Assembly: GCF_023055435.1 (NCBI RefSeq)
Contig: NW_025964361.1
Coordinates: 18,662,001-18,726,000 of the forward strand
Length of the DNA stretch: 64,000 nucleotides
Source of the DNA: Haliotis rufescens
Taxonomy: Eukaryota
Direction of reading: 5' to 3'
The notes beneath the pieces were generated by a model. The model saw only the letters and a list, made by a program, of their open reading frames with translations. It searched no databases and had not been told where the DNA came from. The position numbers and the translations under genes are program-made. Position 1 is the stretch's first letter, and each line of letters begins with the position of its first letter. Below are positions 1-64,000 of this stretch, piece after piece.

Positions 1-565
1 GATAAGTTCCTCCTTTTCAACTGTAATAGGCACCAAAATCCTAACATCTATAAAAGGTGCCCAGTGACAGTAGAACCTTATAAATTGGTGACAAAAGGTT
101 TGATATTTTACTTTGTTGCTTTGTGTTGTGTTCTCTTCTCTATGCGCAGTATTCTTTTGTCTATATGTTCTATGAGGCTCTTGACCGGGTTATCAACTCT
201 AATTCATAGATAAAACACAAAGAGTGATGTTTGATTTAAAGTATACTTTAACAACAACAAAAGGGTGCAACCCTTCATCAGCTTCATTACGCAGAAAAAT
301 CCTACCTATTTTTCCCCCACATACAACTTACTCTTGTATTTTATATAGTACAACCACCCCTTTAACTCCCATAATAAAATATCCCAGAATAAACCTGTTT
401 TATTCATATGCTTATTCTCCCCCACCCATAGCTAACATTAACCTAGTAACATTATCCCAAACAATAACAGTAATAACTAACGAAAAGTGAACAGATCTTG
501 ATTCAAGACCTGAGAGTCGACTGCATACTTTACCAGATGCTGGTGAAAGGACGACTGATAATTCC

Positions 566-1098
566 CTTACTTACTTACTTAGGTTGGAGATTTTATATGC
601 GCTTTCTGACTGCAAGCGAATGTCGCACACAGGCCCGTCAGACCATTTAGTGTAGTTTGCGAAAGTGGAAGAAAGGGGGAAGTGCAACCCAGGAGGGAGG
701 TTTAGGTGTTGCTTATATTATAATTTTGAGTTTTTGAGATTTGGAATGGATGCCAATGTGGGAAGTGAACTAAGGGAGCTGTGTGTGGTGGATGGTTGTT
801 GGATTATGTAGTTTTTATTTGACATGTGTATTTGGAGTTTAGATGTGGTTAATTAGTCCTGTTTTAATTAGATATATAAGTTTTGTGAGTTATTTAGTGG
901 GTTAAGGATTGACTCTAGAGTCAGTCTGGCATTTAGGTTTAGAGTGGTTTGTTGTGTTGCTCTGTGTATTTGGTAGTGTGTGCAGTGGATGAGTGCGTGT
1001 TCTGGGGTTTCTTGTTGGGTGCAGTGTGGGCATGTTCCTGTTGTGTGTAGTTTAGCTATTTTCCGGTGATTGTTTAATTTAGTATGGCCTGTCCCAAG
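566..1098 (-). mobile_element. 5'-truncated LINE 3' end (I/Nimb-like)
   Basis: Minus-strand translation LGTGHTKLNNH...CPHCTQQETPEHALIHC (C-terminal CCHC knuckle preceded by TGH), then a 3' UTR and a (TAAG)4 tail at 566-581. Confidence 0.7.
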
Positions 1099-2620
1099 GT
1101 AGTCTTATATAGCCCACACGCAGACCCAAGCTCCTCACAGTGATATCCCGTTCGCGGAGCTCTCTATACTACCGCTGCCACCAGTCAAAACTCCCCCAAG
1201 TGATAGATGACCACAACCATGCTTGGAGTTGAACTCGCAGCCGATTGACCGTTATGTTTACAAACAAGTGATGACTGTCGTTACGCCAAATACACTTATC
1301 CCTGCTTATTTACTTTCTTTGTTTATCACTTTAAATTTTTATTTCATTACATCTATCATGTAATTGATAAAGTAAGAATGTAAGAGAGAAGTTGGTTGAT
1401 TTTCCGTTAGTTAGCAATCTCGAACCAATCTGATTATACAAACAACAAAGTAAATTCATCTGGAAAACATGGTCAGTCGTAAACCTTTTCAAAATGAACT
1501 ATGATGGCATTCCCAAACACATAATCAAAAGTATGAACGAGACTACATTTGGGGTTAGAGGGCAAATTCCAAGATTCTTGTAATGGCTGCACCCACACTG
1601 GTGGCAGCAATGTTACCGAGAGTGTAAAGAAGGTGTCACCCGCTGGGAAGGAGCTTGGCGCAGACCATGTGCCCGGGAAAATGGCCACAACCAATGAACA
1701 TGCTCCTTACATCTCGGCTCTCTCAATCATAGCTGCCGGCTAGCCGAGCATGCAAGTAGTGTGACATTGTCATGTCTCCCTTGATACTAATGCCCGCGTG
1801 AGCATAAGTTACTACAACAAGGATTACATAGATAGGTACTACATCAACCACCCAAAATGCACTTAAACTAACCCACCCATCGAAATATTTCAATTTACCC
1901 ACCAAAATCCAGAGTAAACCACACAACTTTGAGAAGGTTGCAACAAATTTGAAATGGTTTCAAGTGCAATGGGTAATGCTTAGGCAAAGTGTTTGGATGG
2001 ACAGAGTTTTCTTAGAGGATATTGCAAGAGTTACTGGTGAACCTCTTCATTTCGTTGATCTGGAGTCACATCTGGTGTCAGGTTTGGTGAAAGTTGGTAT
2101 CAAGAAACCCAGTTCAAAGCATTGACTTGCTTGCTGGTAATGACTTTAGTGGGGTCCAAGATTTGGGCTGATCTCCTTTCCCTAGGATTTGCTTCCTATG
2201 AATCGGCGATGTTTCTGGTCAAAGGAACAAGAGGTGTCTTCTGGACAGGTAGGTTTATCCTTCCACCTGAAGGTTTGAAAACAATCCTTACCGGATGGGA
2301 CATAGTTCTTTGAAGTGGCGCCCATGAAGGTGTAACGATTTTAGCAGTTGCTTTGTCTTCGCAAGTGATCGGAAACCGAACGATCTACGACTAGCATTCT
2401 GACAGGATCGGGTGTCATCGGCCAAGAGTCGTAGACACTGATTGGCTAGGCTGAAGAGCAAAGAAAGCCAGTCCCTGATTGGATATACAAGCTGTCGTTT
2501 CTGCATAAAAATCACGCTTCATGACTTGGTAGGCGGCCATTGAGAAGGCAGGTTAGCGTGGCTGGAAGGTTACTGGAGAGGGGACATTTTGTCGCCCTTA
2601 GGGTGTGTTGGTGGCTTAAG

Positions 2621-3028
2621 GTAATATATTTAGTCATGGCTCACTTCTAGACATGTTATTGAAATGATGTAGGATGTAAATTGTCGCATTATTATTTTGT
2701 AACACTCGCTGTCATCTCGAGTAACTGTCGGGGAAATACTTGACCTATCATTCTATTTAACACGTGCTAGGTTAGATAGATCTTTTTCAACCTGCCATTC
2801 CTATATTATTGAGTCAGAGCAGTGTTTGTTATATCATAGCTTGTTTTTGTATGAGAATGTTATTTCAATAAACTATATGTAAATCTGCTCCGATGTTGTA
2901 CTTTAGTTCCCTGAGTCAAGCTGCTTTGAGCAATGGATTCGGACAGCCCGTAATTAGGGTTTAATTCAAGAACCTATTTCTATTTATGTACGAGCGTTGA
3001 GGTCGTTCAGGACTCGCGCAACGTTACA
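2621..3028 (+). mobile_element. Putative solo LTR
   Basis: AT-rich ~400-bp island inside GC-richer DIRS sequence; starts GTAAT, ends GTTACA, has internal AATAAA; AAGG on both sides if the initial TG was lost. Confidence 0.4.
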
Positions 3029-3519
3029 AAGGCATGGTCCAAGGTCGACTCTCGTGGTCTTTTGGCTTGAAAGGTCAAGATATGCACCTTTACAGGCAGG
3101 ATGATTGTGGAAAATTGAAATCGTTGTCATTCCGTCGGACACCCTCTATAATCTTATCGCTTTATCGCTGAAAAGACAAAGGGGAGTGACAGTGTGCACC
3201 ATAATCAACTTCTGAGGTTCTTCTGAGACAGCTCCAGATCTCACTTGAGCGAACAGATGTTGATGCTCAACAAAATCAGGATATCCAAGCTTGCATGGAT
3301 AGCAGGTCTTTTTGCATCTTGACAATAGCAACCAATAGGCTATGGGTGAGCCCAACTTGATCTGTCCTGGTAAAGACTGGGGAATCCCCAGCAATACCTT
3401 CATAGGAATCCAACAAAAGAGTATTTGGGTGCTTCAGCTTTGGAAAAAGTATTCGTTAATCACATTGGAGTTTTTTAAAGTTTTCCCAGGTTTGATTGAA
3501 ACTTGTGACATATAACAAG

Positions 3520-3787
3520 GTTGGTTGGTTGGTTTGTTGTTTAACGCCACACTCAGCAATATTCCAGCTATGTGACGGTGGTCTGTAAATAATCGAGTCT
3601 GGACCAGACAATCCAGTGATTAATATCATGAGCATCGACCGACGCAATTGGGATCGATGACATGCATCAACCAAGTCAGCGAGCCTGACCACCCGTCCCG
3701 TTAGTCGCCTTTTACGACAAGCATAGTCGCCTTTTACGACAAGCATGGGTTGCTGAAGATCTATTCTACCCCGGATCTTCACGGGTC
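3520..3787 (-). mobile_element. Short non-autonomous retroposon (GACCCGTGAAG family), full copy
   Basis: 13-bp TSD gacatataac(a/t)ag at 3507-3519 and 3788-3800; (CAAC)n tail; homologous to 22056-22325 and 9655-9845. Confidence 0.85.
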
Positions 3788-5415
3788 GACATATAACTAG
3801 GACAGGGAAGTGTCTTACACATGTGTGACGATGCAGAAGGGTTGTGACATCCAGCATATTCCAACATTTGAGGTGAAATGTCTTCCTCCACTTTAGGTCT
3901 CAGACCTCTCAGACAAAAAGGTCAGAAAACGAGTGACATGGCTAATAATCAACTGGTAGAGAACCATCAGAGTCAAACCTGCCACTAAGTGCAGAATCTG
4001 AATCTAACAAGCCAGTCTCGACACGAAGACTGTAACCCTTGAGTGACCTTCATTCATCATATCACTGTCGCCATGGTGATCTCCTTATGGCTTTTTATCC
4101 AACAGGTGCCAACTTGCAAGCAAGTATTTCTCCCAAGTATGAAAGTGCTGACTGGTATCTTGCATGCAGCAGTGGCTAACAGGATCCTCATGAGGTGGCT
4201 GACTGGCTGTCAAAAGCCCACCGACGGTGCTGGTGATGGTTTTCAGATACCAGTAGTTTCATGTGGGCACGCATTAGTTCCAAGTCCCAAGTCCCTAGCA
4301 GTAGGGGACTCCCGAAGCTGTTTCCTTTTACACATGCTGTCCATGCAGTATCCATGGGGATCCTGTACAATCGTTGGCTGACGTCAGCAAAGGAGTGGGA
4401 AGTAACAGTTCCTGAAGATTCCTGTCCGGGCTAATTTGGAACATCTATGCGGAACATGAAGACTGCTGTAAGTCGAGAGCAAGAGAGATTGTCACTGAGT
4501 GTACTGATGGGGACAGGCTCGAAACGACCACAGTCCAGCTCTTGTGACTCTTGTTTCAAGATCCCATCATAGACGTGTGGCCTCTTGGCCAGGGATGCTT
4601 CTGAGTATGTGCTTTCTTTAAGGACTCGACCTTGGCAAACAAGGCTTTGTGTCTACTGTCGGACATCTTCACCATGTCCTGCTTCTGTTTCATGAACTGT
4701 TCAAAGATGCTCATGGACAATGGGAGTGTCAGGTCTGGTAGAGTTGAGGCGTTTATTGGTAAGGCCATTTTCTTCACCGCTTACTTATGTCATGCTTTTT
4801 GCGAGGCCGCCATCATATTGTTGAAGTTTGACTGCGACAAAGAGGAGCACTGCTCATACCTTTTATCCTCCCCTCATGCCAGTTCCCTGCATCTCCAACA
4901 GTCATGAACTCACAACACGTCTACCTGTCTACTTACATCAATATTCTTTAGCAATACAAAATTTTTTTTTATGGATAATTACTTATAAATTTAAAAGCAA
5001 CAAAAACTGAAGATATTACTCAGCCTATTAAATATGTGATAGATTTTTAGATGTTCTCTCTAGCACAAAGGAAAGAAGGGGGGTTTTCTTGCCTTGCACA
5101 AGCAGAATGTTTCTGAGAAGCAAGATGCTATTACTGGCACAACTAGTGACAGTGAAGAGAACTTATTTTGAAAATCAGTTCTCGCAAAAATTATTTGCCA
5201 AAGGTGTAATAGAGGTTTGTATCAGCAGAATTATATGTGTTGCAGAGTTATTACCCTTCTGTTGGGAGTGGATACTTTTTGGCATTGAACTTTTGATGTC
5301 AAAGAAAAATTCAGATTGATTCATGGCAGTTGTATTAAGACTGAAAAAGGAAGGCGAAAAAGATTCACCGGACTTAGAAAAGGATATAAAATCCTTTCTC
5401 AAGAGCTATACATAC

Positions 5416-5537
5416 CCATGATATTGGTCAATGGCCTGTCTAACCTGTTCTTGATACTTATTCAGGTCAACAGCATTTGGGCTGACCAATCGTATCTCCT
5501 GTCTGCTGCGGTTTGAAACATGAGCCAAAGGAATTAT
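5416..5537 (-). CDS. VWA3B: Internal coding exon of VWA3B-like gene (last in window)
   Basis: Acceptor ttcattttcag, donor gtatgt; 122 nt, phase 0 to 2; IIPLAHVSNRSRQEIRLVSPNAVDLNKYQEQVRQAIDQY continues the recalled VWA3B segment (VFPLAHV...INP...YKQKVEQAI). Confidence 0.85.
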
Positions 5538-6039
5538 CTGAAAATGAATAAAAACATTTTCTGACAAATGGTCAAGCTTCTTCCTGAGCTAATATCTCCT
5601 GTTCTTACCAAAACTTTGTCACTGTCATAAAATTTAATGAAAGGGTAGATATAAGTAACTTGACTGAATTTGAACCAGGTACATGACATGAGAACCTAGA
5701 TACACAAGTCAACACCAGGTTGCCCTTATCTCTATCAATTTATCAAAATTGAAACGTATGAACTAGTCTGAATAAATAAAATCTCAAATCTCTGATGACT
5801 GTGTCATGATTTTTAATGCAGTTAGTTCTTACTAGCTGCTTACTTGTTACAGTAATTTTGTGGCAATATCATCAATGGGAACTGCATCAATTGGATTATC
5901 ATTGGTTGGATAATCTAAAGATCATGACGTGACATGGTGATCAACTTCAGCGATAGATGAAGCTATAGTACAGTATATAGATACAGTACATAATCCATAA
6001 TCCACAGTTTGATGACGTCAAACATGTAAAATTACACAT

Positions 6040-7050
6040 AACACAGGGATAAGTATTGTAGTATGGTAAATAAATCTTATAGGTATTGAGTATGTTCAAA
6101 GTTTGATGTTGTTAAGGCAATGAAGGGTTGGTCAAGGCACAAATTTGAATTAACCATAATCACCAAACATGTGCAAGGCATTCACAATGGAGAAGGAGAC
6201 AGTTTGTCACGGCTGAACTTGCAGTATGAATGGCAGCTGCATCCAAACTTACTCAAACTCATGAATCACATCAGGGGGCCTCACCACGTGGACAGGTCAC
6301 TTCACACACATGTACATCAGTAGGTTCTTAGACCCGTTAACATCAGGCATAAATTGGTTAGCGCAACAGGATAGGGGTGAGCTAAACAATTTTGTGAGAC
6401 CACCATTCAGGATGATTCCACAGATCCTGGACACACTTGAGACCCACGGAGGTCACCCTACACTAGTAGCACTGCTGTGGAAAAGTCAGCAATGGTTCAG
6501 AAAGCTGACAAATATGCTTGTGTTTCAACCATTCAAACTTTCCAATTCACAACAAAACTTCCCTGTGAGGAATGCAACGCCATGCAGAACCATGCAAGAA
6601 CTTCCGATGGAAATTGTTTGCCTCAAGAATTTATGGCCACAGAGACTCTTGTTGGAGGGCTTTGTCAGTTCAGTGCAGAGCAGAGTTACCCCTCTGTCTG
6701 GCCAATAGTACATTAGAGTCATACAAGAGGCTGACAAATTGAATGTATTTTGTAAGAAAATTGGTGCCCCATTCTCTCACGTTCCATCAACTACTTTCAG
6801 GGAATTTCTCTGTGTTATTACAGATAAATCACAATGGCCTGCATAACAGATAAAGTCTGCCATAGCAGCATCAAAGTGTCTCTGTGAGACAATGAGGAAA
6901 GCTGACTTTGCCACTGATAATGACATCAGATATTTAAGTAATGAAATCTGGAACGTTGGTTGTGAGACCTAAATCTAACTTAATACATGAGCATAATTTT
7001 AAATGTTGTACATGACATGGCCTGAAAATGAGTACCTGATGGCAAAGGGT
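6040..7050 (+). mobile_element. DIRS remnant: RNase H end, methyltransferase-like domain, start of tyrosine recombinase
   Basis: HVQGIHNGEGDSLSR..EWQLHP..GPHHVD, then NNFVRPPFRMIPQIL...LWKSQQWF, typical of the DIRS pol C-terminus; frameshifted. Confidence 0.75.
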
Positions 7051-7321
7051 CTGTGTGAGAAAACACAATGAGAACAGCAATGTTCGCCATCAGATGTGGT
7101 GCCACATGGCATGTTGTTCAGTCTGAAAGGTGAAATGACGGACTTGTTGTTCAGGTACATATCAAGGAGGATGGATCGCTTGACCTTGATTTCAGTGATA
7201 CAAACAATGACAGTGACAGGTTGGGGTTTCCAGTGACAATACAACCAACGTTGGTTGAGGCTGTGGTCCCTGTTATTTGTTCTTGCCAAATGTGAATTTT
7301 GGACTTTATTCCTGTTATATG

Positions 7322-7381
7322 TGTAGCAGCGCGTGGAGTCAGATGACATCCTAACCTTGTCAGCTTGTCAGCTTGCCGGGT
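7322..7381 (+). mobile_element. Fragment of the TRIM LTR 5' end
   Basis: tgtagcagcgcgtggagtc-agatgacatcctaaccttgtcagcttg aligns with the first ~60 nt of the LTR at 20790 (minus). Confidence 0.75.
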
Positions 7382-7384
7382 GTA

Positions 7385-8210
7385 AAAGATAATCCTTGTT
7401 GCAAACTTCTAGTTTCAAGGAAGACTGAAGAAAAGAAGCCTTGGTTGTAATTCGTATCCTCCTGTTCCCACATGGTACACTTGTCCAATAGCTTCTAAAT
7501 GGCCAAAGTGACTGCTGCTGGTTTGGGACCTTCCAGAAAGGATCGATGGCCAATGAGATTGGTTTTTCATGGAAGCGAGGCTTGTATCCTTCCAGAACCA
7601 CTTGTAGAATCCAGCAGTTTGAAGTGATGTACTTCTAATCATAGTGCCTAGTATCCAACTGTCAGCTGTACAGTGGTGCTTGGAAGGACGTAGTTTAAAA
7701 GAAATAGAAGAGAGGATGACATAGTTGAGCTTTTGTTAATTATTAGACTGGAAATGCTTCTACGATAAGGTTAGGTTTCAACATCCTTTGAAATGATTCT
7801 GAGTTTCCAGCACATTTGAGTTCCTGTGGAATTGCATTGAGAATGCCCCATCATCCGATGGTAATTTTGATTTGTGTGTGGTTTGTCTTCAGACTGCAGG
7901 CTTAATGATGGTATGTAAGGATCAATCAGGTCTCTCAGGTGTCTTGGCTCACTCTCTCAAATAGCCCTGTAAGTGAGGAGTTTTAAACTTAAACTGCTGT
8001 AGAATTAGTAGCCAGTGCAGTTGAATGTTAGCTGCTCTTGAGATGCTTGTTGCTCTGATGGCATGGTCTTGCCGAAGATGACACAAAGATTCTTCTCTCT
8101 GTCAAATCAAGTGATGCTGAAATGTCCATCACTAAGTGGCATACCAACTTTTTCCAACAATTCCACGAAAGGAATTACCTGGTTCATAATACCATAAGGA
8201 GATAAACCTA
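7385..8210 (-). mobile_element. DIRS remnant (ORF1 end and RT N-terminus)
   Basis: VLEGYKPRFHEKP followed by frameshifted LLDKC and FFS.F motifs typical of the DIRS RT start. Confidence 0.5.
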
Positions 8211-9654
8211 CTGTGAATCAACTGTTTAGTGTGACTACATCAAATTTCAAACACAGTATTTTATCTCCATTCTACCATAATGACAACAGCACTTTGAAGA
8301 CTGTGCTCTCTTGCAACTTGTAACAACACAGGGTACAAAAGTCTGCTATCTTAGAGCTTTTCGAAAGGGGTCACAGGTAGTAATATGTGTCAAATATTAC
8401 TAAAGTTCTACAATTTAAGATTAAAGATATCACGGCAATTTGACTCCAGCCCATGAATGGAGAGGCAAATGACGCCATGCTGGACTCACAACACACCACC
8501 CAACTAATACTTATGTGAGTAACAATTAACCAACTTACTGAAGATGACTTCCTAGTATAGTTGAATTACTATGTAAGAACAAACTAGAAAACATTGAAAA
8601 CTAGCTATTCTACAGTGTGAAAACACTACCAAAGTGCTGGAAAAAAAAGGAAAGTTGATCCTCCCTTCTAGCATGCACATACTACGTAATGCATATTTCA
8701 TAATGCTTTAATAAAGATTAGTCGTTGGTAAGCACTACTAAATCAGTTATCTCCCCTTGGGACTCTCACCACACCAACTCTAACCAGGAGAAACCGTATC
8801 TGCAGAGATGTACACTGAATTTCAATTGCATGGAGTTCCAGAAGGGTGAGTACCTACATGTACCTGAGCAAGATGCATGGTTCTGTAATGGACCTTTGCA
8901 TGACATTGATGCATTTGAAAATGGCAAACTTGTTCTTATGTAAATGACTTTGATAAAGTTGTGACTATCACTCTACCTATAGTCTGGAAGTTAATTTAAG
9001 GTACCGACGTTTACTACAATATCTGAAAAACTATTGGACCTACTCCAGTCAAAGTTGGTATGAGATTTTTAAACAGTCATTCATAACTGGATATTACATT
9101 TAAAGACAATCGGTGCATGAATAAAAAATCTGTCTATTTAGCTATCACTATATTTCATCAACAACCAGATCTGTTCGTCACGGGTGGAATGAGCATTCAT
9201 TGTAACAGCCATCTGCATAATGCTACCCCTGCGTCACAGGGCCATATGACACAGTTGAACCAATCAACTCCTTATCAGTCAGATTATAAGTCTTATACTT
9301 ATAACTTATAAAACTAATTATTAATGGAAAATCATATATGGGAGGCCCTGCCAGGGTTTTGTCAAAGATATCAAAGTGTATCATGAATATTATGCAACAC
9401 TGGTTTTTGTTTATATTCTTAGATCACATAACATCATTGTGCACTCAGATCCCTGCATTTTGTTTGATATAAATGTTTTGCTCCATGCCATGCTTTATGA
9501 TCCAGAATGACAGTCAATGTTATAACCCTTCCAGGGTCTCACCAATCAATGTGGGCAAGTATAGCATATACTGTTTGCCTTCAAGTCACTATACTGCAAA
9601 AGTTCTTAAAAGACTTCTGTTGAAATGTTTCTTTAAGACTGTATGTTTTTATGG

Positions 9655-9845
9655 ACAGTGGTCTGTAAATAATCGAGTCTGGAACAGAAAATTCAGTGAT
9701 TGATGTCATGAGCATCCATCAACACAATTGGGATACGATGACATGCATTAACCAAGTCAGCGAGCTTGACCATCCAGTTCAGTTCGTAGCCCCTTACGAC
9801 CAGCATAGGTTGCTGAAGGCATATTCTAACCCCGATCTTCATGTA
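9655..9845 (-). mobile_element. Partial copy of the GACCCGTGAAG retroposon family
   Basis: Aligns with 3575-3782 (ggtctgtaaataatcgagtctgg...gatcttc). Confidence 0.8.
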
Positions 9846-10187
9846 GTGGAGCGGCTAAGCAGAGAAAATGTGCATTTAATGATAAAAGCATGAAACTTTG
9901 CACATTTATACACTGATGCCAAGGGAACATTTTCAGATATGGAGGCACTCAAAATAATTTCATTTTGCACATGCACAGTAGATAAAGAAAAAATTTCCTT
10001 TCATGGCTACTGTTTTAGCTTTGTAACTACCAAAATGCACTAAAGTGACGGTTTTATAAAACAAAATACTGATCCACATACTGGTTAAATGTGTTGAAAA
10101 TACAAAAGTCATTTTTACAAAAACTGGCCCTCGCACCAACAAAGTCCTTTGTATTTAAGCGAGGACTGTTTGCACTTGCATTGGTTG

Positions 10188-10700
10188 TTACACTGAACGA
10201 TGTTGATTTTGGAGTCCAGCCAAGCAAGTCAGGTGATATTTTGCATTTATTGCAATGAGGTCACCACCCTCAATTTTGGACAATGACTCAGTCTCTTGCA
10301 GGTGTGTGGCCATAAGAGTCAGATTTTCTACAAAATATACAGGTGTTCTTGTCAAGAGACTGTTGTTTCTTGGCTTAGCACTTCTCTCAGGAGTTCCAGC
10401 TCTCTCCCTCTTTCGTGCTCTTTGCAGTTTGTTCACATTGAATTTTGTGTGACAAGATTTATGCCACTGTGCTTGATGCCTGATGAACTTGTCCACATCA
10501 ATGTCCTTTCCAAAAGTGAAGGGGACTGGCAATTTATTCAGCTCCCTGAAAGCATTCACATTGTCCAGGAAGGATTTGTATGGCTCAGATCTGTCTTCAG
10601 CTCCCGGTGCATTTAAAGGGCATCAGAGTACTTCAGTGGAAGGCTGTTGGCATATGATACACAATGCCCAATCCATTATGTGGACGAATGAAATTTGTAT
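10188..10700 (-). mobile_element. Academ-like DNA transposon N-terminal remnant
   Basis: AQWHKSCHTKFN...LQRARKR and GDLIAINAKYHLTCL motifs, plus an upstream W.LC..CQ-like motif. Confidence 0.6.
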
Positions 10701-10768
10701 GACGGCCTATTACAACAGTACAAGTTGCTTAACAGACATATAACAGTATAAGTTGCTAAACAGACATA

Positions 10769-11083
10769 CCGTATTCGACGTAATAAGCTCTTATAAGCGC
10801 CCATGGCAATATTTGCTAATATATTGGCTAGTGAACAATCCCAATTGTACACAAGACTCATTTATTCGCGTATAATACGCACTCGTGTGTTATATGCACC
10901 CTCAATTATGGGCAATTAAATTCTGGAAAAATATAACTGTCGTACATAAACATTTCAGGCTGTCAGCATAAACCACGAAATTTATCTTTCAGCTCTGTTT
11001 TTTTTTCACCAAAATAATATTCTAATAAGACCCCCCTATTTCTGATTTGAGACCGCCCTGGGCGCTTATTACATCGAATACAG
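10769..11083. mobile_element. MITE, pogo/Tigger-type, TA TSD
   Basis: TIRs ccgtattcgacgtaataag and cttattacatcgaatacag, flanked by TA; second copy in opposite orientation at 42449-42783. Confidence 0.85.
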
Positions 11084-11229
11084 TATCTAACACATATTGA
11101 TTGATTATTGGCACAAATAGTCATCAATTGACATTCTAAATAGCTTTATTGAATTCCTTGCCCCAGAAAATGTATATTTTGACCCCAATATTGACTTTCT
11201 AAGTGGTTTGGTTGAAACCTATGGTAATG

Positions 11230-12065
11230 GAGAGCATGTGGAAAAAATTGGATGCTTTTATCTGGCATGTCACTATCATCTTGCTGAGCTACCTGACTAT
11301 CTGGACGTCCCTCAACTTCCAAAAGGAAGAGTCAATGAAGGAGACAGAAAAACTTATACTGTCAGATAGATGTATTACCATTGCTGAACTTAAGGAAGAC
11401 ACAGGTCTAAGCCTTGGATCCACTGGAACTATTATTCATGAATATATACAGATGAATAAGATATCTGCTTGTTGGTTGCCAAAATTTCTAAATTCTGATC
11501 TTAAGGAAAAAAGAACTGACATTGCCAGAGAAAATTTAGAGCTATTTGAGGAGGATTTCGTCAATTTCAAAAGAGATTAGTAACGGGTGATTCAACATAG
11601 GGGTACCACTATGATCCCGAGTCAAAACATCAATCCATAGAATGGCACTATTCCACTTCTCCGGCAACAAAGAAATTTAAGTCTTCAAGATCAGTGAAGA
11701 AAGTTATGGCAACTGTATTCTCGGATGCAAAGGGTGAGATCCTTGTTTATTACTTAGAAAGTCAAAAGACGAAAAGCGGCGAAGAATGCTGACTGCTGGA
11801 GTTCAACTCCTTCATGACAGTGCCTCTTGTCAATGTGCGACAATGTGGATTCCAATAGCTTCCTCACCCTCCATTCTTGCCAGACCTAAACTGAAAGAAC
11901 ACCTAAGTGGAAAGCGCTATGACGACAATGATGACCTCAAAGCTGCCATGAATGGGTTTCTCAGGGTGGCTTCAGAAAACTTCTTCCTGGCTGGAATTGA
12001 AAAGCTTCTCTATCAATATGAGAAGTGTATTGAAAAGCTGGAGAGTATGTTGAAAAATAAAATTA
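11230..12065 (+). pseudogene. Degenerate mariner transposase
   Basis: DRCITIAEL..GLSLGS..IIHE...KISACWLPKFL, VTGD...YHYDPESKHQS.EW, KVMATVFSDAKG, LLHD, LKEHLSGKRY...YEKCI; many stops and deletions. Confidence 0.85.
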
Positions 12066-12529
12066 AAAACACTTTCGCAATACCAGGATGTTGAATACAT
12101 TGAATAATTTGATTGGGTTGAGACATTTGGTGAGAGGTTGTCAACAACACAAATACAGTGGCATCGGCCATGTTATTCCAACTTCACAAACATCAACTGA
12201 CTGGACAAGAGTGCTCTGAGAGCACAACATCCCCTGCATGAATTTTTTTAACGAGTTTATATTTTCTTTGTATTTTATGAAATAACAACAGTAGATGGCA
12301 CTGCATTGGAAACAAATTGTGCAGAACATTTTGTTGGGAGTAATCCAGTCTGAATGCTAATGCCATAAGGATGTAGCTCACCCACAAAAGCCTTATACAA
12401 GGGAACTTACTATAGTTAGATATTGTGACATTTTCACAACAGAGACTAAATGACATTGTTTTATAATGGTTGTTACCTGAGGCAAGGTTGTTACCTGAGA
12501 CAAAGTTGTACCTGTATCAGTTGACAAAA

Positions 12530-13662
12530 ATGAGGATCATAAACCAGGGTAGTAACTCTGTTAAAATAAATCGAATTTATAACGACTGCTATATGTGTAT
12601 CAATAACTCATGTGGTGTGTAGAGCGGCATGTGTTTAGAGCGTCAGGGATATTCCCTGAAAAATATTGACATCACAAAAACAGTACCCTCTCTCACAGTT
12701 GTGCAAATCGAGCTTCATAAACCAAGGGCAGTAATTCTCTCAACATGAAAAGAAATGAAACGTGACTGTGATATGGATATATTAAACATGTGCACATTTT
12801 AACTGTAGGAGGAGTTGATTTCACAAGCTTAGTACCCTCTCTCACAATTAGGCAAATGAAGCTCTGTAAAACAGGGGCAGTAACTCTGTCAAAATTTGTC
12901 GAAATGAAACGGGACTGCGATATGCAATCATCAACATGTCGACATCTTGTGTGTAGAGTATCAGGGATATTCTCTGGAAACTGTAGGAGGAGTTGATTTC
13001 ACAAGCTTAGTACCCTCTCTCACAATTAGGCAAATGAAGATCCGTAAAACAGGGGCAGTAGCTCTGTCAAAATTAGTCGAAATGAAACGGGACTGCAATA
13101 TGCATATCATCAACATGTCGACATCTTGTGTGTAGAGTGTCAGGGATATTCTCTAAAAGCTGGAGGAGGAGTTGATTTCACAAGCTTAGTACCCTCTCTC
13201 ACAATTAGGCAAATGAAGCTCCGTAAAACAGGGGCAGTAACTCTGTCAAAATTAGTCGAAATGAAACGGGACTGCGATATGCGTATCATCAACATGTTGA
13301 CATCTTGTGTGTAGAGAGTCAGGGATATTCTCTAACAGCTGGAGGAGGAGTTGATTTCACAAGCTTAGTACCTCTCTCACAATTAGGCAAATGAAGCTCC
13401 GTAAAACAGGGGCAGTAACTCTGTCAAAATTAGTCGAAATGAAACGGGACTGCGATATGCGTATCATCAACATGTTGACATCTTGGGTGTAGAGTTTCAG
13501 GGATATTCTCTGGAAACTGCAGGAGTTGATTTCACAAGCTTAGTACCCTCTGTGGGACGGACAGACGGACGGACGGTCAGACATACGGACGGACAGACAG
13601 ACGGACAGACTGCGCCACGACATAATCCCCCTTCGGCCATTCTGGCCATGCGGGGGATAAAA
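12530..13662 (+). mobile_element. Helentron-associated non-autonomous element (HINE-like) with a 179-bp tandem array
   Basis: About 4 conserved plus 1-2 diverged 179-bp units (ggaggagttgatttcacaagcttagtaccc near 12808, 12987, 13166, 13345, 13520), then a (GACG/GACA)n microsatellite at 13555-13609 and a terminal hairpin atcccc...ggggat; this is the layout of mollusc HINE/pearl-type elements. Confidence 0.75.
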
Positions 13663-14701
13663 AGCTGTGTGATGACAATTTTCCTTGACAAGACCAGTTT
13701 TCTTACTTTGATTTGGAGATATCTGAAGGCAAATCTACTTAAGCTGACAGATTGCAATACATGGAACTGCCAGGTATCCATTCTCCTGAGATTCACAAGG
13801 GATGGAAACCAGACACTCTACATATCTTCTTTTGTAATTGTCAAGTTGATGGTGTATAGTCTTCTTTGCAGATGGAACTTCTAGAAAATATTGCATCTGA
13901 GATTTATCAAGGATTTATGGATGGAGACCCTGTGCTCAAGGAGATGCTCAGGATCTGGAACATGTCAACAGAATTGGAAAAGTTGTTAGAAGATCGAATG
14001 GTATCACCCATAAGAATCTGCCCATGGTAGGTGGAGGCTGACACACAATGAATGAGGAGCTTTATTATGGGATACATTCACAATGTTTGCCTGATTACAA
14101 GAAGAATCAGAAACTGGCAATATAAGCCATAAAGACATCACCTGGACTCAAAAAGACAATGAAGATGTACTGAAACTAAAGACACAGTTTGAGAGATTCT
14201 GACATAACAATCCTGAACCAGTAAGTCTCGCAACTGGGGTCGCCACATCTGAAGACATTAAAGCTGATCTGTAAAATGTAAAGGCCAATGGACAGCATTT
14301 CCTGAGAAAATTTGTAACTGAACAGTTCATCAACAAGTCAAACAGTTTGAATGACATCATTCCTTGAAGAAAATCTAAGACCTTTGGTTCCTTGGACATA
14401 ATTTAATTGCCAACTGAAAAGGTGACATCATTAATACCTAAGCCAATCATGATATCTTTCGTAGAATCATTGTTGCAATAGAGTCTGACTGTAATGTAGA
14501 TGTAGACAGTCTACTGGGACAAGAACTGTCTGTTGGGAACTTGAGACCTACAGACAAGGCAGAACTAGAATCTTTCATAGTAAACAGTTCTTCAACTCCA
14601 GAACCACCCTCATTTCCTATGTCATCATGCAATATAATTGAAGCCTATAAATTGAAATAGGGATCGAAGCCTGCTATAAGCAAAGACGTTTGGTGATTTA
14701 A

Positions 14702-15738
14702 CATCTTCCCGAGGCAAGAGAGTTAACTGACTATAAAAGTCCAGTTTCCACCCTTGCCGAACTAGGCTGCAATTATGGAGTTACATTTTGGCTGGACTAA
14801 CGAGTCTATGCATAGTCCAATCAAAAATGCGTAACGAACAAGACATCCGATTCAAAACAACATTGATTTCAACATGCAGATTTTGGTTGACTGCAGGATT
14901 TGAAAAACATGTGTACTGCCAACTGAGCATCGACAGATATTTTACAAATTCAAGGTGCTCACGTGATTTGATGCACTTTACAGGTTAAGACCCGTTTTAT
15001 TACAACATAGATCTTAATTATCGAGCAAGCTCATTAAAATCAGACCTTAGTTCTCGCTACCACTAAACAAAGATCTGAGGACATCCCATTACGGGTAACG
15101 TCAGCCGACCTTGCGCGAACTTTGACCGACCAGTAGAATGACCAATCAGAAGGCAGCTTTCTCGTGCTTTACGGCACTAATTTCAAATTGGCAACTACGC
15201 TTCGAAACATATTTTGACAAATTCTCGATTACAAATTTGAAACCTAAACAAAAAAAACATTCTGGAATGGCTGATAGATGGTGTAGATTGTATAGATTCA
15301 GTCGTTAAACCTGTAACTATCGTTCGGAATACCCCGTGTTAAAGTTTTCGAGGTTGTATGATTAGAAATCACATCCTGACTGTCATTTTCATGATCTGGT
15401 AAGCGATGCTCTCATTGGTCGGATGAAAGTTCGATCTGACGTGACCCCTAAGGGGATATCTTTAGATCTTTGTTTAGCGGTAGCGAGAACTAAGGTCTGC
15501 TTTTAATGAGATTGATTATCTAGAAGATCGTCTTGACTGGGCACCCCCATTTTGTTTGAATCAAATGCAAGTGATATGAGAGATGGAATCTGATTGGTCA
15601 ATAGGAGGAACATAGAAGGGACATAACTCGTAACACCCAGTGATGGCACTACGATCAAGCCTGGAAATTCCAGCCTAGTTCGGCAAGGGTGGAAACTTGA
15701 CTTCTATAGACAGTTAACACCCTTGCCTCGGGAAGATG
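14702..15738. mobile_element. Non-autonomous TIR element with ~70-bp TIRs and 9-bp TSD
   Basis: catcttcccgaggcaag...cttgcctcgggaagatg; TSD gtgatttaa / gtgatttag (14693-14701, 15739-15747). Confidence 0.9.
15026..15514. mobile_element. MITE (CAATCTCATTAAAATCAGA family), 9-bp TSD
   Basis: Long imperfect TIRs; TSD attatcgag / attatctag; same family as 44517-46279 and 33666-33740. Confidence 0.9.
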
Positions 15739-18559
15739 GTGATTTAGCTGATGTCATCATTCAAGTTGTCATCTCAAACCTAACCACTTGTTGCTCTAGA
15801 GTGGATGTGGTCTTGGTAAGTCCTACACTAAAAGTGGAACAAGAGTTGTACTGGAGGTCAGAGACCAATAAACAGATTGACTGACAGTCAAGACATCAAA
15901 CTACAAGACAGACAGATGCAATTCATTGGATTGAATGAGAACATGGCCAGTTTAGCAAGTTAGAAGTTTCAAACAATCTCATGTTAAGCTTAGACAAGGG
16001 AGGGAAACGGTCCTGAGTGGTGGATCTTATTGATCAGTGTTTCTCATCAACTCGCCAAGATGTTGCAAGTATGGCATCCAACCATGAAGAAGCTGACATT
16101 GGCATCAATCTTCACGTCATTTATTCTCAAACCTCATAATATCAATGCACTGTTGAGTTGAATAGACACTGATTTCATAAAACTACTGATTGCCTTCTAC
16201 CAAATAAGCCTTGATGAAGACTGAAACATCTAAGGATCCCAGGTTCAAGGGGATTTCATCAAGGGTCTTTCAGATATTTGTTGCAGCCTAATGGCACTTA
16301 ATGCCCTTACAGGATGTGACACAAGCCAGTTTTCAAGAATTTCAAGGAAATGTTAAGAGAAGAATCAAAAACTAATCATACATTTTAGCAGTGAACAGAA
16401 CCCCACAACAGAGGAACGAGCGTGTGCAGAAGCTTTTGTTTGACAACTGTATGAACCTGGAACACATCTCACTTCCATTCACAGCCTGTGTTGATTATAC
16501 TCCCAGAAAATGAAGAAACAAATGACAAATGACCACCAACGGAAGATGCCCTTTGTTTTCACTTAAAATAAGCTAACTATCAATCACTTGTCTGGAAACA
16601 TTTCCATCCACCCAAAACAGTATTGCCATCACCCACTGACTGTGGATGGACAACTAAGATGGAAGTCTTCTGCCTCTATTCACAGCCAAAACTGCTGTTC
16701 CCGCAGCCGGTGTTTAACTTATAACTTGTTAATCAGGATGTCGCTGTCAGACAAGACAGTGCAAATGCACCAGATATGGACAAGACTGTAATGATGCTTG
16801 CAAATGTGCATCAGAAGAATACTGTCTCAACCCTAACAATGCTGATAGCAGTGAAAGTGATGTGGAATACACTTTTGTCACTGACTTTCCTACAAAATTC
16901 CTATTACTGGCCAACCTTGAGATCATAGAAATATGCACATTTGATGAAGTATAATTGCCTAAATTGTGAAAAAAAATGTTCTTAGAATATCTAGATAAGT
17001 TGCTGTGAACAAATGATTCTCTCAAAAATGTGTATAATATAACTTTATTACATTTGATTTGAAAAATGATCTGTTACAACTATGTTGGAAGTGATTTCTC
17101 TAGAGTTTATAATAGTTTCCGCATATTTGATCTTTGTATGACCTAACCAAGTGCCAACATGTATGAATGGACAGTATTACATGGTCTATGAAATATGGTA
17201 GTAAAACAAGTCTACCCTGAATGTTTAATGACTGTCATTTCTAACGCCTCTTTTGAGACTGGCTCCAAGACTATGATTGTTTCCACTTGATTAGGTGAGC
17301 TACGAAATCCCGTAACTCGTCAAATGACAAACCCACTGTGGAGGGAATGTAGGGGAAAAGGCGGCTGACCCAATGACTGGCTAGAGTCAACATGTTTGAC
17401 ACAGGCCAGAGTTCCAGCACCAGCCACAACCAAAGTAGCAAGTAAGTGGGTCACTACCAGCAATACAACTGAACTGTAGAGCATTGTAATCAGAAACATT
17501 TCAGTGTTTATCATATTTACCCGGTTGCAACTCTAAAATTAATGGCAGTGTGTGGTTGTATTACAACTTGTTCAGAAAAGCCTTGAAAAAGAAGTTATTT
17601 ATGCAGACTCTTGCTACTTATAGTCTTAATGCCTCAGCTTCTTAAAATAGGCAACTGGTAAGAAGTAGCACGAACATGAGTGGAAAGGATATTGCAATGG
17701 TCATACGAAAAAAGGCTTTTCCAATTCTTATTTTGAAAATTGAATTGGAACCTCTGAACAAATTTCTCGTATCATCATGTGAAGTTTCAGCTTCATTGGT
17801 TCATTTGCTATGAGAAGATAAATACAGATCCCATGCTCACTTAAATTATGAGGACATAATTTTGCAACAACTTGGTGACAAACATCTATAGTGACTATAT
17901 TTAAGACAAATTGGTTCATAGATGCTAGAAAAAATAAAAACATAGAAATTTTGCCACATTTTTTTTATGTTTGAGTGAAGTCTTAAACAAATCGAATCTT
18001 CTTATAGTCACTTCCATTCACAAAAATGTTTCAGCTTTCTAGACCTTGTGGTTCTTAAGAACAAGATTCTAATTGTTTTGAAAATTTGATGTGTTAAAAT
18101 ATAATCATAATAAAGAAAATAAAGATATCTTCATGCGAAGGAACATGCATGCTACATTTCAGCCTCATCAGTCAAGCAGTATCAGAGAAGATACTGCCCT
18201 GTAAAAGGTCTTTCTACTGCAAGAATCAGTGTGGGTCACAGGGTCATGTACATTTTCAGTAGTTCTCACAAGAAAGAGTCTCCTATTTGAAGGGCTGTTC
18301 TTTACCTTTGTCTTAATGACTGAAATAATAGGTCAAGGGAAAATTCTAGATGTGCATCTTTAAAAATGTCAAAATCACGCTGCGTTTTTTTTGTTAACCA
18401 TGATGCATGTTACATTACATTTGCATAGCCATAACCAAGTTACACGATATGGAATCTGTACTTGGAAATGCATACAAGTTCTTTACACTTTAGAGAGATA
18501 GAGGGAAACCATTTATTGATTTAGATTTACCGAACTGCCCAAGCTATGGTGTTTTCAAT

Positions 18560-19025
18560 TCATAACATCGAGTCTACGGTATGATAAGAAAACAAAACAG
18601 GTATAGGGGTGGTCTCAAAAACAAAACTGGGGCGTAAAAGGATTCAGACAGATTTGATACAGAGTGATTAGGCGTAAAGTGTACAAGCTTTATGAGCAGA
18701 AGGTAACCCTGACTTGTAGGAGAATTTGGGAGGAATTAAAGATACAATTAATGTTTCCCGGACTGCACTATTGCTCTCCAAGAGATGGGATTTCGATACA
18801 CTGCGCATGGCGATGACCAAGCACTTTTCAGGGGAAAATATTCCATCCTGTCTATGAGGTCACATTATCTCCCAACCATTCATAACTATCACAGTCAGGG
18901 CGTCCAGATAGTTTACCTTGGTGAATCATTCCAGTGACTACATGTGGCTATCGGCAGATGGACGAAAAGCACCTATGGTACCATCAGGTAAAGGTAATCG
19001 TGTCATTGTTTTGCACGCTTCAACC
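18560..19025 (+). pseudogene. IS630-Tc1-mariner transposase fragment (PSGKG.R.IVLHA type, possibly DD82E/Sailor)
   Basis: DGRKAPMVPSGKGNRVIVLHA at ~18957-19020, preceded by degenerate VYL(D)ES and NVSRT motifs. Confidence 0.5.
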
Positions 19026-19638
19026 CATAATAGCCAAGGGATGTTGAGATCTTTCAATATTTGTTCGTGAAACGTGTTCCGAGAGTACATAAGCACGCGT
19101 TCTGGTATTACACAATGTGTAATACAGCTGTATGTTTATTAAACGGGTGATCTCCTCACAGGCAAGTAATAAATGTTAAAATCTTACATTAAAGAAAGCA
19201 AAATATGAGGCAACAGACTTTTCAATTCACACTTTTATGTGGATTAAATCAGACTGCCACTGATCCAACAGTTCATCTATTTAACCTGGCTACTGAAAAT
19301 ATTAGATCTAGACTCAATCAATGCAACATCCTTCATAATTGCATTTAGCAAATAGAAGATGTTTCTCCTAATTGATTTACATATCTGACCAACCATGAGA
19401 TAAGGGACCTTATGGGTGAAATTTCACATTTTGACTTTTTATTATATTTTAAAACTACAGCAACTTCGGAACACAAAAATACAATTCACAAGCTTCAATT
19501 CACATTTATTAAAGAGATACATGACATCACACATTGTCACTGAAGTAAGTTGACGTCAAACATCTTTATGACGTCGTAGCACAATTGTATCCTAGCACTG
19601 TTACAACCATTAATGTAAAAATTACTCTTAATGTAAAA

Positions 19639-19799
19639 GGGGCGGTCGGGTAGCCTAGTGGTTAAAGCGTTCGCTCGTCACGCCGAAGACCCGGGTTCGA
19701 TTCCCGACATGGGTACAATGTGTGAAGCCCATTTCTGGTGTCCCCCGTCGTGATATTGCTGGAATATTGCTAAAAGCGGCGTAAAACCATACTCACTCA
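19639..19799 (+). mobile_element. tRNA-derived SINE, full length
   Basis: A box TAGCCTAGTGG, B box GGTTCGATTCC, body, (ACTC)n tail; 12-bp TSD cttaatgtaaaa at 19627-19638 and 19800-19811. Confidence 0.92.
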
Positions 19800-19940
19800 C
19801 TTAATGTAAAATGTTTTACATTAAGAGTAACAACCCGCAACCCTTAATGTAAAAATAATTTTGTTTACATTAAGGGTAAATATCAAACATATCATTTCTG
19901 AAAAAGTAATGATTGCTTCTTCCTGGCATACCATACATAC

Positions 19941-20097
19941 CTGATCAAACACTCTTGCAACAACATGTCTGTCCAGTATAGGAACATACTTTGAACGGTG
20001 AGGAACAAATGTGGGAGACAAAGCATCCAGGATAGTTAATCTTTTGGCCATAAGACTGTTCTTCTTCAACCACACCTTGGATGAAACATCATTGTCC
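19941..20097 (-). CDS. VWA3B: Internal coding exon of VWA3B-like gene
   Basis: Acceptor tgtttcag, donor gtatgt; 157 nt, phase 2 to 0; DVSSKVWLKKNSLMAKRLTILDALSPTFVPHRSKYVPILDRHVVARVFDQ matches the recalled VWA3B segment (KLTLMDAL..VPH..YVPVLDKHVVSKVFDE). Confidence 0.85.
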
Positions 20098-20362
20098 CTG
20101 AAACAATAGCAACAGACTAACAAGAAAGTGTTTTCATTGCATGCAAAAGAGGAAGGAGCTCCATCCCAACCTACGCCCCAAAATGTTTCTCATCAGATAC
20201 ATGTACCCTGAACGACTTGAACTTCAGCAGTCAGGAGACAGCTGACCTCACCAATATATCTTTTAATATTCATCTATGATCCCTTATGTTGTATAATGTG
20301 GAACAACTTTTAAACACAAAGTCCCAACTCACGACCATTCTGATCTCAGCCCTCCACCTAAG

Positions 20363-20790
20363 TGTAACGGCCATAAAATTTCTGAGTCCCGTGATGGGAT
20401 TCGAACCACGGACCTTCTGATCTGAGGTCGGACGCCTTGTCCACATGACCAAAGAGGTTAACCCCGTCAGCAAGCTGACAAGGTAAGGATGTCATCTGTG
20501 GGATGACTCCACGCCCTGCTACATACTCCCCCGTCAACAGAAGGCACGTCCCGGGCCGCATAGTAGGGTACTGAGGCTTATTTTGCTCAAATTTAATATG
20601 AACGTGCTCAGCCCCACGTTGGGCGCCAATGTAACGGCCATAAAATTTCCGAGTCCCGTGATGGGATTCGAACCACGGACCTTCTGATCTGAGGTCGGAT
20701 GCCTTGTCCACATGACCAAAGAGGTTAACCCCGTCAGCAAGCTGACAAGGTAAGGATGTCATCTGTGGGATGACTCCACGCCCTGCTACA
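20363..20790 (-). mobile_element. Complete TRIM with tRNA-like LTRs (Helenus/TRIMp3-like)
   Basis: Two 161-bp TGT...ACA LTRs (20630-20790, 20363-20523; 2 mismatches); PBS TGGCGCCCAACGTGGGGC (20628-20611; tRNA-Lys CUU type); PPT GACGGGGGAG next to the 3' LTR; 4-bp TSD TAAG; A and B boxes inside each LTR. Confidence 0.93.
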
Positions 20791-22055
20791 TAAGGAATAA
20801 CAGGCACAAAGTTTCAATGTCGAGTAAATGTTTCTCTAATTGTTAACAAACCTTTTTTAGGCTATGACCATGAGAAAGACCTTGACCCTTGACAGGGCAG
20901 ATCAATGTGTCAAAACATTCCCAGTGCTATTATTGGAATGTTATCCCTGAAATGTTAAAGCAGCGAGAGCTTTAAAAAAAAGAGTATGTTACTGTCAGTA
21001 TTTCTATATAAACATACTCTGCACAGACAATGAGGACTACCATAGTCTCTTGAGTGTATTGTGCAGCAACATATCATGCACACACCCCTCTAGGTGATTC
21101 AGTCATTTTCTTACAAAAAATCAACAAACTTTGGTCAAAACAAATTTCAAATTTTCAATAAAACATCGCCAGACATGATTTACCGTTTAAATTGTATTTT
21201 CTGTTCTGCTAGATTAAGATTACTGTGTGTATTTTCCAGTAAACTAAGCCGGAAACGGCAATCAGCTGTACACAAATTTTCTCCTGATCTGCCTGTGATT
21301 CGGTCTAAAATTACCCAACAATATCACTTCAAATTTTTTTGATACAATGATAGAAAGAAACTTAAGTCCAGATAAACAATGAACACTTTTAATAACCAGA
21401 CAGTGTAATTACCTTAAAAAAGTTTGAGTACTTCAGTACAGATTTGTTGCCATGGTATTTTCATTGTTACATGCTCACGGTAATGTCTTTGCACGGGGGG
21501 GGGGGGAACTCATTAAAACTCTAAAGATTGATTCCATCATGACACATTTCCAAGCAAACACTACCAACTGATCCTGGAAGCAAAACAAGGCGAATCCAAA
21601 CGAGTCATTAGGCCATAGAAATTGTCTCTTACAACCAGAGACAACAGTATTGTTGGAAATATCCTTTGATGACTGAGAATGATAAGGGAGGAAAAGGCGA
21701 AACTTGCCCCTCTAGAAAGTTTGCATCCTGGGGGAGAAAAATCTGAAGAGCATGGATAGGAAAAAGGAAACGTCTATTCCATATCTGTACCTACTTGAAG
21801 AAACAAAACCAGTATCTTCCACCATCTCTGCCCCTATGGCCCATCAAAAGAGCCCTGATTCATAGCCAAGAACTCTGGAACAGCTAGAGGCCGGAAAACT
21901 TTTCAATTTTTTATTGTACCTGACACCGCGTCTGGTGATCATGTTCAACAATTGGCTACGCCAACTGCCCGTCAAATAACTTGGATGCCAGCAACAGGAC
22001 CTGAAACAGGGAATTTCGTATTTCTGGTGCTTGAGAATATCCTCTTAATGTATGG

Positions 22056-22325
22056 GACCCGTGAAGATCTGGGTTGGAATAGGTCCTCAACAACCCATGC
22101 TTGCTGTAAAAGGCGACTATGCTTGTCATAAGAGGCGACTAACGGGATCAGGTAATCAAGCTTGCTGACTTGGTTGATGCATGTCATGGATCCCAATTGC
22201 GTGGATCGATGCTAATGATATTAGTCACTGGTCTGGTCCAGACTTGATTATTTACAACCGCCCCCATATAGCTGGAATATTGCTGAGTGCGGTGTTAAAC
22301 AACAAACTAACAAACCTACAAACTA
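22056..22325 (+). mobile_element. Short non-autonomous retroposon (GACCCGTGAAG family), full copy
   Basis: TSD aatgtatgg at 22047-22055 and 22326-22334; tail of CAAA/CTAA repeats. Confidence 0.88.
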
Positions 22326-22339
22326 AATGTATGGCCATG

Positions 22340-23720
22340 AATTCCAATAATGCATGCCAAACTGAGCCATCATGGCTTGTCATAACTAATGAATTCCGGG
22401 TTGACATCTCTTGCCAATGCGGCAGCAATGAAACAATACCCATAACCATTCAGTTGAGATAATAAACCATGTCAACCCAACAGAGATTAGCACTGTCAGG
22501 TGAAACCAAAGTCTCCTGTGTAAGAAACAGATTTTGGCCCATGGATGTTAGCCATAGACCGCAAGAGAACACCTAGTGGAGGAAGTATACTGTGTGCTGG
22601 TCTCAAATATAGGTAAACAAACACACACACACAGAAGATTAAAAGATTTTATTACGAGAGCATATGTATATGCACCTATGGCTATCACTTTTGATGAGAA
22701 CAAAAGACAAATGGATGTGTTTAATGTAAGGCATACATTTAATATTAATTTCATATGGAAATCAAACAATAGTTATCATTGTTAATAGATGTTAAAGATG
22801 AAATGAATAGATGGTTTTTCCAGGCTTTGATTGCATATTGTATTGTTCTCATCTCTAGTTGACTTAAATGGAGCTTCATAAGGCCGCCAAAGCCACTGGA
22901 TTGTTGAGTCCTCCATATGAGCTCCCAATCCCGGGTTGGATGGGTCCAGAAAAAGATGATAATGAAGTGTTTGAAATACCAATGGAAGGCCCTCCGTGAT
23001 GTTCTCTCGGCAAGTCCACATCTGAGTTCCTCCATTAGACTTAATAGAGAATGGTCTTCTGACATCCAACCTGGATGAACTTACATAGTTCATCCATGCT
23101 CGTAAAGTCCAAAGTAGCAATGTTACCCTGAAAGTCCTGTAACAAAGTTAGGTTCATTAAAAAAGACCTCCACCAACTGAGGGTGTGGTTGGGTTAATCT
23201 GATACCTTGGATATGAGAAAACATTCCTTCAGTGGACAGATAAGCCCCTTATTTCGTTTTGTCTTGATCTGCTGATAGAAAATCGTACCCATGCAGATGC
23301 ACTAGTTGAATGTGAGCAAAACTGATGATCGGAGCTTTGATTTGGGTGAATAGCCAGGGAGTGATGGAAATCCTGAATGGAAGCACTACAAACTTGTAGC
23401 GATGATTGTTGCTACAAATTGTAGGTCCTTTCTTAAACTCTGGATGAATGGGAACATGCAGAAAGGCATCTCCTGAAGATTTAGGCTGATCATCCAATCT
23501 CTGACCAAAAAGCCGTTCTAAGTTTTCAAAATGATGCCATCTGAAATTTCAGAGGCTGTGCAAAAAACCCTTCTTTAGACTTTCAGATCTATCATCTTTT
23601 TCATATCTGTTGTGTTCTTCTTGAGAACTAAATACAACTCAAGACAGAGATCTGTAGTTCTCAGTTCCTGATTCTACCATGTCATTGAAGAATGCCTGAT
23701 TCTAATTGTTTAAAAAGGTT
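22340..23720 (-). mobile_element. DIRS remnant (RT and RNase H)
   Basis: DAFLHVPIHP...YKFVVLPFRISITPWLFT...HLHGYD (RT); HLFLDPSNPGLGAHM and HLSQLEMRTIQYAI (RNase H). Confidence 0.8.
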
Positions 23721-23914
23721 TCCTTTTTGCTGCAGAAACCTCTTTTAAATATATTAAGCCTTTTCACACAAAAAAGTGTGGGTATGCCTATACTCATAAA
23801 CTACTTCTGCTTTCAAAATGCGCGACCACCTAAGCTAACTTTGCTAGACAGGACCTGGTATACTATCACGCTTGGTTGTCACCACTGTTGACAGTCTTAA
23901 TAGTTGGCTTATCA

Positions 23915-24875
23915 CCATAGACACCATCGACACAATAGTGCGGACACCATGTGTCAACAATTGACAAGCAGACACCTCCACTGTCACAGGCCACACCGAG
24001 GACCCTTTCTGACACCACGTCATCGCCGGGACCGTCTTCAGTGGGCAACACAGCACCAGCATTGGCGCCACCAGCAGTATGGAAGAGTCCTCTTTTCAGA
24101 CGAGAGCTGTTACTGTATCTCAACAGCAGATGGCAGAGAGAGAGTTTGGTGATGCCATGGGGAACATTATTCGGATGCTTGTGTTGTTGAGAGAGACTCA
24201 TGAGATGGTCCGAGCATCATGGTGTGGGGTGGAATTGGTCTTGCACAGAGGGTCCACCCTGTGGTCTTCCAGAACATCAGTCCAGGAAGAGGCAGTGGTG
24301 TCACAGCAGCTCGGTACATTGATCAAGTCTTGAGACCACACGTCATACCTCATTTGGCACATCGCCACAACCACGAGTTTCAGCGTGATAACGCCCGTGC
24401 CCAAACTACGAGAGCAACAAGAGACTTCCTCCAGCAGAATTGCATCAGAACCATGCATTTTCCTGCCCTCAGTCCTGATTTAAATCCCATTGAGCACCTG
24501 TTGGTCGAGATTCAAAGACGGCTGAATGACGTCCGACCAAGGCCGACAACTGCAGCTGAACTGCATCAGGCATTTCTCAGGGTGTGGGCTCAAGTGCCTA
24601 TGGCCTTCATCAACCGCCTCATCCATTCTATGTATCGACATTGCATGGCAGTCATCAATGCACATAGCGGACACACGACTGACTTGTGATGCCATTTTCT
24701 CAGAGGCTAGTGTTGTGTTTCACTTTAAGAACATTTGACACTTTAATTTCAACCTTGATGATCAGTTTTGCCAAGTTTCATCTTTTTAATATGTCTCAAA
24801 GTACGTTGACAGTGTTTGGACAAATAAGGTTTCTCATATATCTATCCATGGTGATGTTTCTTTTGCCGTTCAGTA
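23915..24875 (+). mobile_element. Tc1-like transposon, 5'-truncated
   Basis: VLFSDES, MVWGGI, FQRDNARA, SPDLNPIEHL (DD~34E); right TIR ggtgatgtttcttttgccgttcagta plus TA; homologous to 42815-44298. Confidence 0.9.
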
Positions 24876-25284
24876 TATATCAAACCCTAACCTGTAAAAC
24901 ACACACACACCCCTTAATTTGGAATTCCATTCGAATATCCTTTATCATGGTCATAATGAAAGTATGTCAGTCCAAATGTTTTATTGTACTTGTATATTTA
25001 AATTAAATACCTCTTAGTATAAGGTGGGTTCAGGTTTGTGCAAAATCATGTTTTTGCCATGAATATTAGCATTCATCAAAGGTTGTAACCCAAAACAGCT
25101 GTTAGTATTCCCTATGAATATTCACAATGAAATACTCATTTATTAATAATGCCAATGAAACACAGAGTTGCAACAGACTAGTTATTGTGATGATATTGGG
25201 TAACAACTAAAACTATACATACAGCACATATATGGACACAACATACATTTGGAGTTAATGGAATTCTCATGTTACTATCATGAC

Positions 25285-25715
25285 TCAGCATCAGTCCCCC
25301 CCAAGCATTGGGGTGATATGACACTATGTGAAGGAGCACCTGCATACAGCTGTAGACTCAGTGTGGTGATTGAGCATCAATCCCCCCCAAGCATTGGGGT
25401 GATATGACAGTATGTGAAGGAGCACCTGCATACAGCTGTAGACTCAGTGTGGTGATTGAGCATCAATCCCCCCCAAGCACAATCCCCCCAAGCATTGGGG
25501 TGATATGACAGTATGTGAAGGAGCACCTGCATACAGCTGTAGACTCAGTGTGGTGATTGAGCATCAGTCCCCCCCAAGCATTGGGATGATATGACGGTAT
25601 GTGAGGGAGCACCAGCATACAGCTGTAAGACTCAATGTGGTGATTGAGCATCAGTCCCCCCCCCCCCCCACCAAGCATTGGGGTGATATGACGGTATCTG
25701 AGGGAGCACCGGCAA
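25285..25715. repeat. Minisatellite, ~85-bp unit, about 5 copies
   Basis: agcatcagtccccccaagcattggggtgatatgac... recurring near 25288, 25373, 25459, 25560 and 25647, with variable poly-C length. Confidence 0.9.
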
Positions 25716-26223
25716 GGTCGTGCATAGTCCCGTGAACTTCCTCCCAATCACACATAAGAACTGTATATCGTATTGATATTTCCTCTATTAGACGCCAGGT
25801 CTCCAATACAAGCCAGGTCTCTTATACACACCAGGTCAACTGCTCTTCCGAAATTAGAAGAAAATACTGTGTGTTAAATATCGGATGTTTTGGGGGACGA
25901 TATGACCTTCCAGGCCATAACCCTCACTGCTTAGATGATGACACTACAAGACTTATTGAAGGCATATCTTTTGCATACAAATGATAACATTTATGTATCT
26001 GTTGGGGATATTTTCAGGGGCAAACAGGTAATTTCCTCATTGAAAAAACTAATAATGAAAGTAGAATATAACATTATAAAAGTGTTTAAAAAACAGTAGT
26101 GATGATGTGCTAAATGGGCTATTTTGCCTCACTGTAATTGTGGATGTCCACTTGTCGTATCATTTTAAAAAACATCACAATAATAAACTGTACAAATGCT
26201 GGATGAATCTCCACATGGTTTAA

Positions 26224-28677
26224 AGGGGCACTGATCTAACGCAATTCCCGGGGACTGGTTGTTGCCTTTGTTATTGTTTTTTCCCAGTGAGTACCCGGAT
26301 GTATAGCAGAAATCTAGACTAGTTCGCGACCTCTGCTGCGCCATTCGTAAGCGCATTAGTCACTTTTATGGATACCGGTAGTAATAAGGGCGTATGGTCA
26401 CATTGATCAACAAAATGAAACACAGTTTTCGAGAAAATAAGGAAATGTAGGTATCTTTGTGCGTAGCATCGGTAATGGTGACGAAGTTTTGATAAGTCAC
26501 TTGCTTGGTAATTTTGCGATTTTCGTTTACACTATTTTGACTTGCAACACAAAGCAAATATTTCATCTGAGCATTGCTTTTTTTATAGTGTGTATATTTT
26601 TTTTCTGTCAAAATGTGTAACATATTTATTAAACGTCTAAATATTCAGTTATTTTACAAAATGACTGAAAAACATTTCCATCTGTATTATTATGATAACG
26701 AATTCCAAACATTTTGATGTTTAATGTCATCACGAAGAGACTGAAAATGTTACGTTGAAAAGTACATTTCTATGTTGTTTGGCTTCTAATCCTACATAAT
26801 AATCTGTTGTGATGTTTGTAGGCCCATTTGATCGTCTTAATCAATCTGAACAGATTTTTTAGTCAAAATGACTGAAATATTTACACATTTTATAAATTGC
26901 CTGAGAGAATCACATTTTACCAATTGACGGTAATATATACACGCTTACAAAGGAAAAGACCTGTGAAAACGACGTCTATCGCGCATTGAAGAATTTCCCA
27001 ACCAAGACGTAGAGAAACAAGAACGAATCGGTTCAAATGAAGGAAAACAAAATGCAAATACCATAATTACAACCTACCAAATTTAAGTGTATAAATTTTA
27101 GGCAGGTTCCTTGTTCGAGGAATGTATCCGTGAATATCCACACAAAGGAATAATATCCCACTCGTCTGCAGCTATACAAAGAAACTTATTCGATGTCACG
27201 TGTCTCTGTAACAATCAAATATTCTAAAAGATATATATCGTTTCGGGATATTATAACCCGTGTTCATTTCTCAACTGATCACTTGGATTGTTTCAGGTGT
27301 TTCACATAGATGTCAAGTCTCAAGGGTCGGCTGAGAAAGGCCACGTGACAACTTTTTTCATAACGTCCACGGTTCCTAAAAAATCCATTGAGTGATAGAT
27401 AACAATGATCAATCAATCAACGTATTATCAGTTAACCCTTTGAACAAAGTATGTTGTTTTTACATCGGCACGTCACGCCATGATATGAGTGTATTCCCTT
27501 TGTTTTAGTAAACCTGTAAACACTCACTTTTGACATATCCACTGTGCAAGATAACAGTGATTAATCAATCAACATATTTTCTGTTAATCCTTTGATGACT
27601 AGGAACGATCCGTTGATTTACAAAAAAAAGTAAATCAACTGATCATTCATCTCTTGCTGGGCTGCCACGTGCATATTACATAACACACATTTCACCTCAC
27701 TTCAAACCTGGATTTAGATTGAATAATTACCCCAGACACAATAAATGCCAAATGGGAACCTTGTCAGGTAATCTAAGTGGTGCTACCACTAATTCTACTT
27801 GTAATAAATTCATTAACTGAGCATCAAGTGAATGACGACAAATACACAAGTGTAGGGTTATACGAGATAACGTGGATGACAACAAGGGAGTAGTAATCGT
27901 ATTATCGACGCAATCCGGAATCCGAAAATGCTTTCACTGCATGGATACTTTTTTTAGTATCAAACTATAACCATCTGGGGTATTTCCAAATGATGACATC
28001 CGATGAGCTCTGCCGTTCTTTTTGTCTGTTTGTTTAGGCTGAAGAAATGAATTAACATGCGCCCTTTGTCGAAATCTTTATAGATCACAGTTAACCAATC
28101 AGTGTTTATGCAAAAATGCGTAAAACAAATATGCCAAATGGGAACCTTGTCAGGTAATCTAAGTGGTGCTACCACTAATTCTACTTGTAATAAATTCATT
28201 AACTGAGCATCAAGTGAATGACGACAAATACACAAGTGTAGGGTTATACGAGATAACGTGGATGACAACAAGGGAGTAGTAATCGTATTATCGACGCAAT
28301 CCGGAATCCGAAAATGCTTTCACTGCATGGATACTTTTTTTAGTATCAAACTATAACCATCTGGGGTATTTCCAAATGATGACATCCGATGAGCTCTGCC
28401 GTTCTTTTTGTCTGTTTGTTTAGGCTGAAGAAATGAATTAACATGCGCCCTTTGTCGAAATCTTTATAGATCACAGTTAACCAATCAGTGTTTATGCAAA
28501 AATGCGTAAAACAAATATTGCCTCCAGCCTCCAAGTTTATTTAGCTGTCCTTGCAGACGGTAGCCCAGTCTCTGGTCACGCTCAGTTGCGTTGCGTATCA
28601 TCCGGGTACTCACGGGGGGAAAAAACAATAACAAAGGCAACAACCGGTCCGGGGAATTGCGTTAGATCAGTGCCCCT
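26224..28677. mobile_element. Non-autonomous Kolobok-type element (TTAA TSD)
   Basis: ~75-bp TIRs aggggcactgatctaacgcaattccc / gggaattgcgttagatcagtgcccct; TTAA at 26220-26223 and 28678-28681; purine-purine termini. Confidence 0.8.
27745..28516. repeat. Apparently perfect 386-bp tandem duplication
   Basis: 27745-28130 repeats at 28131-28516; I found no mismatch by eye. Confidence 0.9.
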
Positions 28678-28699
28678 TTAACAGTATCAAGCAAGTTAC

Positions 28700-28751
28700 C
28701 TGATATGTCTTTTTGCATTCCTTTTCCTCCTGTTTTCATTTTCTGTTGAAA
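28700..28751 (-). CDS. VWA3B: 52-nt internal coding exon of VWA3B-like gene
   Basis: Strong acceptor ttttattttcag and donor gtaact; phase 1 to 2, exactly bridging the 34110 (phase 1) and 20097 (phase 2) exons; VSTENENRRKRNAKRHIR. Confidence 0.75.
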
Positions 28752-29499
28752 CTGAAAATAAAAAAACTAATGTGTAAGACTTTTCAAAAGTTGATTTTAA
28801 ACGACAAGGCAACTCACCTGTTCAAAAAGCATCCGGTTAAAATTTGATTTGTTATTTTCTCAATGCTTTTAGAAAGTGTCAGTTAATCAGACAAATCATT
28901 CAAAACTGTTCACATGATGCTGAGCCTCCAATAAATATGAAACTTATTTCTGAGCTACAAATTTGAATATATTTATATAAGTATTTTATCTTGGTGGTGT
29001 CCACGATTATTGGTACAAAGGAAATTCTTGTCCCAGTGATATCACAGAGTAGAAAATCAGATCATAGTTTCTGCTATAATATGATCTGATTAGTGATAAC
29101 TTGAATCACTTAGGTATAAAATCCAGATAACCAGATACATTTTCTTGGTCATCTGATTCACTTTACAAAGTTTGTTTTCATCTTCCAACCAGAGAGGAAT
29201 TTGTGAACACTTACAAATCACATTATAAATTTCAAATTAATTTGTTAATCCATCCTGGGGGTAGATATTTTGATGATGACTGGTGACAAAGATATAATTA
29301 TTTTCAAGTCTGTTAACATTTCATTGACATGAGATATGTAAAAATTATTTTCACACTGTTGATATGTAAGCATGAAATAATAGTTAAATTCCTGTTGTGT
29401 TCATTGTAATTCCTGCTTTCTGATTAGCTAAAATTGGTCACATGTTGTTGCATTCATTTCCCAATGAATGTAAAAAATTAAGCCACGCCCATCAAAGTA

Positions 29500-32400
29500 G
29501 ACTACTTTTATTACTACGGAATGTCGGGAATCCCAATATATTACAGTTGATGGAATTTCCTTTCTCCTCACATGTATTGTCATGCACAGGGCATTTAGCA
29601 AAATTCATGCATATTCATTGTCCAAACTACCCTTTGAGACGGCCAAGAAAGAATGAAACAGCAGAAGTGCAGGCTCACTCGCTTGTTTTTTATGCAAGCA
29701 TGGGTTCCACAAATTCAATGTCTTCAGGTCATTCCTCACCTGCATTTTTCCAACTGTGTCTTCCCCTTCTCAGGGAACTAATGTTTGAATCTGGTGGTAA
29801 CTGAACATGTCATTTGAAACAGCCGCCTTCTCACGGACATTTTTGTTCCGGTTTGTTACAGTCTGAGTGTTGCAGTTCTTCTCTCCTATTGCCTTAATTG
29901 ACAGATCCTGGCTGGATGTTGCGTAAATAAAATCTAGTGAAGGTATTGTGTGAACCCCATTGGCATCCAGCTATGACTTTTCAATGAACACGGATGACCA
30001 GGACGTCAGACTCAGATTTCATTGCCAGAGCTAGAATCCATAGTAGGAGGAGTATCTTGTTCTTGCTGATAACTTGTTGCTATGGTAGTCTTAAGTCATC
30101 TAGCAACCGTAGCTTTAGTGATATCTTTATCTGAGTGGGTCTTGCACGAGATGAAGAGACATCCTCGATGTCAGCGATGTGGATCAGTGGCTGTCAGGTA
30201 GAACTTATAGGGCAAAGGAGGCGATCAGGATGATCCACTGTAGGTGCCAAGGCAGGAATAGTATAATGTCTGTGACCCAATGGACCAGTAGCTGTGGACT
30301 AATTCTTGGCTATAAAGTCGGGTAAGGACCGCAAGGTGATGGAGGTCCAGTTGGGAGCATGAATGAAAATGGAATAGTCGAGAGCGTGGAGTTCAGATAC
30401 TTAAGCTGCGGTAGCCACGGCTAGAAAAAATGCTGCTTTACGGGATTTTTGGAGGAGAGTAGCGTTTCCAAGAGGTTCTTATGGAGCGGCTAATAGAGCA
30501 GACAGGACGACTGATAAATCGGACTGACAAAGACCGGAAGTTGATGGTTGAGACAGGTCGCAAAGAGGTCCAAATGCGGTGTGTCCTAAACAGAGGTTAT
30601 CCAATTAAAGACGTCTGGGTGAAAGAGCCTACTCCATGGGTACGATACTCACTCTCCAGGATAAGCTGTCCGCTAGTGTGTTCAGTTTGCTTGGAATATG
30701 TCTCGCTTCCATCCGGCAGTTGAATGAGTCGGCCAAGGTAAATAGCTGAGTAGTTTCCGTCATCTGTTAACGGGACTTGGTTCCGCCCTGTCTCTGAATG
30801 TAGGCCACCACTGTTGTGTTGTCTGTGGCAATCAGAACGGAAGATTTGATAAGACGATTTTCCAAGTCTGTAGAGCATAATGGATTACTTTCATCTCTCT
30901 GCAGTTTATGTGTATAGCTGTTTCCGTCTCGGTCCATAAACGCTGAACTTGGAGGTCGTCCATGTGAGCTCTCCAACCTGATTCTGAGGCATCTGTGAAC
31001 AGGTGTTGTTCGGGAGCTGGTAAGGTGAGAGGAATCCCTGACATGACAAGATCTCGTTGAGTCCACCAGATTAGATCTTGACGTAGGTGGAGAGGTATGA
31101 GTACCTGTGTATCCAAGATAGTAGGGAATTGATCCAATTCTGCAGTGGGCGTGATTATCATATCTTGTAAAGAGGACAGCATTCCCATTAGAGACATCCA
31201 CCATCTGATCGATGTGCATCCAATTTTCGGGGTATGACAAAAGACGCCCTTCCATCGGGCCCTGAGAAGGCTGAATGGAGGAAGTCGTGTATCATAATCT
31301 GTAGACAAAGCCTGTTCGATTGGATCTGCGACGTTTGGAGGGGGAAGAAACAAGTCATCTTCTGTCCCACAACCTCCGGACTTGAAACCTCTATGGCCTG
31401 ATCCACGGCCTTTGGAGTCTGAGTTAGGAAAAGAGTCTGTCGATGGGTTGTCATAACGCCCGGATGCCTTGTAGGATTCCTTTCCTGACGGGATGTACTT
31501 CTTATGAGGCAGTTTGTGAAAGGAGGAATCCCTGGCCAGTTCCCATGATCGTTTAGATCTGAGATCCATGCACCTTGACTGCCAAGTTGATTGTAGAGAC
31601 TTGGAATCTTTCTGTCGTGTCTTGTCGGACTTCATCCAAGATCATGCCCAGTTTGTTCTTAAACAAAGTTGATGATGTAACAGGCTGTGACATAACTGTC
31701 TGTTTAGCATGCTTGGAGACGGCCCGAGATCTGACTTGAGACAGGAGTTGTTGTCGCTGAAGCCATAGAAGCTGGGAGGGAGTCCAAACTTGTGTGGATA
31801 ACATGTCCCCTTGCATGCGGATGATCGCATCCAGCAAGCTGTAGATAAGTCCCACTTGTTCCGTTTGGATGGTTTCTCCCGGGACATAATCAAAGGACAT
31901 TGGTAGAGGCGGCATCGCGTCACGAATTCCGGCGATGAACCAATTCAGGTAAGTGCCAATGTCCATAGAGTACATGTTGACGGTATATAGGTCCTTGACT
32001 CAGCCAGCCGGGAGAGAGAGTTTGGTGTTAGGGGTCGTTCATCTGGTCAAGGATCCTGGGGTATAACTTGGCCACAGTAGTGTACAGTGGATATGAGTTG
32101 TTTATGAAGAAGCATGGCATCCAACAGTGTGGGAGTCATGCGGTGACCGGCTCAATCTGGTAACGGTAGATGTGGCTTCAGGTCGGCCCGTGTGGTCCGT
32201 GCGGGAGCCGTACGGGATCTTCAGTGGCTTAGTTGGTCGGCTCTGAGGGGGTAAGGCGTGCTTGCCACTACCCTACTGTTCATCAGGAAGTCGTGATCTG
32301 GACGTGCTGGTTGTCGTTGCGGATGACTTAGGCTCAGTAGACTACTTTGGCCGGGGAAGACTTCTGGGCCTGCAATTTCTTCAGTTTGTCTTCTTCCAAA

Positions 32401-32660
32401 ATGATGGCAGCTAGTCGGGTGTTGATCAGAGCTTTCATGGAGGCCTGCTGTAGGGCGAACAACTTTTCCAGGGCGCTGATCTGGAACCCCGAGGCTTGAT
32501 CTGGTTGGGGTGTCAAAGGGGTAGATGGCATAGAGATGGTCTCCTTGGTGGAAGATAGGATTGAGTCCACCTTCTTCTTGGCAGCCTCCTTGTGTTTAGC
32601 CTTAACAATGGAGGCATTCGGCTTCATGAAGAAGGACTTGGAGAGGGGAGACCACAGGTA
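29500..32660 (-). mobile_element. DIRS retrotransposon, internally deleted
   Basis: ORF1 pieces at 32627-31550; RNase H LFTDASESGWRAH, HINCREMK, IATDNTTVVAYIQRQGGTKS; tyrosine-recombinase motifs (AFFLAVATAA*VSELHAL, FIAKN, RLLCP, TKATVAR) at 30450-29930; RT core absent. Confidence 0.85.
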
Positions 32661-33269
32661 TTATCTAAAGATATACAAATTTGATTATACAATTCAATTA
32701 ACAGATGGATAATGGAATGAAAACCCAACTGGTATTATATAACAATTAATTGTCATGAAAATACCCGTAAAGTTGCTTAAATACAGGTCTTGATGAGTGA
32801 TATTGGTCTGTAATTTGACACAACTGAATGATTTCCTTTCTTACACAAAGGCATAACATGCACTATTTTTCCATTCTTATTGACATGCATTTAAGTTAAT
32901 GAAAGAATGAACCAAGAAACATAAAACAATACTCATGCTGTTTACTAATTTCTTTAATACGCTATTAATTATTCTGTCTGGACCAGGTAACAAACTATTT
33001 TTGAAGACATCTTATTATTTCAGATATTTCATTTTCTGTTAATTTATCAAAAATAAAAACATTCGGAAGAATGTCAGGGGCTTAGCAAATATGTTAATAT
33101 TAAATAGAACTACATTTATATTTGTCATCCATTTCAAACTTCTGACGTCATCATGATACTCCAATCTACAATGGCTCTGAAAACGTCCCTTCCAGCTTGG
33201 ATGACATCATTCCAGTGACTTCAAATCAGGATTCCTGGAGAACTTCTGTGAGACGACTGGGCTGCAACT

Positions 33270-33660
33270 ACTTGTCCCAGAGTGTAAAGCCCTTTAAAGT
33301 CTTTAAAGGTTGAATATCACGCAAGTAGAAGTGAATGTGTTAGCAGTCTTCCACTGGCAATTTGACAGTAACTGTTCCATGGATTCTGAGTTCCAGGATG
33401 CTAGGCTGGTAAACAGTGCTCACATCGCGTGGTCTGTAAAAGGATCCAAACGCAGAAGTAGACAGATGTGCATGGCTGTAATGGTGGTGTCCACCAGCAA
33501 GCCTGCGTCAATGGCATCTGTGATATCTTTATGTGGATTTTTTTGTGGATAGGCCATTCTGTTGTTACTATTCTCTGGCTGAATAAGCTGTCTGCTAACA
33601 TGATGGGCTTCCTTGGTATACAACAAGCTTCCATACTGCAGCTGATTGAGTCTTCCAAGG
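33270..33660 (-). mobile_element. DIRS tyrosine recombinase C-terminal fragment
   Basis: HAM*ALFTSLASWNSESMEQLLSNCQWKTANTFT-like motif (H..RA..TS...W....TF). Confidence 0.55.
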
Positions 33661-33665
33661 CAGCT

Positions 33666-33740
33666 TCATTAAAAATCAGGTCTTAGTTCTCGCTACCACA
33701 AAACAAAGATCTGAGACATCCCATTAAAGGTCACGTCAGG
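33666..33740 (+). mobile_element. Left TIR fragment of the CAATCTCATTAAAATCAGA MITE
   Basis: tcattaaaaatcaggtcttagttctcgctacc...acatcccatta matches 15031-15105. Confidence 0.8.
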
Positions 33741-34109
33741 TATATAGTCATGACAATAGGGTTCTTCCAAATATTGGGGTTGCCAGACAGACAACATCAA
33801 CTATCTTCCCAATCGCTTGTAATTCAGCTTTTTCGTAAAAAAGTCTTGAGATGAGATTAGTTAGTCACTGTCTTGTAAAACCCCAAGCTTAGCAGGCTAC
33901 TCTGTGAAAATGGACATCACGTCACAATTGACCCAGTTTGCACTTGGAGTAATTATCATAAGAGTCTGCTGATTGTTGCAAAATAAATTTAGCATTATCT
34001 TACTGAAACATTGAAAATAAGTCTGTTCCTAATATCCCTGCTACAGGAAACTCATGCATAATTTCCAACTGTCACCTGGTAGTGTTTCTCAAGTTATGAT
34101 CATCAATAC

Positions 34110-34238
34110 CTTTGTGCTGTTCATGTTGCCGCTCAGCTTGTCTGTCAAACAGTTGTTTCGTTTCTGGCAAAAGCCACTTAGACCTGGTAAAACGTCCAGC
34201 GCTGTTCAGTGTGCGAAGGAGACTGGTACGAGTGTGAC
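34110..34238 (-). CDS. VWA3B: Internal coding exon of VWA3B-like gene
   Basis: Acceptor acaacag, donor gtattg; 129 nt, phase 1 to 1; HTRTSLLRTLNSAGRFTRSKWLLPETKQLF; the TSLLR motif is recalled from VWA3B. Confidence 0.75.
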
Positions 34239-36569
34239 CTGTTGTCAAACATTCAAACAATAGATCTCACATAGGAATTATATCTTCTACATGGTCATTT
34301 CCATATCCACTAAACTTCAAATTAGTTCATACATTACATCCTAACTAAATAGCACAAAGGAAAAACTGATCTTCTTGTATCAACTAGGAAATGAGGCATT
34401 CTATGATAATACACTTTACATAACATACTTACAATAATACTAGTCAGTATGTTATCTCAACTTGCAACACAATAGCCAAACTTTTTGGAGTACTTGGAGT
34501 ACACAAAGCCAACAAAGTCAACAAAGTCAACAAAGCTTGGACATTTACCAGGTGGATTTCTGATCGTTACATGTGACCTGTGAATCGCCAGGTCTCATCC
34601 TCTGCTTGATATCATATCAACAGGGTGGGAATAATGGTATTATCATAAGTTTTCCACATTTTCACTGCTATACTTACAATACCCGCTCAACTTTTAGACT
34701 TGAGACAGTAGCCCATGTAGGTTTACAATGTATCTTTTTTGACATATGATGTATGAACTGGTTAAGTGACTTCCTTCTATCAGCGTGATGGAAAAAATTG
34801 TAAGGACATTATATCTACATGGTATTATGTATTCACTATTTCATCTGATAATAAACTGTTATCTTTGGAGTCACCAAGCACCAATACTAAGTATGCTTAT
34901 TGGGCAATTGTCAAAATCACAAAGTCCAATGAAATCATGTCTACTTAAGACAACATGGCAGTCTATATTCATTTCCAATATCCTCTGAGAATTAGTGGTA
35001 AATTTTAGTCCCTAAAAAACTTCCTCTTATTAATTATAACAAAAACCAAACACAAAGTGGAGCGAAGGGGAAATGCCATACTTTGAGTGTGGAATAGTCC
35101 TGAGGGGAAATATCCATGTGGGGCATTGTCCATGTGGGGAATGTCAGGACCAAAGGATATTGATGCAGGAACAACTGCCTTCCCACAAAATTATAGGAAA
35201 TGAAAAGCCAGTTGGTAAGAGTACCATTTTAAGGTAGATAAACACATATCTAGATCAGTTTTTCTCAGGGTCAGAGACAGTGAGGGAAAAACTATCGTAG
35301 GTAGCACTTCAGAAGCAGCTGATTAATATGAGCAAGCAGTCTTAGCCTTCAGCTTTTGCTTGAAGTTCAAGAGATGCAATCAGCCTCCATGCTTAAAAAG
35401 CCTGCATTTCAAGAGGATGCCAAATAGTCTTCTGACATTTTCAGATAGTTGTGACAATGACAGTGCCATGAAGTCTCTAGAGGGAGTACACAGGCAGCGC
35501 TACTAATACCTTGAGGAAAGTGAAAACCAGGGTTGTGCTGGCCACCAAGGTGCTACCAGTCTCAGCCCTGAGATGGAAAAGTGTAAGTCTTGTGATTGAG
35601 TCTTGTGGCAAGAAGGTCATAGAGAGAACAATCCCAAGGCCACACTCATCTTAAGTGTCCCCATTTTTAATGACTTAAACTTTCCCCTTGATATGCCTTG
35701 CTATCAGGTGACCCTTGAACTGTCTGACACCAAACAAAGACGATACTAGCTGCATTGTCCAACTGCAATAGGTTCACCTTTTCAACTGAGAGAGAGGTAA
35801 ACTGCCAGATTGACCTCTCAATTGCCAACACATTGATGTGGAAGGGATACACTACAGACTCCTAAAGCCCACTGGGTTGATAATGACTGAGAAATGTCTC
35901 AAGCCATTCTCAGCTGCCAATCTACCCAGAATCTACCCCCAGGGGGTATAATCGGGGAGTTCCTAGAATCTACCCAGGTGTAGATAATAATAAATTGTTA
36001 ACGAATCAAAAAATTTAAAATGTTGTTTTATGCATGCAAAGAAGCCAATCTCACTCTCATATGTGAAGAGGGACAGACATGGTAGAGGAGGATGCAAGGG
36101 ACAGTTCTGTTGCAGAATTCATGCTTCAAGTCATTGTATGAATCTGTCCCAATGCAGACCATCCAACTTTCCGGCTAGCTGAAGCTGAAACTGAAGTGCT
36201 TGTTTCACTAGTTTTGCCACTGTCAGTATCCTCAAAAAGGACTCTTTCTGACTAAAACTGTCCCAGCAGTACAGCTAGATTGGTGTATGTGATGAAATGG
36301 TAGTTGGCTGGAGCCGTAGTGAAATAGTATAAATCAAATTCTACACAGAGAAAAGTGTACTGATGCTCTCGGACAAGTTTTGATATCTTGGGATTTAGTA
36401 CACGTCCCTATAGCACATAAACCCTGAACAAGGCACATATCTAAATTGTTTTGTTGGGATGTGTGAATCATCCAATCTACCCCCTTTTCCCAGAATCTAC
36501 CCTTTTCCCAGAATCAACCCCAGGGATATACTCTGGGAGTTCCCAGAACTTACCTTGAGGTATAATCTC

Positions 36570-36890
36570 TAAAGGCAGGGTTCCACAACGGAATTTACTC
36601 AAAATACTTCTTTCATATCTATCAAGTGAAGCACTGACATACTTCTCAATATAAAAATCAGTTTTAAATTGTCTGTACATTCTTAGCTTATTACCATTTA
36701 CTAAATTTCTATCATTCCATAATTGTTGCAGAATCAAATTCAGCTGAGGATATGTCAAAAACATTTGACTCAGTTAAAGCCCAGTTTAGAATAAGTAAAA
36801 TTAAGTTTACATAAATGCCTATTCAGTACACATCTACTTTGTTTTAAAACATTCATATCCTGTTATTTAAATTGCCACACCAGTTCAAAT
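36570..36890 (-). pseudogene. LINE ORF2 C-terminal fragment
   Basis: NKLRMYRQFK..FYIEKYV...RSILSKFRCGTLPLEI. Confidence 0.75.
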
Positions 36891-36897
36891 ATAAATA

Positions 36898-37285
36898 CAG
36901 TCAAGTCTCGTTAATCCGACAATCTGCTTTATCCGACTCCGACACACGTAATTTGCAACGATTTACCGAAATCACTCATTAATCAGTCTTGTTAATCCGA
37001 CACAGTGATCAGCATACTCCGTGGTCATTCCCCCCGCGAGTACACAGCATGTGTTTTGATGCCAGACAAGCCGGCTGGTAGCTGCATATTACAACGGCTG
37101 CAGAGATAAACTTGCTTAACAATAAACAATTAATGAACAATTAGTGTTTGTATTGTTATCTATCATATAGTTGTCTGATTTTTGATCACTAACGTTGATA
37201 CTACTTAATTTTGTTTATCCAACATCCTCGTTAATCCGACATAATCATATGCAACCAATCATGTCGGATCAATGGGACTTGATTG
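36898..37285. mobile_element. Tigger-like MITE
   Basis: TA plus cagtcaagtctcgttaatccgaca ... tgtcggatcaatgggacttgattg; internal ttaatccgac subrepeats. Confidence 0.7.
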
Positions 37286-38405
37286 TCATATAAAAACTCT
37301 GACTAAGACAATGACAATTGCTTTGTGAAATTTATTACGCCCATCTGACTATATTTGGAAGAATAAGAATGTAAATGGACAAATAATTAGATGCTTTTAA
37401 TGATGTGATGTCTTCTCTAGTCAGAATATATTCTTTATACTGTGACACATGCCTCCCGAAACAAAGGTACTTACAGACACAAGTGCATACATATAATTGG
37501 TTTCAAAATGATTTTATATGCAATCAAAAGTAGTTAGGTCTATTCACAAAGCATATTAAAGCTTATTCAATAACATAAGTGTAAGACGTTTCCTCTCAAA
37601 ATTCTCGAAACAAACTTTCGAACTTTCAAATTGATGATGACTAGAGTGAGTTAAAGTCATTGTTATTTGTAAGATATTTTTTATTAGTTTAAACAATATT
37701 TATTTCTTCTTTGCATGCATAAAACAACATTTTAAATTTTTTGATTCGTTAACAATTTATTATTATCTACACCTGGGTAGATTCTAGGAACTCCCCGATT
37801 ATACCCCCTGGGGGTAGATTCTGGGTAGATTGGCACCTGAGAATGGCTTGAGACATTTCTCAGTCATTATCAACCCAGTGGGTTTTAGGAGTCTGTAGTG
37901 TATCCCTTCCACATCAATGTGTTGGCAATTGAGAGGTCAATCTGGCAGTTTACCTCTCTCTCAGTTGAAAAGGTGAACCTATTGCAGTTGGACAATGCAG
38001 CTAGCATGGTCTTTGTTTGGTGTCAGACAGTTCAAGGGTATACTCTGAAGTGGGGTAGATTTTGGCAGCTTACACTGGTCTCAATCCTCAAACCTCTGAA
38101 GAAGATAACTTGAGACCTCAACTGCCCCCTTGTCCAAGAAGAATTTCCCGAACTGCAGCATACCAGTGTCGGCAGTCAGTTTGACAAGTAGGGAAAGGAA
38201 CTGAATCCATTATCTCTGACATGGACAAGACTCATCAAATCCATCGCTGCAACTCTACCCAGGATTGGCACTCACAGGGAAACCAAACTTTGACATTTGT
38301 GAATTGTGAACTTGAAAGGTTTTTGCTATTATGTAGCGAGTTGAGATAACTTACTGATTGGTACATTTTTCTGAATTTTAGCTATCCATATTTCCTTGTT
38401 AATAA

Positions 38406-38560
38406 GGGTGGCCCAGTCGTCTAAGGCGGCACGATTCGCTGTGCAGAGTTGCATCCCTTAGGCACGCCAGAAACCTATGATTGTGGATTCGAATCCTGGT
38501 TTGCCCCGATTATGTTTCTAGGTTTGTCAGCACCATACCCGTGCTCGTGGATTTCACTGA
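38406..38560 (+). mobile_element. tRNA(Leu/Ser-like)-derived SINE head
   Basis: GGTGGCCCAGTCGTCTAAGGCG A-box region and GGATTCGAATCC B box (38485-38496) with long spacing; no acceptor stem. Confidence 0.5.
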
Positions 38561-41488
38561 AGTGGTAAAGCTTTGAGAAAATAACAGTGTAAAAGCATGG
38601 TCACATTACAAAGGTCAAAACAAGACCAAACTGAAAAAATATGAAAAATGGACCATATGTACTGAATCCAACTACTTACTAAATATTCATTATATTTTGA
38701 ACAAACATGGCTGACTAATGGTCACAAATAGGTTTTCACAGATGGCTGCCATGGTGGCCATATCAAAAATTGGATTTGGACTTCTTGAACAAATGTGGTG
38801 TGGCGGGAACAAGCAGCTCACAGATGATGACACTGATGTTGGACCAACAAAGGTTGAATGACATCACTTCCGGTTGAGCAAATACATATGCATTGCAACT
38901 GTAAAATAGAAAGTGACACGGCCATAGCTACATTGATAAGTAAGTTGCATGCACTTCCAGTTGAATGACTTCACTCCAGTTTGGGAAAACTCATGCCACA
39001 ATACATGGATTTTAAACAGCTTAGTAGACCACAACCAAGATCAGAACCACTTTTTAAATACAAATTCCAATAGTCTAATAATAGTGTAATATTAACTATT
39101 CAAGTATTTAAACTGAAATCTAACTAGAAATAGTGTGACTACACAACCAAGTGCTAGAGTGTGAGACAGCTATAAAACAAGTGTTCACCCTTGAAGACAG
39201 GAAAGAAGTGAGGATTTTCCCGCCTTTGTGTACAATTAGCTATTATGTTATTAGATGTTATTACGCAAAATAAATTGTTCTGCATAGATGACAATAAAGA
39301 GGACTTCTGTTGAAAATCTGAAAATTAAGTTCTTGTGTGGTTGCAGCCAAAATATAGTAAACTGGAAATGTTGTAATAGAGGTAGAGGATTTTGTAAGCA
39401 TTATGTTGGTTCAATATCGCTACTGGTGAAAGAACAGTTTGATAACTGCTGAGCAATGCTACCAGTTGTTTTTTTAACCACATGTGCAATTTTACTTGGC
39501 AATTTTATCGAAACAAGGCAGAGCATCTCTGAGGACAAATGCTTACTATTTTAAGATTACAACCAATGTGCTTTAGCATTTTTATTTGGGATATAATCAT
39601 TCAAATAAATGTCAAAATTTCCTGATGTGTAAGTTATGAGAGTAGATTTGGGAAATGGTAATGTAAGTTTAGTGACATATGTATAAATACAGCAGAGATA
39701 CAGTGGAAATAGGTATTTTGAGGAAAAAAACCTATTGTCATATTCTTTAGAAAGGCCTCTCAGAATCAGCCATAGAACAAAGTAATATTCCATTTGTTCC
39801 ACAGGAGGACAATGCGGACTCCGACGTAAGCATTCACAAAATGCTGGTTTACAGATAACCACGATGATGATGTGATGGATATTCCTGGCCCTTGAGCTCA
39901 TCGTAATGCCACTGAAAATGTCGGGCAGTTCATGAAGGACAATTTAATGTTGCAAAGTTGCAGCCTGAAAGTCTTGAGTGATGTAAGGACACGATCAGCA
40001 ATCATGGACACGATGGTTGAATCTACCCATATCTACCATAGACAGTTTAATGACGAGTGTTTAATGACAAGTGCATCGACAAACAAGGTGCTCTCACTGA
40101 CTATTAATATTGTCCTTGTGAAAGAATGGAGACATAAACAGCTTATCATATAAACAAAATGAAATATATAATGCATTTCTTTAAAAAACAATTCTGTCTG
40201 AAAAATTCCATATTTTTTTCACAACACTAGATAAGGATCAGACATGGAAAATTATGTTATTTAAAACAGTGTTATATGTTACATCAGTGCTGTTACCAAC
40301 TTTATGTGGCAATCACAGTAAAATGTGAGGGATTTCCAAATGGACACAAGCTAAAATAGCCCGCAAATTATAGTATTGTGCATTTTAGTCAAAACATCAT
40401 ATGTATTACTGAATTTTACTACATGAGTTGGGTGTAACGCAGCTTCAAGAATATGCCAACTAGTTAGTTATACTAATTGCATAAGGACCCCCATTTTGAG
40501 ACCAAGTCAATGTTGTCATGGATGGATGCATGGACAGTGTCCATTTTAATAACCCCGCTTAATGTGTTAATTAATTACAACTTACTAGTGATTTCATGTT
40601 ATCCTGATGTCTAAATGGTTATACATAGGTTTGTTTTATGAGTTTAATTAAGCAACAATGACATTTCCTTCCATCATTTTATGCACTTTTCACTTTTTGA
40701 ACATTTGTATATAACTTCCCTGTACCATGCTTGATTTCCCACGTGTTATTAATATTTTAATTTACCATGCTTTTTGATGTTGCCTTACCCCAGTCCACAG
40801 GTACAGCAAAACTACTTTGTGTCTGGTACTTTAATTCTTCACATGACTTCTTTTGCAAAATATATTATTCATTTTCGCAAAATAACTATTCATACAATTC
40901 TAATTTACATTTTACTTTTTATTTTATGAAATTCTACCACAGTGCTTTGGCTAATTTTGCCTACTTTAGCCACTCTGCATCTCAGCTAGCTACTACATTG
41001 TCAATAACCATATGCATATTGAAAGATATTTTCATGCATGACTTATTTGTTTACCCACCCACCTGACTTTTAACAAGTCTCATCTTCATGTCATCATTTA
41101 TTACATTTCCTTACTATATTTTTATTATATAATTGCCTTTAATGTTCAATAAAATTGGGGACTGATTGCTGGTTTGGGCCTCAAAACATTCTCCTATAGG
41201 AGAAACTGTTTTGCCCTGCCCCCCCCCCCCCCCCCTCCCCCCCAATTTCTTTAAGTACCTGGCATTCTAAGGGTTAACAGGGACACATCCAGAGTGTTGT
41301 CACTTAGCCCTAGGGTCATTGGCAATCAGCCCCCTCAACTGCACAATCTTGTACATATGTCAATAAAAATATGATTCCATGTATTCATTGTTTTGTCATT
41401 GTTTGCACAAACGTAATGAACCAAGCAGTGGTGCAGTAAATCACTACTGATCATGTGATGAAGGTCAACCAAATTCAATTAGTCCTAC

Positions 41489-41739
41489 TTGCTGTCAGCG
41501 GCTGTTTGTGTTGAGCGTGTGTGGTCTTCTGGTTTGATCTTTTGCTGATAGACTGTCGAAGAGATGAGCTAGATCTCAACCCATTTGAAGACAATGGGCA
41601 TGTAGAGGGAACCAGAGACTGCTTTTCCTGGGGTGGAGCACTCTTTGGTCGTGGGAGGGGAAACTTTGGACAATACATATCTCTTGTATTGTCAGGATGT
41701 CCTGTTAAGGATTTGTCTATGCCCGGTAACTGGTTTTCA
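41489..41739 (-). CDS. VWA3B: Internal coding exon of VWA3B-like gene (first of 5 in window)
   Basis: Acceptor ttcattgcag and donor gtagga; 251 nt, phase 2 to 1; ENQLPGID...PRPKSAPP...QPLTA; splices in frame to the 34238 exon (A+GT=Ser). Low-complexity peptide, so support is mainly phase continuity. Confidence 0.65.
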
Positions 41740-42448
41740 CTGCAATGAATAATAGATATGAAAATATCATCATCAATATATAACATAAGAGATATGAGCT
41801 GTACATCTTATCTTGTTCTGACAGGACATCTCTACTGAGGAAGACAGATACAACTGGTGAAAAGAAAGAATATTAGGAATTTGTTTGTGTGCTGAAACCT
41901 ACTGAATAATAGCCACATGCCAGATATCATAAAACAGAGACACAAGGCTCTGTAGCTCATTAGACATTTCATGATACTTCAATCTATGAACCTAAAGAAA
42001 ACTTGGTGCAAAAGATTCCATGGAAAACATCATTTAGAACACTGATTATCATTGACACAAAGTTTAAGACCTGTGCCCAATGGTTCTTAAGAATAAATAT
42101 TATTTGAACTATTGTAAAAATTGATTTAAAACATCAAAATTACTTCCACAATAAAAACACATTGATTTGAAAATGGGTTTGTGTATGATTCCTGCTATAA
42201 ACTAAATTTCATATGAAGCTACAACACTGAAACAAATGACCATCATTTATTGCCACATGCACACACATCATAGTAATGAATGGAATGACAGGATATTCAG
42301 AAGTTTCCAAGCATGAATTCCGGATTTGATACTAGAGTCAACCTATTGTAGGTTTCAAATGCATTTCTTGATGTCCTTGGGTCTAAAATTTACAAAGGTA
42401 AAGCATTTAAATTTGTAAATTTCCAAATGTTTCCATACCTAAGAAATA

Positions 42449-42783
42449 CCGTATTCGACGTAATAAGCGCCCAGGGCGCTCTCAAAATTAGAAATAGGGG
42501 GCTCTTATTAGAATATTATTTTGAGTTGAAAAATCGTAAATTTCGTTGTTTATGCTGACAGCCTGAAATGTTTATATACGACAGAAATATGTTTTCCATG
42601 ATTTAATTGCCCATAATTAAGGGTGCATATAACATACGAGCACGTATTATACACAAATAAATAAGTCTTGTGTACGTAAACCACTTGGAAGGGGTGCTAA
42701 TTGAGATTGATCACTAGCCAATATATTGGCAAATATCGCCGTGGGCGCTTATTAGAGCAGGGCGCTTATTACGTCGAATACGG
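42449..42783. mobile_element. MITE, pogo/Tigger-type, TA TSD
   Basis: Perfect TIRs ccgtattcgacgtaataagcgccc / gggcgcttattacgtcgaatacgg flanked by TA. Confidence 0.9.
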
Positions 42784-42814
42784 TATGTATCATTTTGGGT
42801 ATCAAGTCAATGTA

Positions 42815-44298
42815 TACTTAACCGCAAAAGAAACATCACCATGGATAGATATATGAGAAACCTTATTTGTCCAAACACTGTAAACATATTAAATTGTAGA
42901 CATATTAAAAAGATGATACTTGGCAAAACTGATCATCAAGGTTGGAATTATAGAGACAAATGTTCTCAAAGTGAAACACAACACTAGTCTCTGAGAAAAT
43001 GGCATCACAAGTCAGTATCTCGTGTGTCCGCCATGTGCATTGATGACTGCCACGCAACATCGATACATGGAATGGATGAGGTGGTTGATGAAGGCCATAG
43101 GCACTTGAGCCCACACTCTGAGGAACGCCTGATGCAGTTCAGCTGCAGTTGTCGGCCTTGGTCAGACGTCATTCAGCCGTCTTTGAATTTCGTCCCACAG
43201 GTGCTCAATGGGATTTAAATCGGGACTGAGGGCAGGCCACTCCAGGGTTCTGATGCCATTCTGCTGGAGGAAGTCTCTTGTTGCTCTCGTAGCGTGGGCA
43301 CCGACGTTATCATGCTGAAACTCGTGGTTGCGGTGATGTCAAAAATGAGGTATGGCGTGTGGTCTCAAGACTTGATCAACGTACCAAGCTGCCGTGACAC
43401 CACTGCCTCTTCCTGGACCGATGTTCAGGAAGACCACAGGACCAATTCCACCCCACACCATGATGCTCGGACCATCTCACGAGTCTCTCTCAACAACACA
43501 AGCATCTGAAAAACGTTCCCCACAGTGTCGCCAGACTCTCTCTCTCTCTGCCATCTGCTGTTGGGATACAGTAACAGCTCTCGTCTGAAAAGAGGAATCT
43601 TCCCCACTGCTGGTGGAGCCAATGCTGGTGCCGTGTTGCCCACTGAATACGGTCCCGGCATTGACGTGGCGTCAGAATGGGTCCTCGGTGTGACAGTGGA
43701 GGTGTCTGCTCGTCAATCGTCGACACATGGTGTACGCACTAATGTGTCGCTGGTGTGTCACCATGGTCTGTCGAGCAGTTTCCACAGCAATAACAAAGCG
43801 ATCTTGAAGATGCTATCACACAATCTGACGATCCTGACGCCGGGTGGTGACCCTTGGTCTTCCATTACGTGGTCGGTTATCTGTAGTGTTGGTGGTCTGG
43901 TACCATTGCTGGAGCCTGTATATAGTCCTTACATGGACTTGAAATGCATTGGCTACTTGCCGGGCGGTTTGTCCAGCTTGCAATTGTCCAAGGCCTTGGT
44001 GTAGCTGATTTCTTGTGAATCTTGGCATGTGGTAGCAATTCAATAACGAATGAATGTTATCCGATCTGGGTGGATTTGTTTAGGGCAAGAAATGGGGGAA
44101 CGCGTGTGCATTTCAATTTGCACTGAACTCACGTGCATCGGGTAACCATGGCCGTTGCCGTGATGCGTTTGGGCGATCCGTTTTATTATAAAAAAATAAT
44201 GTTAAATTTTAGAAACTTTGACAAAAATTACACAGATATTTAAATGACAACTTTTCATGCAATGTTACTTGGGGTGATGTTTCTTTTGCTTTTCAGTA
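42815..44298 (-). mobile_element. Full-length Tc1-like transposon with decayed transposase
   Basis: Both TIRs (gcaaaagaaacatcacc / ggtgatgtttcttttgc) with TA; MPRFTRNQ..HTH start at 44028, GRPRVTT, FLFSDES, HDN, SPDLNPIEHLWDE; stops and frameshifts. Confidence 0.92.
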
Positions 44299-44516
44299 TA
44301 TATAAACAGTTGATATATGTTCATACTACCGGTACTAAAATAAGATTATCATACATGTTTCCACCAGGTGAAATATTGACTTCACATTGCTTATTTCACA
44401 TATGATGATGCTTTTATCATCAAGTCTTGTATGGCCTCATTAACCTTATAGCTCTTCAGGACTGGCTAAGCAAAACACAATTGTGCAAGCTGACACATTC
44501 CCATTAGGGCACCAGT

Positions 44517-46279
44517 CAATCTCATTAAAATCAGATCTTTGTTCTCACTACCGCTAAAGAAAGATCTGAGGACATCCCATTACGGGTCACGTCAGACCGA
44601 CCTTGCGCGAACTTTGACCGACCAATGGAATGACCAATCAGAAGGCAGCTTTCTCGTGCTTTACGGCACAAATTTCAAATTGGCGACTACGCTTCGAAAC
44701 ATACGAGGGGTGTTCATTAAAGATTTCCCCTGACCCACTTCCAATGGACCTAGTGGAATGAAACTTGGCATAGGTATTAGTCTTTCTCCACATAGGAACC
44801 ACCAAGAGTTACACACTTCTCCCATCGTTTTATGCAACTATGGATACCTCGCTTGTAAAGCCCTCATTTTGCGTCTCAAATCAGGACTTGACTTCAGAAA
44901 TCAGTGTTTCATCATCTGTGAAACGTTTTCCCTTAAAAAAATGACTTCATGGTTGGAAAGAGGTGGAAGACAGATGGTGCAAGGTCAGGAGAGTAAGGAG
45001 GATGTGGAAGGATTTCATAGCCACAGGACTGCGCTTCTGTCTGGGCAACATGAGAGTTGTGTACTGGAGCATTGTCTTGCAGGAGACGGACACCCTTGGT
45101 CAGCATGCCACGCCTCTTAAGCTTGATAGGGTCCCGCAATTTCCGCAGCAGTGAAGCATAATAAGCTCCTGTAATTGTGGTACCCTTTGCCAAGAAATCC
45201 ATTATCACTACTCCGTGCTGGTCCCAAAACACCGTGCGAATGACCTTGCCTGCAGAGGGTTTGACACGTGCCTTCTTTGGGGGTGGTGACTCCACATGAT
45301 TCCATTGCATCGACTGAACTTTAGTCTCAGGATCATAGTGATGGACCCATGTTTCATCCTGTGTGATAAGTCTTTGGGCACATGTCCAAAAGATCCTTTG
45401 AGCAATTGACTCGTTCCTGCTTTTGGAAAGGTGTGAGCAACCTGGGAATCCATCGTGCAGACACCTTATGCATGTTCAAATTGTCATGGATGATTTTTTC
45501 CACAGACCCTACACTGATCTTGACATCTTGTGCTAACTGGTAAACAGTTATACGTCGGTCTGCCAAAATGGCGGTCTCCACTTGATGGATAGTGTCCTCA
45601 TCAATGGCTGAATGGGGGCGACCAGGAATGGCAGCTGTTTCCACAGATGTCCGACCACACTTGAACTGGCGATGCCAGTGTTTAACAACGTCATATGATG
45701 GGGCATCTTCCCAATAAGTTGCTTTCATTTCATCGAAAGTTTCTTTTGGTGTGCGACCTTTCAAATATAAACACCTAATCACTGCTCGGTATTCTACTGG
45801 CTCCATTGTCACACCCTGCTCGATCATAACACCTGTAAAAGGGGAAAGATTAATAGTTCGGTGCTGCAAATTCAGACATAACCCATAGATACATGTATCA
45901 TTACACATGTGAAATTTCAACCAAATATGATAACCCTAAGTGGTTTAGGGGAAATCTTTAATGAACACCCCTCGTATTTTAGCAAATTCTCGATTACAAA
46001 TTTGAAACCTGAACAAAAAAAACATTCTGGAATGGCTAATAGATGGTCTAGATATTAAGGATTCAGTCGTTAAACCCGTAATTATCGTTCGGAATACCCC
46101 ATGTTAAAGTTTTCGAGATTGCATGATTAGAAATCACATTCTGACTGTCACTTTCATAATCTGGTAAGCGACGAACTGATTGGTCGGATGAAAGGTCGTT
46201 CTGACGTGACCCCTAATGGGATGTCTTCAGATCTTTGTTTAGCAGCAGCAAGAACTAAGGTCTGATTTTAATGAGATTG
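44517..46279. mobile_element. MITE (CAATCTCATTAAAATCAGA family) carrying a nested mariner
   Basis: TIRs caatctcattaaaatcaga / tctgattttaatgagattg; perfect 9-bp TSD ggcaccagt (44508-44516, 46280-46288). Confidence 0.93.
44704..45974 (-). mobile_element. Full-length mariner element (1271 bp, irritans-like), frameshifted transposase
   Basis: Perfect 28-bp TIRs cgaggggtgttcattaaagatttcccct, TA TSD; ATG at 45806 (MEPVEYRAVI), SARWIPRLL, DETWVHHYDPE, QDNAPVH, HPPYSPDLAPSV (third catalytic D replaced by V); small deletion near 45370. Confidence 0.95.
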
Positions 46280-47689
46280 GGCACCAGTTCAATCATTTCC
46301 CTTCACCAGATTGCAACCTCTTCAGATAATAGTGAGAGGGAGAGTGAAAGAGTTGATTGGGATCACACCTACGTCACAGCATTTGAAATATAAAAAGATG
46401 AAGATCTTGTACAGATATCTCTCTCCCCTCCCCAATGGGTGATTGGAAAATATAGTGAAAAACAAGACACCTCATAAGCACATCACAAATACATGCGCAC
46501 ACACACGTGCTCGGCCCACAATATGGTAAAGAGCTGTGCTAGCCTTGACATATTCATTGAAATCAAGCTTCAATCTAATCATACATAATTGTTCATCAGT
46601 TTTCAGTGCAAATATTTAACAAATGTAATCATGCGTAGAACGTAGATATGGTTCATGGTATGTATTTGACCAATTTAACAATAGAGAAGAATCTTCAAGA
46701 TGAATAGATGCCATCTTTACTGCTATTTCTCAGTTATATGTCATCCATACTCACATAAAAGAAAATTGTAACATAAACTAAACACTATTAATATAAAACA
46801 GGTGAATGTTATGTTGTTTTGCAGAGTATCTAGTTTACTACACATAAAAGTATAACAGTAAGATGACATGCGATCTTTCTGCAAAGAATGCAAATCTAGT
46901 CATGTTACGAATGAAGTAGTAAATGTTACCAACAAAGGTCAAAGTACAAAACAAATTGACACCATATGAAAGGAAACACTAAAGAATGTCAGTGCAAACA
47001 AAAGGACATCAAAGCTAAAGGAAAACTTGACAATAAAGAATGGCGCTGCAATTCTGATTTGAATCAGCTTCTTCCACTGATCGAGTATATAAAAAGCATG
47101 CAATATGCAACACGACAGTGAGGTGCACAATTTATTACGTCATTTCTTGTGCACCCTCTGTGTGACATCATATATACATGACACAGGTACCCGAGCAGTA
47201 ACTTTGGACTCATCCCTGCCCAAACTGGCAAGGATGGATGTAACAATGTTCAAGTTTTACACAACCCACTATCTAAGAGACAGGTGAAACTAAACATTGA
47301 CATTTGTGATGTTTATTTAGTGCTATTTTGACATGTTCAACATATTCATTTTTGAAGGGAAACAACACTCCAACTTTAAGTCTTCTAGCCTGGGCCATTT
47401 TAATGAGCCTGCATAATCACCAGAAGCCAGTAAGCACCAGCAAACCCAACAAACTGGGTTTCTGACCAGCGAGGGGCCAACTGGAAAACCTTGTTGACAG
47501 CGAGGGTTAATCCAAGCATTTGACTAGATGATGCTTACTATAACCTTTCACCTTGCAAATTCATCTGCATTTGTAAATGTGTATGAACAGTCATGTAGTT
47601 TGGTATACAGAAAATATGTGTACATATTATTTTTGTAACAATGAAATTCAGTTTATATACAGAGCAGCCAAAATCCTTAGTTTCTTCTC

Positions 47690-48085
47690 ATCCATGTTTC
47701 ATGGTATAACTCTCCACCTGTATATCTGTCATCATTCACTTGATGCTCAGTTAATGGCTTTATTACAGGTACAATTAGTGGTAGAACTACTAAGATCACC
47801 TGAGAAAGACAGAAAAATATCTCAATAACGTTCACCGCCGCCTAAAGTATGAGGGTGTCAAAGGAATAAAGCACTCAGTACTTCGCATTGTGTCTGGGGT
47901 AATTATTTAATACACAATTGGGTCATACATCCAGGTCTGATGTGGTGAGTGTACTACATTTTATGTAATATGCCGGTGGCAGCCCTGCAAAAGAGGAATC
48001 ATCAGTAGAGTTACAAAAGACATCAATCAAAGGATAACCAACAATACGTCGATTGATTAATCACTGTTATCTTGTACAATGTGGA
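47690..48085 (-). repeat. Diverged copy of internal sequence of the 26224-28677 element
   Basis: cattcacttgatgctcagttaatg and attaatcactgttatcttg match 27545-27870 in reverse complement. Confidence 0.75.
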
Positions 48086-48099
48086 AAAGTCTTTATATA

Positions 48100-51000
48100 T
48101 GGGTGTAGAGTTTATTTCCTCCAAGTTTCAGGCCATACATTATATCAATAAAGTGTATGCATAAATACATGAAAGGAATATCATACATAAATAATATATC
48201 AGTGAATTGTGAGTGACTCGCGTAATCTAAAAGCGTGGTAGATATATTTAGCAAGTTGTGTAATAGTGTATTTACATTTGGAAGACATAAGATTTACAAA
48301 TTTTTCATATGATGGATTAGTGTGAAAATATGTATCAATAAAATGTAAACGTAATGTTGAAAATGAAATTCAAATAAGAAGGAAATGATATTCATTTTCA
48401 GTGTAGATGAAGTCCAATTTTTGACATTGTGGGCAAAATCTTTTGTTTTCTTCTATATTGGTATGACGTCCAGTTTCGATCATAAGTTTATGGCAGCTGC
48501 ATCGGAATCTTGTTAGAGTTTCTTTATAGATCTTCTTGTTTACTTCCTGAAGGTTCATTTCTATTGTTAATACCGATTTGAAAGTTAAATATGTTTTAAG
48601 TTTTGATTTTTGAAATAGGTTTTCAATCCAACGTTATTAACCACAGTCCACGATACGTTGTTTGAATTGTGAAATGAATATTTGCGGATCTCCAATATCT
48701 TGAATTATCCAGGCTTAGCCAAATCCATACTTGAAAAGAATGTTTTTTATATATGTTGCCCAGGATATACGGCCAGCTTCATCTAATTTGTACATCATTA
48801 AATACGTTTGCTTCGGTAGACGATCAGTGTTCATAGAGATTAATTTTGTCAAGTATTTAATACATTTACTAATATAATACACATATAATCGTTGTCTTCC
48901 AGTTTCACCAAGAACAGCGTCATAGCTTGCATTATTTGGTAGGTTAAGAATCCGTTTGTAATATTTAGTCTGTACCATCTCTATAGTTTCGTAGTATTGG
49001 AACCCCCAAACTTAAGAGCCATATATCAATATTGGTAAAACCATGGATTCGAACATCTTGATTGCAGTAGTGGTTGGTAATCCTCCACATAGATAGTTTA
49101 TTTTATAGATATAATGACATACTTTTTCTGCTTGTTGTGCAAGTGTTGCCGTTGCTTTTGTCCATAGCAATTTAGGAGTGAAAAATAGTCCCAAATATTT
49201 ATAAGATGAAACAGTCTCTATCTTTTCTTCTCTGTAAGTCCAATTTTCATAGTTCCTTAAACGTCCACCATTTCTAAAAACGATTATCTTTGATTTGTTC
49301 ATATTTAGAGACAGTCCCCATTTTTTACAAAATTCACTTATACAGTTGATCTGTTGTTGTAATCTTCCAGTGGTATCGGCAGTGTTGGCAACATCATCGG
49401 CTTATAATAAAGAACAAATATTTGGTGCTTCTTCTGAGATGAATATTCCACGACAGTCAGATTGATTTAGTTCCTGACCAATTCATTTATAAACAGGCAA
49501 AAGAGTGTCGGGCTGATCATGCATCCTTGTCGCGTTCCAATAAAACAGTTAAAATATTCAGTTAAACCGTTATCAGTTCTCACACAAGCTTTTAATACGA
49601 ATACATATCTCGTAGAATTTTTAGAACGTTTCCATGGATACCATATTTCATAAGCCGATGCCAAAGCAAGTTATGGTGAACACAGTCAAACGCTTTACTG
49701 AAGTCAATGAAGAGACAATAAAATCTCCCACCGGTTGATTTTGATAGATATTTCTGTATCATTCCATACAATGTGAAAATACTGTCGACTGTTGAGCGTC
49801 CTTTTCTAAAACCAAACTGGTTTTCATATATTATATTATTGTCATCACACCATAGCTGTAGGCGTTCGTTGATAATTTTTGTGAATATTTTCCCCAAAAC
49901 AGGTAATAAAGAAATACCTCTTTAATTATTCACACTGTTCGTATCTCCATCTTTATACAGCGGACATATAACTGCTCTGCACCATGATTCCGGATAAACA
50001 CCTGATTTCATTATCTCGTTAAACAGTTGCACACATATAGGAACAAAGAATTCCCATCACATCCTGGTGCTTTATTTGATTTCATGTTAATAATGGCTGT
50101 CTTCACTTCATCACTTGATATCTCTCTGTTTACATCTTCAGGCGATCCACGTTCACAAGCCTCACATACATCATTGTCATGCTGTGATATGTCTGATTTT
50201 ACTAAATCTTCAATAGATGACTTCGAACTGGGAGAATTTAATAGATTCTGGAAATATGAAAACCATCCCCAAGAACTGATCCTGTTTGTTTTCCTGCAAC
50301 ATTTTATTTTCTTGATTTCCTTCCACAGTTTGTTATAATCACTTTTTATCTCATTAAATCTATCTCTGAGTGAACGCTGAAATTCATCTTGTTTCCGTTT
50401 GCATAATTCTTTAAAGGTTCGTCTGTGCTGTTTATATACTTGGTAATCTTCATCTCTATCCGTGTCTCTGAATCTATCCAGTGCAAAATACTTCTCCCAC
50501 TTCACTCTATCACACTCTGCGTCCCACCATGCAGGCGGTTTGTAGGAGTTCTGCGCTTTTGGTCACGTGATCCCTGTCGCCTGCTCATCGCAGCAGCAGC
50601 TCTCGTGTACAGTCCGCATATGAGATCCACAGCGCTGTCTATATTCACAGAGATAGCTTCTTTGATATCATTTATAATGTTCGAAGAGGTTTCATCATGA
50701 AGTAAATCATTAAAACTGATAGCGTGATCTTTATTCCTAACTTATAATAGACGAACTTATCAACATGGTTATCAGTGTCTTCTAGGTTTTTGTTGTTTTT
50801 AATATCACAAATGAGAGGAAAATGGTCAGACTTATCCCACTCCAATATCTTGAATTGTTCAATATATGCAAACATGGTTGACGATGTAATGAGGTAGTCC
50901 ACAACACTAAGACCATTATTTGCAGTACAGGTATATTCTCCCTTTTGATCCCCTGAAGTTCTTCCATTAACAATATGTATTGAATAGCTCTTACATATGT

Positions 51001-51430
51001 TGAGTAGTTTCCTTCCAAAATTATTAACTTGTTTGTCTTTATTCAAACGTGGTGAGGAGAAGATGTCACTAACATACCAGGCACTACAGCCATCAGGCAG
51101 ATAATCAGCACTGTCATCTGATATAAAATCCTCTTTTTCGCCTGATCTGCTGTTAAAATCACCTGTTATCAGAATTTCTGCATCATATTATTTCACACAA
51201 AGCATCTTCAAGTTTATCTAAACTGTTGCCTTCCATATCCATGTAATAAGATGAGTGCTCTGGTGAAATCTTTATATAAGTTTTTATATATGTAGGTTTA
51301 CGAAAGCAGACAGAATACACCCATGTCTGGGCGTGAAGTGCCATTGTAAAAACAACATACTTTGTTCAAAGGATTAGCCGATAATTACTCATTGTTATCT
51401 ATATAACTATATGGATTTTTTTAAAGAACC
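48100..51430 (-). mobile_element. Decayed LINE ORF2 (RTEX-like): APE endonuclease, RT and C-terminal zinc finger
   Basis: ITGDFNSR, SVVDY, SDH, KAPGCDG, QFGFRKGRSTVD, FIDFSKAFD, GTRQGCMISP; YADD is mutated to *ADD; FRCSCHKLMIETGRH...CPQC...EYHF; AATAAA at the 3' end. Confidence 0.92.
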
Positions 51431-51719
51431 GTGGACATCATGAGCATAGTTGTCATGTGTGCTATCTCACACAAGTTTGTCTGTATAGCTTCAGATGTAT
51501 GGGATATTGTTCCTGTATTTGGAGATTACCTGATACATCCTCAAACAAAGCAACTGGCAAAAACTATACACATAACTTTTGTTGGTTGTAATTACTATAT
51601 TTGTATTTTGTTTTCCTACACTTGCTGTGGCAAGACCGCGGGAGGCCTCATGTCATTGTTGATGATCCATTATCAGTGCTGATAAAATTATGTGGTGCTG
51701 TGAGGGGCTATATAACGAA

Positions 51720-51890
51720 ACCAGCCTATCCTCCTCGGCAGAAAGACCGGCACTTTCACAAATTATGCATATTTCATAAAATGAAAAGTGGTAAAATGCC
51801 AAATTATTTATGTGATATGGTACCTGTAAAAAACTTCAATCATCCACATTACGAAACTAGAAAGCCTATGAGCCTTATTGCCAAACTGTG
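51720..51890 (+). pseudogene. CR1/L2-type RT C-terminal fragment
   Basis: RHFHKLCIFHKMKSGKMPNYLCDMVP. Confidence 0.5.
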
Positions 51891-52272
51891 ACTACATGTA
51901 GAACCCTGACCAAGGAACCCATCTGCCCAGTACTTTGGACTTATAGCTTTGATCATAGTCAGTGCCAATTATATAGCTGGCTTCCATTTGTCCATTGCTA
52001 TTTTTTTCCATTCGGTGAAGGCAGCAGCACATAAATTGAATGGTAAACCCTTTTCTATCGTGGAGCAATTTCCTGAAGAGGTGAGCCAGTATAGGCGAGA
52101 AGTGCTAATGCCATTTTTGAGAGAGGCTTGACAGAAGGGTAAGCAAGCTTACATTGTGGTTGATAAGCTGTACATCAACAGAGTGCTTCAGGACGTTCAC
52201 ACCCCACCACCCTACAGGACACCCCGCAAGCAATCTGGTCAAGCATAGGAATGGGACGGTGGACACGAGTTC

Positions 52273-54281
52273 ATGAGTGACTATTTTAGTATTTTTCACA
52301 CCCCATGCTTACAAGACTCTGATCCTGGTATAGACTTTAGCCCCTGGGGTAAAAAGTCTAGACACAGCAATAGGGCTAAACTTTCAGAACAATCTGATAA
52401 CTCAGCTGCCTCTGCTGTTCACAACATAACTTTATTTATTAATAACTCATGTACTGACAACTATAATCCTCTTGGTGTTTCAGGTCTACCTAAGGATTGC
52501 CCGTCTGTTGATGATGTGGTGAAAATTGACCCTCTTATACCATCGTCTGATGTAAAAATAGGTACAGTTACTCTCACCCAAACTGATAATTTTTCAGAAA
52601 AATCTCCTTTTCATATGTGTGGGGCTCCAAATGATCACCCCCAAACAACTGACTGCATGAACAAGCAAGTAAATAACAAGGACAATGATCTTGCTAAATA
52701 TAATAATATTGCAAAAAATTGTAATGCAGAAAGTGAATCTCCCCCAGGAGATTATACTAGTGATAATAGTCACTCTATTTTATCATCCTCTGATGTTACA
52801 AATGGCACAGTCACTATCACCCAAAATAATGTACTTGCAACAAAATCTACATTTTATATGTCTGAGTTTCCTACTGATCACCCCCAAACAATTGATTGCA
52901 TAAACAAGCAGATAAATAATAGGGCCAATGATATTGCTAAACATAATAACATTGCAGGCAATTGTATTCCAGAATGTGATTATTCCCCAGAAAAAAACAC
53001 TGTTAATAAAAGTAAAACTATTGAAGCAAATCAGGCTGATGAGGTTGATGATGACATGTTGAAATGTGACTCTAATACACCATGCCCTGTCGTTACATAT
53101 GACACAGTCAATCTTATCCAAAATAATTTATTTCAAACAACTTCTATTTTTCAGATGTCTAAGGCTCCCACTGAACACGCCCAAACAATTGGCTGCATAA
53201 ACAAGCATGTAAATAATAGGTCCAATGATATTGATAAACATAATAACATGGTAGAGAATTGTATTCCAGAAAGTGAATCTATCCTAGGAGATAATACCCG
53301 TGGAAATGGCAATACTAATTATGCAAACCAGGCTGATGTTAATGCCGATGGAGATGATAATGATGATGAGGATGATGTTGATGAGGATGTTGATGATGTT
53401 GATGATGATATGTTGAAATGTGACTCTAATATACCATCCCCTGATGTTAAAATTGACCCAGTCAATCCTATCCAAAATAATTTATTACAAACAAAATCTA
53501 TTTTTAATAAGTCTGAACCTCTCACTGAACACATCCAAAAAATTGATTGCATAAACGAACAGATAAATAATAGGGCCAATGATATTGCTAAACATAATAA
53601 CATTGCAGAGAATTCTATTCCAGAATGCGATTATTCCCCAGGAGAAAACATTGACAATAATAGTAATACAAATTATACAAATCAGGTTGATGACGACGAT
53701 GATGATGATGATGATGATGATGTGGTGAAATGTGACTCTATTTTATCATCCTCTGATGTTACAAATGGCACAGTCACCCTCATCCAAAATAATGTACTTG
53801 CAACAAAATCTACATTTTATATGTCTGGGGTTCCTACTGATCACCCCCAAACAATTGATTGCATAAACAAACAGATACATAATAGGGCAAATGATATTGC
53901 TAAACATAATAACATTGCAGAGAATTGTATTCCAGACTCTGAAGTTTCTCCAGGAGAAAACACTGGTAATACCAGTAATACAAATGATGCATATCTTGTT
54001 GATGTTGATGACGATGTGGTGAAATGTGACTCTATTTTATCGTCCCTTGATGCTACAAATTGCACAGTCTCTCAAATCAAAAATAATTTACTTGATACAA
54101 AATACTCTTCCCATATGTCTGAGGTTCCTTCCGATCACCCCCCAAATAATAGGGCCAATGCTATTGCTAAACATATTAACATTGCAGAGAATTGTATTCC
54201 AGAGAGTGAATCTTCCCGAGGAGACAATTCTGGTGATAACGATAATACTAATGATGCAAATCAGGTTGATGATGACGGAGG

Positions 54282-54321
<40 letters not shown>

Positions 54322-57300
54322 ACAGAAAGTGATCATGCTGATGACCCTAAAATTAGAAATGATATTATTATAAATAAGTTAAAATTCCTAAGCTTAAATG
54401 TGTGTGGACTTAGAAAACGATTAGGGTACAAAGAATTTAATACCTTGCTCAAAAGTAGAGACATAATAGGCCTTCAAGAAACAAAAACTGATTCCTTGGA
54501 TGACTTACAAATTGACGGATATACTCTATTTCTCCAAAATAGATCAGGAGCCCTGAGAAAATCAGGGGGATTAGGTATAGCAATTAGAAATAAATATGTA
54601 AACTATATCACTCCTACTGAGGTAAAGTGTGAGCATATTCAATGGATTAAAATTTGCAGAAAATTATTTAACTTGGACCAAGACTTCTACTTAGGCAATG
54701 CCTACATCCCGCCCGAGGGGTCAAAATATGTTACTGCTGATACGTTCTTTGAAATAGAAAAATCTATACTTGAGGTATTCTCAAATAGTGATTATGTTAC
54801 AATCATCGGTGATTTTAATGCAAGAACAAGTGATTTATGTGATTATAATGTTTTTGATGAATATATAATTGATGAATTTGATCTAGATGTAAATGAGATA
54901 AGAAAAGAAATTGAGCCTGAATCTATACTGGATGACTTGAATTTGCCAAGGGTGAGGGGCACGCAGGATAGATTCAAGATAAATAACTTCGGGAATAAAC
55001 TGATTGATATCTGTAAAAATCTGAATTTATTTATAGGAAATGGACGACTGGGTACGGATAGACTTATTGAAAAAACAACATGTAAGGACAAAACTGTAAT
55101 TGATTATGTCATTGCTTCTCCAATGTGCCTACCCCTCTTTATAACATTTGATATACAGGAGTTCTCTCCCCTTTTCTCGGATGTACATTGTCCACTCACA
55201 TTCTCTCTGACTGTGTCAATACCTAACTTAGAAAACCTGGAACCCCTTCAACCGAATAACATACATAAGGTATTGGATAAACCAAAACGTTACGACAGCA
55301 ACAAAACTGACTTATTTCGCCAAAACATAAATATTGAACAAATAAATAAACTCACCCAACTAGCCCACGCAGCGCGTATCCAACAATGTGACCCAGTTTC
55401 CGTAAACAATCTCGGAGACAGCATAGCGCGTGTGCTAACTGACGCTGCACGTGCGGCATTTGGTGTAAGAAGCTGTAGTGGGGAAGCTGTGTTACGTAGT
55501 AAAACTGATAAACCATGGTTCGGAAATGAATTCAAAAAGGCAAGAAAAATGTTTAACAAAGCCAAACGTCGTTTTAGGAAACATAATACAGTAAAAAATA
55601 AAAGTGTTTACCGACAGCATTCGAAAGCTTATAAACAATGCATGGACAAACATATACGAAATTATAATAACCAACTGACCGAAGCTTTTCGCAAAAATAT
55701 CAAACAATCGCCAAAAGATTTTTGGAAAATACTAAATAAACAACGTACATCAGAAAAGAAAAATATACCGGATATTACTATCTTTTTTGAATTTTTCAAA
55801 AAGATAAACCAGAACCCTAAACAAGATGAAGATGATTTTAATGAACATATTTTAGACGGGAATGTAAGTGACTGCAGTATTTTAAATGATGATATCAATA
55901 CCGATGAAATTTTAAAGGCAGCAAAGAAACTTAAACGGAACAAAGCAGCAAGTCTAGATAACGTAGAAAACGACTATATCATTGACAGTGTCGATTTATT
56001 AGCCCCTTTATATACTGAATTCTTTAATTTAGTACTCGCCTCTAGTATTATCCCTGAATCATGGTTAACAGGAATAATAAAACCAATTTACAAACAGAAA
56101 GGTGACCCATCTGACCCAAATTCGTATAGACCGATAACACTGCTGAGTTGCTTTGGTAAGTTGTTTACAAGTATTCTAAATGACCGACTAAAACTCTTTT
56201 TAGAAGAAAACGATCTTATAACATCAGGGCAAGCTGGCTTCAGAAAGAATTTTTCAACGGCAGATAATGTATTTGTTATTCATATGTTAACACAGATATT
56301 AAAAACCAAAAAGAAAAAACTCTACTGTGCCTTTATAGACTTCACAAAAGCATTTGACACTGTCTGGAGAACTGGTCTTTGGACTAAAATGTTAAAAACA
56401 GGCATAAAAGGAAGATTCTTCAATTTGGTTAAAAATATGTATATGAACATAAAATCATTGGTAAAATCAAATGATACATTATCTGAGTATTTTCCATGTG
56501 AATCAGGCGTACGACAAGGGGAAAATCTGTCCCCCCTTTTGTTTTCAATCTTTCTCAATGACCTGGAAACCTTTTTAATCGACAACGAATGCGAAGGAAT
56601 AAGTATCGATTGCTTAACGGATAATGAAGCCCAGGTCTGGATACATTTGATAGTACTCCTATATGCAGACGACTCTGTACTTTTTAGCGAAACCCCCAAA
56701 GGTCTACAAAACTCATTAGATGTGTTTCATGTGATTGTATAAGGTGGAGACTAAACGTAAATATATCAAAAACCAAGGTTTTAATTTTTGGAGGAGGTCC
56801 GGCTAAATCTTCCAAAAATATATTTTTTTTATATAAACGGCCTCTGGAAATAGTTGATACATATACATACCTAGGAATAAAATTCCATAGAAACAGAAGA
56901 TTTGTTATGGGAATAAAAGCTCTGATTGAAAGTGCAACGAAAGCGATGTGCTACCTATTAAAAAGAGCTAGAAATGTAAATCTACCACTCGATTGTCTCC
57001 TAACTGCTTTTGATATTATGGTTGCTCCAATCCTTTTATATTGTTCAGATGTATGGGGGTTTGAAAATTTAGAAGTAATAGAAAAAACACACTTAAAATT
57101 CTTGAAACTTGCAGCCGGATTAAGAAACTCAACGCCAAATTATATGGTATATGGAGAACTTAACAGGGAACCAATATATATTAAACTGTTTAAACGTATA
57201 ATAGCTTATTGGCACAAATTGACCTGCCAAAATGGCATAAATAAAATATCACACTTTCTGTACCGCTACATTATTTCTAAGTCTGAGAATAACAAAACTA

Positions 57301-57851
57301 ATTTTCCATGGATTGTGTGTGTTCAAAAGATACTAAATGACGTCGGACTAAGTGAAATATTTCATAAACCATATATATGCTCTACAAATTGGCTAGTTTC
57401 AACGGTCGAACAGATACTTAGGGATCAGTTTATGCAAAAGTGGAGGGAAAGTATGGAGTCGAGTCCAAAGGGTATATATTATAAACACTATAAGCAAAAC
57501 CCAAAATTTGAAAACTATCTGTTACTCCCTAAAGGCAACTATATGCCGATATTAAAATTTTGTACCTCAAATCACGATTTGCCCGTTGAGACTGGCCGAT
57601 GGCAGAATATACCAAAAGAAGATAGACTTTGTCAACTTTGTGATTCACTCTCGGTTGGAGATGAGTTTCACTATCTCTTCAGATGCGAAGCTCTACTCCA
57701 ACAAAGAATTCGGTATATTCCCAAAAAATACTACTTGTGGCCAAATATTTTTAAACTCTGTAAAACTGTTTCACCCAAAAGGCTTAAAGATATAAGAAAT
57801 TTGTCCAGATATATTGTATGTCTATGCAAGTTATTAAGAAAGAACCGTTGA
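52273..57851 (+). CDS. LINE ORF2: repeat extension, APE endonuclease, RT, CCHC; one frameshift near 56732
   Basis: SLNVCGL, LQETK, IGDFNAR, VIDY, SDVH; YRPITLL, QAGFR, FIDFTKAFD, GVRQGENLSP, LLYADD; after a -1 shift the frame stays open (WRLNVNISKTK) through ETGRW..CQLC..DEFHYLFRC. Confidence 0.9.
52505..54320 (+). repeat. Six in-frame ~260-350-bp coding tandem repeats with (GAT)n tracts
   Basis: Unit ~SSDV..TV..IQNN...S..PTDHPQTIDCINKQINNRANDIAKHNNIAENCIPE...poly-D..KCD repeated six times. Confidence 0.92.
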
Positions 57852-58315
57852 CCCTGTCACTTGTCATGTTGATATCTTTTTGTATCTTCATATGTATATA
57901 TATATAGCTGTAAACGCTCATGTACCACCGGTGGTGGTTTCTTTGAGAAATAAACTGAATCTGAATCTGAATCTATAACATATATCAGTGCTTATTACCC
58001 CCGGCCTCCCATTTGGCCATTGTCCATTGCCAATCAGTGATAATTTAAGTCCTGGCTTCCAGTTGTCCATTAGAATCAACTATAAGCGCATATTTACTGT
58101 TAAGTTTTGGCTTCCATTTGTCTATTGCTAATCACCTGTCAGCGCAAATTAGCTGTTTGCTTCCCTTGTTAAGTTTCCACCTTTGTCATCTTATTACTTT
58201 TGCTGTTCTTACAGGTACATATATATGTTCTCTGCCTCATAGTATTTACCGAGTGCGAAATAGCCAGAGGCTGAAGCGCTCGTCAAATCTCCAAATATCT
58301 CTCATAGTATTTATT

Positions 58316-58353
58316 CACCTGATGAAGGAGTAAGTATATACTCCAAACGTTGT
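58316..58353 (+). ncRNA. Degenerate minimal hammerhead ribozyme motif (Penelope-type repeat)
   Basis: cac-CTGATGA-a-ggagta/tactcc stem-(G missing)AAAC-GTT-gtg. Confidence 0.5.
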
Positions 58354-59939
58354 GTTCCTCATAAAAAAGAAGTTGACATCGCTAAATTCTCTTCCTTATG
58401 TGTATCACTTCTAAATGCCTTTCAAAGACTTGAACAGATAACTTATGTGTATAGTACTGAGTCTGGCGAGTTAGTTACTCTGTGAGGAGTTACAATATTA
58501 TATAGCAGTTGCTTTCATAGTTTATATCAATCTACAAATAAAATGACAAATGTAAAGTTAAAAAAAATGATATTCTTGGTTCTCAGGCACCGCCCACATC
58601 ATCATAATGTCCACCTAACATTTCCTTAATATTTCCATTTTCAAAAAAATCAAAAAATCCTAATACTTAAAAACAATTATATCCAATATAGCACATAGTT
58701 ACTTCCCTTTACGTGCGCACTGCTTTAATGCACATCTCGTGTTATGGTCATGGCAGCCATTTGACTTTGTATGCTTGTATATGTAGGGAGGCTCTTTCCC
58801 AGGTTGATGGTACACAACTGTTTATTTGGTTACATACTAGTTTGAACAAGCAAAAAAAAAAACAGCCAGCCCACCCGCACTTTATTTTCCAAAGTCATTG
58901 CCTGAGAACCAATTCTTTTATTTTAAGCCTAACGTATTATGATTTAATTAGATCAACAACTTCACAGAGAGTAGATAATACATAAAATATTATTTTTAGG
59001 CAGGATTCGTGGAAGAAGATTATTAAGAATAATTTATTACGAGTTGGATTAATGGCGTTTTTAAGAGTATTCCAGTTATATCATGGCATGTCAGCTTGAT
59101 GAGTAAGGAAAACTTGAAGTGATGCAGGTTTCAGACATGTATCACTCCGGTGAAACCCACCAGCACGGGTATGGTGCTGACAACACTGGAAACACAATCG
59201 GGTCGAATCATAAGTTATATATTTCAAAATCTGACATCAATCAAAACTATGACCCTAAGACCTATGACTCCCTATAGCACAGCTAAGGGGCATAATGACC
59301 CCCAGTTTTGCGAGGCTAGGGCAACCCGTGTGGTTACCAGCTTGTCCTAGTAGAACATGATGATTGTGTTTCTCTGGATGCTGTCCTAAAGTCTGTCCAC
59401 ACACAGGGAATTGGTATTTAAGTTGGATGTGTCCACTTGCTGCCGACAAATGATCTCCATTTTTCCTACAAGAAAGAAGAAATTGTCCCCACTAACTTTG
59501 AGTTGACTGTTGACAGCCTCATTCCACATACGAAATTTCAGCACAAATGCAGGTGAGGTTTCTGCAACTTGTCATTTGGTTCTTGAGAGCTCAGTAATTG
59601 CCTTAAATAAATATCCGCACATATAGAACCAAGTCTTGTTTCATGCTGCCATCAGATCATTGGCTGTGTTCTATAGTTGATATGAATTGTGTACAAATAT
59701 CATGAACCAGTTCATCTGACAAACACTGATTACATGTGGACATTCCAGTCACTCTTGTGTATCTAATTTTATTAGATGATGCAGTGTGTCGCAGAAATCA
59801 GTGTCTGTTCTCACTTTGTGAAACTGCGCCCACATCTCCTCTCTGCTTGTAACAATGGTGCTGCTTTTCCCAAAACCGGAAAATAAAATGTAGGTGTCAG
59901 GTGACTAGGCATGACTCTGAATCGGAAAGAGAACTAGCA

Positions 59940-62900
59940 ATGTCACACATTTTTCCCCCACTTGCCAGATCCGACTTTTGTATTTCATTCTGAGCTAATG
60001 CATTTAAAGAATTGTGGACACTCCAGTAACGCAATTGAGACGGCGGACAAGAATCTACAGGATCTTCATGGTGATAAAACTGTGGGACATTCGGTGCACA
60101 AGTTTCACAGTAAGCCATCAGCACAATGTACCATAGACCAGAGGCATCATGTTGGATCTGGAAATAACAAACCTTGTTTTAGATGTGGAAAAACTACTCA
60201 TGCTCCACATATGTGTTTTTATAAGAATGAGAAGTGTCATAAATGTGGAAAATGTAGCCATATTGTAAGAGTTTGCAGGTCAGAAGAATCAATTCCTCAG
60301 AAACAGAATTCTACGGCTAAATTCAAGGGATGACAGAAAGTTAATGCTTTAGTGAGTGAGGTGAACTCCTGTGGCCCAGGTAACAGCAGTATTAGTGTGG
60401 AAGACTTGTTTGAGAACTCGCAAATTCATGTTAGCCTTCAGCTAAAGGTGACCGTAACTACCCAAACCCCTACTACATAACAGTGGATGTTAATGGCACA
60501 CCAGTGATTTTTGAGGTTGACATTGTGAATGAGCAGACGGCTCAAAGAATTGGTCTTCAGTCATCAACGTTGTACACATCACAACTACCCCTGTGAAGTC
60601 ATACAGGACAGGAAGTTGATTTGAACAGTTATACTACTGTGGAAGTATCTTACCAGGAGAGATCTTACTCCTTACCGATTTCCCTAGCCATGGGTAATGG
60701 TTCCAATCTTCTAGGTCGTACATGGGTACAGCCTTTGAACTTTGACCTGAGGGATGTTTCGGTGAACCTAATGAAATCTACAGATTTGACACTTCATGAT
60801 GCTCTTGAAAGACACTCAGCTGTTTTTGAGGAAGGTCTTGGAACACTTAAGGGATTCCATGCTCACATCTATGTGGATAAAGATGCAACTCCGAAGTTTT
60901 TCAAACCAAGATCTGTGCCATATGCATTACGTCAGAAGATAGAAGTTGAACTTGGTCGCTTGCTGAGTGAAGGCATTATTGAACCAGTCAAGCATTCTGA
61001 GTGGGCGTGTCCCATTGTGCCAGTCCTTAAACCTGATTCTTCTGCCAGGATTTGTGGAGATTTTAAACTGACAATGAATCAGTTTTCAAAATTGGAGCAA
61101 TATCCAATACCGACATTGGAAGATTTGTGCACGAAGCTATCTGGAGGTGTAAAGTTCACCAAACTTGACATGAATCATGTGTATCAACAGTTAGTCTTGG
61201 ATGAAGAATCCCGAAAGTATGTCATGATTAACACTCACAAAGGACTCTTTAAGTACACAAGATTGCCATTTGGAGTATCTTCGGCACCCGCTCTCTTTCA
61301 ACGTATGATTGAAAGTATTCTACAGGGACTCAATTTCTCAGAAGGTTATCTCGACGAATTCATAAAGTCTGGAATCGACGACAGTGAGCATCCTCGTATT
61401 CTGAATGAAGTAATTCATCAATTGTCAGAAGCAGGATTACGTTTGAGAAGAAACAAGTGTGTCTTTATGGCTGATGAAGTTGAATATCTTGGCTATAGAC
61501 TGGACAGCGAAGGTTTGCATCCAGTGGAGAAAAAGATTGCTGCAATTCAGGAAGCTAAGGTCCCTGAAAATGTGAAGGAATTGAGAGCTTATCTTGGTAT
61601 TCTGAACCACTACTACAGATTTCTTCCAAATTTGCCTGACACTCTCTCCCCCTTGTACAAGTTGCTATAAAATGAAGTGAAATGGTCATGGAGTACATCT
61701 CAACAAAAAGCTTTTGAGAAGTCGAAGAACTTGCTTCAGTCTTCAGATGTCTTGATTCATTTTGACAGCTCCAAACCACTTTTATTGCAGTGTGATGCAT
61801 CTCCCTAAGGAGTAGGTGTTGTGTTGGCTCACCAACTGCTTGATGGTTCGGAGAGAACTATAAGTTTTGCTTCAAGGACACTGACTAAGGCGGAGCAGAA
61901 TTATTCTCAGCTTGATCGCAAAGGACTGAGTGTGATCTTTGGACTGCGAAAGTTTCATAGGTATGTTTATGGACGTCATTTCCAGATCGTGACAGATCAC
62001 AAGCTGTTGGTGTCATTATTCAATGAGAATAATCCAGTGCCCCAGATAGTGTCTCCAAGAGTTCAGAGATGGTCAGTATTGTTGACTGCATATGACTATA
62101 AAATTGTACACAGGAAAGGTACACAGCATACCAATGCAGACGCATTGAGCAGGTTGCCAGCACCTGACTCAGGGAAGCCTATGGAAGAAGTGAGAGTCTT
62201 AATGCTTCAGGAATTGGACACATGCCCTCTGAAGTCTACAGACATAAGTATCCAGACTGGCAAGGACCGAACATTATCTATTGTTCTAGAATTTGTGATC
62301 CGAGGTTGGCCGCAGCGTGACAAGTTGGATGCCCACTATGAGCCGTACTACAGAGTTCGTTCTGAAATCAGTGTGATGGATAGATGCTTATTGAGAGGTT
62401 CGAGGGTCATCATTCAATTGAAACACAGGTCTGTCATATCGTCAGAGTTGCACCAGTCCCCTCCAGGAATCCCCAGGATGAAGGGCTTGGCCCGAAGCTA
62501 TGTTTGGTTGCCGCATCTAGATGCTGACATAGAAACAACAGTAAACAGTTGTGATTCCTGCCAGGAAGACAGGAATTGTCCAAGTGTGGTCCTCTACATC
62601 CTTGGGAGTATCCTTCTCAACCTTGGCAAAGACATTGGTAGCATGTTGTAACTAATAATGCTACAGCTTTTGTTGGGGAAGAATTTGCTACATTCATGTC
62701 CAGGAATGGAGTTGAACATGTGACAACATACCCTCATCACCCGGCTGGGAACAGTTTAGCAGAAAGGGCGGTTCAAATAATAACAGATGGCTTAAAAAAG
62801 ACAACTGGTGACATAGTTGCAACTCAACAACATAGGTTCCTATTTTCTTATAGAATTTCACCACAGTCTACAACTGGTGTATCACCTTCAATGTTGTTTC

Positions 62901-63790
62901 TTGGATGCAGATTGCGTTTGCGATTGGACTTGATGTTTCCAAACCTTACGTCAAAGGTGAAAAAGAACTAGAGAAAACTTGTGGATCAGTCAGCTCTAAC
63001 GAAATGTAGGGCATTCAAAGTGAATGACTCGGTGTGGGTTAAGAACTTTGCTTCAGGTCCAAAATGGATTAGTGGACAAGTTGATAGTTTAAGTGGTCCA
63101 TTGTCGTACATCATCAAGTTAACGGATGGAAGATTGGTCAGAAGGCATGTGGATCATGTCTTTATCTTCACCCCCAAGGGACGTGACTGAACGTTCAGAT
63201 ACTCCGGTAGAATCGCAGTCTTCACGAAGAATAGGAGTATGAATCAGACTTACCTGACACATCACAGGTAGATTCCCATGAGGAAAGTATCTCAGGGGAT
63301 GTTTCAAGTGTACCAGATATGTCTGAACCAGGGGAGGAAATGCCGGTAGTGACATCGCCTGTAGCGCCCATGCTTCTTCATTCAACGAGAGTGAAGCAGC
63401 AACCGTCTTATCTGAGAGACTTTGAGTCAAAGTGGCATTTGAGTGAACTGTGACTGTCATTTGAAGTGAACTATGTGTCAAGGTGGCATTTGATTTAGCT
63501 GTGAATTACAGTGACTAGTATCAGGACTATAATACTTCAACAGATTATCAGTATTATTATGTGTCTAAAAAAACTTAACTTAACAATGTTTTCATTATGA
63601 CTGTAACTTGTCAAGTTATCAGGGTTTTAGTACTTTACAAGGACCAGTGTTAAGTTACTTATGTGTCATTGTTAAGTTACTTATACTTTATGGAGACCCG
63701 TGGACTATGTTGTTATCAAAGGTTATATATTTGTTTCAAAGTAACTTAAATTTAGGAGGGGCGGATGTAATATCTGTAATTGAAACACAG
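59940..63790 (+). mobile_element. Gypsy/Ty3 LTR retrotransposon (Mag-like), decayed
   Basis: Two gag zinc knuckles (CFRCG..H..C, CHKCG..H..C), protease VDVNGTPVIFEVD, RT (WACPIVPV, RICGDFK, RLPFGVSSAP, YLDE), RNase H (CDAS, NYSQLD, TDHK, NADALSR), integrase (LARSYVW, GNSLAERAV); PPT ggaggggcgga at 63755-63765, then TGTAAT start of the 3' LTR at 63766. Confidence 0.93.
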
Positions 63791-64000
63791 TAGTTTTAAA
63801 CTAAAGTCCGTTTGACTCCAAATGAGAACGATGAATTGCAAAATAACTCGAAATCCAGAAAAGTGTATGAAACATCAATACGGTACTTGACCATGAATAC
63901 CCTGAACCCAACAAAATCTGAATTTTGTTTATTTTAAGACCCATGACGGATGAAGTTCTTTAAGAAACTATCATGTAATTTTGTATAGCAATGTGTACAT

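Follow-up and report, generated by a model that had tools for sequence, protein, structure and literature searches.

To our knowledge, the translation of the second open reading frame (ORF2) of LINEs is poorly settled outside mammals and silkworm. For L1, reinitiation after termination, over a 63-nt spacer, is the proposed route, and SART1 is described as using a downstream element (PMC5972666). Readthrough of a stop codon has already been suggested, in the part of the paper dealing with these elements, for the Group 3 non-LTR retrotransposons of Paramecium (Guerin et al. 2017, PMC5405496). In viruses, the gammaretrovirus MoMLV has the readthrough site UAG GGR NGU CAG, and the same source describes the type III context as weak without a stimulatory structure (PMC13517186). 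Among molluscan elements, RTE-X and Proto2 have been reported (PMC10294476, PMC11203168). Here we describe a LINE of the abalone Haliotis rufescens, in which a single UAG separates ORF1 from a frame that leads through a long acidic repeat array to the endonuclease of ORF2. The window, that is, the whole stretch of DNA analyzed, comprises 64,000 nucleotides, and all features given below lie on its forward strand.

Organization of the element

The element is an APE-type non-LTR retrotransposon, with an AP endonuclease followed by a reverse transcriptase in ORF2 (Pfam PF03372 and PF00078), and it looks like a LINE in its copies as well: these are dispersed, some are truncated at the 5' end, and their 3' tail is a short repeat. 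The array itself is found at 17 places. Its preserved part starts with a 3' remnant of ORF1 (52010..52245) of the L1-type coiled coil-RRM-CTD form. The match to sister copies begins at 52010, and a profile built from 13 ORF1 ends matches both this remnant and human LINE-1 ORF1p (PDB 2ykp, E 9e-9); Pfam Transposase_22 gave a weak match to one of the 13. The remnant carries one premature TGA and closes with a TAG (52246-52248) in the frame of ORF2. Immediately 3' of this stop begins an open frame of 1497 codons (52249-56742, stop to stop), eight codons ahead of its first ATG at 52273. The frame first runs through a unique part that holds this non-conserved ATG (52249..52515), and then through six tandem units (52516..54369; 255-354 bases each) that have diverged and differ in their poly-Asp, and which make up an acidic, stop-free linker: unit 1 (52516-52770, 85 aa), unit 2 (52771-53055, 95 aa), unit 3 (53056-53409, 118 aa), unit 4 (53410-53721, 104 aa), unit 5 (53722-54015, 98 aa) and unit 6 (54016-54369, 118 aa including a tail). 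The AP-type endonuclease domain follows directly (54370..55170; PF03372, E 2.3e-6), its Pfam match beginning at residue 7 of the stretch from 54370, and further downstream lies the reverse transcriptase domain (56104..56727; PF00078, E 6.7e-31). The C-terminal part of ORF2 (56731..57851, in an ORF of 56688-57851) ends in TGA and bears a Cys/His motif that is common to related families. These families also share a 3' UTR with a similar motif and short-repeat tails; in the window copy it spans 57852..57974 and contains a short inverted motif that is conserved, as well as AATAAA and a tail of (CTGAAT)n. The window copy is dead: its ORF1 is cut at 52010, its reverse transcriptase lacks, near 56730, one base that the sister copies have, and no target-site duplication is evident at it.

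The first-pass annotation of this DNA had drawn attention to a frame open from 52273 through six acidic, Cys-bearing units up to the endonuclease. The openness is confirmed, with 0 stops in the ORF frame between 52273 and 54369 against 18-170 in the other five frames; the longest open frame among 1000 base shuffles was 170 codons. The layout is explained by the in-frame stop of ORF1, which had been overlooked. The region has a GC content of 35% and is composed of 14.7% Asp, 13.4% Asn and 3.1% Cys; none of the cysteines is invariant among the six units.

The ORF1 stop codon in the family and its relatives

The TAG-GAA junction is retained in all nine copies of the family, so that in the window and in 9/9 family copies a single UAG divides two same-frame ORFs, as in type III readthrough sites. 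The codon at 52273 is ATG in four of these copies, ACG in four and AAG in one. The ATG is confined to the young subfamily (4/5 copies), ACG occurring in four older copies, and its context is weak, with T at -3 and A at +4; given an ATG in only 4/9 copies, 52273 can no longer be upheld as a conserved start codon. What is conserved lies 3' of the TAG, namely G at +4, a purine at +5 and a G-rich stretch from +10 to +17, and 52246..52265 is a predicted readthrough site.

We surveyed 25 related families of the same genome, each represented by its one best copy; they were grouped partly by hand and share ancestry. Their ORF1 ends in TAG in 24 cases, with G at +4 in 22, a purine at +5 in 24 and G at +16 in 21, and the nine bases upstream of the stop reach at most 0.34 bits of conservation across the 25. 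The exceptions are one family with TGA-GGA and two with TAG-A, and the junction of L131 is uncertain. As a control, TAG ends ORF2 in one of eight families (Fisher p 1.4e-5 versus ORF1, with the families not being independent). The families are deeply diverged: across the 60 N-terminal residues of the endonuclease their median identity is 30% (23 rows). The endonuclease is in phase with the stop in 23/23 readable families (two of the 25 being too broken); a second stop before it is absent in 21 of the 23, and a Met in 16. When every copy is counted, the TAG is in phase at 38 of 49 places and out of phase at 11, and seven further places have other stops, mostly in frameshifted copies. The linker measures from 12 to 711 codons across families and 12-25 codons in active-looking relatives; two sister families have unrelated expansions, a 39-base repeat and a duplication of about 350 bases. 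In one family of five copies, three are in frame, and in these three an ATG directly after the stop meets a stop 21 codons on; two of the five have TAGgATG, whose +1 ATG is in frame with the endonuclease.

The strict type III hexamer (UAGGGV, UAGGUA or UAGGAU, as defined in PMC13517186) is found in nine of the 25 families, with the UAGGAA of the window departing from it. It is also found in L161, a contig of another collection and the sole junction of this kind from outside the genome, which reads TAG GGG TGT and has seven codons without Met before the endonuclease. A second outside locus, L160, has a relative of ORF1 followed by TGA and a long closed spacer, and was rejected as a different layout; likewise, 23 loci from a metagenome scan gave no ORF1-profile match and resemble bacterial exonuclease III. 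A scan of viruses returned nothing. Contigs that are presumed to be RNA, possibly DNA, extend over the junction and over some of the array, and two such contigs that span the junction show no listed change. Of 24 sequencing runs listed, none was ribosome profiling or proteomics, and no run recorded as RNA was listed as containing the sequence; one small-RNA run gave 0 reads, which carries no weight either way. A purine after a stop usually promotes efficient termination. Local folding revealed no stimulatory RNA structure at the junction (mean z near 0 in all 24 settings of the folding window), and a crude pseudoknot scan, confined to local pairing, gave 2/26 against 3.2 expected.

Growth of the array and selection on the linker

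Complete linkers of sister copies contain two, five or six units; whether unit number varies between copies was a check suggested in the first-pass annotation. The younger copies have more units, pointing to expansion inside the family; a putative one-unit ancestor is represented by fragments (L039, L046) and never by a complete linker. Further parts of the element also occur at 15 of the 16 other unit-bearing loci. The idea of a captured host repeat is not supported by this pattern. Judged from these copies, the array is a tandem expansion that grew in place and not a conserved domain.

The kept frame had also been read as a sign of selection on a translated domain, and the two parts of that claim fare differently. 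The frame is under selection, with 0 nonsense changes between units where 7.1 were expected (P about 8e-4). Indels that keep the frame are poor evidence by themselves, since losing a unit or slipping in (GAT)n always shifts the length by a multiple of three. Selection on a sequence-specific domain is not supported: the dN/dS between units, which had been suggested as a check, ranges from 0.67 to 1.28 (about 0.9) and is near neutral, and first, second and third codon positions differ about equally often (299/323/290). Among shared-derived changes, one is synonymous and nine are nonsynonymous in the unique linker part; those in the endonuclease comprise 35 synonymous and 13 nonsynonymous, indicating purifying selection. 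Each of the 13 linkers that we tested has a net acidic composition and fewer hydrophobic residues than base shuffles, which are a lenient null. The predicted structure of the array has a pLDDT of 43.8 (6-row alignment), and the earlier description of an acidic, probably disordered region agrees with this composition and with the unfolded state of the predicted model.

Our searches for a conserved folded repeat domain found no purifying selection on amino acids, confident fold or credible homologue, and the homology search that had been proposed for the array thus did not deliver one. There were no array homologues among 511 candidates (weak evidence), no usable match in an Atlas search with the array, only a sub-threshold DUF7623 match in Pfam with the extension, and three matches in Rfam, all sub-threshold. 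The linker of the window family showed homology to those of sister families at 0/8 loci. A trypanosomatid repeat protein, the single match among 1.84 billion representatives, was dismissed as chance, its score being the sum of ten 27-residue stretches.

Probable route of ORF2 translation and its alternatives

We consider it probable, from these comparisons of sequence, that ORF2 is expressed as an ORF1-ORF2 fusion through readthrough of the TAG, with an acidic linker whose length is free. The majority of ribosomes would end at the TAG, freeing ORF1p, and a minority would carry on and translate the six units as a flexible linker ahead of the endonuclease. As ORF2p would be reachable only via this linker, frame-keeping, stop-free duplications would be tolerated and its length could drift across the range seen among the families. 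Weak selection on an acidic, hydrophobic-poor composition, rather than on sequence, likely maintains solubility and disorder. Since the relatives keep the stop and the frame and not the repeats, the stretch is likely a stretchable readthrough linker. More speculatively, the fused ORF1 part might join ORF1p trimers on its own RNA, thereby tethering the enzyme. With more reserve, we posit as a serious but tentative possibility that this mollusc LINE clade uses a gammaretrovirus-like UAG readthrough with a primary-sequence signal (+4 G, G-rich to +17) and no local structure, and that the linker acts as an acidic ORF1p-trimer tether of ~12-700 residues that has undergone at least three unrelated expansions.

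A less likely account, which still deserves consideration, is that termination at the TAG is full and translation restarts a short way downstream, whether from ATG 52273, from the ACG of the older copies or from some other non-AUG codon. The array would then be an N-terminal tail, neutral in sequence and kept open for the same reason, on an ORF2p that is free. This account is no worse at explaining the open frame and the neutral sequence, and is favored by the ATG in 4/5 young copies and the near-cognate ACG in four older ones, by the +1 TAGgATG that leads to the endonuclease in 2/5 copies of another family, and by the fact that neither local folding nor the pseudoknot scan found a readthrough stimulator. 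For the window family it is possible, given the ATG of the young copies and the unchanged presumed-RNA contigs at the junction. Yet reinitiation requires neither a shared frame nor a particular stop, and the endonuclease is in phase in 23/23 families and the stop is TAG in 24/25; moreover, the 16/23 families without Met offer no ATG before the endonuclease, and that of the window family is limited to its young subfamily and weak in context. TAG-G also fits the consensus of a 3' splice acceptor, and a spliced RNA in which a start further upstream is joined to the first base behind the ORF1 stop would account for the AG and the G as well as for the phase and the absent Met. We hold this to be extremely improbable: positions -20 to -2 show no pyrimidine tract (T 14%, pyrimidines 41%), a second AG lies within the preceding 15 bases in 21/25 families, one family has TGA, conservation lies downstream and not upstream of the stop, and the junction contigs show no joint, though they may be DNA or unspliced RNA.

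It appears improbable that selection maintains the array as a functional domain with sequence-specific requirements, such as a chaperone, DNA mimic or tether. The preserved, stop-free frame, the acidic, hydrophobic-poor composition in 13/13 linkers and the expansion of the array in the family, with more units in younger copies, speak for it; the dN/dS near 0.9, the even codon positions and the 1:9 ratio of synonymous to nonsynonymous changes in the unique part do not, nor do the lack of homology to sister-family linkers at 0/8 loci, the 12-25 codons that suffice in active-looking relatives, the pLDDT of 44 and the want of a credible homologue. At the opposite extreme, an untranslated spacer or captured host satellite, open by chance, would fit the neutral-looking amino-acid change and the natural multiples of three of unit deletions and (GAT)n slippage. 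It is very improbable and largely refuted by the 0 nonsense changes against 7.1 expected, by the opening of one of six frames, by the other element parts at 15/16 other unit loci and by the complete two-unit linker of L038.

In this clade, one and the same junction exists in about two dozen natural versions; as these are many and mostly Met-free, readthrough and reinitiation could be distinguished with short reporters. Readthrough, if true, would set the ORF1p:ORF2p ratio, predict that animal LINEs make ORF1 and ORF2 as one covalent protein, and provide a UAG readthrough signal that possibly works without a pseudoknot. The tether reading, if true, would give a physical basis for the enzyme acting on the element's own RNA. 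The case is also a caution: where a retroelement contains a repeat array that is open over a long distance, selection on frame and composition may be the cause rather than a new domain.

Comparison with known systems

Like mammalian LINE-1, the element couples a homologous ORF1 to an APE-RT ORF2 (ORF2p PDB 8sxt, E 3e-21), and a short inter-ORF region is a further common feature. It differs from the LINE-1 model, in which ORF2 is proposed to be translated via termination-reinitiation (PMC5972666). We make no assignment to the L1 clade, as the reverse transcriptase resembles R2 at least as closely as it does L1. The nearest named protein matches come from Patella, Mytilus and Mizuhopecten, and we take RTEX or Proto2, of the RTE superfamily, to be the candidate clade name, the Cys/His motif and the short-repeat tail fitting RTEX. 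The available excerpts of the accounts of mollusc RTE-X and Proto2 mention no readthrough or repeat linkers (PMC10294476, PMC11203168), and our literature search found no TAG readthrough or repeat linker in mollusc LINEs, though Repbase reports or supplements may hold one. Group 3 of Paramecium, for which the relevant part of the paper gives no analysis of stop context or linker, belongs to ciliates and has an ORF1 with a zinc finger (Guerin et al. 2017, PMC5405496). The elements described here live in an animal, combine an L1-type ORF1 with a TAG-G stop and have linkers of 12-711 codons.

A further parallel in organization is the gammaretroviral gag-pol junction of MoMLV (Beier-Grimm type III). 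The LINE is not a virus, and it differs in that no pseudoknot was found by our scan, in the window hexamer UAGGAA and in encoding no protease, so that a fusion would escape cleavage by an enzyme of the element. In both systems, however, a structural gene and an enzyme gene lie in one frame with a UAG between them, followed by a G and a purine-rich stretch, and some families come near the viral UAG GGR NGU CAG, as in TAG GGA AGT CAA and TAG GGA TGT CAA.

An open frame across an acidic linker

On the forward strand of the window, a single open frame of 1497 codons, stop to stop, runs from 52249 to 56742 through six tandem units of 85-118 residues each (52516-54369), an ORF2 endonuclease directly 3' of these and an RT (56104-56727), the two enzyme domains being recognized by Pfam. 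Between 52273 and 54369 there are no stops in the ORF frame as opposed to 18 to 170 in each of the other five frames, and the longest open frame in 1000 base shuffles of this region is 170 codons. The frame count, shuffles and Pfam matches bear out the claim of the first-pass annotation that a long open frame with six units precedes the endonuclease. The copy itself is dead: its 5' end lies at 52010 within ORF1, and one base is missing near 56730 compared with its sisters. Its closest named ORF2 relatives are from Patella, Mytilus and Mizuhopecten, which makes a mollusc the likely host; the clade to which it belongs may be RTEX or Proto2.

That annotation overlooked the in-frame ORF1 stop, a TAG at 52246-52248, upstream of the ATG at 52273 and in frame with ORF2. 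Since this codon closes the ORF1 end, the stretch constitutes the entire region from the ORF1 stop to the endonuclease (the linker). When 13 ORF1 ends taken from this genome are combined into a profile, it matches human LINE-1 ORF1p (E 9e-9), which indicates the identity of ORF1. All nine window-family copies spanning the junction (the window and eight of 15 projected sister loci, the remaining seven having no junction coverage) show TAG-GAA; the codon at 52273 is ATG in four, ACG in four older copies and AAG in one. Just before the junction, the ORF1 3' end bears short tandem duplications in L032, L034, L035 (20-base units) and L037, and in L121 the duplication extends across the junction and repeats the junction itself several times; such duplications add +60 to +220 bases in all.

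Selection on frame and the origin of the array

Over the 98 codon columns occupied in five or more units, unit-to-unit dN/dS is 0.67-1.28 (15 pairs; pooled pN 0.223, pS 0.241), with differences spread evenly over the codon positions (299/323/290). The ~226 substitutions on the unit tree would be expected to yield 7.1 stops and none is present (P about 8e-4), which, together with the near-neutral residue change, implies protection of the frame but not of the residues. In the unique linker (52249-52515), the non-repeated part 5' of the array, changes common to at least two older copies comprise 1 synonymous and 9 nonsynonymous, against 35 and 13 in the endonuclease (p 3.6e-4 for this contrast); the RT has 17 and 13 such changes, the middle region 20 and 36. 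The linker is under selection on frame without selection on sequence. Accordingly, the earlier proposal of a selected, translated domain holds as regards the maintained frame and finds no support as regards a sequence-specific domain, its suggested dN/dS comparison revealing no purifying selection on residues.

No new stop is present in the array over 2180 codons from the four closest sisters, and 10 of its 12 indels are multiples of three, compared with 1 of 22 elsewhere in ORF2 (4 of the 22 being the window's own deletion). This contrast is partly mechanical, because both GAT slippage and the loss of whole units change the length by multiples of three. Array frameshifts in L032, L034 and L035 occur together with breaks in the enzyme part; a broken array beside an intact enzyme, the combination previously named as contrary to selection, is absent among the sisters examined, none of which has a fully intact enzyme part. 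Of 13 linkers tested, every one has a net acidic composition (+0.03 to +0.24, where base shuffles give -0.06 to -0.10) and is poor in hydrophobic residues relative to such shuffles; although this null is lenient, linker composition is likely under weak selection.

As the first-pass annotation had suggested checking, the repeat number does vary among complete linkers (two units in L038, five in L032 and L034, six in the window and L031), from which it follows that the array expanded where it stands. Of the 16 other loci bearing the unit, 15 also contain further portions of the element. Protein searches recovered no credible homologue of the array, and the predicted model of one unit has a pLDDT of 43.8 (6-row alignment), so that the homologue and fold checks on a unit came back empty. 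The array is an in-place, frame-constrained expansion and not a new domain.

Two sister families have linker expansions of their own. One, a relative with 58% endonuclease identity, has an acidic, in-frame 39-base repeat (13 residues) upstream of the endonuclease at six loci (L047, L048, L049, L054, L055, L057), varying from 4 to 31 pattern matches; L047 has 1157 open codons from the endonuclease onward. The other (L051, L052, L053) has a diverged ~350-base duplication in a long Asn/Asp-rich linker. Neither repeat shows likeness to the window unit, and both families fall inside the single clade (96/96) formed in the endonuclease tree by the seven rows from the window's subgroup with linkers of at least 40 codons.

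A clade-wide TAG junction

Own-genome protein searches provided 107 stretches for examination, the window included, with 72 distinct places having an ORF1 end. Grouping by junction similarity and by hand gave 25 families with a readable junction, each represented by its best copy (L128, lacking a junction, was dropped; L131 is uncertain yet counted). The ORF1 stop is TAG in 24 families and TGA-GGA in one; 3' of it, G comes next in 22, a purine is at +5 in 24 and G at +16 in 21, and the nine bases upstream are unconserved. The endonuclease is in the frame of this stop in 23 families, L061 and L084 being too broken to read. Among these 23, with linkers of 12 to 711 codons, 21 have no further stop before the endonuclease and 16 have no intervening Met. 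Between families, the first 60 residues of the endonuclease share a median identity of 30%. Without best-copy choice, an endonuclease match accompanies 49 TAG places, and 38 of these are in phase; other stops occur at 7 further places, mostly in frameshifted copies. ORF2's own stop is TAG in only one of eight families. Annotated N-terminal extensions of endonuclease homologues in the protein collection span 2 to 257 residues. In the TGA-junction family (L073, L090, L095), TGA is present in 3/3 copies and the downstream context GGA CAC GAC GGT GGT is kept. Outside this genome, two loci are animal LINE sequences on contigs catalogued with bacterial assemblies, where they probably represent contaminating host DNA: L161 has TAG GGG TGT and a 7-codon linker without Met before the endonuclease, and L160 has a layout differing from the in-frame TAG-G junction. 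This clade-wide TAG-G junction with its length-free acidic linker is a more interesting feature than the array.

Other features of the window

An inverted motif (GTACCACC ... GGTGGT), conserved in the 3' UTRs that related families carry, lies at 57922-57939 shortly 5' of AATAAA and the tail; it is a putative stem-loop that the RT likely recognizes. Upstream of the element and head to head with it is an APE-RT LINE of a related type that is older and broken (48226-51430, minus strand); broken LTR-retrotransposon-like pol pieces, with protease/RT, RNase H and integrase-like frames discerned by eye, occupy 59938-63505 on the plus strand. Two exact head-to-tail 386-base copies (27745-28518, 100% match) either arose by duplication not long ago or are an artefact of the assembly. 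At 12801-13551 and 25287-25714 there are tandem arrays whose periods are 178 and 86-101 bases, and a Ser/Lys/Arg-rich open frame of 269 codons lies at 30835-31641 on the minus strand.

Discussion

At the junction a lone TAG stands in frame and its 3' context is conserved; the linker behind it is open, and no start is conserved. We posit that a minority of ribosomes would pass the TAG to produce an ORF1-linker-ORF2 fusion, in which linker changes would be tolerated as long as frame and acidity are kept; such tolerance would explain the array and its neutral decay, and we regard this account with moderate confidence as the probable one. Several results count against readthrough: RNA folding tests gave no folding signal at the junction, a crude pseudoknot scan of the junctions gave no pseudoknot excess, and the window's hexamer lies outside the strict type III list. 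The chief rival, reinitiation just behind the ORF1 stop, a mechanism described for SART1 and L1 in PMC5972666, explains the array equally well but leaves the fixed phase and the stop identity unaccounted for, and we consider it rather improbable. One family cuts both ways with respect to readthrough: three of its five copies are in frame, and two lack two bases, bringing a +1 ATG into frame. A splice acceptor at TAG/G is likewise unlikely, with T at 14% upstream and a competing AG in 21 of 25 families.

Literature searches, with Repbase outside their scope, found no published description of the TAG junction, and the accessible portions of PMC5009743, PMC11203168 (with its supplements), PMC3905857 and PMC10294476 contain nothing on a junction of this type. 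Readthrough has already been suggested for LINEs of Paramecium (Group 3 non-LTR retrotransposons, PMC5405496), a ciliate clade whose ORF1 has a zinc finger. Type III (gammaretrovirus-like) contexts, along with the spacer and pseudoknot of MoMLV, are defined in PMC13517186. Unlike MoMLV, the window family is kept out of type III: its hexamer, UAGGAA, is outside the strict list (UAGGGV, UAGGUA, UAGGAU), which 9 of the 25 families match, and no structure was found. Its layout is nevertheless like that of gammaretroviral gag-pol readthrough.
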